Assembly: GCA_963677475.2 (NCBI GenBank)
Contig: CAXXQD010000010.1
Coordinates: forward strand, 114,247 to 178,246
Length of the DNA stretch: 64,000 bases
Source of the DNA: Prolixibacteraceae bacterium
GTDB lineage: Bacteria; Bacteroidota; Bacteroidia; Bacteroidales; Prolixibacteraceae
Direction of reading: 5' to 3'
In this document: piece after piece, positions 1-64,000 of the stretch
How positions within the stretch are numbered: position 1 is the first letter of the stretch
How the letters are laid out: each line of letters starts with the position of its first letter
Notes under the pieces: generated by a model
What the model was told of the DNA's origin: nothing
What the model saw: only the letters and a program-made list of their open reading frames with translations
Databases searched by the model: none
Position numbers and translations under genes: made by a program

Positions 1-1095
1 GGTTATTTCTATATCCGTGCCGAATATCCATTGGCTGTTAAGCGTATTTCAGAAGCCCTGGAAATAACCAGGGAAAAAGGTTATTTGGGCAATAATATCT
101 TAGATAGTGGATTTTCTTTTGATATTCAAATTGCAGAAGGGGCAGGTGCATTTGTGTGTGGAGAAGAAACTGCACTAATTGAATCCATACAGGGGAGTAG
201 GGGATTCCCCAAACTTCGTCCTCCCTTCCCAGCTGTTGAAGGATTATGGGGCAAACCAACGCTTGTAAATAATACCGAAACCTTTGCTTTGATTTCTTAT
301 GTATTCAGAAATGGCGCGGAGAAATTTAACAAAATTGGCACCGAAAACAGCAAAGGTACCAAAGTATTTGCCTTGGCAGGGAAAGTAGCGCGGGGAGGCT
401 TGATTGAAGTACCAATGGGTATCACCATCAACAAAGTAATTGAAGAGATTGGTGGTGGTATAGCAAATGGCAGAAAATTTAAAGCTGTACAAATTGGAGG
501 TCCTTCGGGTGGATGTATCCCTGCAAGTTTGGGCGAAACCCCCATTGATTTTAAGTCGCTCCAGGAATTGGGTGCCATGATGGGATCAGGAGGCTTGGTG
601 GTTTTAGACGACACCGACTGTATGGTTGACATCGCAAGGTTTTTCTTGTCGTTCACCCAAAACGAGTCGTGTGGCAAATGCACGTTTTGCCGGATTGGGA
701 CAAGGCGTATGTTGGATATCCTGGATAATTTATGTGAAGGTAAAGGTAAAAAAGGCGATTTGGAAGAATTGGAAGACCTTGCGTTATGGACGCAAAAAGG
801 AAGCTTATGCAACCTCGGTAAAACAGCTCCAAACCCTGTACTTTCTTCACTCAAATATTTCAGGGAAGAATATGAAGCGCACCTCGAAGGGAAATGCCCC
901 ACAGGAAAATGCACGGCTTTAATTAAATATTCGATAAACGACCAATGTATTGGCTGTACAATATGTGCACAGAAGTGCCCAACAGATGCAATTCCGTTTA
1001 ATCCGCATGAAAAGCATGAAATTATTCAGGATTTATGCATCAAATGCGATACCTGCAAACAGGTTTGCCCCGAAAATGCAATTGAAATACACTAG
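1..1095 (+). CDS. NuoF/HydB-like NAD(P)H-binding FMN Fe-S flavoprotein subunit, 5' partial
   Basis: Frame is open from base 1 (GYFYIRAEYP...). GAGAFVCGEETALIESIQG FMN/NADH motif, ESCGKCTFCRIG 4Fe-4S motif, and two C-terminal CxxCxxCxxxCP ferredoxin motifs. Confidence 0.9.
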   Translation, partial: GYFYIRAEYPLAVKRISEALEITREKGYLGNNILDSGFSFDIQIAEGAGAFVCGEETALIESIQGSRGFPKLRPPFPAVEGLWGKPTLVNNTETFALISYVFRNGAEKFNKIGTENSKGTKVFALAGKVARGGLIEVPMGITINKVIEEIGGGIANGRKFKAVQIGGPSGGCIPASLGETPIDFKSLQELGAMMGSGGLVVLDDTDCMVDIARFFLSFTQNESCGKCTFCRIGTRRMLDILDNLCEGKGKKGDLEELEDLALWTQKGSLCNLGKTAPNPVLSSLKYFREEYEAHLEGKCPTGKCTALIKYSINDQCIGCTICAQKCPTDAIPFNPHEKHEIIQDLCIKCDTCKQVCPENAIEIH

Positions 1096-1137
1096 TTACT
1101 GGTTGCTGGATACTGGTTTCTGGTTTTTACTTACTAT
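1096..1137. repeat. Degenerate heptanucleotide tandem repeat (ttactgg ttgctgg atactgg tttctgg tttttac ttactat)
   Basis: 7-nt periodicity read directly from the sequence. Contains gtttctggtt (1116-1125), the inverted partner of aaccagaaac at 1527-1536. Confidence 0.75.
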
Positions 1138-1148
1138 AATGGTTAAAA

Positions 1149-1520
1149 ATGAGTAGTTATAATGATCTTGAAATATATAAGTCAGCTTTTGATCTTGCTA
1201 TTAAAATTCACCATTTTAGTTTACAACTTCCGTCTTTTGAATTATACGAACAAGGAAGTCAAATTCGAAGAGCTTCAAAAAGTATAAAAGATCAAATTTC
1301 GGAAGGTTATGGAAGAAAAAGATATAAAGCAGATTTTATTAAGTTTCTTACATACTCACAAGCCTCATGTGATGAAACAATAAATCATTTAAATACAATA
1401 AAAGTGTTGTATCCTAAACTAATTGATACTGACAGCTTAATAGAAGAAGCTATAATACTTGGCAAAAGAATTAATAAATTCATACAGTATGTAGATTCAA
1501 GCTGGAATAGAAATAAATAA
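1149..1520 (+). CDS. Four-helix-bundle protein (23S rRNA intervening-sequence protein / Avd-like family)
   Basis: 123 aa. The pattern YELYEQGSQIRRASKSIKDQISEGYGR...F..FL.YS.AS..ET..HL is typical of this family. It sits between two oxidoreductase subunit genes. Confidence 0.8.
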   Translation: MSSYNDLEIYKSAFDLAIKIHHFSLQLPSFELYEQGSQIRRASKSIKDQISEGYGRKRYKADFIKFLTYSQASCDETINHLNTIKVLYPKLIDTDSLIEEAIILGKRINKFIQYVDSSWNRNK

Positions 1521-1555
1521 ACAAGTAACCAGAAACTTGTAACAAGCAACTTTTA
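1521..1555. repeat. Degenerate heptanucleotide tandem repeat (acaagta accagaa acttgta acaagca actttta)
   Basis: 7-nt periodicity. Inverted relative to the left-hand array. Confidence 0.7.
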
Positions 1556-1557
1556 AT

Positions 1558-3114
1558 ATGATCAAACTCAAGATAGACAACAAAAATATTGAGGTTAAAG
1601 AAGGAACCTCCATCCTAACTGCCGCAAAACAAATGGGAATAGAAATCCCGACAATGTGCTGGCATAAAGATTTAGAGCATTTTACATCGTGCATGGTTTG
1701 TTTGGTGAAAGATGAAAAAACAGAAAAGTTAATTGCATCCTGTTCTGTAAAAGCGGAAGAAGGAATGCAAATTAGCACTATGGATGAAGAAATCCGAACT
1801 GCCAGAAAAACAGCCCTGGAACTTCTTATGAGCGAACATGTTGGCGACTGTGAGGCTCCCTGCCAAATTGCTTGTCCGGCACACATGGATATCCCAAAAA
1901 TGAACCGCTTAATTGCCAACGGAAAGCTTGATGAAGCTTTGGAAACAGTGATGCAGGATATTGCACTCCCTTCAGTTTTAGGTAGGATTTGTCCTGCCCC
2001 CTGCGAAGGCGCCTGCCATAGAAAAACTGTGGACGAGGCAGTCTCTATTTGCCTTTTAAAGCGAATTGTTGGCGACCAGGCTGCCGAATCTTTTTATAAA
2101 AATTTACAAATTGAACCACCTAAAGGAAAGAAAATAGCAATTATTGGTGCAGGACCTGCCGGATTGGCTGCAGCATTTTATCTGCAAATTAGAGGTTATA
2201 ATTGTAGCATTTTTGAGCAAAATGATCAGCCAGGAGGGTTTCTTTTGACCGACAAACTGGATGAAAAACTTCCAAAAGAAGTACTTGTTAAAGAAATCAA
2301 AAACCTTTTAAGCACGGGAATCCAGCTAAACCTAAATAAAGAAATAAATCTTGAAGGATTTCTTGAATTACAAAAGGAATTTGATGTTGTAATTGTTGCT
2401 TCCGGTACTGGTGGAGAAAGATTAAAGGATTGGGGACTGGAAGTAAATGCAAAAGGAATTGAAATTACCCAGGGAACATATCAAACCAATATTGAATGTG
2501 TATTTGCAATAGGAAATGCTTTAAGAAGTTCAAGGTTGGCGGTTAGATCAGTTGGACAGGGGAAAGAACTTGCCTTCGCAGTTGATCAATATCTTCAAGG
2601 CAAAAAGGTTATTGGAGAACCAATGTTGTTTAATTCCAGGTTCGGAAGGTTGGTTGCCGACGAATATGCAGAATATTTGAAAGAATCAGTTGGAGATCAG
2701 CGTTTTGTTCCAGATAAAGGAATCGCTGATGGATTCAGCATTGAGGAAGCAAAAAAAGAAGCTGCCAGATGTTTGCATTGCGACTGTCGTAAATTTGACA
2801 ATTGTACATTGCGAGACCTTTCAGAAGAATATAAAGCAAATCAGAAACGGTTTTCGTTTGGGTCCCGAAAAAATATCCAAAAGGTAATTAACCATGATCT
2901 GGTGATTTATGAACCACAAAAATGCATTAAATGTGGAATCTGTGTCCGTTTGACCGAAAAGCATGGCGAACGTTTTGGTTTCACCTTTATTGGTAGAGGG
3001 TTTGATGTGGTTGTGGGTGTACCGTTCAACGAAGAGCTAAAAGAGGGGATTGCAAAAACAGCAAAATTAGTGGTAGAATCGTGCCCGACCGGAGCGCTGG
3101 CAATGAAAGAATAA
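1558..3114 (+). CDS. 2Fe-2S / GltD-like FAD-NAD(P)H oxidoreductase with C-terminal 4Fe-4S ferredoxin domain
   Basis: N-terminal NuoG-like 2Fe-2S segment (IPTMCW...CMVCLV). CEAPC and CPAPCEGAC cluster motifs. GAGPAGLAAAFYL dinucleotide fold. C-terminal CIKCGICV...CPTGAL. Confidence 0.85.
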   Translation: MIKLKIDNKNIEVKEGTSILTAAKQMGIEIPTMCWHKDLEHFTSCMVCLVKDEKTEKLIASCSVKAEEGMQISTMDEEIRTARKTALELLMSEHVGDCEAPCQIACPAHMDIPKMNRLIANGKLDEALETVMQDIALPSVLGRICPAPCEGACHRKTVDEAVSICLLKRIVGDQAAESFYKNLQIEPPKGKKIAIIGAGPAGLAAAFYLQIRGYNCSIFEQNDQPGGFLLTDKLDEKLPKEVLVKEIKNLLSTGIQLNLNKEINLEGFLELQKEFDVVIVASGTGGERLKDWGLEVNAKGIEITQGTYQTNIECVFAIGNALRSSRLAVRSVGQGKELAFAVDQYLQGKKVIGEPMLFNSRFGRLVADEYAEYLKESVGDQRFVPDKGIADGFSIEEAKKEAARCLHCDCRKFDNCTLRDLSEEYKANQKRFSFGSRKNIQKVINHDLVIYEPQKCIKCGICVRLTEKHGERFGFTFIGRGFDVVVGVPFNEELKEGIAKTAKLVVESCPTGALAMKE

Positions 3115-3189
3115 GGTATAGATACATTTTAATTTAAAATAAGATGTAATTTATTTTATAATAGTAATAGCTCGTTTAGATGATTAAAG

Positions 3190-3737
3190 AATCCACCCTC
3201 AAAGAAGGTGGACTTATAAGAAAGCCCCTATAAGGGGCCAAAGTTGAGCCGATGTTGCTCTTCGAGACGTTCTTGATCTTCTTGATATTTCACGTATTTC
3301 TTGATCTTATCTTCGTCAAGACCGATTGTGTCAACACAATATCCTTTGGACCAAAAGTGATTGCCCCAATATGGTTTTGTTCGCAATTGAGGATAACTTT
3401 TGAAAATCTTAATGGCGGTTTTGCCTTTCAATATCCCCATTAGTTGCGATATTGAAATCTTGGGTGGAACACTGACAATCAGATGAATATGATCTTTTTG
3501 AATATTCATCTCCATCATTTCACAGGATTTCCATTCCAACAACATCGGGATGTCATGCTGAAGCAGTTCCTTGACAAGACCTTCAAGAACGCGAAATCGA
3601 TACTTGGGTGTCCATACAACATGGTAAGTACACCTATAAATTACATGATTCAATTTCTTAAAATTACTCATGTAACGAAGTTAAATAATTTTTAGGCTTA
3701 GCCAATTAAACATGACCACCCCCGAAGGAGGTGGTTT
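3190..3737 (-). mobile_element. IS200-type insertion sequence (IS200/IS605 family, tnpA only)
   Basis: Y1 transposase gene flanked by similar subterminal hairpins: tccaccctcaaagaaggtgga (3192-3212) and accacccccgaaggaggtggt (3715-3735). Confidence 0.8.
3228..3671 (-). CDS. tnpA: IS200/IS605 family Y1 (HUH) transposase TnpA
   Basis: 147 aa. YHVVWTPKYRFRVL and HIHLIVSVPPK (HUH) motifs, and a C-terminal Y region. Confidence 0.92.
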   Translation of the reverse strand: MSNFKKLNHVIYRCTYHVVWTPKYRFRVLEGLVKELLQHDIPMLLEWKSCEMMEMNIQKDHIHLIVSVPPKISISQLMGILKGKTAIKIFKSYPQLRTKPYWGNHFWSKGYCVDTIGLDEDKIKKYVKYQEDQERLEEQHRLNFGPL

Positions 3738-3762
3738 TAACGATTATAATAAAAACTTTTTT

Positions 3763-3828
3763 ATGTCCTGTAAGGACATACTAATTATAGATACCGATAA
3801 CATATTAATATTAAAGTCCCATAGGGAC
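3763..3828. repeat. Two REP-like hairpins upstream of the RAYT-like gene
   Basis: atgtcc-tgtaa-ggacat (3763-3779) and gtccc-ata-gggac (3816-3828). Confidence 0.7.
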
Positions 3829-3873
3829 GATATATAATCCAAATGACGATTCCAGAACCTAAAACACACAATT

Positions 3874-4335
3874 ATGGCTAATACCTATACAAAGATTTAC
3901 ATTCAGGTAGTATTTGCGGTTCAAAATAGAAAATGCCTTATTCTTGAATCATGGAAAGATGAATTATATAAATATATTACAGCAATAATCCAAAATAGTG
4001 GACATAAATTAATTGCAATCAACGGAGTAGGAGATCATATTCACCTTTTTATTGGAATGAAACCAATTCAGGCTTTATCTGACCTGATTAAGCACATTAA
4101 AGGAGATTCTTCGAAATGGATTAATAAAAAGGGGTTCATTAGTGGAAAATTCTCTTGGCAAGAAGGATTTGGTGCATTTTCATATAGCAGCTCGCAAATT
4201 GATCGAGTTGTAAAATATATATTAAACCAGGAAAATCATCACAAAAGAAGATCCTTTAAGGATGAATATTTGGAAATTTTGCAAAAAAACGACATAAAAT
4301 ATAATGATAAATACATTTTTAAAGATATACTTTAA
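3874..4335 (+). CDS. RAYT-like / IS200-like Y1 transposase (REP-associated tyrosine transposase candidate)
   Basis: 153 aa. IYIQVVFAVQNR start, GDHIHLFIGMKP HUH motif, C-terminal YILNQENHH. Flanked by GTCC(C/T)-loop-GGAC hairpins. Confidence 0.8.
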   Translation: MANTYTKIYIQVVFAVQNRKCLILESWKDELYKYITAIIQNSGHKLIAINGVGDHIHLFIGMKPIQALSDLIKHIKGDSSKWINKKGFISGKFSWQEGFGAFSYSSSQIDRVVKYILNQENHHKRRSFKDEYLEILQKNDIKYNDKYIFKDIL

Positions 4336-4340
4336 ATGCC

Positions 4341-4404
4341 GTCCTTACAGGACTTTTGCTTAATTTAGTGTGTGCTTTTAAAAACAGCTTGTCCCTAACG
4401 GGAC
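4341..4404. repeat. Two REP-like hairpins downstream of the RAYT-like gene
   Basis: gtcct-taca-ggac (4341-4353) and gtccc-taac-gggac (4391-4404). Confidence 0.7.
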
Positions 4405-4426
4405 TTTGGGTTAGTAAAAAATAAAA

Positions 4427-5536
4427 ATGAAACAATACATTCTAATACTCTTTATTCTTCATATAACAATATATGGGCATGCCCAAACACAAAACGAATG
4501 GACAAATTTCAGGGGAAACCAACAATTAACAGGGGTTTCCAATGCTGAAGTTCCTGACAACCCTAAACTTATTTGGACATATACCGCTGATGACAACATA
4601 AAATCCTCCCCGGTCGTCGGGAACAATCGAATTGTTATCGGTTCGACCGATGGATTTGTGTATTGCCTGGATATGGAAGGAAAACTTCAATGGAAATTCA
4701 ACACTGAAAACAGCATTGAGGCATCTCCGCTAATTCTTAACAATACTGTGTATGTGGGCAACCTCGATGGAAAACTTTATGCCATCAACATCCAAAATGG
4801 GAAAGAGGAATGGCTTTACGAATGCGACAACCAAATCAGTGGTTCGCCAAACTGGTGGAAAGATGGCGATGCAACCTATATTTTTGTAGGCAGTTACGAT
4901 TATTTTCTTCACTGTGTGGATTCAAAAACCGGAAAATTACGCTGGAAATACGAATCGGATAATTTTGTAAACGGAGCTGCTGCATGCATTAACGGACTTG
5001 CAGTTTTTGGCGGTTGCGACGGCTTTCTTCATATTATCGATATCCGGTCGGGAAAGCTTTCTGCAAAAATCGATGTGGCTACCTACATTGCAAGTTCAGC
5101 TGCCCTTGAAGGAAAATATGCCTATTTCGGCGATTACGATGGAAAATTTTCGAAGGTTGACATGGAGGCAAAAAAAATAACCTGGTCGTGGGAAAAAGGC
5201 GATCAACATTTGCCTTTTCTTGCTTCTCCTGCTTTGTCAGGAAATAAAATCGTAATTGGGAGCAACAATAAGTTTGTGTATTGTTTTGATAAAAATACCG
5301 GGGCACTGGAGTGGGAGTATAATTCAGGGAAAAAAATTGATGCCTCCGCAATTATTTCGGGAAAAAAGGTTTTGATTGGAAACACAAGGGGCGATTTAAT
5401 TGTTCTTGGTTTAGAAAAAGGAAATAAAATCTGGAGCTATGAAATCGGAAGCCCAATTTTTAGCAATCCGGCTTTAATAAACCATAAAATAATTGTTGGT
5501 GCCTACGATGGAACGATATATTGTTTTGGAAAGTAG
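4427..5536 (+). CDS. PQQ-like beta-propeller repeat protein (BamB-like fold), secreted
   Basis: Signal peptide. Repeated G.vy.gs.dg.lya.d..tG...W motifs across 369 aa. Confidence 0.8.
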   Translation: MKQYILILFILHITIYGHAQTQNEWTNFRGNQQLTGVSNAEVPDNPKLIWTYTADDNIKSSPVVGNNRIVIGSTDGFVYCLDMEGKLQWKFNTENSIEASPLILNNTVYVGNLDGKLYAINIQNGKEEWLYECDNQISGSPNWWKDGDATYIFVGSYDYFLHCVDSKTGKLRWKYESDNFVNGAAACINGLAVFGGCDGFLHIIDIRSGKLSAKIDVATYIASSAALEGKYAYFGDYDGKFSKVDMEAKKITWSWEKGDQHLPFLASPALSGNKIVIGSNNKFVYCFDKNTGALEWEYNSGKKIDASAIISGKKVLIGNTRGDLIVLGLEKGNKIWSYEIGSPIFSNPALINHKIIVGAYDGTIYCFGK

Positions 5537-5542
5537 AAGAGT

Positions 5543-6835
5543 ATGAATATTATTCAAATAATACCAGGTTCGGGAGGTTCATTTTATTGTGGCAACTGCC
5601 TTCGCGACAGTAAATATGTGGACGCCTTACGTGCCGAAGGGCATCAGGTTATTAAAATCCCGATGTACCTTCCCTTGTTTTCTGATGAACATGACATTAC
5701 GGATATTCCTGTGTTTTATGGGGCAATAAGTATCTACCTGAAACAAGTCTATCCGATCTTTCGAAAAGCCCCAAAATGGTTCGACCGCTTTCTAAATTCT
5801 AAACCCATGATGCGATTAGCAGCTTCAATGGCTGGCTCAACCAGGGCCAAAGGTTTGGAAGATATGACCTTGTCGATGCTTTTGGGCGAAGAAGGGGAAC
5901 AAAAGGAAGAATTGGATAAAATGGTTGATTGGATTGCGGAACATTGCAACCCGGATGTTATCCATATTTCCAACGCGCTACTGCTCGGTTTGGCTAAAAA
6001 GATAAAAGAAAAAATCAATGTTCCTGTATTTTGTTCCCTTCAGGATGAAGATGTTTGGGTGGATGCCATGCAACCTTCATTTCAGGAACGGATATGGAAA
6101 TTAATGCATAAGAAAGCCCGGGATGTAGATACATTTATTGCTGTGAGCAATTACTTTGCAGAAGTAATGCAGAAAAGAATGGAGCTTTCTCCCGAAAAAA
6201 TCAAAAATGTATATTTGGGCGTTGCCCCCGAAGACTATTTATTTAAAAATTCGGCTGATAAGCCGCGAAATGTTGCCTACATATCACGTATGTGCCATGA
6301 AAATGGATTTGATATTGCCATGGACGCGTTTATCCTTCTAAAACAAAAAAAAGGGTTCGATGATGTTAAATTTATCGCAACCGGGGGATCAACGGGCGAT
6401 GATAAGGCATATCTTAAGAAAATTAAAGAGAAAATAAAAAAGCACAAACTTGAGAATGATGTCGATTTTCATGAGGATTTTGAAGGTCCCGGAAGGCAGT
6501 TGTTTTTCGAAAAATCTGCTCTAATTTCGGTTCCTGTAAGAAATGGCGAAGCATTTGGAATGTATTTATTGGAATCTATGGCATCCGGAATTCCGGTGGT
6601 GCAGCCTCCTTTGGGCGCTTTTCCTGAAATTGTGGAAATATCGCAGGGTGGCATGATTTACAAAGAAAATACACCCGATGAACTCGCAAATGCCTGGGCT
6701 GATTTATTGTCAAACAAAGACAAATTACAACAACTTAGCAAGCAGGCCAGAAAAGGTGTGGAAGAAAGATTTAATATCCACCAACATGCCAAAGAAATGG
6801 TGGAAACATATAAAACAATGAGTATTGAGCAATGA
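5543..6835 (+). CDS. Glycosyltransferase family 4 (GT-B)
   Basis: C-terminal EAFGMYLLESMASGIPVV motif typical of the GT4 E-x7-E region. Confidence 0.8.
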   Translation: MNIIQIIPGSGGSFYCGNCLRDSKYVDALRAEGHQVIKIPMYLPLFSDEHDITDIPVFYGAISIYLKQVYPIFRKAPKWFDRFLNSKPMMRLAASMAGSTRAKGLEDMTLSMLLGEEGEQKEELDKMVDWIAEHCNPDVIHISNALLLGLAKKIKEKINVPVFCSLQDEDVWVDAMQPSFQERIWKLMHKKARDVDTFIAVSNYFAEVMQKRMELSPEKIKNVYLGVAPEDYLFKNSADKPRNVAYISRMCHENGFDIAMDAFILLKQKKGFDDVKFIATGGSTGDDKAYLKKIKEKIKKHKLENDVDFHEDFEGPGRQLFFEKSALISVPVRNGEAFGMYLLESMASGIPVVQPPLGAFPEIVEISQGGMIYKENTPDELANAWADLLSNKDKLQQLSKQARKGVEERFNIHQHAKEMVETYKTMSIEQ

Positions 6836-6849
6836 GTAGAAAGAAAAAT

Positions 6850-6912
6850 CTTGATACTTGATACTGATTACTTGATACTTTTAGCTTGAAGCTTAATGCT
6901 TGTAACTAATAT
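6850..6912. repeat. Heptanucleotide tandem repeat, about 9 units (cttgata cttgata ctgatta cttgata cttttag cttgaag cttaatg cttgtaa ctaatat)
   Basis: Strict 7-nt phasing of CTT read directly from the sequence. Spans the intergenic leader of the ABC ATPase gene. Confidence 0.8.
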
Positions 6913-7582
6913 GTTAGAACTAAAAAATATTACCAAAAGCTATGGAGAGCCCGGAAGTTCTGCTCACCACATAGTTTTGAACGACCTTTCGTTCACGATT
7001 GCAAAAGGCGAAAAAATTGCCATTGTTGGTCCAAGCGGTTGTGGCAAAACCACCTTTTTGAATATCGCTGGGGCAATGGATATCCCTGATTCAGGAGAAA
7101 TTATTTTTGATGGGGAAATCCTTAGCAATTTCACGAAATCAGGGATGGCTGGGTTTCGAAATAAACAACTGGGTTTTATTTTTCAGATGCACCATCTTTT
7201 GCCACAATTAAGTCTTTTAGAAAATATTCTGCTACCGTTAATTCCAAATAATAAGCGTTTGTTAAAAACAGACATGGAATGGGCAGAGTATTTATTAAAC
7301 AAAGCCGGTATTTGGCAACAACGTGATCAAAAGCCAGCTGAGTTATCGGGAGGAGAGTGCCAAAGAACCGCCGTAGTTCGCTCATTGATCAATAAACCCA
7401 AACTTATTTTAGCGGATGAACCAACTGGTGCCTTGGATGAAAAAAATGCTGAAAACATCTCAGACCTCCTGTTATTACTGAGCGAAGAACAAGAATCTTC
7501 GCTGATCGTAGTCACCCATTCGCAGGTTTTGGCTAATAAAATGGGAAAGACCTATTCTATGCATAATGGAACTTTGAAATAG
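6911..7582 (+). CDS. ABC transporter ATP-binding protein (LolD/MacB-type)
   Basis: Walker A GPSGCGKTT, signature LSGGECQR, Walker B LILADEPTGALD. ATG at 6911 preferred over 6896, which lies inside the heptad repeat. Confidence 0.9.
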   Translation: MLELKNITKSYGEPGSSAHHIVLNDLSFTIAKGEKIAIVGPSGCGKTTFLNIAGAMDIPDSGEIIFDGEILSNFTKSGMAGFRNKQLGFIFQMHHLLPQLSLLENILLPLIPNNKRLLKTDMEWAEYLLNKAGIWQQRDQKPAELSGGECQRTAVVRSLINKPKLILADEPTGALDEKNAENISDLLLLLSEEQESSLIVVTHSQVLANKMGKTYSMHNGTLK

Positions 7583-7624
7583 GTATTATTTTACTGGGAA
7601 TGGTAATCGAACACGAGTAATCAA

Positions 7625-10600
7625 ATGAATAAATTCACATATATATTTAAGAGTTTAATCCATTATAAAAAGGCAAACCTTTTAATTGCCCTGGGGGTTG
7701 CCATTAGTGCAGCGGTTATTACAGGCGGACTAATTATTGGAGATTCGATTACCCACAGCCTTGAACTGACGACCAACTATCGGCTGGGCAAAACAACTCA
7801 CATCCTTACTTCAACCGACAGGTATTTTAGGCAGCAATTAGCAACCGATATGTCAAAAACTATGGACGTAAGTCCGGTTATGATTTCTGAAGGTTTGGCA
7901 GTTTCGAGAGGCGGCGAAAAAAGGGCAAATCGCGCTCAAATTATAGGCATTGATAGTACTTTTTATAAAATTTCATCTACTGATTTGTATTCCGGCCTTA
8001 AAAGAAATGAAATAATCATCAGCCAAAACCTTGCAGAAAAACTGGAAGTCGGGGCTGGCGATAATATCCTCGTCCGTATTAATAAAGCATCGTTAATTCC
8101 CAAGAATGCCCCCTTTGTTTCAGGAGATGAAACCAGCATTAGTTATAGGGCAACAATTAAGTCTATTGCCGGAAAAGATGAGCTCGGAAGGTTTTCCTTA
8201 AAGAATTCACAAACAGCTCCATACAACCTGTTTATGGATTTGCAACGACTGAATGAACTCATGGAATTTAAGTCGAAAGCAAACAGGTTGCTGATTAATA
8301 GTGAATTATCGGAAAACGAATTGTTTACTGAACTAAAAGAATACTGGCAAGCCGAAGATGCGAATTTGGGTTTTAGAAAAATTGATAAAACCGGGGAATT
8401 TGAAATATATTCGGAACGGGTATTTATTGAGGACAATATTAGCCGCGAATTGAAAAAACTAAAGGGAGCAAACCCAATACTCACATATTTTACCAATTCA
8501 ATTTCAACCATTCAACATAAGTCGGTTGCCACGCCTTACTCATTTGTTTCAACTTTGCCTGATTCGCTGTTAAACCCTGACGAAATAATTCTTAATCAAT
8601 GGACTGCAGAGGATATTACAGCCAAAATTGGAGATTCCATTCAACTTAAATATTTCACCATTGGCCCCTTAAGGCAATTAAAGGTTGATTCTGCCAATTT
8701 CCGTGTGAAACGCATAGTCTCAATGAACAGTGAATTTGCAGATCCTTCATTAATGCCTAATTTGCTTGGCATGTCGGATGCCGGCGACTGTGGCGACTGG
8801 GAAGCCGGAATACCTATTGACCTTGAAAGCATCCGCGATAAAGATGAAGACTATTGGGATCTTTACAAAGGGACCCCAAAAGCTTTTTTGGCACGTTCGA
8901 CAGCAAGTAAATTGTGGGCAAACCGATTTGGCAGCACGACGTCTGTAAGGTTTGACGAGAACTCGCTATCGGAAGATAAATTTAGGGCATTCTTCAAAGA
9001 AAATATCTTTCCTGAAAGCCTGGGTTTTTATATTGAGCCAGTTAAAGAAAAAGGTATATATGCTGCACAAAATGGGGTAGATTTTAGCCAGCTATTTATT
9101 GGTTTGAGCTTCTTTATCCTGGTGGCTGCTGTTCTTTTATCTATGTTGCTTTATTTGCTCCACCTCGAAAACCGATATACGCAAATTGGTACCCTAAGTA
9201 CACTTGGTTTTAAGGAAAAACAGATAAAAACCATTTTCCTGACCGAAGCTTTGATGGTTTCAATGGTAGGATCTATAATAGGTTTATTTGCAGCGATATT
9301 CTATACAAAGATGGTTTTCAAAGCCTTAAATGGCCTTTGGTTTGATATCGTAAGAACTAATGTATTGGAAATTATGGTCTTGCCAAAAACCTTGATTATA
9401 GGCTTTATTATCAGTACACTGGTTAGCGGAATTGTAATTCTTTTTGCCATTCGTAAAAAGCTTAAAATGCAGACCTCCGAGTTGCAGAGGAAAATATCCA
9501 AGCATGAAAAAAGGGGATTAAAAATCCTAAAACGCTTATCATCAGTACTATTATTGGTTGGTTCAATTTTCATTATTGCATGGCAACTGAATGCAGGCGA
9601 AACACAAAACCCGGGCATGTTTTTTATGGCAGGCGGACTTTTACTCATTTCATTGCTTTTGTTTTCGGATTTAATTATTCGGAATGAAACAATTAATACA
9701 GCAACTATTAAAAGCATCAACCTTGTCAGGAAAAATATAGGAAGCAATAAAAATCGGTCACTCACAATTATCCTTCTTTTTGCTTTTGGAACATTTCTGG
9801 TGGTTTCCACTGGTTCAAATAAACAGGACTTATTTGCCAATGCAAACGATAAAACAACAGGAACCGGAGGGTTTAAATATTTTGCTGAAACAACGGTACC
9901 GGTTTTATTTGATCTCAATAACCATGACTTGAGACAAAAAGAAGGATTAACGAATCAGTTTAATGCAATTCAGTTTAGAAAAGTTGAAGGTGATGATGCC
10001 AGTTGCCTAAACCTGAATAGGATTAGCAATCCTGCAATCCTTGGTGTCAATACTGATGAATTAAATGAGCGTTTTAGTTTTGTCGCCAAAACAGAATTGT
10101 TAAACGCTGAAAATCCCTGGGAATCCTTGCAAAAAGACCTTGGGGATGTAGTCCCAGCAATTGCTGACCAAACCGTTATTCAATGGGGGCTTGGCTTAAA
10201 AGTGGGGGATACATTAAGCTACCAAAATGAAACAGGTGACACATTAAAGCTTAAACTAATTGGCGGACTGGCACCTTCTATATTCCAGGGCTATGTAATT
10301 ATCGACAATCAACAATACCTAAATAATTATCCTTCCAGCAGCGGATCATCGGTATTTTTAATTGATGTGGATGAAAATCAGAAACAAGAAGTTGCCGAAT
10401 CCCTTGATTATATGTTCAGGGACTATGGATGGGAAGCGATTTCAGCACCACAGCGCCTTGCCGCGTTTTATTCGATCACGAATACCTATTTGTCAATTTT
10501 CCTTGCCCTGGGGGCTTTAGGATTAATAATAGGAACAATTGGACTGGCTGTAGTACTTGCAAGAAGTATTTTAGAACGAAAAAGTGAAATCGCGCTGCTT

Positions 10601-10867
10601 CAGGTTGTTGGATTTACAAAAAATAAAATATTTATGCTGGTGGTTAAAGAATACAGCATCCTTTTATTTGCCGGGGTTATCATAGGACTAATTACAGCAG
10701 TTTTTGCCACATTGCCTTCCATTTTATCTCCGAATACCGATATTTCAATGGGCACAATTATATTAGTTGTGGGAATAATAATTATTAACGGATTGTTTTG
10801 GATTTTCCTTCTTTCGGCAATATCCTTAATTAGCAAGCCCTTGATAGGTTCACTAAGAAGCGAATAA
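7625..10867 (+). CDS. Large ABC transporter permease with two FtsX-like modules (1080 aa)
   Basis: Two TM clusters separated by large extracytoplasmic domains. Directly follows the ATPase gene. Confidence 0.8.
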   Translation: MNKFTYIFKSLIHYKKANLLIALGVAISAAVITGGLIIGDSITHSLELTTNYRLGKTTHILTSTDRYFRQQLATDMSKTMDVSPVMISEGLAVSRGGEKRANRAQIIGIDSTFYKISSTDLYSGLKRNEIIISQNLAEKLEVGAGDNILVRINKASLIPKNAPFVSGDETSISYRATIKSIAGKDELGRFSLKNSQTAPYNLFMDLQRLNELMEFKSKANRLLINSELSENELFTELKEYWQAEDANLGFRKIDKTGEFEIYSERVFIEDNISRELKKLKGANPILTYFTNSISTIQHKSVATPYSFVSTLPDSLLNPDEIILNQWTAEDITAKIGDSIQLKYFTIGPLRQLKVDSANFRVKRIVSMNSEFADPSLMPNLLGMSDAGDCGDWEAGIPIDLESIRDKDEDYWDLYKGTPKAFLARSTASKLWANRFGSTTSVRFDENSLSEDKFRAFFKENIFPESLGFYIEPVKEKGIYAAQNGVDFSQLFIGLSFFILVAAVLLSMLLYLLHLENRYTQIGTLSTLGFKEKQIKTIFLTEALMVSMVGSIIGLFAAIFYTKMVFKALNGLWFDIVRTNVLEIMVLPKTLIIGFIISTLVSGIVILFAIRKKLKMQTSELQRKISKHEKRGLKILKRLSSVLLLVGSIFIIAWQLNAGETQNPGMFFMAGGLLLISLLLFSDLIIRNETINTATIKSINLVRKNIGSNKNRSLTIILLFAFGTFLVVSTGSNKQDLFANANDKTTGTGGFKYFAETTVPVLFDLNNHDLRQKEGLTNQFNAIQFRKVEGDDASCLNLNRISNPAILGVNTDELNERFSFVAKTELLNAENPWESLQKDLGDVVPAIADQTVIQWGLGLKVGDTLSYQNETGDTLKLKLIGGLAPSIFQGYVIIDNQQYLNNYPSSSGSSVFLIDVDENQKQEVAESLDYMFRDYGWEAISAPQRLAAFYSITNTYLSIFLALGALGLIIGTIGLAVVLARSILERKSEIALLQVVGFTKNKIFMLVVKEYSILLFAGVIIGLITAVFATLPSILSPNTDISMGTIILVVGIIIINGLFWIFLLSAISLISKPLIGSLRSE

Positions 10868-11272
10868 TCAGATCTCTGTAAATTGAAGAAACTTATCCAA
10901 CGATATAGGCATATTTAGCAGACTATACGCTTTTTCCATGGTAAAACAATAATCCCTGGTACGTTTTAATGCATTGAAAAATATTTTTGTATAAACAGTT
11001 GCCATGGGCTCACTCAATAGATAAATGCCCATTTTCTGATTATCTTTTTTGCTGTATTCATACACCAATTTTATCATTTTATGCAATTGGTTAAGTTCAA
11101 AATCAAACTTAACTTCCCTTAAATCAGATAACATATAATGAACTGAATCGAAATTTTCATCGTCCCGCACTTGTTTGGCAAAATTATAAAGGCTGTCAAA
11201 TGAGTGGAATCCAGTAGCTGCTCTGGCGAACCCAAAATTATATTCAGGATATATCCGATACTTGTTTTTCAT
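10868..11272 (-). CDS. Hypothetical protein (134 aa)
   Basis: Clean ORF convergent with the permease gene, with stop codons abutting. No recognisable motif. Confidence 0.5.
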   Translation of the reverse strand: MKNKYRIYPEYNFGFARAATGFHSFDSLYNFAKQVRDDENFDSVHYMLSDLREVKFDFELNQLHKMIKLVYEYSKKDNQKMGIYLLSEPMATVYTKIFFNALKRTRDYCFTMEKAYSLLNMPISLDKFLQFTEI

Positions 11273-11460
11273 GGTTAATCATCCTACTATGTGTACTAAT
11301 GGGGCAACAATAAAACATTCGTTTCTAGCACTATAACGAACTTTTTTGAATTTTGTTCGGATTGAGTTGAAAATTTAAATATGGATTATGTTTTATTTTA
11401 TTGGTTCAAATTAATTCGCAATTGAATCATTATTGTAATAAGTTGTTAACTTTGCCAAAC

Positions 11461-11641
11461 GAAAATGGTTCATTTCAAATTATTGAACAGGGAATCCAGT
11501 GATCCCGATACTAATCGGGAAAGTCTGGAGCTGTACCCGCAGCTGTAAGCTTTGATATCGGCAGCAAATATACCACTGTCCTATAAATTAGGATGGGAAG
11601 GTTGTTTCCGAAATAAGCGAGCCAGAAGACCTGCCATTTTC
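11461..11641 (+). promoter_or_regulatory. Cobalamin (B12) riboswitch
   Basis: P1 gaaaatgg...ccattttc. Core gggaa..cagtga...ctggagctgtacccgcagctgtaagc. ccactg...gggaagg. B12 box agccagaagacctgcc. Boundaries approximate. Confidence 0.85.
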
Positions 11642-11719
11642 ATGTACACTTTCGGGAATAAAAGGGAGGGCACAATGCCTGGAATTTTATTTCCTCATGT
11701 TTAATTAAAAAACTGGGGA

Positions 11720-14098
11720 ATGAACAGATTAACATTTTTACTTGCACTTTTCTGTGTGGTTTTATCCGCACATTCGCAGGATCTTGGTTTTGAAGTGATT
11801 GAGTATAAACCAGCTCCTGGTCAGCACATCAACCTTGAAAATATTGGGACCCCGCAAGCAGCTCAAAATATTGTAGCCGAAAAAAGAAATCTGGTTTCGT
11901 TGGGTAGTTTTGGTGGCTATTTAGTATTAAAGTTTAAAAAAGCTTGTGAAAACCATCCTAACAATCCGTATGGGGTTGATTTTTCGGTTTTTGGGAATTC
12001 ATTTGAAGGTTCATCCGAACCCGGAATTGTTTATGTGATGCAGGACGCCAATAATAATGGGTTGCCTGATGATATTTGGTATGAAATAGCTGGATCAGAC
12101 TACTATAATCCAACAAGCACAAAGAATTATCGTGTTAACTATAAAAACCCGCACGGTAATTTTAATATTCCGTGGAATGACAATCAGGGAAATGAAGGGG
12201 AAGTAATTGCCAATTCATTCAATACACAGGAATATTATCCTGATCAACAGCTATTTACCGATTACCCCCAGGATTCTATTGCGTTTGAAGGGACAAAACT
12301 GCAATCAAGCTATTACGAATCCAGCAATGTTCAAATTGAATTGGAACCACTGGCATTTGGTTATGCCGATAACCTTCCGACAAATTATTACGCCTCTCAT
12401 AGTATTCCGGATAATCCATATACTCTTAATGTTATGGAAGGCGGGGGCGGAAATGCAATCGATATATCATGGGCTGTTAATGAAAACGGCAATTATGTGC
12501 ATCTTGATTCCATCAACTTTGTAAAAATAGTATCTGCAAATTTGCAGGATGCCGGTATTATTGGAGAACTTTCATCCGATGTTACATTTATTAGTGACGT
12601 GCAAGAAAATGAAAACCTCACTGGAGATCAGTCGGTTGTGGTAATTTACAACCATGCACCGGAAGTAATAATTGGGGATTCGGTATTAATTGCAGGGAAT
12701 CATTTCGAAATGGGAAAACCAAGTGGAAAAGATCTTAGTTACAAAGTTGATTCTGAAATTGGAGTATTTACCGATGGAAATTTTATAAAATCATTGGTTG
12801 GAGGAAATGTAACAATTAAGGCAGAACTTCAAGAAGATACAGATGAGTTCAATGTTAGTTCTGTGCTTTTCCGGGAACCAACAAGCATTCAATTAAATAC
12901 TGATTTTAGTGCATTTTATACTGGCGACACACTTGCACTTGATGCAGTTGTGCTAGACCAAAACGAGGTTGAGATAAGAAATTTAAGTACTTTGTATGTA
13001 ACGCCTTTAGCCACTTCAACTCAACTATTAAATGAAGGGAAAAACAATTCATTGGTTGCCATAAATCCTGGAACAGATACATTAGTAATTAGTTGTGTAA
13101 AATTCCCGGATGTACAATTAAAAATCCCGATTGTTGTGCAGGAAACGGAAAACCTTGCAAATGTTTACATTTCTATAAAAACAGAACAAGAAAATATATT
13201 GCCGTTACAAAAAATCAAAGTTCCCGTATCTGATTTAAACAAATATTTGGAAGATATACAGAACGATTACTCAGCATTTGAACAACCCACCATTGCCCAC
13301 GCTATTTGCAAAGGTTTAGAAAAAGCTGGAACTGCATTTTCATTGAAAGATGATGATAAAGCAAACGGGCAATTATACCTATATTCCGTTGAAAAGGAAG
13401 GGTTTTACACCTATGGATGGGGAGGAAAAACAGATCCATCGGCTTTTGCAAGAGCCTGGATTGTAAGGTTAAATGGCAACTCACACATTCGTGGATTTGA
13501 TAAAACTACCATAAAATCTGGCGACACAATCATGGTGTATCACGTTTCTAATCTTTTAACGGAATGGGAATTAACAACATTATTTTCATCATCTGATACT
13601 GTAATTCTTGGGAATTCTGCGACAATCACAACAAAAAAGGCTATATGTAGTTACCAAAACAATTCAATAACGGAAAACGAACAAATTCCGGTTCAAAACA
13701 GGGAAGTTACATTTAAGGGAACCTCCATTGACCAATCACTTTTCACCAATGTGGATGGAGAAATAGAATACACATTTAATGAAGCGGGTAGCACATTTAT
13801 AAGTTCTGGAAATGATGCACTTAACGTATTTGTGGATATCGAAACAGGAACAAATTTGATACCCGAAGAACGTTTAAAGTTATATCCGAACCCTGCAAAC
13901 GATTTTATTTCCATTCGTGGGGACTCCAATACATTGCAGAAAATAGAAATTTATTCAGCCAGTGGAATCCTTGAAAAAACACTATTAGACCAGAGAATGG
14001 GTGAGAAAATTGATATATCTGAGCTTTCTGTAGGTATTTACATGGTGAAAGTTGTAACCAAACATTCATCCCAAAGCTTTAAAATCTTCAAAAATTGA
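11720..14098 (+). CDS. Riboswitch-controlled surface protein with a DUF4430/transcobalamin-beta-like segment and T9SS C-terminal sorting domain
   Basis: Signal peptide. AWIVRLNGNSHIRGFDKTTIKSGDTIMVYH resembles the DUF4430 signature. C-terminal LYPNPANDFISI...GIYMVKVV is a Por secretion tail. Confidence 0.75.
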   Translation: MNRLTFLLALFCVVLSAHSQDLGFEVIEYKPAPGQHINLENIGTPQAAQNIVAEKRNLVSLGSFGGYLVLKFKKACENHPNNPYGVDFSVFGNSFEGSSEPGIVYVMQDANNNGLPDDIWYEIAGSDYYNPTSTKNYRVNYKNPHGNFNIPWNDNQGNEGEVIANSFNTQEYYPDQQLFTDYPQDSIAFEGTKLQSSYYESSNVQIELEPLAFGYADNLPTNYYASHSIPDNPYTLNVMEGGGGNAIDISWAVNENGNYVHLDSINFVKIVSANLQDAGIIGELSSDVTFISDVQENENLTGDQSVVVIYNHAPEVIIGDSVLIAGNHFEMGKPSGKDLSYKVDSEIGVFTDGNFIKSLVGGNVTIKAELQEDTDEFNVSSVLFREPTSIQLNTDFSAFYTGDTLALDAVVLDQNEVEIRNLSTLYVTPLATSTQLLNEGKNNSLVAINPGTDTLVISCVKFPDVQLKIPIVVQETENLANVYISIKTEQENILPLQKIKVPVSDLNKYLEDIQNDYSAFEQPTIAHAICKGLEKAGTAFSLKDDDKANGQLYLYSVEKEGFYTYGWGGKTDPSAFARAWIVRLNGNSHIRGFDKTTIKSGDTIMVYHVSNLLTEWELTTLFSSSDTVILGNSATITTKKAICSYQNNSITENEQIPVQNREVTFKGTSIDQSLFTNVDGEIEYTFNEAGSTFISSGNDALNVFVDIETGTNLIPEERLKLYPNPANDFISIRGDSNTLQKIEIYSASGILEKTLLDQRMGEKIDISELSVGIYMVKVVTKHSSQSFKIFKN

Positions 14099-16056
14099 AG
14101 CAATTAGCATCCATATTAGTTGCTTTAATCGCATTTAATTGTTTCCAACTGAATGGACAATCCATCAAGGATACGGTGCATATTAAGGAGGTTTCTGTTC
14201 TGGCGAAGAAAAAAACGCAGGAATTAGGCATCAACCTTACAAAACCAGACTCCCTTGCGATGAAAAGTACCCAAACTATGGATATTTCCGAGCTGGTTTC
14301 AATATATACCCCAATTTTCATAAAGTCTTACGGACAAGGGGCGACGGCAACTGCCAGCTTTCGGGGAACAGGTGCTTCGCACACTCAGGTAGCCTGGAAT
14401 GGCATGAACCTGAATTCTCCCATGCGCGGAGCAGTCGATTTGTCGCAATTGCCCGTATTTTTTATTGAAGAAGCCACAATTTACCATGGTGGAAGCTCAA
14501 TGCAGCAGGGCAGTGGTGGACTTGGAGGCTCCATAAGTTTACAGAATAAACCAGATTGGAATTCAAAATTGTTATTTTCCGGATTGGTAGAAAAAGCAAG
14601 CTTTCAGACCAATAAATATTTTGTAAATTTTACATATGGCGGCAATTCTTTAATTTCTACCACAAGGGTATTTTACGAAGATTCTGAAAATAATTTTGAT
14701 TTTTATAATTATGGCGTAATTCCAAATAAACCTGACATTCAAAAAAATGCTGCGTATTGGAAATCAGGAGGGTTACAGGAGTTTTACTTCAGAACAAATT
14801 CTGATCAGATTTTTGCACTTAGGTTCTGGCTTCAGGGTGGCGAACGCGAATTGCCCCCATTAATGTCGTACGAAGGTGAAGAACGAGAGGAAACCCAAAG
14901 CGACCGTACTCTAAAAGCCCAGTTTTCATGGAAAAACTACAGGAGCCTTTGGAATCCGGAATTTTTCAGCGGATTAAACCATACCAAACTTGATTATTTC
15001 AGAAACAGCCCCAATTTCGGTTTTGTAATTGCCGATTCAAGAAGTTCGGAAAATAGCTATTTAAACAAATTCTCCGTTAAACATGCTTATTCTAATGGAT
15101 TACTTTTATCCATGGCTGCTAATTTAAATTACCATAAAGTCAAAACTCTAAACAGGGTAAATTTATCTGGTTATGAGGAAGATAGGCTAGAAGGAAGCCT
15201 TTTGTTTAATTTACATTTGAAAACAAAGAACAACTTTGCAGCCGCTTTTTTAATTCGTCCAGAGTTTTATGATAACAATTTTGTATTTCTTACACCAATG
15301 CTTGGAATGGAATGGACTCCCAATAAAGCATCAAAATTCTTGTTTCAAACGAACATTGCACGAAACTTTCATAAACCAAACCTTAACGATTTATACTGGC
15401 TTCCGGGCGGTAACCCCGATTTAAAACCAGAAGATGGAGTAACTGGCGACATGTCGGTTTCATTTCATAAAAACAACCAAAACCTTGAACTATCAAGTAA
15501 AATTTCAGGGTTCATGTCAAAAATTAATAACTGGATTTTATGGCAGCCAGCCAAGAATGGAGCCTATTATTGGGAAGCAGACAATGTAAAGGAAGTATTT
15601 TCGAGGGGCTTAGAATACCAGGGAAACCTGACCGCAGAAGTGGGAGAGGTTTTAGTGAAAATCAATGGAAATTATGCATTTACGCGTTCTTCAAACCTAA
15701 ATGCAAAAAATTCGGTGGATCAATCCAGGGGAAAGCAACTAATTTATATCCCAAAGCATTCGGGCAACTTCTTTTTTAACCTTGCTGCCAAAGGATATTC
15801 TCTTAGGTATGGGATTAATTATACAGGGAAAAGATATACCACATCCAGCAATCAACAAAGTGATTACGAGCAGGTTTTAACATCTTACTGGCTTCATTCT
15901 GTATCGCTCGAAAAAGTATTTAGAAAAAACGAAAGTGAGCTTAGCATCAAGGCAAAAATCAATAATTTGCTGGATACAAACTACCAAAGTATTCTTTGGA
16001 GGGCAATGCCCGGAAGGAATTATTCACTTACCCTCGCTTTTAAAATAGGATCATGA
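14095..16056 (+). CDS. TonB-dependent receptor, BtuB-like
   Basis: Plug-domain motifs (SFRGTGASHTQVAWNGMNLN, IYHGGSSMQQGSGGLGGSISL). C-terminal NLLDTNYQS...GRNYSLTLAFKI beta-barrel end. TTG start overlaps the upstream stop (TTGA). Confidence 0.85.
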   Translation: MKQLASILVALIAFNCFQLNGQSIKDTVHIKEVSVLAKKKTQELGINLTKPDSLAMKSTQTMDISELVSIYTPIFIKSYGQGATATASFRGTGASHTQVAWNGMNLNSPMRGAVDLSQLPVFFIEEATIYHGGSSMQQGSGGLGGSISLQNKPDWNSKLLFSGLVEKASFQTNKYFVNFTYGGNSLISTTRVFYEDSENNFDFYNYGVIPNKPDIQKNAAYWKSGGLQEFYFRTNSDQIFALRFWLQGGERELPPLMSYEGEEREETQSDRTLKAQFSWKNYRSLWNPEFFSGLNHTKLDYFRNSPNFGFVIADSRSSENSYLNKFSVKHAYSNGLLLSMAANLNYHKVKTLNRVNLSGYEEDRLEGSLLFNLHLKTKNNFAAAFLIRPEFYDNNFVFLTPMLGMEWTPNKASKFLFQTNIARNFHKPNLNDLYWLPGGNPDLKPEDGVTGDMSVSFHKNNQNLELSSKISGFMSKINNWILWQPAKNGAYYWEADNVKEVFSRGLEYQGNLTAEVGEVLVKINGNYAFTRSSNLNAKNSVDQSRGKQLIYIPKHSGNFFFNLAAKGYSLRYGINYTGKRYTTSSNQQSDYEQVLTSYWLHSVSLEKVFRKNESELSIKAKINNLLDTNYQSILWRAMPGRNYSLTLAFKIGS

Positions 16057-17120
16057 AACAGACTTGGATATATATTGCTTTTTTATTGGTCCTTGTGTCA
16101 TGCGAAAAGGAGCCTGTAGAAACAGTATATTTCGATTTTCAGGGAAAGAAAGGCATATTTATTACGTGCGAAGGTAATTTTATGTATGGTAATGCATCCC
16201 TTTCATTTTATGATAAAGAAGAGAAAAGGATATATAATCAGGTGTATTTTGCAAGAAACAAAGCACCACTTGGCGACGTTGCCCAATCCATTGTATCATT
16301 CAACAATAGCATTTTTGTCACGGTTAACAATTCAGGTAAAATTGTCGCGATCGATCCTGAAACAGCAGCATTCAAAGGCATAATTGATGGACTTACATCT
16401 CCACGTTATATGCACTTTTTAAGTGAAAACAAAGCTTACGTGAGCGATTTGTATGCCCGTCAAATTGCAATTGTTGATCCGACCAATTATGTACAAACAG
16501 GAAGTATTGATGTGGCAAATGGAAATACGAACTTCCAACTGCATTCGACCGAACAATTTGCCCAGGTTGGGAATTTGGTTTTTGTAACCTGTTGGTCCTA
16601 CGATCAATACATTCTGGTTATCAACTCTGAAACGGATGCTGTGACCGACTCCATAAAAACCCCTTTACAACCGAAAGATATTGTGGTCGATAAGAACAAT
16701 AAATTATGGGTAATGTGCGATGGGAGCTACGAGGCGTCTGTTCTTGGGGCAGAACCCTCGACTTTGCTGAGAATTGATCCGATTACTTTGACAATTGAGC
16801 AAAAATATACCTTTCCGGCAATAAGTGATTCCCCTTCGCAGCTTGTAATCAATTCGCAAAAAGACCAGCTTTATTTTATTTCAGATGGTGTTTATAAAAT
16901 GGAAATTTCAGACAGGTATTTACCTGACAATCCATTAATTGCACCGGGTGAACATCTGTTTTATAGTTTAAAAATTGATCCGGAAAACGATGATATTTAT
17001 GTAGCTGATGCGATCGATTACACGCAATCAGCCATTATATACAGATATAACAAAAGCCTGGAACTAGTTGATTCCTTTTATGTTGGGATCACTCCAGGCG
17101 ACTATTTATTTAAAAATTAA
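16053..17120 (+). CDS. Surface lipoprotein, YncE/DUF5074-like beta-propeller (possible BtuG-like corrinoid-capture protein)
   Basis: Lipobox LVLVSC. Repeated propeller-blade pattern. ATGA overlap with the receptor gene. The BtuG assignment is inference from context. Confidence 0.6.
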   Translation: MKQTWIYIAFLLVLVSCEKEPVETVYFDFQGKKGIFITCEGNFMYGNASLSFYDKEEKRIYNQVYFARNKAPLGDVAQSIVSFNNSIFVTVNNSGKIVAIDPETAAFKGIIDGLTSPRYMHFLSENKAYVSDLYARQIAIVDPTNYVQTGSIDVANGNTNFQLHSTEQFAQVGNLVFVTCWSYDQYILVINSETDAVTDSIKTPLQPKDIVVDKNNKLWVMCDGSYEASVLGAEPSTLLRIDPITLTIEQKYTFPAISDSPSQLVINSQKDQLYFISDGVYKMEISDRYLPDNPLIAPGEHLFYSLKIDPENDDIYVADAIDYTQSAIIYRYNKSLELVDSFYVGITPGDYLFKN

Positions 17121-17139
17121 ACTAATAAGAATAAATGAA

Positions 17140-17330
17140 TGCAAAATGGTTCTCCATCAGGAGTTTAAGGGAATCCAGTGATCCCGATACAAATCGGGAA
17201 AGTCTGGAGCTGTACCCGCAGCTGTAAGCCTTGTTAATTTTGATTGCACCAGCTTGTCACTGTCCCGATAAAAGGGGTGGGAAGGCAGCAATTAAAAGAG
17301 GTAAGCCAGAAGACCTGCCGTTGCAAAATA
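17140..17330 (+). promoter_or_regulatory. Cobalamin (B12) riboswitch, second copy
   Basis: Same core as the first copy (gggaatccagtgatcccgatacaaatcgggaaagtctggagctgtacccgcagctgtaagc), gtcactg...ggtgggaaggc, and B12 box agccagaagacctgcc. Boundaries approximate. Confidence 0.85.
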
Positions 17331-17440
17331 GCAATATGTAAAGCTTTCGGGAGTAAAAGCTTGGGTAGTAGTACCTTATTTGTCCCAATGGTTTTGGTAT
17401 TGTAAAATTTTATGTTCAACTAAAAACAAAAGATTTTACT

Positions 17441-19372
17441 ATGAAAAGATTTTACTTTTTTATTTATTTAAGTGCTTTATGCACAAGTTTGTACGCGCAA
17501 CCAGCAAGTTTTGAAGACTTGCAATTGCCAGAAGATTCGTATTGGAACGGTTCAGATGGAAGTGGAAGTTTCGTGTGTGGGAACATCACCTTTTACAACG
17601 ATTATAATGCTGCCTGGGCAAGTTGGAACGGATTTTCATATTCAAACAAAACCGATGTAACAACCCCGGGGTATGCTAATCAATACAGCGCAATTACTGG
17701 TTCCGGACATAATTCGGAAAACTATGCTGTAGGTTTTATTTCAGGTACCACCAAAGCAGAATTAACAACTGCATCCACCTTATCAGGTTTTTACCTTACA
17801 AATAGTACCTACACCTATTTGTCAATGCTAAATGGTGATGCTTATTCCAAAAAATTTGGTGGAGAAAAAGGAATTGACCCGGATTATCTAAAACTTACCA
17901 TTTCCGGAATTTCAGAAACCGGCGAAACTACGGGAACTGTTGATTTCTACCTAGCCGATTTTAGGTTTGATAACTCATTTATGGATTACATTGTAAATGA
18001 ATGGACTTGGGTAGATCTTTCCACATTGGGAGAAGTTAAAGAATTACGTTTTTCGCTTGAATCGAGCGATGTGGGTAGTTGGGGAATGAACACACCCGCG
18101 TATTTTTGCCTTGATGATGTAAATGGGGAAGCCCCCATTGATCCATTGGCTGGAAAAACCATTGCGACAATGGAAGATATTGGACTTGCTACCGATAGTT
18201 ATTACGATGGATCGGATATGGCTGGCGGATTTACAAGCGGTGGTTTCCAATTCAAGAATAATTACAATGCAGAATGGTTTTCGTGGAGTGGTTTTGCTGC
18301 ATCTACAAATACCAACACTGTGACAAAAGGCTGGTCAAACCAATTTAGTTCAATTGCTGGTTCGGGGGCTCAAAATACGCATTCTTATGCCGTTGGTTTT
18401 GATTTTGGCGATATGGATGTAGAATGTTCACCACAAATCATCGATGGGTTTTATGCGACCAACAATGCCTATACCTATTGGTCGATAAAAGAAGGCGATG
18501 CTTATGCTAAAAAATTTGGTGGTGCGGATGGTACCGATCCCGATTGGCTATTACTTACCATTGAAGGTTTTGATTCATTGCAAAATTCCACTGGCACAGT
18601 TGATTTTTACCTTGCAGATTTTAGGTTCACTGATGATTCAAAAGATTATATTCTTAAAACCTGGAAATATGTGGACTTAAGCTCCCTTGGTGAAGTTTCT
18701 AAATTGCATTTTAGCTTGTCTTCGTCCGACAACGGGGCATGGGGTATGAACAGCCCGGCATACTTTTGCCTGGATGAACTAAACTACAGGGATCAGGCGC
18801 CAATTGTTATCAATCCGGTAGCCGACATTGGTTATTCTGAAAATCCAATCAGGGTATTCAGCGTTCCGGTTGAACATATTTTTACCGATCCGGATGATGC
18901 CGACAGCACTATGGTTTACAGCATTGAAGGTATCGATAACCCTGAATTGGTAATGGCTACCTTTGTAAAGCTTGGTAAAACTGAGGAAACACTTGAGCAA
19001 CACATAATGGTGAATATTACCGAAGGACTTACAGGTGAAGCGGTTATTACACTTGGCGCCACTTCTAATGGAAAAACAACCCTTCATTCTTTTAAAATTG
19101 TTGTGAGCTTCCCAACAAGCATAGAATTAGTTGATAAAGCAGTAATTTCCGTTTATCCAAATCCTTTTGCCAATCGGTTAAATATTTCGCTCCCCCAAGG
19201 TGAAGGAAATGTGGTTCTTTACGACATCCAGGGACGTATTCATTATGAGGAAAGATTTAGAAATCAAACAATTATGGAAATCAATGATTTAGGATTTTTA
19301 TCACCGGGAATCTACTTTATCAATGTGGTAACCCAGGATGGAAAAACAACAGAAAAAATTGTTAAAAGATAG
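17441..19372 (+). CDS. Riboswitch-controlled surface protein with two tandem DUF4465-like domains and T9SS C-terminal sorting domain
   Basis: Internal duplication (GTVDFYLADFRF...WGMN.PAYFCLD occurs twice). C-terminal VYPNPFANRLNI...GIYFINVV Por tail. Confidence 0.75.
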   Translation: MKRFYFFIYLSALCTSLYAQPASFEDLQLPEDSYWNGSDGSGSFVCGNITFYNDYNAAWASWNGFSYSNKTDVTTPGYANQYSAITGSGHNSENYAVGFISGTTKAELTTASTLSGFYLTNSTYTYLSMLNGDAYSKKFGGEKGIDPDYLKLTISGISETGETTGTVDFYLADFRFDNSFMDYIVNEWTWVDLSTLGEVKELRFSLESSDVGSWGMNTPAYFCLDDVNGEAPIDPLAGKTIATMEDIGLATDSYYDGSDMAGGFTSGGFQFKNNYNAEWFSWSGFAASTNTNTVTKGWSNQFSSIAGSGAQNTHSYAVGFDFGDMDVECSPQIIDGFYATNNAYTYWSIKEGDAYAKKFGGADGTDPDWLLLTIEGFDSLQNSTGTVDFYLADFRFTDDSKDYILKTWKYVDLSSLGEVSKLHFSLSSSDNGAWGMNSPAYFCLDELNYRDQAPIVINPVADIGYSENPIRVFSVPVEHIFTDPDDADSTMVYSIEGIDNPELVMATFVKLGKTEETLEQHIMVNITEGLTGEAVITLGATSNGKTTLHSFKIVVSFPTSIELVDKAVISVYPNPFANRLNISLPQGEGNVVLYDIQGRIHYEERFRNQTIMEINDLGFLSPGIYFINVVTQDGKTTEKIVKR

Positions 19373-19538
19373 ATGATCAGAATTTTCAACAGGTAGCAGC
19401 TAAAAACGATCAAATACTTATGAAGTGTTACCTGTTGATTAATTTTTGTCAATTCCAGAAAAAAGACATTTTTGTATTTTGTTCAATTGATGGAAAATCG
19501 TTTCTTTGTAGGCTAATTGAAAAGAATGATATAGAATT

Positions 19539-20129
19539 ATGGAAATCGCAAAAAATACAATGGTAACCCTTACCTACGATTTAAGGGTTGATGACGTAAA
19601 TGGTCAAATGGTTGAACAAGCAACTACCGAAAATCCATTACAGTTTTTATATGGGGTAGGTATGATGCTTCCTAAATTTGAATCCAACCTTTTAGGGGTA
19701 AGCCAGGGAGACTCATTTGAAGTGAAGTTGGAAAAAGCTGATGCTTATGGGGAAGTAAACCCGGATGCTTTGGTCGATTTACCAAAAAATGTGTTTGAAG
19801 TGAATGGCGAAATCGATTACGAATTAATTAAAGTCGGAAATACCGTTCCAATGATGAGCAGTAATGGACAAAGGCTTAACGGATTAGTACTTGAAGTAAA
19901 CGACGATGTTGTAAAGATGGATTTTAACCATCCTTTGGCAGGCGAAGATTTGTTCTTTACCGGATCAGTTGTTGAAGTTCGTGAAGCATCGGAAGAAGAA
20001 ATTGCACAAATCCTGAACAGTGGCGGTGGCTGCGGTTGCGGAGATGGTGGCTGTGGTACAGATGACTGTGACGATGGAAGCTGTGGATCGAACGACGGTT
20101 CCGGAGGGGGCTGTGGTTGCGGTTGCTAA
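19539..20129 (+). CDS. slyD: FKBP-type peptidyl-prolyl isomerase SlyD with Gly/Cys-rich C-terminal tail
   Basis: VTLTYDLRV...DFNHPLAGEDLFFTGSVVEVREA SlyD pattern. Tail is GGGCGCGDGGCGTDDCDDGSCGSNDGSGGGCGCGC. Confidence 0.88.
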   Translation: MEIAKNTMVTLTYDLRVDDVNGQMVEQATTENPLQFLYGVGMMLPKFESNLLGVSQGDSFEVKLEKADAYGEVNPDALVDLPKNVFEVNGEIDYELIKVGNTVPMMSSNGQRLNGLVLEVNDDVVKMDFNHPLAGEDLFFTGSVVEVREASEEEIAQILNSGGGCGCGDGGCGTDDCDDGSCGSNDGSGGGCGCGC

Positions 20130-20180
20130 AAGCATTGATATTTATATAAAACTTTTATATTGAAACCTCGTAATCTTTTA

Positions 20181-20188
20181 TATTTTTG
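20181..20188 (+). promoter_or_regulatory. Bacteroidota -7 promoter box (TAnnTTTG) upstream of aroC
   Basis: tatttttg lies 26 nt upstream of the ATG. Confidence 0.4.
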
Positions 20189-20213
20189 AAGATGCGGGGT
20201 TTTATAATTACTT

Positions 20214-21287
20214 ATGAACACATTCGGAAAACTATTCAGGTTAACATCTTTCGGTGAATCACACGGAAAAGGAATTGGGGGCATTATTGACGGATGCCCG
20301 TCTGGTGTTGAAATAGATATGGAATTCATTCAAAATGAATTGAACAGAAGGCGTCCGGGGCAATCAAAAATTACAACGCAACGAAAAGAACCGGATGCCG
20401 TTGAGTTTTTATCCGGCATATTCGAAGGCAAGACACAGGGAACACCAATTGCTTTCGCCATTTGGAACAAAGACCAACACTCGAATGATTATTCCGATAT
20501 AAAAGATGTTTTCCGCCCGTCACATGCCGATTATACCTATACCCAGAAATATGGCTCACGTGATTATAGGGGAGGGGGAAGGTCTTCAGCCCGTGAAACC
20601 ATAGCCCGCGTGGTTGCTGGTGCAATTGCCAAATTAATCCTTCAGCAAAAAGGAATTTCTATTCAGGCATTTGTTTCCTCGGTTGGCGAAATAAAACTGG
20701 AAAAATATTATAAAGAATTAGACCTTTCAAAAACCGAAGATACCATTGTTCGTTGCCCCGACCCGGAAACTGCCGAAAAGATGATTGAACGAATTGAGTT
20801 TGCCGGAAGAAACCATGACACGGTTGGCGGTGTTATTACGGCAGTCGCCACAGGTGTTCCTGTTGGACTTGGAGAGCCTGTATTTGCTAAGCTTCATGCC
20901 GATTTGGGGCATGCCATGTTAGGCATAAATGCGGTGAAAGGTTTTGAATATGGAAGTGGTTTTGAAGGAACAAAATTAAGTGGATCTGAACATAATGATA
21001 TTTTCATACGTTCAAATAGTGGAATTAAAACTAAAACAAATAATTCTGGTGGCGTACAGGGTGGAATTTCAAATGGCGAAGATATTTATTTTAAAGTAGC
21101 TTTTAAGCCCATTGCAACCCTGCTGAAAGAACAAAATACGGTTGACCGTGATGGAAATGAAATTACGATTAACCCAAAAGGGAGACATGACCCGTGTGTG
21201 TTGCCAAGGGCAGTACCAATTGTTGAAGCAATGGCTGCGTTGGTTTTAGTAGATCATTATTTAATGAGTCAAATTAATAAACTATAG
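20214..21287 (+). CDS. aroC: Chorismate synthase
   Basis: FGESHG, RPGQS and RRSARET-type ([14 protein letters not shown]) motifs. 357 aa. Confidence 0.95.
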
Positions 21288-21289
21288 AG

Positions 21290-21703
21290 ATGCCAAGAAA
21301 AAAGAGAGATCGGAAAATACTTGTTCCCCCGGTGATAAAAGGAATGTCTGTGTTTGGTGTAAGAGGAAGAAAGGCACAAGAGATATCTTTGAAGATAGAA
21401 GAATATGAAGCTATAAGGTTGCTTGATTACAGAGGCATGACACAGGAAGAGGCGGCAGTTCATATGGAGGTTAGCAGGCCAACACTTACACGTATTTACG
21501 AAGATGCGCGTAAAAAGGTAGCGCAATCTTTTGTTGAAGGCCGTGATATTCTTTTTAGGGGTGGAAATTTCTTTTTTACCGACGATTGGTACAAATGTAC
21601 TTCATGCAATTCAAGCTTTAGTTTTTATGAAGACTCAAAAGTTTGCTGTCCGCTATGTACTTCAGAGGACTTAATTTCCTTAAATGAATATTACAAAGAT
21701 TAA
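21290..21703 (+). CDS. DUF134 (UPF0251) DNA-binding protein with C-terminal CxxC...CxxC zinc-ribbon-like tail
   Basis: MPRKKRDRKI..PP start. HTH-like EEAAVHMEVSRPTLTRIYEDARKKVA. CTSC...CPLC. Confidence 0.75.
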   Translation: MPRKKRDRKILVPPVIKGMSVFGVRGRKAQEISLKIEEYEAIRLLDYRGMTQEEAAVHMEVSRPTLTRIYEDARKKVAQSFVEGRDILFRGGNFFFTDDWYKCTSCNSSFSFYEDSKVCCPLCTSEDLISLNEYYKD

Positions 21704-21835
21704 GTGTAATACAATGATATTTGAGAAAGCCGGTGGGAGAAATTTCATTGGCTTTTTTGTTTAATTCCTTACCAAATTAATTATTACACAAGTATATATA
21801 TGAAATATGAAGGGAAATATGTCTTTCCAAATGAT

Positions 21836-22342
21836 TTATAATTCCGATCTTTTATACTTAAAAGGAACTTCTTCCACGGTATGATCATGTGAAATACGGA
21901 CATAAATGGTAATTTCATCGCCACTTATTTTTTCAAAAGTAAAGCCATCAAAATAAACCTTGCCAGGAGTAACTTTTACCAATTTAAAATCAACCGTTTC
22001 ATCCTTTTCTTCCCAGCCTTTTAAATCGCCATGAAAATGTTTTAAGCGCAAAATCAAACTGTTGTTTTCTTCCGTGATTGTAACAATTTCATAAAACCCG
22101 GCTTCCCCGTCCTTCAGCAGTTTAAAAACACACATCATTGAATTTCCCAAAGGTGGCGACCAAATCTCTTCAATCGTGCCACCAAAAGCTTCTCCGGTCC
22201 AGCGGCCACTAATCCATTTTACATCTTCCAAACTTGCCTCAGGACTTCCCAAAGTTTCATCATATTCCAGGGTATTCTCAAAAGCAGTCTGTCCAAAGCT
22301 TATCGTTGGAAACAGCATCAATATAAATAGGAATGTTTTCAT
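21836..22342 (-). CDS. Secreted hypothetical protein (DUF6265-like)
   Basis: Signal peptide. WISGRWTGEAFGGTIEEIW motif. Family assignment is tentative. Confidence 0.55.
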   Translation of the reverse strand: MKTFLFILMLFPTISFGQTAFENTLEYDETLGSPEASLEDVKWISGRWTGEAFGGTIEEIWSPPLGNSMMCVFKLLKDGEAGFYEIVTITEENNSLILRLKHFHGDLKGWEEKDETVDFKLVKVTPGKVYFDGFTFEKISGDEITIYVRISHDHTVEEVPFKYKRSEL

Positions 22343-22553
22343 TATTTTATTTTTTCAACATTAACTGGTTCTTTTCAGGATATCTAAGACGAAAATGTTT
22401 TGCAATCGCAATTATTAAACATAGAAGATAAAAATAAGTTTAACAATTGGGATTGGGATCTATCTGTACATTTCTGAAAGAAAGGCTAGTTTTCACTCAA
22501 TTATCGGGACAATAAATATAGTATTTTACTTTTAGTGCAAGCCAAATTGATCT

Positions 22554-23951
22554 TTACTTTCCAATACAAAAATTTTTAAAAATATTCCCTAATACTTCAT
22601 CGGTGGTAATTTCGCCAGTAATTTCACCCAGGTAGTGCAGGCATTCGCGAATATCCTGTGAAAGGAAATCTGAACTTATTCCGGAGTCTAATCCCATCTT
22701 TACCCTTTCAATGGCATCGTAGGCATGTGTAAGTGCTTCAAAATGACGGATATTGGTCACAATTACATCGTTCTCATCCACCTTTTGCAGGTTGACGGTT
22801 TCCAGTAACAGCGATCGCAATTGCTCAATATTCTGCTTTTGTTTGGCAGAAATAAAAACAATGTCCTCATTATCCGCCAACGTAATCTTATCTATTAGCC
22901 TGGTAACCACTTGTTTTTCCACCAGGTCGGCTTTATTGCCAACAATTATCAACTGTTGTTCTTTAATTTTATTTCGAATCAATTGGATACGTTGCAGGAT
23001 CAGGTCAATATCATTGTGTAAATCAACAATTATTAAAACAATACTTGCCTGGTCAACCTTTCCGAAAGTACGCTCGATTCCTAAAGTTTCAATGGCATCC
23101 TGTGTTTCTCGAATTCCGGCGGTATCAAAAAACCGGAAAGTCGTTCCTTCAATATTTACAACATCTTCAATCACATCGCGCGTGGTTCCGTGAATATCCG
23201 AAACAATTGCTTTCTCTTCGTTCAACAAGGTATTCAACAGGGTTGACTTGCCCACATTTGTTTCGCCAACAATGGCTACCGGAACGCCATTTTTAATGGC
23301 ATTTCCCAAACGAAATGAGTCTTTGAGCTTCTTTATGATGCTTTCAATTTTATCCACCAAGACCTTTAACTGGGTCCTATCGGCAAACTCCACGTCTTCT
23401 TCACTAAAATCAAGTTCCAGTTCGATTAATGTAGTAAATGTCAATAATTCTTCCCTTAAATTGCTAATCTCGGTGGAGAACCCGCCACGCATCTGGTTAA
23501 TCGCAACTTTATGTGAAGCAGCCGAACTTGAGTTTATAAGGTCGGCAATGGCTTCCGCTTGCGAAAGGTCCATTTTCCCATTTAAAAAAGCCCTCTGTGT
23601 AAACTCGCCTGGTTTTGCCAAACGTGCCCCATTTTCTACCAATAACTGAACAATTTTTTGCTGAATATAAACCGCGCCATGACAGGAGACTTCAACCACA
23701 TCTTCGCCAGTAAATGACCGTGGAGCTTTGAAAATGGAAACCACAACATCATCAATCACAGCCCCATTTTTAACGATACTCCCAAAATGGACGGTATTAG
23801 GTGCTTGATTGCTGAGGTGCTTGTTTTTACTGGGCGAAGAATAAACTTTATTCGCAATTGAGATCGCATTCTCACCGGAAATACGAATGGTTGCAATAGC
23901 TCCAATCCCCGGAGAAGTTGCAATGGCACATATAGTTGATTGATCAATCAT
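22554..23951 (-). CDS. mnmE: tRNA modification GTPase MnmE (TrmE)
   Basis: N-terminal TICAIATSPG, G domain GETNVGKSTLLN / DTAGIR / NKAD, C-terminal CIGK. Confidence 0.95.
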   Translation of the reverse strand: MIDQSTICAIATSPGIGAIATIRISGENAISIANKVYSSPSKNKHLSNQAPNTVHFGSIVKNGAVIDDVVVSIFKAPRSFTGEDVVEVSCHGAVYIQQKIVQLLVENGARLAKPGEFTQRAFLNGKMDLSQAEAIADLINSSSAASHKVAINQMRGGFSTEISNLREELLTFTTLIELELDFSEEDVEFADRTQLKVLVDKIESIIKKLKDSFRLGNAIKNGVPVAIVGETNVGKSTLLNTLLNEEKAIVSDIHGTTRDVIEDVVNIEGTTFRFFDTAGIRETQDAIETLGIERTFGKVDQASIVLIIVDLHNDIDLILQRIQLIRNKIKEQQLIIVGNKADLVEKQVVTRLIDKITLADNEDIVFISAKQKQNIEQLRSLLLETVNLQKVDENDVIVTNIRHFEALTHAYDAIERVKMGLDSGISSDFLSQDIRECLHYLGEITGEITTDEVLGNIFKNFCIGK

Positions 23952-23979
23952 GAAATAGCAAATTCTTTCACAAAAGTAA

Positions 23980-24789
23980 CTAAAAATGCTTTTGTTTCAT
24001 TTTTTTAAAATAAAGCACAGGAAGTTCTTTTGCTTTTAAATTTTGATGTTGAACCCAAACCGTTTTTAAACGTTCCGCCATAAACGCACAAACCCTCTTT
24101 TGATACGTATCACCTAAATCGATATCTGCTTTTTTTTCCAGCTTAAAAAGTATCGAAAAAAGCCATTCCATATAATTATCGAAAAGCTGCCAAGGCATAA
24201 TAAACATATTAAAAGCATACAATTCACGGCCACTGAAAACAGTATCAAAGGCTTGTAAGTAATCAGGATAATTGTCTTCAAGGATTTTTCGGGTTATATT
24301 AATATCCTCTTCGTTGTGCCTTTTTCGATATTGATCATACACAGAATATTTAAAAATCTTCTTCTGAGGCAAGATAACATCATATTTTTTAAGGATCGAT
24401 TTCATTTCATTTTCCGAAAGGATTTTATGTAGCCAAAATTTTGGTTGGCTCACATAATATAAGCCATGCCTTTTTTTCTTCAGCCCCACAAAAAATAATA
24501 ACAATTTGCTGAAATGGCACCAAATATTTGCATTTGAAGCCGTAAAATACCTACGATAATGACTGGTTCCAACATAATCATGTTTTTTGTTCTTCCAAAT
24601 CCAATACCAGCCAGTGAGCTCACTATAAATATGGTTTTTATCAGAAATATTGTCCCCAGTCGAATCATCCTCCATGTCTAAATCTAAACAGGTTACCTTT
24701 TTGCCAACCTGCAATTCGGTATAAACCGGTTCTTCCGATAATTTTTTTCCATCTTTATGAAAAGCAATATATGCTTTAAAATTTTCCAT
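23980..24789 (-). CDS. DUF4422-type glycosyltransferase
   Basis: GDNISDKN..YSELTGWYWIWKN...GTSHYRRYF pattern. Confidence 0.7.
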   Translation of the reverse strand: MENFKAYIAFHKDGKKLSEEPVYTELQVGKKVTCLDLDMEDDSTGDNISDKNHIYSELTGWYWIWKNKKHDYVGTSHYRRYFTASNANIWCHFSKLLLFFVGLKKKRHGLYYVSQPKFWLHKILSENEMKSILKKYDVILPQKKIFKYSVYDQYRKRHNEEDINITRKILEDNYPDYLQAFDTVFSGRELYAFNMFIMPWQLFDNYMEWLFSILFKLEKKADIDLGDTYQKRVCAFMAERLKTVWVQHQNLKAKELPVLYFKKMKQKHF

Positions 24790-24994
24790 GTATCGTGGAT
24801 CTTGATTCTCCTTTAATTGCCCTTAATGACTTATTTCTAAATATGAAGGTGCAAACATATTTAATATTTTTTGAAGGCATACTTAAATAGTGTTAATGAT
24901 GGTCAATAATAATTAAGTATTAACGGCTACTCAATTTTTTTGCTTTTCGACATACGATAGGTATTTTAGTGGTCATTGAAAGAAAAAATATACG

Positions 24995-25729
24995 ATGGAA
25001 TTAATAGAACAGGCAGCCCGACTAATTAAAAAGTCAAAATATACCATTGCATTTACAGGGGCAGGAATATCTGTAGAGAGCGGTATCCCGCCCTTTAGGG
25101 GGGAAATGGGGCTATGGAATAAATACGATCCTAAAGTACTTGATATAAATTATTTTCTTCAAAACCCAGGTTTTTGTTGGGATTCTATTAGAGAAATATT
25201 TTATGATTTTTTTGAACAATCGAAACCAAATGATGCGCACAAAGTATTGGCACAAATGGAGAAGAAACAATTGTTAAAAGCAATTGTTACCCAAAATATT
25301 GACAACTTGCATTATGAAGCAGGAAGTCAAAATGTTTATGAGTTTCATGGAAATTCAAAGAAGCTGAAATGCCTTATGTGTGGTGAACTTTCTGATGTAA
25401 AAAACATCGATTTTAATAACCTACCGCCAAAGTGCAAGAATGACGCTTCGGTATTAAAACCCGATTTTATCTTTTTTGGGGAAGGTATTCCTCCGGACGC
25501 TTATGAAATGTCGTTTATAGCCGCAAAAAAATGTGAAGTATGCATCATTATTGGCTCAACAGGAGAAGTTACCCCGGCTTCCTATATCCCAAATACTGCC
25601 AAAGAATATGGTGCCACTATCATCGAGATAAATACGGATGAATCGTTGTTTACCAATAGGATAACCGATATTCATTTAAAAGGTAAAGCAGGAGATATCC
25701 TAAATCGTTTATCGACATACTTGTTTTAA
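24995..25729 (+). CDS. NAD-dependent protein deacylase, Sir2 family
   Basis: GAGISVESGIPPFRG, TQNIDNLH, and zinc ribbon CLMCG...PPKC. Confidence 0.9.
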   Translation: MELIEQAARLIKKSKYTIAFTGAGISVESGIPPFRGEMGLWNKYDPKVLDINYFLQNPGFCWDSIREIFYDFFEQSKPNDAHKVLAQMEKKQLLKAIVTQNIDNLHYEAGSQNVYEFHGNSKKLKCLMCGELSDVKNIDFNNLPPKCKNDASVLKPDFIFFGEGIPPDAYEMSFIAAKKCEVCIIIGSTGEVTPASYIPNTAKEYGATIIEINTDESLFTNRITDIHLKGKAGDILNRLSTYLF

Positions 25730-25785
25730 ACTTTTAACCAACTTGTTTTAATTTTCCCTCAATCCATAATTATTTAAGAAGAATT

Positions 25786-25811
25786 AAAGCTTTTCCGGGG
25801 AAGCTTTTTTT
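25786..25811 (+). terminator. Rho-independent terminator after the Sir2 gene
   Basis: aaagcttttcc/ggggaagcttt stem followed by a T-run. Confidence 0.6.
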
Positions 25812-25830
25812 GTTAACACCCAATAAAAAG

Positions 25831-25838
25831 TATATTTG
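25831..25838 (+). promoter_or_regulatory. Bacteroidota -7 promoter box (TAnnTTTG) upstream of fabG
   Basis: tatatttg. Its position argues for the ATG at 25869 rather than the ORF-track start at 25836. Confidence 0.45.
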
Positions 25839-25868
25839 TGGCTCAATAAAATTCAAAAAATTTCCATA

Positions 25869-26615
25869 ATGAAGTTATTAGAAGGAAAAACCGCTATTAT
25901 AACTGGAGCTTCCAGGGGAATAGGAAAAGCGATTGCTTTAAAATTTGCTCAAGAAGGTTGCAACGTTGCATTTACCGATCTTTTTGAAGATGAAAATATG
26001 AAAAACACAGAGGCTGAATTAAATGCTTTAGGGATTAAAGCAAAAGGATACGCTTCTGATGCCAGTAATTTAGAAGATACAGAAAGGGTAGTAGGCGAAA
26101 TTGTTAAAGAATTTGGCGCTATCGATGCCTTGGTAAACAATGCAGGTATTACCAAAGATACTTTGTTAATGCGAATGACCGAAGATCAGTGGGATGCAGT
26201 GATAAATGTAAATTTAAAGTCTGTTTTTAACTTTACGAAAGCAGCTCAACGTACTATGCTCAAACAACGTAGCGGATCCATCATCAACCTAAGTTCAGTT
26301 GTTGGAGTAAGCGGAAATGCCGGGCAAGCGAACTATTCAGCATCAAAAGCAGGCATAATTGGCTTTACCAAATCAATTGCACGCGAATTGGGCTCTAGGG
26401 GAATTCGTTCAAATGCCATTGCACCCGGGTTTATCATTACTGAAATGACAGCCAAGATTCCGGAAGACGCAAGAAAAGCATGGGAAGATTCAATACCACT
26501 AAAACGAGGCGGTACACCTGAAGAAGTTGCCGGGGTTGCGACATTCCTGGCTTCTGACCTGTCGAGCTATGTTAGCGGACAAGTTATAACCGTATGTGGA
26601 GCTATGAATACCTAA
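25869..26615 (+). CDS. fabG: 3-oxoacyl-ACP reductase
   Basis: TGASRGIGKAIA, NNAG, and YSASKAG catalytic motif. Confidence 0.92.
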   Translation: MKLLEGKTAIITGASRGIGKAIALKFAQEGCNVAFTDLFEDENMKNTEAELNALGIKAKGYASDASNLEDTERVVGEIVKEFGAIDALVNNAGITKDTLLMRMTEDQWDAVINVNLKSVFNFTKAAQRTMLKQRSGSIINLSSVVGVSGNAGQANYSASKAGIIGFTKSIARELGSRGIRSNAIAPGFIITEMTAKIPEDARKAWEDSIPLKRGGTPEEVAGVATFLASDLSSYVSGQVITVCGAMNT

Positions 26616-26653
26616 GGGATATTTTAAGTTCGTTTCAATAAAAAATATAATTT

Positions 26654-26683
26654 AGCTGTTCATTTTTTCGAACAGCTTTTTTT
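26654..26683 (+). terminator. Rho-independent terminator after fabG
   Basis: agctgttc-attttttc-gaacagct followed by T6. Confidence 0.75.
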
Positions 26684-27550
26684 ATGGTTAAAAACGGAAT
26701 ATTTATTGGCTTAACCACCATTGACATTCAATACTTGATAGATACATTTCCCGGGGCAAATGTTAAAGTAAAAACAGACGCTCCAGACGTAATGGTGGGA
26801 GGGCCGGCAACAAATGCTGCGGTGATTTTTGCCCATTTAAATGGTAATGCAGAGTTGTATTCGGCAATTGGAATAAATCCATTTCGAAATTATATTTTAG
26901 ACGACTTAACAAAACATAAAATAAGGGTAAACGATGTGGTCGATGGGCAGCCGGTTTCGCCGGTAATTGCAACTGTTGTTACCTCTAACGAAAAAGGAGA
27001 CCGCAACATATTCACACATAATCCGCCCAAAATTAATATCAATAGCGCAATCCTGAATCAATTTGAAAATAGGGAAGCCTCCTTTATTTTTATTGATGGT
27101 TTTTATCCTGAAATTGCTCTTCCGGTACTAAAAGCAGCGAAGAAAAAGAACATCCCAGTCATAGCGGATTGTGGCAGTTGGAAGCCACAATATGAAGACC
27201 TGCTTCCTTTTGTTGATTATGCCATCTGTTCCAACGATTTTCAACCACCGGGCACATTAAACTCATTGGAAGTTTTTGAATACCTTGCATCTAAAAACAT
27301 TCAAAACGCGGCAATAACAAGGGGAGGGGATTCAATTTTATGGCACTCTGAGAAAGGGATAAACGAAATAGATGTGGAATGCGTGATTGTTGTGGATACA
27401 TTGGGTGCTGGAGATTTCTTTCATGGGGCATTTTGCCACTATTTATTAAACTTGAAGAATTTTGAATTGGCACTGAAAGCTGCATCCCATATAGCGGGCA
27501 TAAGTTGTGGGTATTCTGGAACAAGAACTTGGTTAAAATATGTCAAATAA
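26684..27550 (+). CDS. PfkB-family carbohydrate/nucleoside kinase
   Basis: DTLGAGDFFHGAF C-terminal PfkB signature. Ribokinase-like length. Confidence 0.8.
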   Translation: MVKNGIFIGLTTIDIQYLIDTFPGANVKVKTDAPDVMVGGPATNAAVIFAHLNGNAELYSAIGINPFRNYILDDLTKHKIRVNDVVDGQPVSPVIATVVTSNEKGDRNIFTHNPPKININSAILNQFENREASFIFIDGFYPEIALPVLKAAKKKNIPVIADCGSWKPQYEDLLPFVDYAICSNDFQPPGTLNSLEVFEYLASKNIQNAAITRGGDSILWHSEKGINEIDVECVIVVDTLGAGDFFHGAFCHYLLNLKNFELALKAASHIAGISCGYSGTRTWLKYVK

Positions 27551-27606
27551 GGTTTGTAACTCAAAAAAAAGCAGTAAATTGAATCTCTGAGAACAGAACA
27601 ACGTCA

Positions 27607-37576: not shown

Positions 37577-39313
37577 ATGATCGACACACTGATTATTAGA
37601 ATTCACAATTTGAGACAATATACAAAATTAATTGAAACTATACGTAATTCCTCGTGCAACGAGGGCGTTATATTGAACCAAATTGTTGACCCTTCGGGGA
37701 TAGATTTTAAACAAAATTACCTTCAAATAGTAGAGAACATATACACTGATAATGAGGATAAAAGAAACGTTCGAATGCGTGATAAGGTATATTTACCTTC
37801 ATCACATTATAAACTTTCTTGGCTTGCCGATGCAAGAAAAGATTTTTTAGAATTTAACTTTTCTGTTCCAAAATTAATATATGGTACTAATGTTATCCAG
37901 TTTATAAAGCATTTTGACGAATACCAAGACAATGAGTTTTTTGATTATTCTAGGCAGCAAGGATGGGCAAAAAATATGACAGACACTTACAAGCGGTTAA
38001 TCAAATTTATAAAGCTTTTTTTGGATATGCGATGTACATGGGAAGAAACAACAATTGAAGGTAAAAGCCTATTTAAAACCGTGGATTTAAAGGACGTAGA
38101 AATAAACCGGGTTGATTTGTGTTATAACCAATTATTTGAAACAAAGGAAAAGGCTTTGGATTATTTAGAGTTACAAAAGTCAATCCGCAAAAAAGGCTTA
38201 CGTGAAGATACGATCAATAACAAAGCTTGGAAAACTTCAGTTTGGGTACAAACTACAAACTATGTTGCAAAAATTTACCATAAAGGCTCTGAATATGCCG
38301 TAGGTGACAGAAAAGAACATGAGAGGATAAACAGGTATAACAAAGCTGAAATATTCAATGTGGATAAATTACAAGATATTTCGGATAGAACTTTGAGGTA
38401 TGAAATTTCGTTTAAGTCCAATTACATGAGTTACATATTTAAACACAAGCTTTTTAGAAAGGATTGCAAGTTTCATAATGAACTCAAAAAATACCATAAA
38501 GAGGTTAACTCAAACAATGAGAAATTAAAGAGGATTCAGGAAAAAATTATCAAGCTGGAATACCGTAAAAGCCGCTTAAATACTATTGAAAAGCATAGGA
38601 TAGAAATTTTAAAGAAGAAAATAAAAGAAGAACAGGCAAAAGTAGTAAAATTGACTAAGGCAAACAAAGAATATGTAATTGTAAAAAATAAAACCAAGTA
38701 CGCTGGAAATTGGGAAATACTTGAACCTAAATGGATGGTAGCAAGGATTTACGAAAACTTAACAAGTCAAGTATCGCACTTTTTTTTGTCTGCAACTGCA
38801 ACGGATAGGCTTGACAATCAAAAAACAATTAGGTTTGGTTATAAAAACCATAAGGTTACTTGTGTAAAGAATGCTTTGTTTTCAAGTGCGCTGCTAAATG
38901 AAATGTTGAAAATATTCAAAAGGTTTTTTAAAGAATACCAGATTGAAGTAAGGCGGGATTTTAAAAGCGTTGAAATCATGATCGAAGATTGGAACAATGC
39001 AGCAAAGATTTACAACGATGAATTTAAGGAAAGTATTAAGGCTGGCGTAGATAAAAGAAAAACATTAATAAATGTAAACAGTTTTAAAAAAATATACGAA
39101 CTGAGTAAAAATAATTCATGGGATATGTTAATCCGTAAGGGGTTAATTTCAAAGCGTTCAAAATATCGGTATATAAAACAATTTGAAGAATTAGGCATTG
39201 ATAAAAACCAGTTTGCAGTAATACCAGTGGAGGCATGTAAAGATTTTTCAGATTATCACGCTTATTTATTTTCCAATCCTGATATAAAAGTGCCAAATGT
39301 GTATTTTCATTGA
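37577..39313 (+). CDS. Rolling-circle replication initiation protein, Ff gene II / Phage_CRI-like
   Basis: Block similarity to M13 gpII recalled from memory: MIDTLIIRI (gpII MIDMLVLRL), LPSSHYKLSW, FSVPKLIYGTNV (gpII ASPAKVLQGHNV), INRVDLCYN (gpII ISRIDATFS), WKTSVWV...AKIYHKG, LRYEISFKS (gpII VRFEARIKT). Extra Lys-rich coiled-coil insert. Confidence 0.8.
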   Translation: MIDTLIIRIHNLRQYTKLIETIRNSSCNEGVILNQIVDPSGIDFKQNYLQIVENIYTDNEDKRNVRMRDKVYLPSSHYKLSWLADARKDFLEFNFSVPKLIYGTNVIQFIKHFDEYQDNEFFDYSRQQGWAKNMTDTYKRLIKFIKLFLDMRCTWEETTIEGKSLFKTVDLKDVEINRVDLCYNQLFETKEKALDYLELQKSIRKKGLREDTINNKAWKTSVWVQTTNYVAKIYHKGSEYAVGDRKEHERINRYNKAEIFNVDKLQDISDRTLRYEISFKSNYMSYIFKHKLFRKDCKFHNELKKYHKEVNSNNEKLKRIQEKIIKLEYRKSRLNTIEKHRIEILKKKIKEEQAKVVKLTKANKEYVIVKNKTKYAGNWEILEPKWMVARIYENLTSQVSHFFLSATATDRLDNQKTIRFGYKNHKVTCVKNALFSSALLNEMLKIFKRFFKEYQIEVRRDFKSVEIMIEDWNNAAKIYNDEFKESIKAGVDKRKTLINVNSFKKIYELSKNNSWDMLIRKGLISKRSKYRYIKQFEELGIDKNQFAVIPVEACKDFSDYHAYLFSNPDIKVPNVYFH

Positions 39314-39340
39314 TATTGAATAGTTAGAAAAAGGTACTAA

Positions 39341-39370
39341 AAGGGGATTTTGTAAAGAAATCCCTTTTTT
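39341..39370 (+). terminator. Rho-independent terminator after the Rep gene
   Basis: gggattt-tgtaaag-aaatccc followed by T6. Confidence 0.7.
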
Positions 39371-39448
39371 ATTTGCTTTAAATGTTACAAAATTGAATTC
39401 ATAAATATTTGAGTTCTTAAACTTATTGACAAACAAAAAGCAAAAAAA

Positions 39449-39586
39449 ATGAGAAGTTTTAAACGTATGAGGGTAGGCGGTTTTAATCTTATGTCTGTTC
39501 TGGTTGGTGCTGTACTTGGCACTTTGTTCGGTGATGAAATCAAAGAGAAAGTTCCTTTCTTGAAAAATTTGAACCTAAAAAAATAG
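39449..39586 (+). CDS. Small membrane protein (45 aa; below the ORF-track cutoff)
   Basis: MRSFKRMRVGGFNLMSVLVGAVLGTLFGDEIKEKVPFLKNLNLKK. One TM helix. Stop lies 6 nt before the next ATG. Confidence 0.5.
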   Translation: MRSFKRMRVGGFNLMSVLVGAVLGTLFGDEIKEKVPFLKNLNLKK

Positions 39587-39592
39587 TAATCC

Positions 39593-40585
39593 ATGATAAT
39601 TAAAGCAGGGGAAACGAAAACCGAAAAGTATCAAGGGGTTACTTTAGACGGTATTAACTTCAACGTAATGTTGAAAAAATTGGCATCCGAAACGCCAATG
39701 TCTACGGCATGGGTAAGTTTGGCTGCTGTATTTGTGAGGGCTACCCTTTCAAGGGGAGCAAAACGCCATGAGCTATTTTCAGGCAGTTTAAAAGCATTTG
39801 CGATTGAATCGGCGTTCAATGCGTCCACGTTGGGTATGGCTCTGGAAACAGGCGATTTTGTTGACTTGACGGACGATTCATTTGGTAGTGCCGAAATGGG
39901 TTCTTTGCCATTGCAAATTGATTTGGGGGCTGTCCTGAATTTAAGGAAATCGGATGTTTTGGAAGTTGAAATTTCGGTTGAGCCGAATTTTATAAATTCT
40001 ATTGCTTATCCTGATCACAAGCTGGACGAAAACCAGACATTTATCGAAGTGACGGCAAATGAAGCAATAGGGGTTGAAACACACATCCCGTTTATTTCAA
40101 TGTATGCATTGACAAATTCCGATAACCGGGTTGTGAAAAATTTGGGTGACAATGTTACTTCGGTTTCTATTATTAACCTTGACCGTACGGGATATGGTTA
40201 TAATGAAAAAATTGTCAAAAACCTGACATTGAACGCTGATAAAATCTATATCAATGACAACTTTGAAACATTGGTATTGAAGCAAATGAACGCTTACAAT
40301 AACCTTTCGGTTGCCGGAAAACGTTCCCAAAACTTCAACATTTACGAAGGTATTGAACTCGACAAGGTTACGGCTGATTTAAACCTACACAATGAGCGTA
40401 TAATTGCGGGTAAAAATTTCTTGATGTTCAGGCATTTTTACACCGATTCAGATATTCTACAGCTTGCAAAAGTGACACAGGAAATCCACCAGATAAAAGG
40501 TGCTGCAAAGGTTGGGGTAACCTCAAAATCCACCTCCGGGCTGCAAGCTCAAAAGGAGAGCCTTATCACGAAAAATGCGAAGTAG
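39593..40585 (+). CDS. Candidate major capsid protein (330 aa, beta-rich)
   Basis: Only mid-sized soluble beta-rich ORF. Has its own strong terminator. Positioned at the head of the structural block. Function is inferred, not motif-based. Confidence 0.5.
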   Translation: MIIKAGETKTEKYQGVTLDGINFNVMLKKLASETPMSTAWVSLAAVFVRATLSRGAKRHELFSGSLKAFAIESAFNASTLGMALETGDFVDLTDDSFGSAEMGSLPLQIDLGAVLNLRKSDVLEVEISVEPNFINSIAYPDHKLDENQTFIEVTANEAIGVETHIPFISMYALTNSDNRVVKNLGDNVTSVSIINLDRTGYGYNEKIVKNLTLNADKIYINDNFETLVLKQMNAYNNLSVAGKRSQNFNIYEGIELDKVTADLNLHNERIIAGKNFLMFRHFYTDSDILQLAKVTQEIHQIKGAAKVGVTSKSTSGLQAQKESLITKNAK

Positions 40586-40616
40586 TTAATTGAGTTGTTT
40601 GACACATTGATTTGAA

Positions 40617-40646
40617 AGCCCGCCCAATTCGGGAGGGCTTTTTTTT
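40617..40646 (+). terminator. Rho-independent terminator after the capsid candidate
   Basis: agcccgccc-aattc-gggagggct followed by T8. Confidence 0.75.
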
Positions 40647-40664
40647 CTTAAAAACAAAAAAGAG

Positions 40665-40982
40665 ATGTTTAAAAGATTTACAAAATGGGTTGGGAAAAAA
40701 GTCATTCCTTCCGTTGTTATGGCAACCACTGGGAACGTAGGTGGTGCAGTAACAAATTTGTTTAAGAAAGACAGGAGCCAGCCTAAAACAGTGGGTTCTC
40801 AGCCAGAAAAGCCATCTGTTGTTTTAGCCTATGAATCCCAAAACGGTGATTTGGAACGGGCAAATTTTGCTGAACAAAGTGTTCAAGCTGAAAAAAGCAA
40901 CAGCGGTTCAATTGATTGGATGAAATATTTACCATTTGCCGGGGTTGGATTGGCAATGTTAATGATGAACAAAAAACGATAA
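40665..40982 (+). CDS. Small tail-anchored membrane protein (105 aa)
   Basis: C-terminal TM segment LPFAGVGLAMLMM followed by NKKR. Confidence 0.55.
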   Translation: MFKRFTKWVGKKVIPSVVMATTGNVGGAVTNLFKKDRSQPKTVGSQPEKPSVVLAYESQNGDLERANFAEQSVQAEKSNSGSIDWMKYLPFAGVGLAMLMMNKKR

Positions 40983-40985
40983 AAC

Positions 40986-41267
40986 ATGAATTTTATAGAA
41001 CTATTATTTAAGATACTAACCCGATTCGTGCCTATCGGCGGGGTTGAATATGGAAAGTTAAAAGAAGAAGGTACAGACTGGTACAACAGTATTAACGTGG
41101 AAAATGAAAACGTTAACCCATTGTTGGCAAAGTTTAAGGTATTTTCTGAAAACTGGTATTCAAAGGTAATGTATGCGATTATGTACATTGTTTTGAGCCG
41201 GGAAATTACTTTGTATATGAACCCTCAAATCGACAATAAAGGCGACAACGAAGAGGACGAGGATTAA
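40986..41267 (+). CDS. Hypothetical phage protein (93 aa) with hydrophobic segment and acidic tail
   Basis: VMYAIMYIVL hydrophobic stretch. C-terminal DNEEDED. Confidence 0.5.
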   Translation: MNFIELLFKILTRFVPIGGVEYGKLKEEGTDWYNSINVENENVNPLLAKFKVFSENWYSKVMYAIMYIVLSREITLYMNPQIDNKGDNEEDED

Positions 41268-41284
41268 CAGTTAAAAATTTCAAA

Positions 41285-41482
41285 ATGGCATATAAAAGAC
41301 GTAGCCAAAGGGCTAAAAGGAATGGTTCTAAAGTGAAAAGCTTTAAAACGAAACAAGGGCTCAAGGGATTGAGCAAAGTAACGAAAAACGGTAAGCGTAC
41401 AACAACAGAACTAACATTGCCGTACCGAACCAGGACGGGAAAAGTGAGGCGAAAAGTTGTTAAAACAACATATTTAAAGTAA
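41285..41482 (+). CDS. Highly basic 65-aa protein (candidate DNA-condensing/core protein)
   Basis: About one third of residues are K or R (MAYKRRSQRAKRNGSKVKSFKTKQGLKGLSKVTKNGKRTT...GKVRRKVVKTTYLK). No hydrophobic core. Confidence 0.6.
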   Translation: MAYKRRSQRAKRNGSKVKSFKTKQGLKGLSKVTKNGKRTTTELTLPYRTRTGKVRRKVVKTTYLK

Positions 41483-41910
41483 TGGAAAAGTTACTAAAAA
41501 AAGGGGGCTTTATGCTCCCTGTTTTGATTATAGGGTTTGTTATCATGAAAATGAGGTTTAAAAGTGATTTTTCATCATTCACGGTAGGGAACTATGATCT
41601 AAATAATGATATAAGCCACTATGCAAGGATAGCGGACACGCAATTTAATTGTATGAAAGGTTTAGGGACAAACGAAGATTATTTGTTTTCATCAATCGAA
41701 CAGTTGAACGGTGAGGAGTTAAAGGCGGTTTATAATGCTTTTGGCTCTCGTAATTACTCTATAACGGGTCAGCAAGGGATAACAGCCGAAAACAATATTT
41801 TAGGCGTTAAACTTGATTTGTTTGGATGGTATAAAAAAGAATTATCCAAAAAGGAATTAACTAAAATGCGGATGCTTTGGAATGGCAAAGGCGTTAACGT
41901 AAGTTTTTAA
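41482..41910 (+). CDS. Membrane-anchored protein with a single annexin-like repeat
   Basis: N-terminal TM segment FMLPVLIIGFVIM. MKGLGTNEDYLFSSIEQLNGEELKAVYNAFG resembles the annexin K-G-x-G-T endonexin fold. TAATG overlap with the upstream gene. Confidence 0.55.
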   Translation: MEKLLKKGGFMLPVLIIGFVIMKMRFKSDFSSFTVGNYDLNNDISHYARIADTQFNCMKGLGTNEDYLFSSIEQLNGEELKAVYNAFGSRNYSITGQQGITAENNILGVKLDLFGWYKKELSKKELTKMRMLWNGKGVNVSF

Positions 41911-41912
41911 AA

Positions 41913-44900
41913 ATGAAAAATAGGATTCTAAAAATTGCCCAACAAAATTTTGTTGGTACAAATACAATCGGAAATATAATTCCAATTCATTACGACAATA
42001 CCCAATCTTGGAAATTAAGGAATAAAGGTAGGGGCGCATTCTTCGGAAATTTCATTTTAAATGAAGGCGGTCAGGTTGTTGTAAGGTTGAACGGTCAGGA
42101 CATCAAAATAGACAAAAACTACACGAAGGAAGTTCTTTTTGAAGAACTAATTTCTATTGGTGGGATGGTTCAGCTTGTAAGCCCTCATATTTACATTAAA
42201 TCAAATAATTTGTTTAATGCAAATGAGTACTTAAAATTCAAGTTCACCGTTGCGACTGGAACGCTACAAGTAACCCTCTTGGATGATACTGTAATCCATA
42301 CCAGCCAATACACAAAGCAGGGTGAAATTGTGGACGTTGTGGACGGTGCATACAGTTTTGAGTATGAAGTGTTGAAAATACCTACGGAGGATGTTGTAGA
42401 GGTTCTTGATTCACGAAACGGAATGTATGAGTACATTCCGGCATTCGAAGGAAACGAAACAACCTACGACAAAAACAAAGTCCTGGAAAACATACGTTTT
42501 ACCATGGAACAAAATAATTTTTATTGTTTGGTTGTAGGAGGTGGAAATATATCCGTTGTGGATGTAAACGACTACGAAGTTCTGAATGTTCCAAACGTGG
42601 CTGGTGGGTATTCTTTCCGTGATGGTTTTATGGAAGTTGTGGACTCGTTGGAGGATGGAACTTATTACGTGGATTCAAACAGTTACCTGTATGAATATAC
42701 GGAAGGAACAGACCCTCAAAATGGAACTGAAAAAATAAAAGTATTGTTTGATTACATACAGTTCCAGCATGATTATGACAATGCGGTGTTTAAGTGTGTA
42801 ACGGACGAAAATACTATCACTTTGTGCGTATTGGAAAATTCGAACTGGAATGTAATTCTTTCTACTGCCAAAACCACAGGAACAATAGGCGTTTATAACA
42901 TTGTAAAAATTCCTGAAATCGGTGTTAAATACTTCGATGAAGATTTTTATTTGTTGGAGAATAAAGGCGAAAACATTGAGCCTGTAAATAAGCTGCCTTT
43001 TTCAAGTATTTCAATTGTTGGTGAAAAAGATTACTATACAATTGGTTTGATGTATTCAGCTTATGACTATCCAAATTACTATTATTTTGATGGTGAAAAT
43101 AAAGTTGATTTAGGTTTGTTGGATAACGACAATACGGTTATTCATGTGGATGGTTTGGACGGTGGAAACACTGTTGTTGACATTTTAAATAGTGAAGATA
43201 ACCCAGACAATAGGGCTGGAGTAATTTCATTGTTGGAACAATATTTTGAATTTGAGAAAAACCATGGAGAGGTAATTTGTGAGTTTGATGTTTTAAGCGA
43301 TGGAACTTTAATAAATGTTTTAACCGAGGCGGGGGAACATACAGAAGAAAAAGAGGTTCAAAAAGTACTTACACAGCCTATAATTACGGTCAAGAAATGG
43401 AATTTGATAACTGGTTCTATTGCAAAAATTGTGATTATTCCAGACGGTGATAATTTGGACATCACATTGTTTGATCCTATTACAAAGGAGCAAATTAATT
43501 CCATGTTAATGCCTTATGATGGTGAATGGATGGAAACAAAGGATTTTAGGGTCGAACTTATTGAACCGTTTGATATGTTGAGCGACCCGGATTTAGCCGG
43601 AGGCGTTGAATATTACATCAATAAAGATTCAAAAATGTTTTCGTTTATTCCTGTTGGTTCTGGCTCTGAAAACGTAAAGTTTGATTATGGACAATTGAAT
43701 ATTGACCAAAGCCTTTTTGATAATTCTGATTATGGAAAATTGATTTTCAAAATTACAAGGAATTTAAATGGCATTCTAGCCACGGAAATACAGGAATTTG
43801 ACCTTGCAAAATTGGATTATGCTACTGGTTTAAGCAATTCTTTATTGACTGGTGTCAATGAGAAGTATACTTTTTTAGCCAATGACAAAGTAAATACCTT
43901 GGCAGTTGGTCAGGCAAAAGAATTTGTCATTGATAAAGATTTGAACCTTTATTCATTTACCGGTGATTCGTCAATTATTCAAACGGAAAAAACGTTTACT
44001 GGAATTAGTGCAATATTTGACGTAGATTATGAAGGTGATAAAATAATCAAACTGGAAGTTAATCGGGCTGGTGATATTGTCGTGATCAATGCGTTTTTAG
44101 ATGAAGATGTATTGGGGGTTTTAAATTCTGATTCCGGACAGTTTACAACGGATGACGGAATGGGTAATTCTATAACGTTGGAAGATGTAAGCGCATTCTC
44201 TGAAGGTGTAAACGTTATTTATTTAAACGGCGATTTAACTATGATGTTAAAACAACCGGGTTACACAATACCAGCGCAAAAAGTCGATATTGAAAACAAT
44301 AACGGTATAAAAATCAAGGATATTGATTTTACTGGCGTTGTTGGAACAAGGATTTTAATTGATCTTTATTACACTGGAAACCCCAATGAAATAAGGGTGT
44401 TTGTATATGACATTCAGGGTAGTGCAAATTATGTAATTATTGATAAGAATATTAAAATCAATGATGGGACGGATTTTGTATGTGATTATTTTACAATTGA
44501 ATTTTTGGAAGGGTTTAGCCTTGATATGTTGCCGTATCAATTAGTAATTGATTCAGAAGGCACGTTATACGATTATCAGGCGATTATACAGGAAACATTT
44601 GATACATTCAATGTAAAGGTGTTAGCTGATACATTAGACGAGCCTATATGGCTTAATTTAAGGCAGTCCAGCGGTGAATTGAGGATGGTTTGGCAAAACT
44701 TTGATGGGACAAAATACTATTATAATCATTCACCTGATAATAATGTCAGTATTGGGGATGCAAATTTAACCCTTGGTTTCCCTGACGTTGGGGAAATTGC
44801 CTACACAGATATAAATGGTATCTATTTCGATGGCAAATTTTACCACATTGACCAAAGTGGAAACCAACACAATGAATTCGAAGGTGTGGGAACTGTTGAC

Positions 44901-45572
44901 GATTGTATAATTGTGATAAAACAAATGGGCGCAATGACCCATTGGTATTACACAATTCCCGGCGATAAGGCTTCACAGGTTAAAGTAGCCACAAAAGCCA
45001 CTGGGTATCCTGCTGAGACAGAATTTCCATTTATGGGTACATGGTTAATCCATGAAGAAATGGGACAATTGACGGACGGTATTTATTACGTAAAATCAGG
45101 TGGGCAGGCATATAAAGCAATTATGGGCGGACCAATGTTTAATGAATTATTGGGCGAACATCAGGAAAATGGCTTTTTAATGACTGACCCGGTAAATGTT
45201 CCTGATAATTACGTTCCAAGGCTTTATACTGTTCGGGAATTTAATGGGGTCCCGGTTTTTGAAATGTTAATGACTGATGGGGATTTCTCTGGTACACCTC
45301 AGTTTGTGCCAATTATGGAAATGCAGGAAGTAACTATCACGGATTCAGAATTTACATGGGAACCTGTGTATATTGGTGCGGAAATCGATGATTTTGATTT
45401 CATCTGGATTGATAACCCTAATATTGTGGATGGTGTTCCGGATACCTATGAGCCGATTATGATAGAAGTTACTGAAATGATCGGGGCAACGGATGAAGAA
45501 ATAAACCCACTGGACGAAATGGGGAATATTTCAATATTCCAATTCAACGGACATTATTTGGAGTTTGACTAA
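41913..45572 (+). CDS. Giant acidic beta-rich structural protein (1219 aa), candidate vertex/spike or receptor-binding protein
   Basis: Long uninterrupted ORF taking about 30% of the element. D/E/N/Y-rich. No TM segment, no Walker motif, no obvious internal repeats. Confidence 0.6.
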   Translation: MKNRILKIAQQNFVGTNTIGNIIPIHYDNTQSWKLRNKGRGAFFGNFILNEGGQVVVRLNGQDIKIDKNYTKEVLFEELISIGGMVQLVSPHIYIKSNNLFNANEYLKFKFTVATGTLQVTLLDDTVIHTSQYTKQGEIVDVVDGAYSFEYEVLKIPTEDVVEVLDSRNGMYEYIPAFEGNETTYDKNKVLENIRFTMEQNNFYCLVVGGGNISVVDVNDYEVLNVPNVAGGYSFRDGFMEVVDSLEDGTYYVDSNSYLYEYTEGTDPQNGTEKIKVLFDYIQFQHDYDNAVFKCVTDENTITLCVLENSNWNVILSTAKTTGTIGVYNIVKIPEIGVKYFDEDFYLLENKGENIEPVNKLPFSSISIVGEKDYYTIGLMYSAYDYPNYYYFDGENKVDLGLLDNDNTVIHVDGLDGGNTVVDILNSEDNPDNRAGVISLLEQYFEFEKNHGEVICEFDVLSDGTLINVLTEAGEHTEEKEVQKVLTQPIITVKKWNLITGSIAKIVIIPDGDNLDITLFDPITKEQINSMLMPYDGEWMETKDFRVELIEPFDMLSDPDLAGGVEYYINKDSKMFSFIPVGSGSENVKFDYGQLNIDQSLFDNSDYGKLIFKITRNLNGILATEIQEFDLAKLDYATGLSNSLLTGVNEKYTFLANDKVNTLAVGQAKEFVIDKDLNLYSFTGDSSIIQTEKTFTGISAIFDVDYEGDKIIKLEVNRAGDIVVINAFLDEDVLGVLNSDSGQFTTDDGMGNSITLEDVSAFSEGVNVIYLNGDLTMMLKQPGYTIPAQKVDIENNNGIKIKDIDFTGVVGTRILIDLYYTGNPNEIRVFVYDIQGSANYVIIDKNIKINDGTDFVCDYFTIEFLEGFSLDMLPYQLVIDSEGTLYDYQAIIQETFDTFNVKVLADTLDEPIWLNLRQSSGELRMVWQNFDGTKYYYNHSPDNNVSIGDANLTLGFPDVGEIAYTDINGIYFDGKFYHIDQSGNQHNEFEGVGTVDDCIIVIKQMGAMTHWYYTIPGDKASQVKVATKATGYPAETEFPFMGTWLIHEEMGQLTDGIYYVKSGGQAYKAIMGGPMFNELLGEHQENGFLMTDPVNVPDNYVPRLYTVREFNGVPVFEMLMTDGDFSGTPQFVPIMEMQEVTITDSEFTWEPVYIGAEIDDFDFIWIDNPNIVDGVPDTYEPIMIEVTEMIGATDEEINPLDEMGNISIFQFNGHYLEFD

Positions 45573-45799
45573 TGAAAATAGTTCTATCTATATTCTTGGG
45601 CTTGATATTGCTTGTATTAGCGGTGTTAAGCCCGTTTTTACTACTTATCTGGTTGATATTTGATGTTATCCTTACTTTGATTGATAAAACGCCTGAAAAG
45701 GCTAAAAAACCAAGTGCAAAGAAATTGTATAATAAAATGCTTTCAACAGATGACAATGAAATAATCTTAAAAAACATGCAAAATGCAAATATTCAATGA
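45572..45799 (+). CDS. Small two-TM membrane protein (holin-like or virion membrane protein)
   Basis: IVLSIFLGLILLVLAVLSPFLLLIWLIFDVILTLI followed by a Lys-rich tail. TAATG overlap with the giant ORF. Confidence 0.6.
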   Translation: MKIVLSIFLGLILLVLAVLSPFLLLIWLIFDVILTLIDKTPEKAKKPSAKKLYNKMLSTDDNEIILKNMQNANIQ

Positions 45800-46268
45800 T
45801 CCTACATACTTAACCAAAAATTTCAAGTTCTCGGAATTCTTTACAAAAAGTAAAGATTTCGAACAAAGTGAAAGCCATTATTTAGATGACCGTTTGATTC
45901 AGGCGGTTCAATGGCTCAGGGACTTAACAGGCAGGCGGATTAAGATAAATAGTTCTTACCGTACTTTAAAGCATAATACATTGATTGGCGGGGCTTCAAA
46001 TAGTTATCATATGAAGGGTATGGCGGTCGATTTTGCTTTTATGGCAAACGACAATAAAGAAATGATAACGAAACTGAAAAACGCTTACAATGACCCGGAA
46101 GATAAGTTAAAAAGCAGTTTAACTGATATGGGTATCAATGGCATTATATTTTATGACACATTTATTCACATTGACACAAGGGAAAAGCCTTATGTTTCAG
46201 ACCGTTCAACACGGGGAAATGTAATGGGTATAGTTCTTTTACTGGCAATGTATTTTATTCTCGGTTAG
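45783..46268 (+). CDS. Peptidase M15 (zinc D-Ala-D-Ala carboxypeptidase-type) endolysin with hydrophobic C-terminus
   Basis: INSSYRTLKHN...SYHMKGMAVDF...FIHIDTR (H-x6-D...H zinc motif). C-terminal VMGIVLLLAMYFILG. Confidence 0.8.
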   Translation: MQIFNDPTYLTKNFKFSEFFTKSKDFEQSESHYLDDRLIQAVQWLRDLTGRRIKINSSYRTLKHNTLIGGASNSYHMKGMAVDFAFMANDNKEMITKLKNAYNDPEDKLKSSLTDMGINGIIFYDTFIHIDTREKPYVSDRSTRGNVMGIVLLLAMYFILG

Positions 46269-46269
46269 T

Positions 46270-46419
46270 ATGAAAGAATTTAGGATTGATTTGTTAAGTG
46301 CGGGGTTATTTACTGCAGGAATGACCTTGGAAAGTTGGTTTGTAGTTCTTTCGATAATTAGTATATCGTTAAGTATTATTCAGAAATTGTTAAACTTTAA
46401 AAAGAAGAAAAATGAGTGA
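46270..46419 (+). CDS. Small membrane protein (49 aa, holin/spanin-like; below the ORF-track cutoff)
   Basis: MKEFRIDLLSAGLFTAGMTLESWFVVLSIISISLSIIQKLLNFKKKKNE. Overlaps the next ATG (ATGAGTGA). Confidence 0.5.
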   Translation: MKEFRIDLLSAGLFTAGMTLESWFVVLSIISISLSIIQKLLNFKKKKNE

Positions 46420-53961: not shown

Positions 53962-56942
53962 TTAAGCACTCCTTTGTTTTTTAAGCCTAGTCGAAGGTTC
54001 ATCCAAATTAACATTCGGAAGCCTGTAAAGCTCTGAGGTTTCGATACTTATAAAACCAAATTCAATAACCACAAGCCCCTTAATTAAATAACACCCCGGA
54101 CCACTAAACGGATATCGTGCGTTGGTGTTTGGAAACTGCACTGTATCGATCCAATTACCTTCAAGATCAATAAAAGTCCCAAAACTCATGGTCTTACTTG
54201 TGCTTGTCCTTGTTCGTTTTACGTGCACCAGGTAAGCAATAATTTGAACCATATCCCCTACTAAATGCCGAAGCATATTTGCAGTGAGATCAACCGGAGG
54301 CAAGCCATCAACCATGTCAAATGGCGGCACACTCACCGGGAATCCTAATATTTCTATTTCATCGTATGCGCCTTCAAGCTTATGGGAGTACAACTCAGGC
54401 AAAACAAATTCTTTTACTTCCTGCGAAAAGAGTGTCCTTTCAGGGCGTACTTTTTTTGAACTCCCCATCAGGAAATGAGCATCCCAAAGCAATTCTTTTT
54501 TTGATTTACCGATAAAACGAAAAGCCCCAATTTTTATAAGGATAGATAACTGCTCAAGGGAAATGGGCACACGGTTTAAAAAATCCTGCAGGTTTTTAAA
54601 TTTTCCGCTGTTTTGCCGCTCAGCCATAGCACGGTCGATAACAGCCGACTCCAGGTTTTTCATCAAGCCAAATCCCAGGAAGATAGAATTTCCTTCGATT
54701 GTTGTGTGCACCTTGCTTCTGTTAATACATGGTACTTCAATAATCCCTCCGTGCATATATGCTTCATGCACATACAGTTCCGGACGGTAAAAACCACCGC
54801 CATTGTTAATGGTTGCCACCATATACTCAAGCGGATAATACGCTTTTAGATATAGCGCCTGAAAGCTTTCCACCGCATAAGAAGCCGAATGTCCCTTTGA
54901 AAAGGCGTAATTGGCAAAACTTTCAATTTGTTTCCACACGTCTTTTACCAAGTTGAGGGGATATTCTTTTTCTACACAATTCATGAAAAATTTCCCGCGT
55001 ATTTTTCCAAATTCGTTGCGCTGCTTAAATTTCCACGACATACCACGGCGCAGTACATCGGCTTCGGCAAGGGTAAGCCCTGCAAAATAATGCGCAACTT
55101 TAATCACATCTTCCTGGTAAACCATTACCCCGTAGGTTTCTTCAAGGTATTTATACAATTCGGGCAAGGTTTTTTGTGCTGCCTTTCTTCGCTCCGGGTC
55201 ACGGTAACGCAGAATGTATTCGCGCATCATCCCGCTCTTAGCAACTCCCGGACGGATAATGGAACTTGCTGCGACCAGACGCAGGTAATCTTCGGCTTCC
55301 AGTTTTGTTAACAACATGCGCATTGCCGGCGACTCCACATAAAAACAGCCGATGGTTTTTCCCTGCTTCAATAATGCCTTTACTTTTTCATCTTTTTTAA
55401 ATCGGCTAATATCATAAATATCAATGCTTTCTCCCTTATTTTCTCGAATGATATCCAATGAATCTTTTATTTTACTCAGCCCCCGTTGCCCAAGTATGTC
55501 AAATTTTGCCAAACCAATATCTTCTGCTTCGAGCATGCTAAAATGTGTTGTAGGGAAACCCTTTGGTGGCAATATGGTAGCTGTGTAGGTACTTATGGGT
55601 TCTTCCGAAATAACAATCCCGCTGGAATGCACGCTCAAATGACTGGGAAAATCGCGTATAAGCTGGCTATATTTTAATACCAACTGCCCAATCTCATCCA
55701 CATTCCGATAGTCTTTTGTTGATTGCAGCTTATCAATCTCATGGGCAGGAAGCCCAAATACTTTTCCCAGTTCCCTGAGCATCGATCGGTATTGAAAAGT
55801 ATTGTATGACCCGACCAAAGCCGTATGCTGGTAGCCATGACGATCAAAAATGTATTTGGTCATTTTATTTCTGTCGCGCGACGAAAAATCGATGTCAAAA
55901 TCGGGAGGTGAGCTTCGTGAATGATTGATAAAACGCTCGAAATACAAATCCAGTTCAATGGGGTCAACATCGGTGATCCGTAAAAGATAGGCAACCATAC
56001 TATTGGCACCACTCCCACGCCCCACATAATAAAAATCCTGGCTTCGGGCATATTTCACCAAATCCCAGTTGATCAGAAAATAGGAACAATAATTAAGCTC
56101 CCTGATTACTTTTTAATTCTTTCTCCATGCGTTCAATAACACTTTGAGAGGGGTGTTTCCTAAAACGATAAGCTAAGCCTTTTTGGCATTCCTGCTTCAT
56201 AAGCTCAAAATCTGCAGCAATCGACCCGGTAAGAACTTCGTTTGTTTTTCGGTGTTTTAAATTGGAATCCGATGGAACAATCGGCAATAACCCGTTTTGT
56301 ATTTTCAATTATCCGTGGGTAATTATGAAAGAGCTTTTCCAGCTCGCCCGCCATAGGCATAATCTCATCGGGCTGTGCTTCTTCTGATTTGGGCAACCTG
56401 CTAAGCAGGGTATTGTTATCGATGGTACGAAGGAGCCTGTGCACATTAAAATCACGCTTGTGCCTAAATGTAACGGGCTGCAGAATAAGCAATTTGTCCT
56501 GTTGGTTTTTCCATTCCGAAAACAACAATTTACTTAGCTGGGAAGGAATGAGCCCCACAAATTCATTTTCTTTCAATTCATGGTACTCAACACTTCCATA
56601 CGGATAAACTACGTAAACATTCTGAAAAGAAGGAGCTTTACGCTGGAAATCCTCCTCGGCATGCAAATGGCTGCTAAGGTGTTCGTTTAACTCTTTAAAA
56701 CCTTCATTATTTCGGGCAATCCCGATGTATTTTTGCAAGGCGCCGTTCCTGAAATCAACCCCAACAATTGGTTTTAGGTTATATTCGGGGCAGTGTCGGA
56801 TAAAATCGAGGCAGGCCGAAGTGCTGTTCACATCGGTGAGTACCAGCGAAGAGGCATTTTTTGCCTTGGCTTCTTCAAAAAGTTCGGTGAGGGAAAGAGT
56901 GCCAAATTTATAGCTATAATATGTGTGACAATTTAAAAACAT
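53962..56942 (-). pseudogene. dnaE2: Error-prone DNA polymerase III alpha (DnaE2-type), disrupted by two +1 frameshifts
   Basis: The PHP domain ORF (56205-56942), a middle piece (56093-56308) and the polymerase core (53962-56061) lie in three different frames. Skipping one A in the A5 runs (plus-strand T5 at 56245-56249 and 56110-56114) restores ...KTPK-TNEVLTGS... and ...EKELK-VIRELNYCSYFLINWDLVKYARS.... Confidence 0.85.
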
Positions 56943-58156
56943 TACCTTCTTCTGTGTGCAGGAATAGCGGGAGGTTGCCCATTAAAAGGATTGCTCATTT
57001 GCCCTATTCCCCTTACCCCTAAAGTTACTGCCCGCTTTACCGAATCCTGCCCGTAGCGGTTACGTATTTTATCCATTGCCTGGTAAAGCTTAATTACTTC
57101 CGATGAATCTTCGAAAAGGTTGATTTGGTAAGCCCCTCCAACAAGATGGCTGTAACGTACACCCACCAAGCGAACAAGTACCCTACGATCGTATAATTGG
57201 TCGAAAAGCCCCATTACTGTTTCCAGAAGTTTATGATCGAGCGATGTGTATGGAATCCGTTTTTGCCTGGTTCGCGTGTCAAAGTCAGAATAGCGAATGG
57301 TTACGGTAACGCACGATGTTAATTTATTTCCATTGCGCAGGTAAAATGCCAGTTTTTCTGCCATGGCTGCAAGCAAGCTTTTCAGCTTCTGTATGTCAAT
57401 GGTGTCGCGCTCGAAAGTGAGGGATGATGAAACAGATTTGCGCTCATGGTAAGGGGTAACGGGGGTATTATCAATGCCCTGGGCTTTTTTCCAAAGCACA
57501 ATGCCATTTTTGCCCATAACCTTTTCCATCAGTTCAATGGGCATTTCCTGCACTGTTTTTACATATTTTACGCCCATACTGCAAAGCATCCGGTTTGTTT
57601 GGTCGCCAACCATTGGTATTTTTTTTACCGGAAGAGGCGCCAAAAAAGGCTTTTCTTCTCCTTTCAAAATGCGTATGTGGTTATTGGGCTTTGCTTCGTT
57701 GGTGCCAACCTTTGCCACTGTTTTGCTGGTCGACAACCCAAAGGAAATGGGCAAGCCCGTTTCTTTTATAATCCGCGTGCGAAGTTCCTGTGCCCATTTA
57801 TAACAGCCATAAAATTTGTCCATGCCACTTGCATCGATATAAAACTCATCAATAGACGACTTTTCATACAAAGGCGAATCTTCTTTTACAATCTCGGTAA
57901 TGGTATCCGAAAATTTACTGTAAACAGCACTGTTTCCTCTAATTACAACTGCTTCAGGACAAAGCATTTGAGCCATTCGCATTGGCATGGCAGAATGTAC
58001 ACCGTAAGTCCTTGCCTCGTAACTACAGGCGGCTACAACCCCCCTTCCGCTGGTGCCCCCCACCAATACCGGTTTGCCATTGAGGCTCGAATCAAGCAAG
58101 CGCTCGCAGGATACATAAAAGGTATCCAAATCAATGTGTATGATTGACTTTTCCAT
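56942..58156 (-). CDS. dinB: Y-family DNA polymerase (DinB / Pol IV-like)
   Basis: IIHIDLDTFYVSCE, SYEARTYGVHSAMP, SIDEFYID. Its stop overlaps the dnaE2 start (TAATG). Confidence 0.9.
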   Translation of the reverse strand: MEKSIIHIDLDTFYVSCERLLDSSLNGKPVLVGGTSGRGVVAACSYEARTYGVHSAMPMRMAQMLCPEAVVIRGNSAVYSKFSDTITEIVKEDSPLYEKSSIDEFYIDASGMDKFYGCYKWAQELRTRIIKETGLPISFGLSTSKTVAKVGTNEAKPNNHIRILKGEEKPFLAPLPVKKIPMVGDQTNRMLCSMGVKYVKTVQEMPIELMEKVMGKNGIVLWKKAQGIDNTPVTPYHERKSVSSSLTFERDTIDIQKLKSLLAAMAEKLAFYLRNGNKLTSCVTVTIRYSDFDTRTRQKRIPYTSLDHKLLETVMGLFDQLYDRRVLVRLVGVRYSHLVGGAYQINLFEDSSEVIKLYQAMDKIRNRYGQDSVKRAVTLGVRGIGQMSNPFNGQPPAIPAHRRR

Positions 58157-58166
58157 CGCATACCTC

Positions 58167-58793
58167 CTAAATTCCGGGGATCGTATCCATTACAACCCCT
58201 TGCACAATAAAGTCCCTGGAAAGGATAATGGGGGTATGTGCCTTATTCAATGAACGTGGTAACAAAACCACATTATGCTCATTTATTTTCAGCTCTTTTA
58301 GGGTTGCTTCATCGTCAATTAATGCCAAAACAATATCCCCATCATCGGCAGTGTTTTGCTGTCGGATTAAAACAAGGTCGCCATCGTTAATCCCTTTAAG
58401 GTTCATCGAATCACCCTGGGCACGCAACAAAAAATAATTATGGGGCGGTTTTGCCAATTTTACGGATATGGCAAACTGGGCTTCAATATTTTCTTCCGCT
58501 AAAATAGGTAACCCGCAGGCAACCGTTCCTAAAAGAGGGATTTTTACGGTTTGTGCCCTGATATTTTCATCGGCAGGCACTTCATGTTGCACCAACTGAA
58601 AACTTCCATCGTTTCGCTTATTTACGATTCCTTTATCTTGTAAGCCCTGAAAAATCATGGATGCCGAACGGGGCGATTTATACTCCATCTCTTTCATCAA
58701 CTCCCGCACACTGGGCATTCTTCCATTCTTCATCAAGAAGTTTCGCATGACGCGAATTGCTGCCAATTCTTTATTTGAAATCGTATTTTGCAT
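58167..58793 (-). CDS. lexA: LexA-like S24 peptidase repressor
   Basis: N-terminal wHTH. AG cleavage region (VACG). S24 catalytic GDSM...and K (LKELK). Start chosen at ATG 58793. Confidence 0.8.
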   Translation of the reverse strand: MQNTISNKELAAIRVMRNFLMKNGRMPSVRELMKEMEYKSPRSASMIFQGLQDKGIVNKRNDGSFQLVQHEVPADENIRAQTVKIPLLGTVACGLPILAEENIEAQFAISVKLAKPPHNYFLLRAQGDSMNLKGINDGDLVLIRQQNTADDGDIVLALIDDEATLKELKINEHNVVLLPRSLNKAHTPIILSRDFIVQGVVMDTIPGI

Positions 58794-59097
58794 ACACAAA
58801 TATACACCTAGCATACATCAAAAACAAATCAAATTTTCAACTGTTTTAATGATTTTGAACGAATGGCAAAATTTAGGGTTTTGCTTATCAACGGAACAGT
58901 AGATAAACCAGGGCTTTTTTCAGTTGTAGTAATATACAAAAAACATTCATGATTCCTGGGAATCACCAATAGGAATGAAAATCAAACTATAAGAGTTTGG
59001 GCCAGCAAATTTTATTCGCTGAAATAATAATGCGGATAGATCCCTATCAAATCGGGACGCATCACCCGAAAACTTTCAAAAAAAACTAAAAAATAAT

Positions 59098-60108
59098 TTA
59101 TCGTAGCTTATAATGCTCAATAGTGTTATTTAGTGCTATTTCCTTAACCCGTTCAACTAACTGCTTGCGTGCTTCTTCGTCCAACTCCTGAAAACTTCTG
59201 GTATTTTCAATGTTTTCTTTCACCTGCGCAGAATCTTCACAACCAATTGTAGCTGAAGCAATTGGTAACGAATAGGCAAAATGTTGAGCTTCTTTTTTGG
59301 CAATAACATCCGGAATCAGGGCTTCCCGCTCTTCGCCAACATTTCTTCCCCACTTTACTTCCCCTCCAAACATACCACCGCCGGCAAAAACTTTCATACC
59401 TATAACCCCAATATTTTTCTCAATTGCTTTGGGCAAACTATTCAAAACAAAACTATGCTGCACCGGATCGACAACATTCATAGGCATTAAAACCACTTCC
59501 AGTTCAGGGAAGTTTTTATCCATAAAGTAATTATTTATATCCGGGTGGGTATGGCCACTGAATCCAATGTGTTTTATCATTCCTTGCTCTTTAGCCTTTA
59601 CTATTTCATCAAACACGCCTTCTTTTAAGCGATTTTCCAAATCATCAATACTATTTACGGCATGGATTAAGTAAATGTCTAAATGATCTGTTTTTAGGGC
59701 TGTAAGAGATTCGTCCAGTTCCCTTTTTAAGCCTTCACCTGTGGTTGCCCTCGTTTTCGACAATAGGGTAATTTCATTTCGATAGGCAGGTGTAAGGTAT
59801 TTCCCAAAACCAATCTCGCTTCTCCCTCCACTATAACTACGAGCAGTTTCAAAAAACCGACATCCTTGTTGTATGGCTGTTTCTATTATTGACTCCATTG
59901 TTTGGTAATCCGAGCGAAAAGCTCCACCTCCAATTGCAAACATCGATACATCTAAACCTGTATTTCCCAGTGGGCGCGTTGGCAAAACACTCCCCCATTT
60001 ATCCGGCACACTTGATGTCAATCCCAGTGGCAAACTAAGCATTGCTGCAAGCGATGCAGATAATTTTAAAAATTTTCGTCGATTAATTTCTGAGGTATTC
60101 TTATACAT
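59098..60108 (-). CDS. Aldo/keto reductase with twin-arginine signal peptide
   Basis: NRRKFLKLSASLAA TAT motif. AKR motifs (FFETARSY, DIYLIH). Confidence 0.85.
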   Translation of the reverse strand: MYKNTSEINRRKFLKLSASLAAMLSLPLGLTSSVPDKWGSVLPTRPLGNTGLDVSMFAIGGGAFRSDYQTMESIIETAIQQGCRFFETARSYSGGRSEIGFGKYLTPAYRNEITLLSKTRATTGEGLKRELDESLTALKTDHLDIYLIHAVNSIDDLENRLKEGVFDEIVKAKEQGMIKHIGFSGHTHPDINNYFMDKNFPELEVVLMPMNVVDPVQHSFVLNSLPKAIEKNIGVIGMKVFAGGGMFGGEVKWGRNVGEEREALIPDVIAKKEAQHFAYSLPIASATIGCEDSAQVKENIENTRSFQELDEEARKQLVERVKEIALNNTIEHYKLR

Positions 60109-60138
60109 ATTAGATTTTTTAAAGATTCATATATTGTT

Positions 60139-61140
60139 TTATTCTTTCTCAAAATATGCCAATGAAAACCACTTCCGTGAATCCATATAAATATCACTGA
60201 CCCGTAATCCTGCAATATTTGCAAACGTATGGATATCCTCCATTGAATATTTGTGGGAATTCTCGGTATGAATGCTTTCCCTTTTGTTTATAATTAGCTC
60301 ACCTGGCATGCAGGCTGAGTGAAAGTGCACATGTTCTTTTGCCTCCAGGTACATTTCAATTCTCGATTTATCAGGATTATAAAGTGCTTTATGCTCAAAT
60401 AATTCCGTAGGGATATCTGATTGTACAATCCGACCAATTGAATTCAATATATTTAAATTAAAAGCAGCCGTAACCCCTTTCGAATCGTTATAGGCACGGT
60501 GTAAAACATTTATGTCTTTAAGCATGTCAAAACCTATAAGCAACTGATCCCCAGGATACATACTACTGCTCAATTCTTTTAGAAAAAAAATTGCGTCTTC
60601 CCGTTCAAAATTTCCAATAGTGCTTCCAAAAAAACAAAACAGCCTTTGGGCATTATGGGGAATTTTATTTAACTGACTTGTAAAATCGGCCACCTGGCAG
60701 CTAACAGCAAGGTTTGGGTATCGCTTAATCAGCTGGTTGGCAGCATCTTCCAGCGCAGACTGGCTCACATCCACCGGAAGGTAATGAATAGAGGACATAT
60801 TTTCTTCGGGAACCGCATCGAGAAGTATCGAAATTTTGCTACAATCGCCACTTCCGAGTTCAACCAAATCCACATTCTTTACCTGCTCCATCAGATTTGG
60901 GGCAATTTGTTTCAAAATAGCTATTTCAGTCCGGGTAGGATAATATTCTTCCAATTGTGTTATTTCCCCAAAAATCCGGGAACCAGCTTCATCGTAAAAA
61001 AATTTACTTGAAATATACTTGTCATCAACGCTTAAGCCATCGATTATTTCTTTTCGAACCACTTCGATCCCTAGGTCAGGCAAGTGGTTCGTGACGCTTA
61101 TCTGGTCGATTTGTAAAACCTCTTTATCGGTATAATTCAT
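60139..61140 (-). CDS. egtD: L-histidine N-alpha-methyltransferase (EgtD family)
   Basis: SKFFYDEAGSRIFGEITQLEEYYPTRTE, VELGSGD SAM motif, FFGSTIGNF. ATG at 61140 preferred over the GTG at 61173. Confidence 0.85.
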   Translation of the reverse strand: MNYTDKEVLQIDQISVTNHLPDLGIEVVRKEIIDGLSVDDKYISSKFFYDEAGSRIFGEITQLEEYYPTRTEIAILKQIAPNLMEQVKNVDLVELGSGDCSKISILLDAVPEENMSSIHYLPVDVSQSALEDAANQLIKRYPNLAVSCQVADFTSQLNKIPHNAQRLFCFFGSTIGNFEREDAIFFLKELSSSMYPGDQLLIGFDMLKDINVLHRAYNDSKGVTAAFNLNILNSIGRIVQSDIPTELFEHKALYNPDKSRIEMYLEAKEHVHFHSACMPGELIINKRESIHTENSHKYSMEDIHTFANIAGLRVSDIYMDSRKWFSLAYFEKE

Positions 61141-61211
61141 TATGTGGATTGTTTTAATGATTAACAATCGCACACCAAAATAGTTTTACCTACTGATTTC
61201 CCTTCTTTAAA

Positions 61212-61637
61212 CTATCGCTTCAAAGGAATTGTATACCCATATTTTTTAGGTGGTTCATTTTTACCTGAATTTGAGACTTCTTTTTTAATGGAAAAGGTTA
61301 TTCTTTTTTCCGGCGGTTTATTTTCTTTAAAGGCAATCCTGAAATTCTTTTTTGTTTTTACCCGTTTTCCCCGGTTTTTTACAGATCCAAATTTCATTAG
61401 CTTAACTACCCTGATTGCTTCTTCATCACAGCCATAACCTAAACCTTTGGAAACAATCACTTCCCTAACATTTCCATTGTCGTCAATTTCAGCACTTAAA
61501 TACACAATGCCTTCTATACCAGACTTTTGCGCTTCAGTAGGATATATTAAATTATCCGCAATAAATTTCTTAAGGGCAACTTTCCCACCCGGATATTCAG
61601 GAAGTTTCAAGAATGATTTCTTTTTCTGATGATTCAT
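61212..61637 (-). CDS. TonB C-terminal domain protein
   Basis: PEYPGGKVALKKFIADNLIYPTEAQKSGIEGIVYLSAEIDDNGNV is the TonB_C pattern. Confidence 0.8.
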   Translation of the reverse strand: MNHQKKKSFLKLPEYPGGKVALKKFIADNLIYPTEAQKSGIEGIVYLSAEIDDNGNVREVIVSKGLGYGCDEEAIRVVKLMKFGSVKNRGKRVKTKKNFRIAFKENKPPEKRITFSIKKEVSNSGKNEPPKKYGYTIPLKR

Positions 61638-61735
61638 AAAGATATCTATATCAATCAAATTTAATTAATCTGATCATCAAAAGAAACCTTTTAAAACATT
61701 CTTTATGGCGAATTTAATTAATATGCCGATGGATC

Positions 61736-62209
61736 TTATTCCAAATCAACATCCCTTTTGATATAACCAGAATAATCTTTAATAAAAGGCTCATACGCTT
61801 CGTGAAACAAGGGCGAAGAGATTAAAAAATCGGCTGTAGATCGGTTAGACGCTGTTGGGATATTGTACAAAACAGAAATCCTAAGCAATGCTTTTACGTC
61901 AACATCGTGTGGCTGCGGTTGCATGGGATCCCAGAAGAATATAAGCAAATCCACCTTTCCTTCCGAAATGTATGCCCCAAGTTGCTGGTCGCCCCCCAAA
62001 GGGCCTGATTTTAATTTAATTACATCTGGTGGAATTGAATTATTCTCTTCACACTTCTTCTTAAGGATTTCTTCGGTGAGCTTACCAGTTGTTCCTGTAC
62101 AAATTAACCGGTGTGGGATAAATTCTTTCCAGTTGTACGAAACCCATTCAAGAATATCCTTTTTCCTATTGTCGTGGGCAACTATGCCTATGGTTTTTTT
62201 CTTTTTCAT
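61736..62209 (-). CDS. mgsA: Methylglyoxal synthase
   Basis: IGIVAHDNRK, CTGTTG, GPLGGDQQLGA, FFWDPMQPQPHDVDVKALLR. Confidence 0.93.
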   Translation of the reverse strand: MKKKKTIGIVAHDNRKKDILEWVSYNWKEFIPHRLICTGTTGKLTEEILKKKCEENNSIPPDVIKLKSGPLGGDQQLGAYISEGKVDLLIFFWDPMQPQPHDVDVKALLRISVLYNIPTASNRSTADFLISSPLFHEAYEPFIKDYSGYIKRDVDLE

Positions 62210-62290
62210 TTTCCAAGGGTTTTAATCCGTACCAAAAGTAACCAAAAAGAAAGGCTGCAATTTTAAGTTGCAGCCTTTCAATGTGCTTAT

Positions 62291-62800
62291 TTACGTTTTC
62301 ATAACCTTTCTAATATCTGTCACCCAGTCTTTAATCCTGGATTTTGTAAGCCTGGCCTGGTTTTCCTGGTCAATCACCAAACCTACAAATTGTCCATCCC
62401 TCAGTGCACGAGATGATTCAAAGGTATAGCCTTCGGTTGATGTACCTCCCACAACTTTGCCGCCGCATTCTTCAATTATTCCAGCCATAATACCAATTGC
62501 ATCACCAAAATTCTCCGGATACCCTTTTTGGTCGCCCAAACCATAAATAGCAAAGGTTTTTCCCTTAAGGTTCAAATCTTCCAAAGCTGGTACAAATTCA
62601 TCCCAATAGTTTGGCAATTCACCATCAAACCAAGTCGGGACTGCTAATATAAAATTATCGAAAGCAAGAAACTCCTCTTCAGTTAGTGTTTCTGCATTCA
62701 CAACTTCTATTTGATCTTTTCCAAATTCGGCAATTACCTTATCTGCAACTAATTTGGTTTTATTTGAGTTAAAACTGTAAAATATTCCTGTTTTAGCCAT
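62291..62800 (-). CDS. fldA: Long-chain flavodoxin
   Basis: TGIFYSFNSNKT FMN phosphate loop. PTWFDGELP, YGLGDQ. Confidence 0.9.
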   Translation of the reverse strand: MAKTGIFYSFNSNKTKLVADKVIAEFGKDQIEVVNAETLTEEEFLAFDNFILAVPTWFDGELPNYWDEFVPALEDLNLKGKTFAIYGLGDQKGYPENFGDAIGIMAGIIEECGGKVVGGTSTEGYTFESSRALRDGQFVGLVIDQENQARLTKSRIKDWVTDIRKVMKT

Positions 62801-62810
62801 AACGTATTTT

Positions 62811-64000
62811 TTAGTACTCTAATATTTTTTTAGCTGCTTCTTGTATTTTAGCCGTGTTGGGAAGTACAGCCTTTTCTAGTATCCTGTTAAATCCAACAGG
62901 CGTAAATGTTGAGCCCACCCTTCGAACCGGGGCATCTAAATATTCGAATGCTTCTTCTGTTATTATTGCTGTAATCTCGCCCCCAAAGCCTCCGTGCACT
63001 TTATCTTCATGAACGACCAGAACCCTGTTTGTTTTCTTGATCGATTCAAAAATTGTTTCTTTATCAAGCGGGACCAGGGAACGAATATCAATCACTTCGA
63101 CCGAATAACCTTCTTCTTTTAAATTATCCGCCACTTCCAAGCACATGTGCGAAGTATTTCCATAGGTAATAATACTCAAATCAGTCCCTTCCCTTCTAAT
63201 CCGGGCTTTTCCAAACGGAACTTCAAAATCGTCAGGCACAATTGTTGCTGCTTTTGGGTCCTGATATAAAGCTTTTGGCTCCATAAAAACAGTCATTCCT
63301 TCCGATCTCATTGAAGTACGGAGCAACCCGGCAGCATCATCTGCAAAGCTTGGGTAAACAATCCGTACTCCAGGAATTGCCGCAAGTGAACCTTCAATAT
63401 TTTGAGAATGGTACATGCCACCTCCAATATAGCCTCCCGAAGCCAGGCGAATAGTTATATTTGGTGAAAACTTTCCGTTTGATCGCCAGTAATCGTGGCT
63501 TGTATCCACATATTGTTCCATGGCGGGCCAAAAGTAATCGGCAAATTCGGCACCTTCGATTACCACCCTTATTTTTTTATCATAGCGCGACATTCCGTTT
63601 GCTGTTCCCATAATAAAATCTTCAGCAATTGGTGCATTAAAAACCCGCTTAGGCCCAAATTCCTGCTGCATCCCTTTAGATACATTAAATATTCCACCTT
63701 TATCTTTATTGGCCATATCCTGCCCCCAAATAAAGGTATCCGGATTATGCCTGAATTCTGCTTTGAGGGTTTCATTTAATGCGGTAATAAATTTTTTCTT
63801 TTCCCCTTCCTGGTTATGTGTCCCATCTGTATATTTTTGTGGTACATACGGATCTGAAATCACAAAATCGTGGATTGATTCAGGTGAAGGGTCCGGTGCA
63901 CTCATTGCAGCTTTATGCGCAAGTTTTAGCTCTTTTTTTGCACTTTCTTCGATTACTACAATCTCTTCTTCAGTCAATCGATTATAACGTTTTAAGAGTC
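62811..64000 (-). CDS. 2-oxoacid dehydrogenase E1 component (beta/transketolase-like part of a fused alpha-beta E1), 5' partial
   Basis: The frame stays open to the window edge upstream of the TTG at 63977. Pyrimidine-binding and C-terminal transketolase domain motifs (FNAPIAE, GGGMYHSQ, VVHEDKVHGGFG). Confidence 0.85.
   Translation of the reverse strand, partial: LLKRYNRLTEEEIVVIEESAKKELKLAHKAAMSAPDPSPESIHDFVISDPYVPQKYTDGTHNQEGEKKKFITALNETLKAEFRHNPDTFIWGQDMANKDKGGIFNVSKGMQQEFGPKRVFNAPIAEDFIMGTANGMSRYDKKIRVVIEGAEFADYFWPAMEQYVDTSHDYWRSNGKFSPNITIRLASGGYIGGGMYHSQNIEGSLAAIPGVRIVYPSFADDAAGLLRTSMRSEGMTVFMEPKALYQDPKAATIVPDDFEVPFGKARIRREGTDLSIITYGNTSHMCLEVADNLKEEGYSVEVIDIRSLVPLDKETIFESIKKTNRVLVVHEDKVHGGFGGEITAIITEEAFEYLDAPVRRVGSTFTPVGFNRILEKAVLPNTAKIQEAAKKILEY

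Follow-up and report, generated by a model that had tools for sequence, protein, structure and literature searches.

The FLiP group, described by Yutin et al. (2018; PMC5894146), is made up of contigs and Bacteroidetes prophages that carry a FLiP-like double jelly-roll (DJR) major capsid protein (MCP), an M13-like RCRE (CRI) and often a single-strand DNA-binding protein (SSB). Its genomes reach 17 kb, and Cellulophaga phi48:2 was assigned to it by the same authors (PMC5894146). The phiCjT23-like prophages of Flavobacterium are likewise ssDNA, membrane-containing DJR phages, and integrate at dif using the host XerC/D, with no integrase (PMC9719478). Their genomes are 6–8.4 kb, they carry a Rep_trans-type Rep (by an HHpred match to a Geobacillus initiator), and their MCP is only remotely FLiP-like (PMC9719478).

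Two further points from the literature are used below. In gpII of the Ff phages, Tyr-197 is the tyrosine that becomes covalently linked to the nicked strand (1999; PMC5405960). The scheme of conserved residues D / RxD / YxKxxE / RxE, and the DDE metal triad, are taken from PMC5714925 and PMC4797284.

The window analysed here is a stretch of 64,000 nucleotides from contig CAXXQD010000010.1 of a Prolixibacteraceae bacterium, and all coordinates given are positions in it, on the forward strand. We are confident that the open reading frame at 37577–39313, called Rep below, is the gene-II/Phage_CRI replication initiator of a 12,428-bp FLiP-like ssDNA prophage, inserted at the chromosomal dif site of its host. 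This rests on homology and on the conserved catalytic motifs, together with the domain layout predicted for Rep, its genomic setting and the boundaries of the prophage.

Family membership of Rep

The Rep gene (37577–39313) encodes a protein of 578 residues. A preliminary description, made from the sequence alone, had proposed an initiator of the Ff gene-II type on the basis of five blocks that match M13 gpII, and the analysis bears this out. Assignment to the family rests on profile methods, because a Pfam scan of full-length Rep was empty and BLASTP of Rep against M13 gpII (410 aa, from NC_003287) was not significant. The empty Pfam scan is a false negative, in which the Lys-rich segment discussed below probably triggered a filter: when residues 1–295 were scanned alone, PF05144 (Phage_CRI) scored 29.6 bits against a cut-off of 21.7, with the match at residues 163–285. 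A six-frame search of the genome located PF05144 at Rep (30.3 bits) and nowhere else. The NCBIfam scan of the full-length protein also gave no match, there being no suitable model in that collection.

The relatives of Rep give a stronger signal. PF05144 is matched by 33 of the 37 that were aligned (best E 7.9e-14), and hhalign aligned a profile of 36 relatives with six inovirus gpII sequences with a probability of 97.9% and E 5.9e-13, placing Rep residues 1–285 on gpII 1–254 over 238 columns. All five of the proposed blocks are present in Rep, and in this profile-profile alignment each falls on its M13 gpII counterpart: MIDTLIIRI (residues 1–9) on MIDMLVLRL, FSVPKLIYGTNV (95–106) on ASPAKVLQGHNV, INRVDLCYN (176–184) on ISRIDATFS, WKTSVWV..AKIYHKG (217–237) on WESTVTW..VAYLKH, and LRYEISFKS (273–281) on VRFEARIKT. 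Judged from the E value and span of the alignment, the agreement is far beyond what chance would give.

Among described phages, a search of a phage collection with Rep matched only the initiator of FLiP (ORF15) and FLiP-2. The identity to FLiP ORF15, annotated as 'replication initiation protein', is 33% over Rep residues 1–288 (E 4e-34). A fold search of BFVD with the Rep model gave as its top match 'Replication-associated protein G2P [Inoviridae sp.]', with E 2.3e-6 and a probability of 1.0, and with TM-scores for the BFVD matches that are low, at 0.22–0.36. Against the PDB, Foldseek returned nothing better than E 0.1 for either the full-length or the N-domain model, and searches with the Rep sequence and profile returned coiled-coil noise only.

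A different assignment would make Rep a Rep_trans-type protein, like pT181 RepC/RepD and CTXphi RstA, or an HUH-type protein, rather than one of the gene-II/CRI type. The related phage phiCjT23 does have a Rep_trans-type Rep (PMC9719478), and residues 175–289 of Rep match PF02486 below threshold (16.3 bits against a cut-off of 29.6, E 0.0075). On the same stretch, however, PF05144 scores higher and passes its own cut-off, and hhalign places the whole N-terminal domain on gpII. At E <= 0.01 none of the relatives matches PF02486 or an HUH family, Pfam finds none of the HUH families Rep_1, Rep_2, Phage_GPA and Viral_Rep in Rep or in any of the 37 relatives, and Foldseek matched neither Rep model (full-length or N-domain) to a solved Rep_trans structure. 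The weak PF02486 match fits the distant kinship of Phage_CRI and Rep_trans proposed by Carr et al. We therefore regard this assignment as very improbable. Since PF02486 stays below its cut-off and the solved structures gave no match in Foldseek, the profiles and the models place Rep outside Rep_trans, and no primase, helicase or other family outscores Phage_CRI, so that the profile check suggested in the preliminary description came out in favour of the gene-II family.

Catalytic residues and domain layout

The N-terminal catalytic domain comprises residues 1–292 (37577–38452) and is rich in β-sheet, as judged from conservation, the gpII alignment and predicted strands. Every element of the published motif scheme can be located in it. 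D3 (37583–37585) aligns with D3 of gpII. The RxD motif is formed by R178 and D180 (38108–38116), which align with gpII R141 and D143; YxKxxE is Y234-x-K236-x-x-E239 (38276–38293), with Y234 and K236 on gpII Y197 and K199; and RxE is R274-x-E276 (38396–38404), on gpII R243 and E245. Six of these residues (D180, Y234, K236, E239, R274 and E276) are invariant among the 36 relatives, and D3 and R178 are kept in at least 90% of them. The predicted structure has D3, D180, Y234 and E276 each on a separate β-strand.

The preliminary description had looked to structure prediction to find the catalytic tyrosine. It can be assigned to Tyr234 (codon 38276–38278), which is invariant in the family and falls on gpII Tyr-197; this is the predicted nucleophile, which would form the link to the 5' phosphate where the strand is cut.

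The catalytic domain is followed by a Lys/Glu-rich helical hairpin at residues 298–363 (38468–38665), recognised from the AlphaFold2 model, the composition and the heptads. Residues 295–365 are 27% Lys and 48% charged. AlphaFold2 predicts helices at 298–333 and 339–363, with a pLDDT of 92–97 for the block, and of the a/d positions of the heptads in these helices, 8 of 10 and 5 of 7 respectively are hydrophobic. The Lys/Glu-rich coiled-coil insertion of the preliminary description is thus a real and heptad-phased segment, but it is not unique to this protein. The linker that joins the catalytic domain to the C-terminal one is 125 aa in Rep, 121–123 aa in its nearest relatives, 58–143 aa across 36 relatives and 47 aa in FLiP, and the hairpin is an expanded form of this linker, towards the long end of a length that varies throughout the family.

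It is conceivable, if rather unlikely, that this charged antiparallel hairpin, conserved in the subfamily, is a functional module that Ff gpII and FLiP Rep do not have, and no passive spacer. In that case it could, for example, form an arm for recruiting the host helicase or DNA coated with SSB, or it could serve in the oligomerisation of Rep. If true, an active hairpin would couple rolling-circle synthesis to the entry of ssDNA into a membrane-containing capsid that has no packaging ATPase.

The C-terminal region, residues 435–559 (38879–39253), is probably homologous to the C-terminal (gene X) part of gpII. When the C-terminal alignments were excised and compared by hhalign, the local probability was 91% (E 9.8e-7, gpII 275–396) and the probability in global mode 50%. 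The top BLASTP segment between Rep and M13 gpII also falls here, with E 0.036. G2P_X_C (PF05155) is matched by only 1 of the 37 relatives, single relatives match HTH families, and the region of Rep itself has no Pfam match. It includes an HTH-like element at about residues 515–545, and this gpII-like domain is probably the part of Rep that reads the origin. It is worth adding that gpII Met300 aligns close to Met468 of Rep; the relatives do not have Met in that column, and no conserved in-frame internal start like that of gene X was found in the Rep family.

The prophage, its integration site and its replication

Rep is flanked by phage genes. A 105-residue SSB is encoded upstream of it (36996–37313; Pfam SSB E 2.2e-12, phrog_44), and just past its stop codon there is a terminator-like hairpin with a T-run (39340–39374), found by inspection of the sequence (repeat family D4). 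The capsid-sized protein that the preliminary description noted beside Rep is an MCP of 330 residues (39593–40585) of the FLiP double jelly-roll type. It matches the MCPs of FLiP and FLiP-2 in tblastn with 27–28% identity over 94% (E 5e-17), and phmmer matches it to PDB entry 5oac_A ('Major capsid protein', the solved FLiP capsid protein) with E 2.4e-19. The lysis function also proposed there corresponds to a Peptidase_M15_3 endolysin (45783–46268; Pfam E 7.6e-17, phrog_894 endolysin E 1.3e-25). Neither a Zot-type nor any other ATPase domain was found in 16 element ORFs by Pfam, 10 of which were also compared with PHROGs, several ORFs being matchless. The combination of Rep and a capsid protein without Zot, which the preliminary description considered unusual, is genuine, but had already been published as the FLiP group (PMC5894146). 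Lysis genes are carried, but lytic element is too simple a label for what is an integrated prophage of the temperate type. From the type of Rep, the SSB, the MCP and the small membrane-protein genes, we would expect a circular ssDNA genome and an icosahedral virion with an internal membrane.

Gene context also bears on whether Rep might belong to a plasmid, satellite or integrative mobilisable element lying beside phage genes, with nicking that serves transfer. Most of its closest genomic homologues (30–35% identity, loci L021–L046) have no detectable FLiP-type MCP within 10 kb, which would suit such an element. Rep, however, lies inside a single att-bounded unit of 12.4 kb and shares its operon direction with SSB and MCP; the order SSB-Rep-MCP recurs in L019 (a 14-kb metagenome contig), L027, L054 and L065; and the element ORFs scanned yielded neither a relaxase accessory gene nor a conjugation gene. 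We give this reading almost no weight, and take Rep to be the initiator of the phage.

The ends of the 12,428-bp prophage are well defined. They are perfect 30-bp dif-like direct repeats (D5), attL at 36143–36172 and attR at 48571–48600, the latter continuous with the host-type XerC arm (…ATTATAGGACAA). This repeat is present in only two copies in the 5.2-Mb genome, which is 99% complete by marker-gene estimate. The reverse complement of attL carries TTATGATAAAT, which agrees with the E. coli XerD arm at 10 of 11 bases. Five congeners (G003, G005, G006, G007 and G012) have empty sites, in which the flanks are contiguous and the repeat sequence occurs once, with a conserved core of TTGTCCTATAA-TTGATA-TTAAGTTAAAT that resembles E. 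coli dif. No tRNA gene is present at the element ends, and no integrase was found among the element ORFs scanned. With dif-like flanks, no integrase found and empty dif sites in relatives, the prophage fits the integrative elements exploiting Xer (IMEX), and its integration is likely to depend on Xer.

An integrated phage may of course be a decayed one, and Rep could then be the initiator of a prophage remnant that is no longer inducible, its sequence perhaps intact and its current role lost. The Rep family is sporadic: of 101 genomes sampled from the host family, 3 have it, and this fits transient elements that are soon lost. The state of the locus argues the other way. The 30-bp repeats are perfect, Rep keeps every invariant residue of its family, and every gene expected from the syntenic contig L019 is present as an open frame. 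Neither a stop codon nor a frameshift was seen in the genes for Rep, MCP, SSB and endolysin. We therefore consider a remnant unlikely, and continue with Rep as the initiator of an intact prophage.

Two non-coding features stand out. A long imperfect hairpin at 47985–48172, found by DNA folding, is a candidate single-strand (complementary-strand) origin; the fold of 47960–48300 has an energy of −62.9 kcal/mol, with z = −6.47 against shuffles, and the hairpin contains an inverted repeat (I4, 48022–48046 / 48110–48134). Between the convergent gene modules there are two exact 44-bp tandem repeats (46686–46773; repeat family D1), a candidate protein-binding array for which no counterpart was found in L019 or FLiP. 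Comparisons with other elements yielded no conserved origin. Blastn of the element against L019 gave coding matches only, with no conserved origin or nick motif, and a short-word blastn search with the circularised intergenic region as query and L019, FLiP and FLiP-2 as targets returned nothing beyond chance 12–13-mers, one of which sits on the start codon of FLiP ORF1. The 9-mers common to the non-coding DNA of nine elements are A/T runs only, and Rfam on 46.5–49.8 kb gave sub-threshold noise only.

We infer the likely mode of action of Rep, in every biochemical step, from Ff gpII and the related Rep_trans enzymes. After excision or infection, host enzymes would convert the circular ssDNA into a supercoiled duplex. 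Rep would bind the plus-strand origin and cut one strand, with the carboxylate triad D3, D180 and E276 holding a divalent metal for the cut and the 5' phosphate becoming esterified to Tyr234. The free 3'-OH would be extended round the circle by the host helicase and DNA polymerase III, after which Rep would cut and rejoin the displaced strand and so release circular ssDNA. This may then be coated by the phage SSB and packaged into the membrane-containing double jelly-roll capsid.

Comparison with known systems

In Ff gpII (M13/f1/fd; PF05144 + PF05155) the N-terminal catalytic domain is homologous to that of Rep throughout, and the catalytic tyrosine and the acidic and basic motif residues are kept. 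The chemistry is presumed to be the same by analogy, a nick with a 5'-phosphotyrosine link. The two proteins nevertheless share only about 16% identity, detectable by profiles only, and gpII has no equivalent of the extra 70–80-residue helical hairpin. The virions also differ: that of Ff is a filament extruded by Zot/pI and pIV, whereas the prophage genes suggest an icosahedral, membrane-containing capsid. The Rep_trans initiators (pT181 RepC/RepD, pSTK1 Rep; PF02486) have their motifs in the same order as Rep (N-terminal D, RxD, YxKxxE, RxE), with the residues on β-strands (Carr et al.), as is predicted for Rep. The phiCjT23-like prophages resemble this one in their integration at dif and in showing no integrase, and differ in the type of Rep.

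The closest phage is FLiP (Finnlakevirus FLiP, Finnlakeviridae). Both initiators match PF05144, and FLiP ORF15 has a second match to Rep in the C-terminal domain; both phages have an MCP of the FLiP double jelly-roll type, and neither shows a packaging ATPase. FLiP Rep is shorter (447 against 578 aa), mostly in the linker, and closes the structural module, whereas here Rep is upstream of MCP and adjoins SSB. The FLiP genome is 9.2 kb, compared with 12.4 kb here; FLiP has a lytic transglycosylase in place of the M15 endolysin; and its host is a Flavobacterium, rather than a member of the Prolixibacteraceae.

To our knowledge, only a few FLiP-type phages are in culture, FLiP, FLiP-2 and Cellulophaga phi48:2 being examples, and the gene-II family is still without a solved structure. 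With its identifiable catalytic residues, Rep offers a convenient entry to the biochemistry of that family. The prophage should also be useful for finding where replication of a double jelly-roll ssDNA phage starts, and for studying the switch between integration and rolling-circle replication.

The prophage has the gene set of the FLiP group (CRI-type Rep, FLiP-like MCP and SSB), the same host phylum, a size within the range of the group, and flanking direct repeats in common with it. It differs in that a dif site is here recognisable in the att repeats, and congeners have this site empty. As far as could be seen, this particular prophage and its host have not been described before. What the locus provides is an intact and precisely bounded FLiP-type prophage from another bacterial family, the Prolixibacteraceae, in a near-complete genome. 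It leaves the knowledge of FLiP-type systems as a kind unchanged, and adds a clean new member to a phage group reported in 2018 rather than a new kind of system.

Assignment of the replication protein

The open reading frame at 37577–39313 on the plus strand encodes a protein of 578 residues, here called Rep. The preliminary description identified it as an initiator of the Ff gene II type (gpII), on the basis of sequence blocks resembling M13 gpII. All of the quoted blocks are found in Rep, and the length given for M13 gpII, about 410 residues, matches the 410 residues in NC_003287. Plain BLASTP of Rep against M13 gpII is not significant, and the kinship is therefore remote, at about 16% identity.

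A Pfam scan of full-length Rep using hmmscan returned no family at E ≤ 10, and there was no match in NCBIfam. PHROGs gave phrog_702, ‘replication protein’ (E 3.8e-10). The absence from Pfam is, however, a false negative: when residues 1–295 are scanned alone they match PF05144 (Phage_CRI, ‘Replication-associated protein G2P N-terminal’) at 29.6 bits, above the curated cut-off of 21.7. The full-length protein was probably missed because a Lys-rich low-complexity linker triggers the HMMER filters, and other members of the family may be under-annotated in the same way. PF05144 is matched by 33 of the 37 aligned family members (best E 7.9e-14), and also by M13 gpII and by ORF15 of the Flavobacterium phage FLiP. 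Searched in six frames with PF05144, the entire 5.2-Mb genome gave the Rep locus as its sole match (30.3 bits), and none of 14 control genomes had a match above the cut-off.

An alignment of 36 Rep relatives was compared using hhalign with one of six inovirus gpII sequences (M13, IKe, three Dulem viruses and one Pseudomonas phage). This gave a probability of 97.9% and E 5.9e-13 over 238 columns, placing Rep residues 1–285 on gpII 1–254. Together with the PF05144 match, it bears out the gene II assignment, which was correct and well observed. We conclude with high confidence that Rep is a gene-II-type initiator, encoded by a new representative of the already described FLiP group.

The residues S96, P98, K99, N105, D180, F187, K232, Y234, K236, G237, E239, R274 and E276 are invariant in the family alignment, and D3, R178 and H235 nearly so. 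The profile alignment pairs Y234, K236, D180 and R274-E276 of Rep with Y197, K199, D143 and R243-E245 of gpII. In gpII, Y197 is the residue that becomes covalently joined to the nicked strand (PMC5405960). The Rep_trans motif set consists of an N-terminal D, RxD, YxKxxE and RxE, with the metal held by D, D and E, and its recurrence in Phage_CRI has been pointed out (PMC5714925, PMC4797284). In Rep the set is present as D3, R178-x-D180, Y234-H-K236-G-S-E239 and R274-Y-E276.

Predicted structure, linker and C-terminal domain

AlphaFold2, run with 36 sequences, generated a confident model of full-length Rep (mean pLDDT 86.4, pTM 0.86); the N-terminal domain modelled alone has a pLDDT of 82.3. Four separate predicted β-strands carry D3, D180, Y234 and E276, one residue per strand, an arrangement also described for Rep_trans (Carr et al., PMC5714925). 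Foldseek found no match in the PDB for either the full-length or the N-domain model, so that a fold link between the predicted Rep structure and Rep_trans is not demonstrated by this comparison; gene-II-type proteins appear to have no solved structure. Among predicted viral structures there are four matches at E ≤ 1e-3, all with low TM-scores, the best being an inovirus ‘Replication-associated protein G2P’ (E 2.3e-6, probability 1.0).

The preliminary description also noted a Lys-rich coiled-coil insertion. The segment is indeed rich in Lys and Glu (residues 295–365 are 27% Lys and 48% charged), it has a heptad phase, with hydrophobic residues at 8/10 and 5/7 of the a and d positions, and it is predicted to be a helical hairpin, modelled as two long helices (298–333 and 339–363) with a short turn between them and a block pLDDT of 92–97. 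It is not, however, a unique insertion. The stretch from E276 to the conserved F402 is 125 residues long in Rep, 121–123 in the five nearest relatives, 58–143 over 36 relatives and 47 in FLiP. The linker between the catalytic and C-terminal domains is thus variable in length across the family, and Rep has an expanded form of it.

The C-terminal domain, which contains an HTH-like element, is probably homologous to the C-terminus of gpII: local hhalign places Rep 435–559 on gpII 275–396 (probability 91%, E 9.8e-7; 50% in global mode). Conservation gives no support for a gene-X-like internal start.

Boundaries of the element and candidate origin

Rep lies in a prophage bounded by a perfect 30-bp direct repeat (36143–36172 and 48571–48600, spacing 12,428 bp), with no further copies in the genome. 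Once joined, the host flanks align as one uninterrupted stretch with five related genomes, in one of them at 86% identity. The single site in these genomes has the reverse-strand sequence TTGTCCTATAA-TTGATA-TTAAGTTAAAT, which is dif-like by comparison with the E. coli site. The right copy of the repeat runs on into a host-type arm and the left copy into phage sequence. The cumulative GC skew in the window rises to a peak near 48–52 kb and falls afterwards, which fits a prophage lying at the terminus of replication, the expected position of dif. Integration of the same dif type has been reported for phiCjT23-like prophages (PMC9719478). The host GyrA is 82–85% identical to proteins from Draconibacterium, Maribellus and Prolixibacteraceae.

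The non-coding host DNA that flanks the prophage on the right contains two copies of a 37-nt repeat (48735–48771 and 48913–48949). A stretch of roughly 55 nt at 49220–49275 has counterparts, 82–93% identical, on several other contigs, both of related genomes and of this one (C8).

As single-stranded DNA, 47985–48172 is predicted to fold back into one long hairpin structure (dG -62.9 kcal/mol, z -6.47); the region is a plausible candidate complementary-strand origin. Comparison of the element with its relatives revealed no conserved nick motif for Rep.

Gene content and relation to the FLiP group

In a tblastn search of 50,697 phage records, Rep matched only FLiP and FLiP-2, in both cases ORF15, ‘replication initiation protein’ (33% identity, E 4e-34). 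The next large ORF (39593–40585, 330 residues) matches the FLiP major capsid protein (MCP; E 5e-17) and its solved structure, chain 5oac_A (E 2.4e-19). An SSB is encoded upstream of Rep and a Peptidase_M15_3 endolysin downstream, and the element ORFs that were scanned gave no ATPase, Zot or integrase domain. The same gene order is found in a 14-kb metagenome contig (L019): a 172-residue protein, SSB, Rep, MCP, small proteins, a very large protein and M15.

A membrane-anchored protein of 142 residues (41482–41910, plus strand) is conserved in L019 and at three other Rep loci (L027, L054 and L065). In a phmmer search of the PDB, its residues 49–89 weakly match repeats of annexins VI and V (E about 1e-3). 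The ORF at 41913–45572 on the plus strand (1219 residues) occupies about 30% of the element. It has no match in PHROGs and a sole Pfam match, DUF1307, below cut-off (22.6 bits); L019 has a 900-residue ORF in the equivalent position. This is presumably the spike or receptor-binding protein; the putative spike of FLiP is far smaller, at 336 residues. Three small ORFs on the minus strand (46835–47957; 93, 119 and 65 residues) are convergent to the plus-strand module and match no family; a role in lysogeny or regulation is possible. A minus-strand block is present at the same end of L019 as well.

The Rep family is sizeable, comprising 435 clusters at 50% identity, and is almost confined to Bacteroidota. 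Its distribution is sporadic (3 of the 101 host-family genomes sampled), with 74 loci in species-representative genomes, and at only 18 of these is a FLiP-type MCP detectable nearby. The closest genomic homologues (L021–L046; Prolixibacteraceae, Carboxylicivirga, Mangrovibacterium and others) are about 29–38% identical to Rep, and almost all, L027 being the exception, lack a FLiP-type MCP within 10 kb by tblastn. The explanation is either a much greater divergence of their capsid genes or carriage of the Rep module by other kinds of element. Two homologues are labelled as from a ‘Candidatus Hodarchaeales archaeon’ MAG and from ‘Candidatus Lithacetigena’ (P0039 and L092); these outliers to an otherwise Bacteroidota-only spread suggest contamination during binning or, failing that, rare jumps between hosts.

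The combination of a gpII-type Rep with a capsid protein and no Zot, described at first as unusual, is genuine, but has already been published as the FLiP group (Yutin et al., 2018; PMC5894146), made up of contigs and of prophages of Bacteroidetes with an M13-like Rep, a double jelly-roll capsid protein and often an SSB, and additional putative prophages are listed in the FLiP-2 paper. The Rep locus is of modest novelty, and is of practical use as a model.
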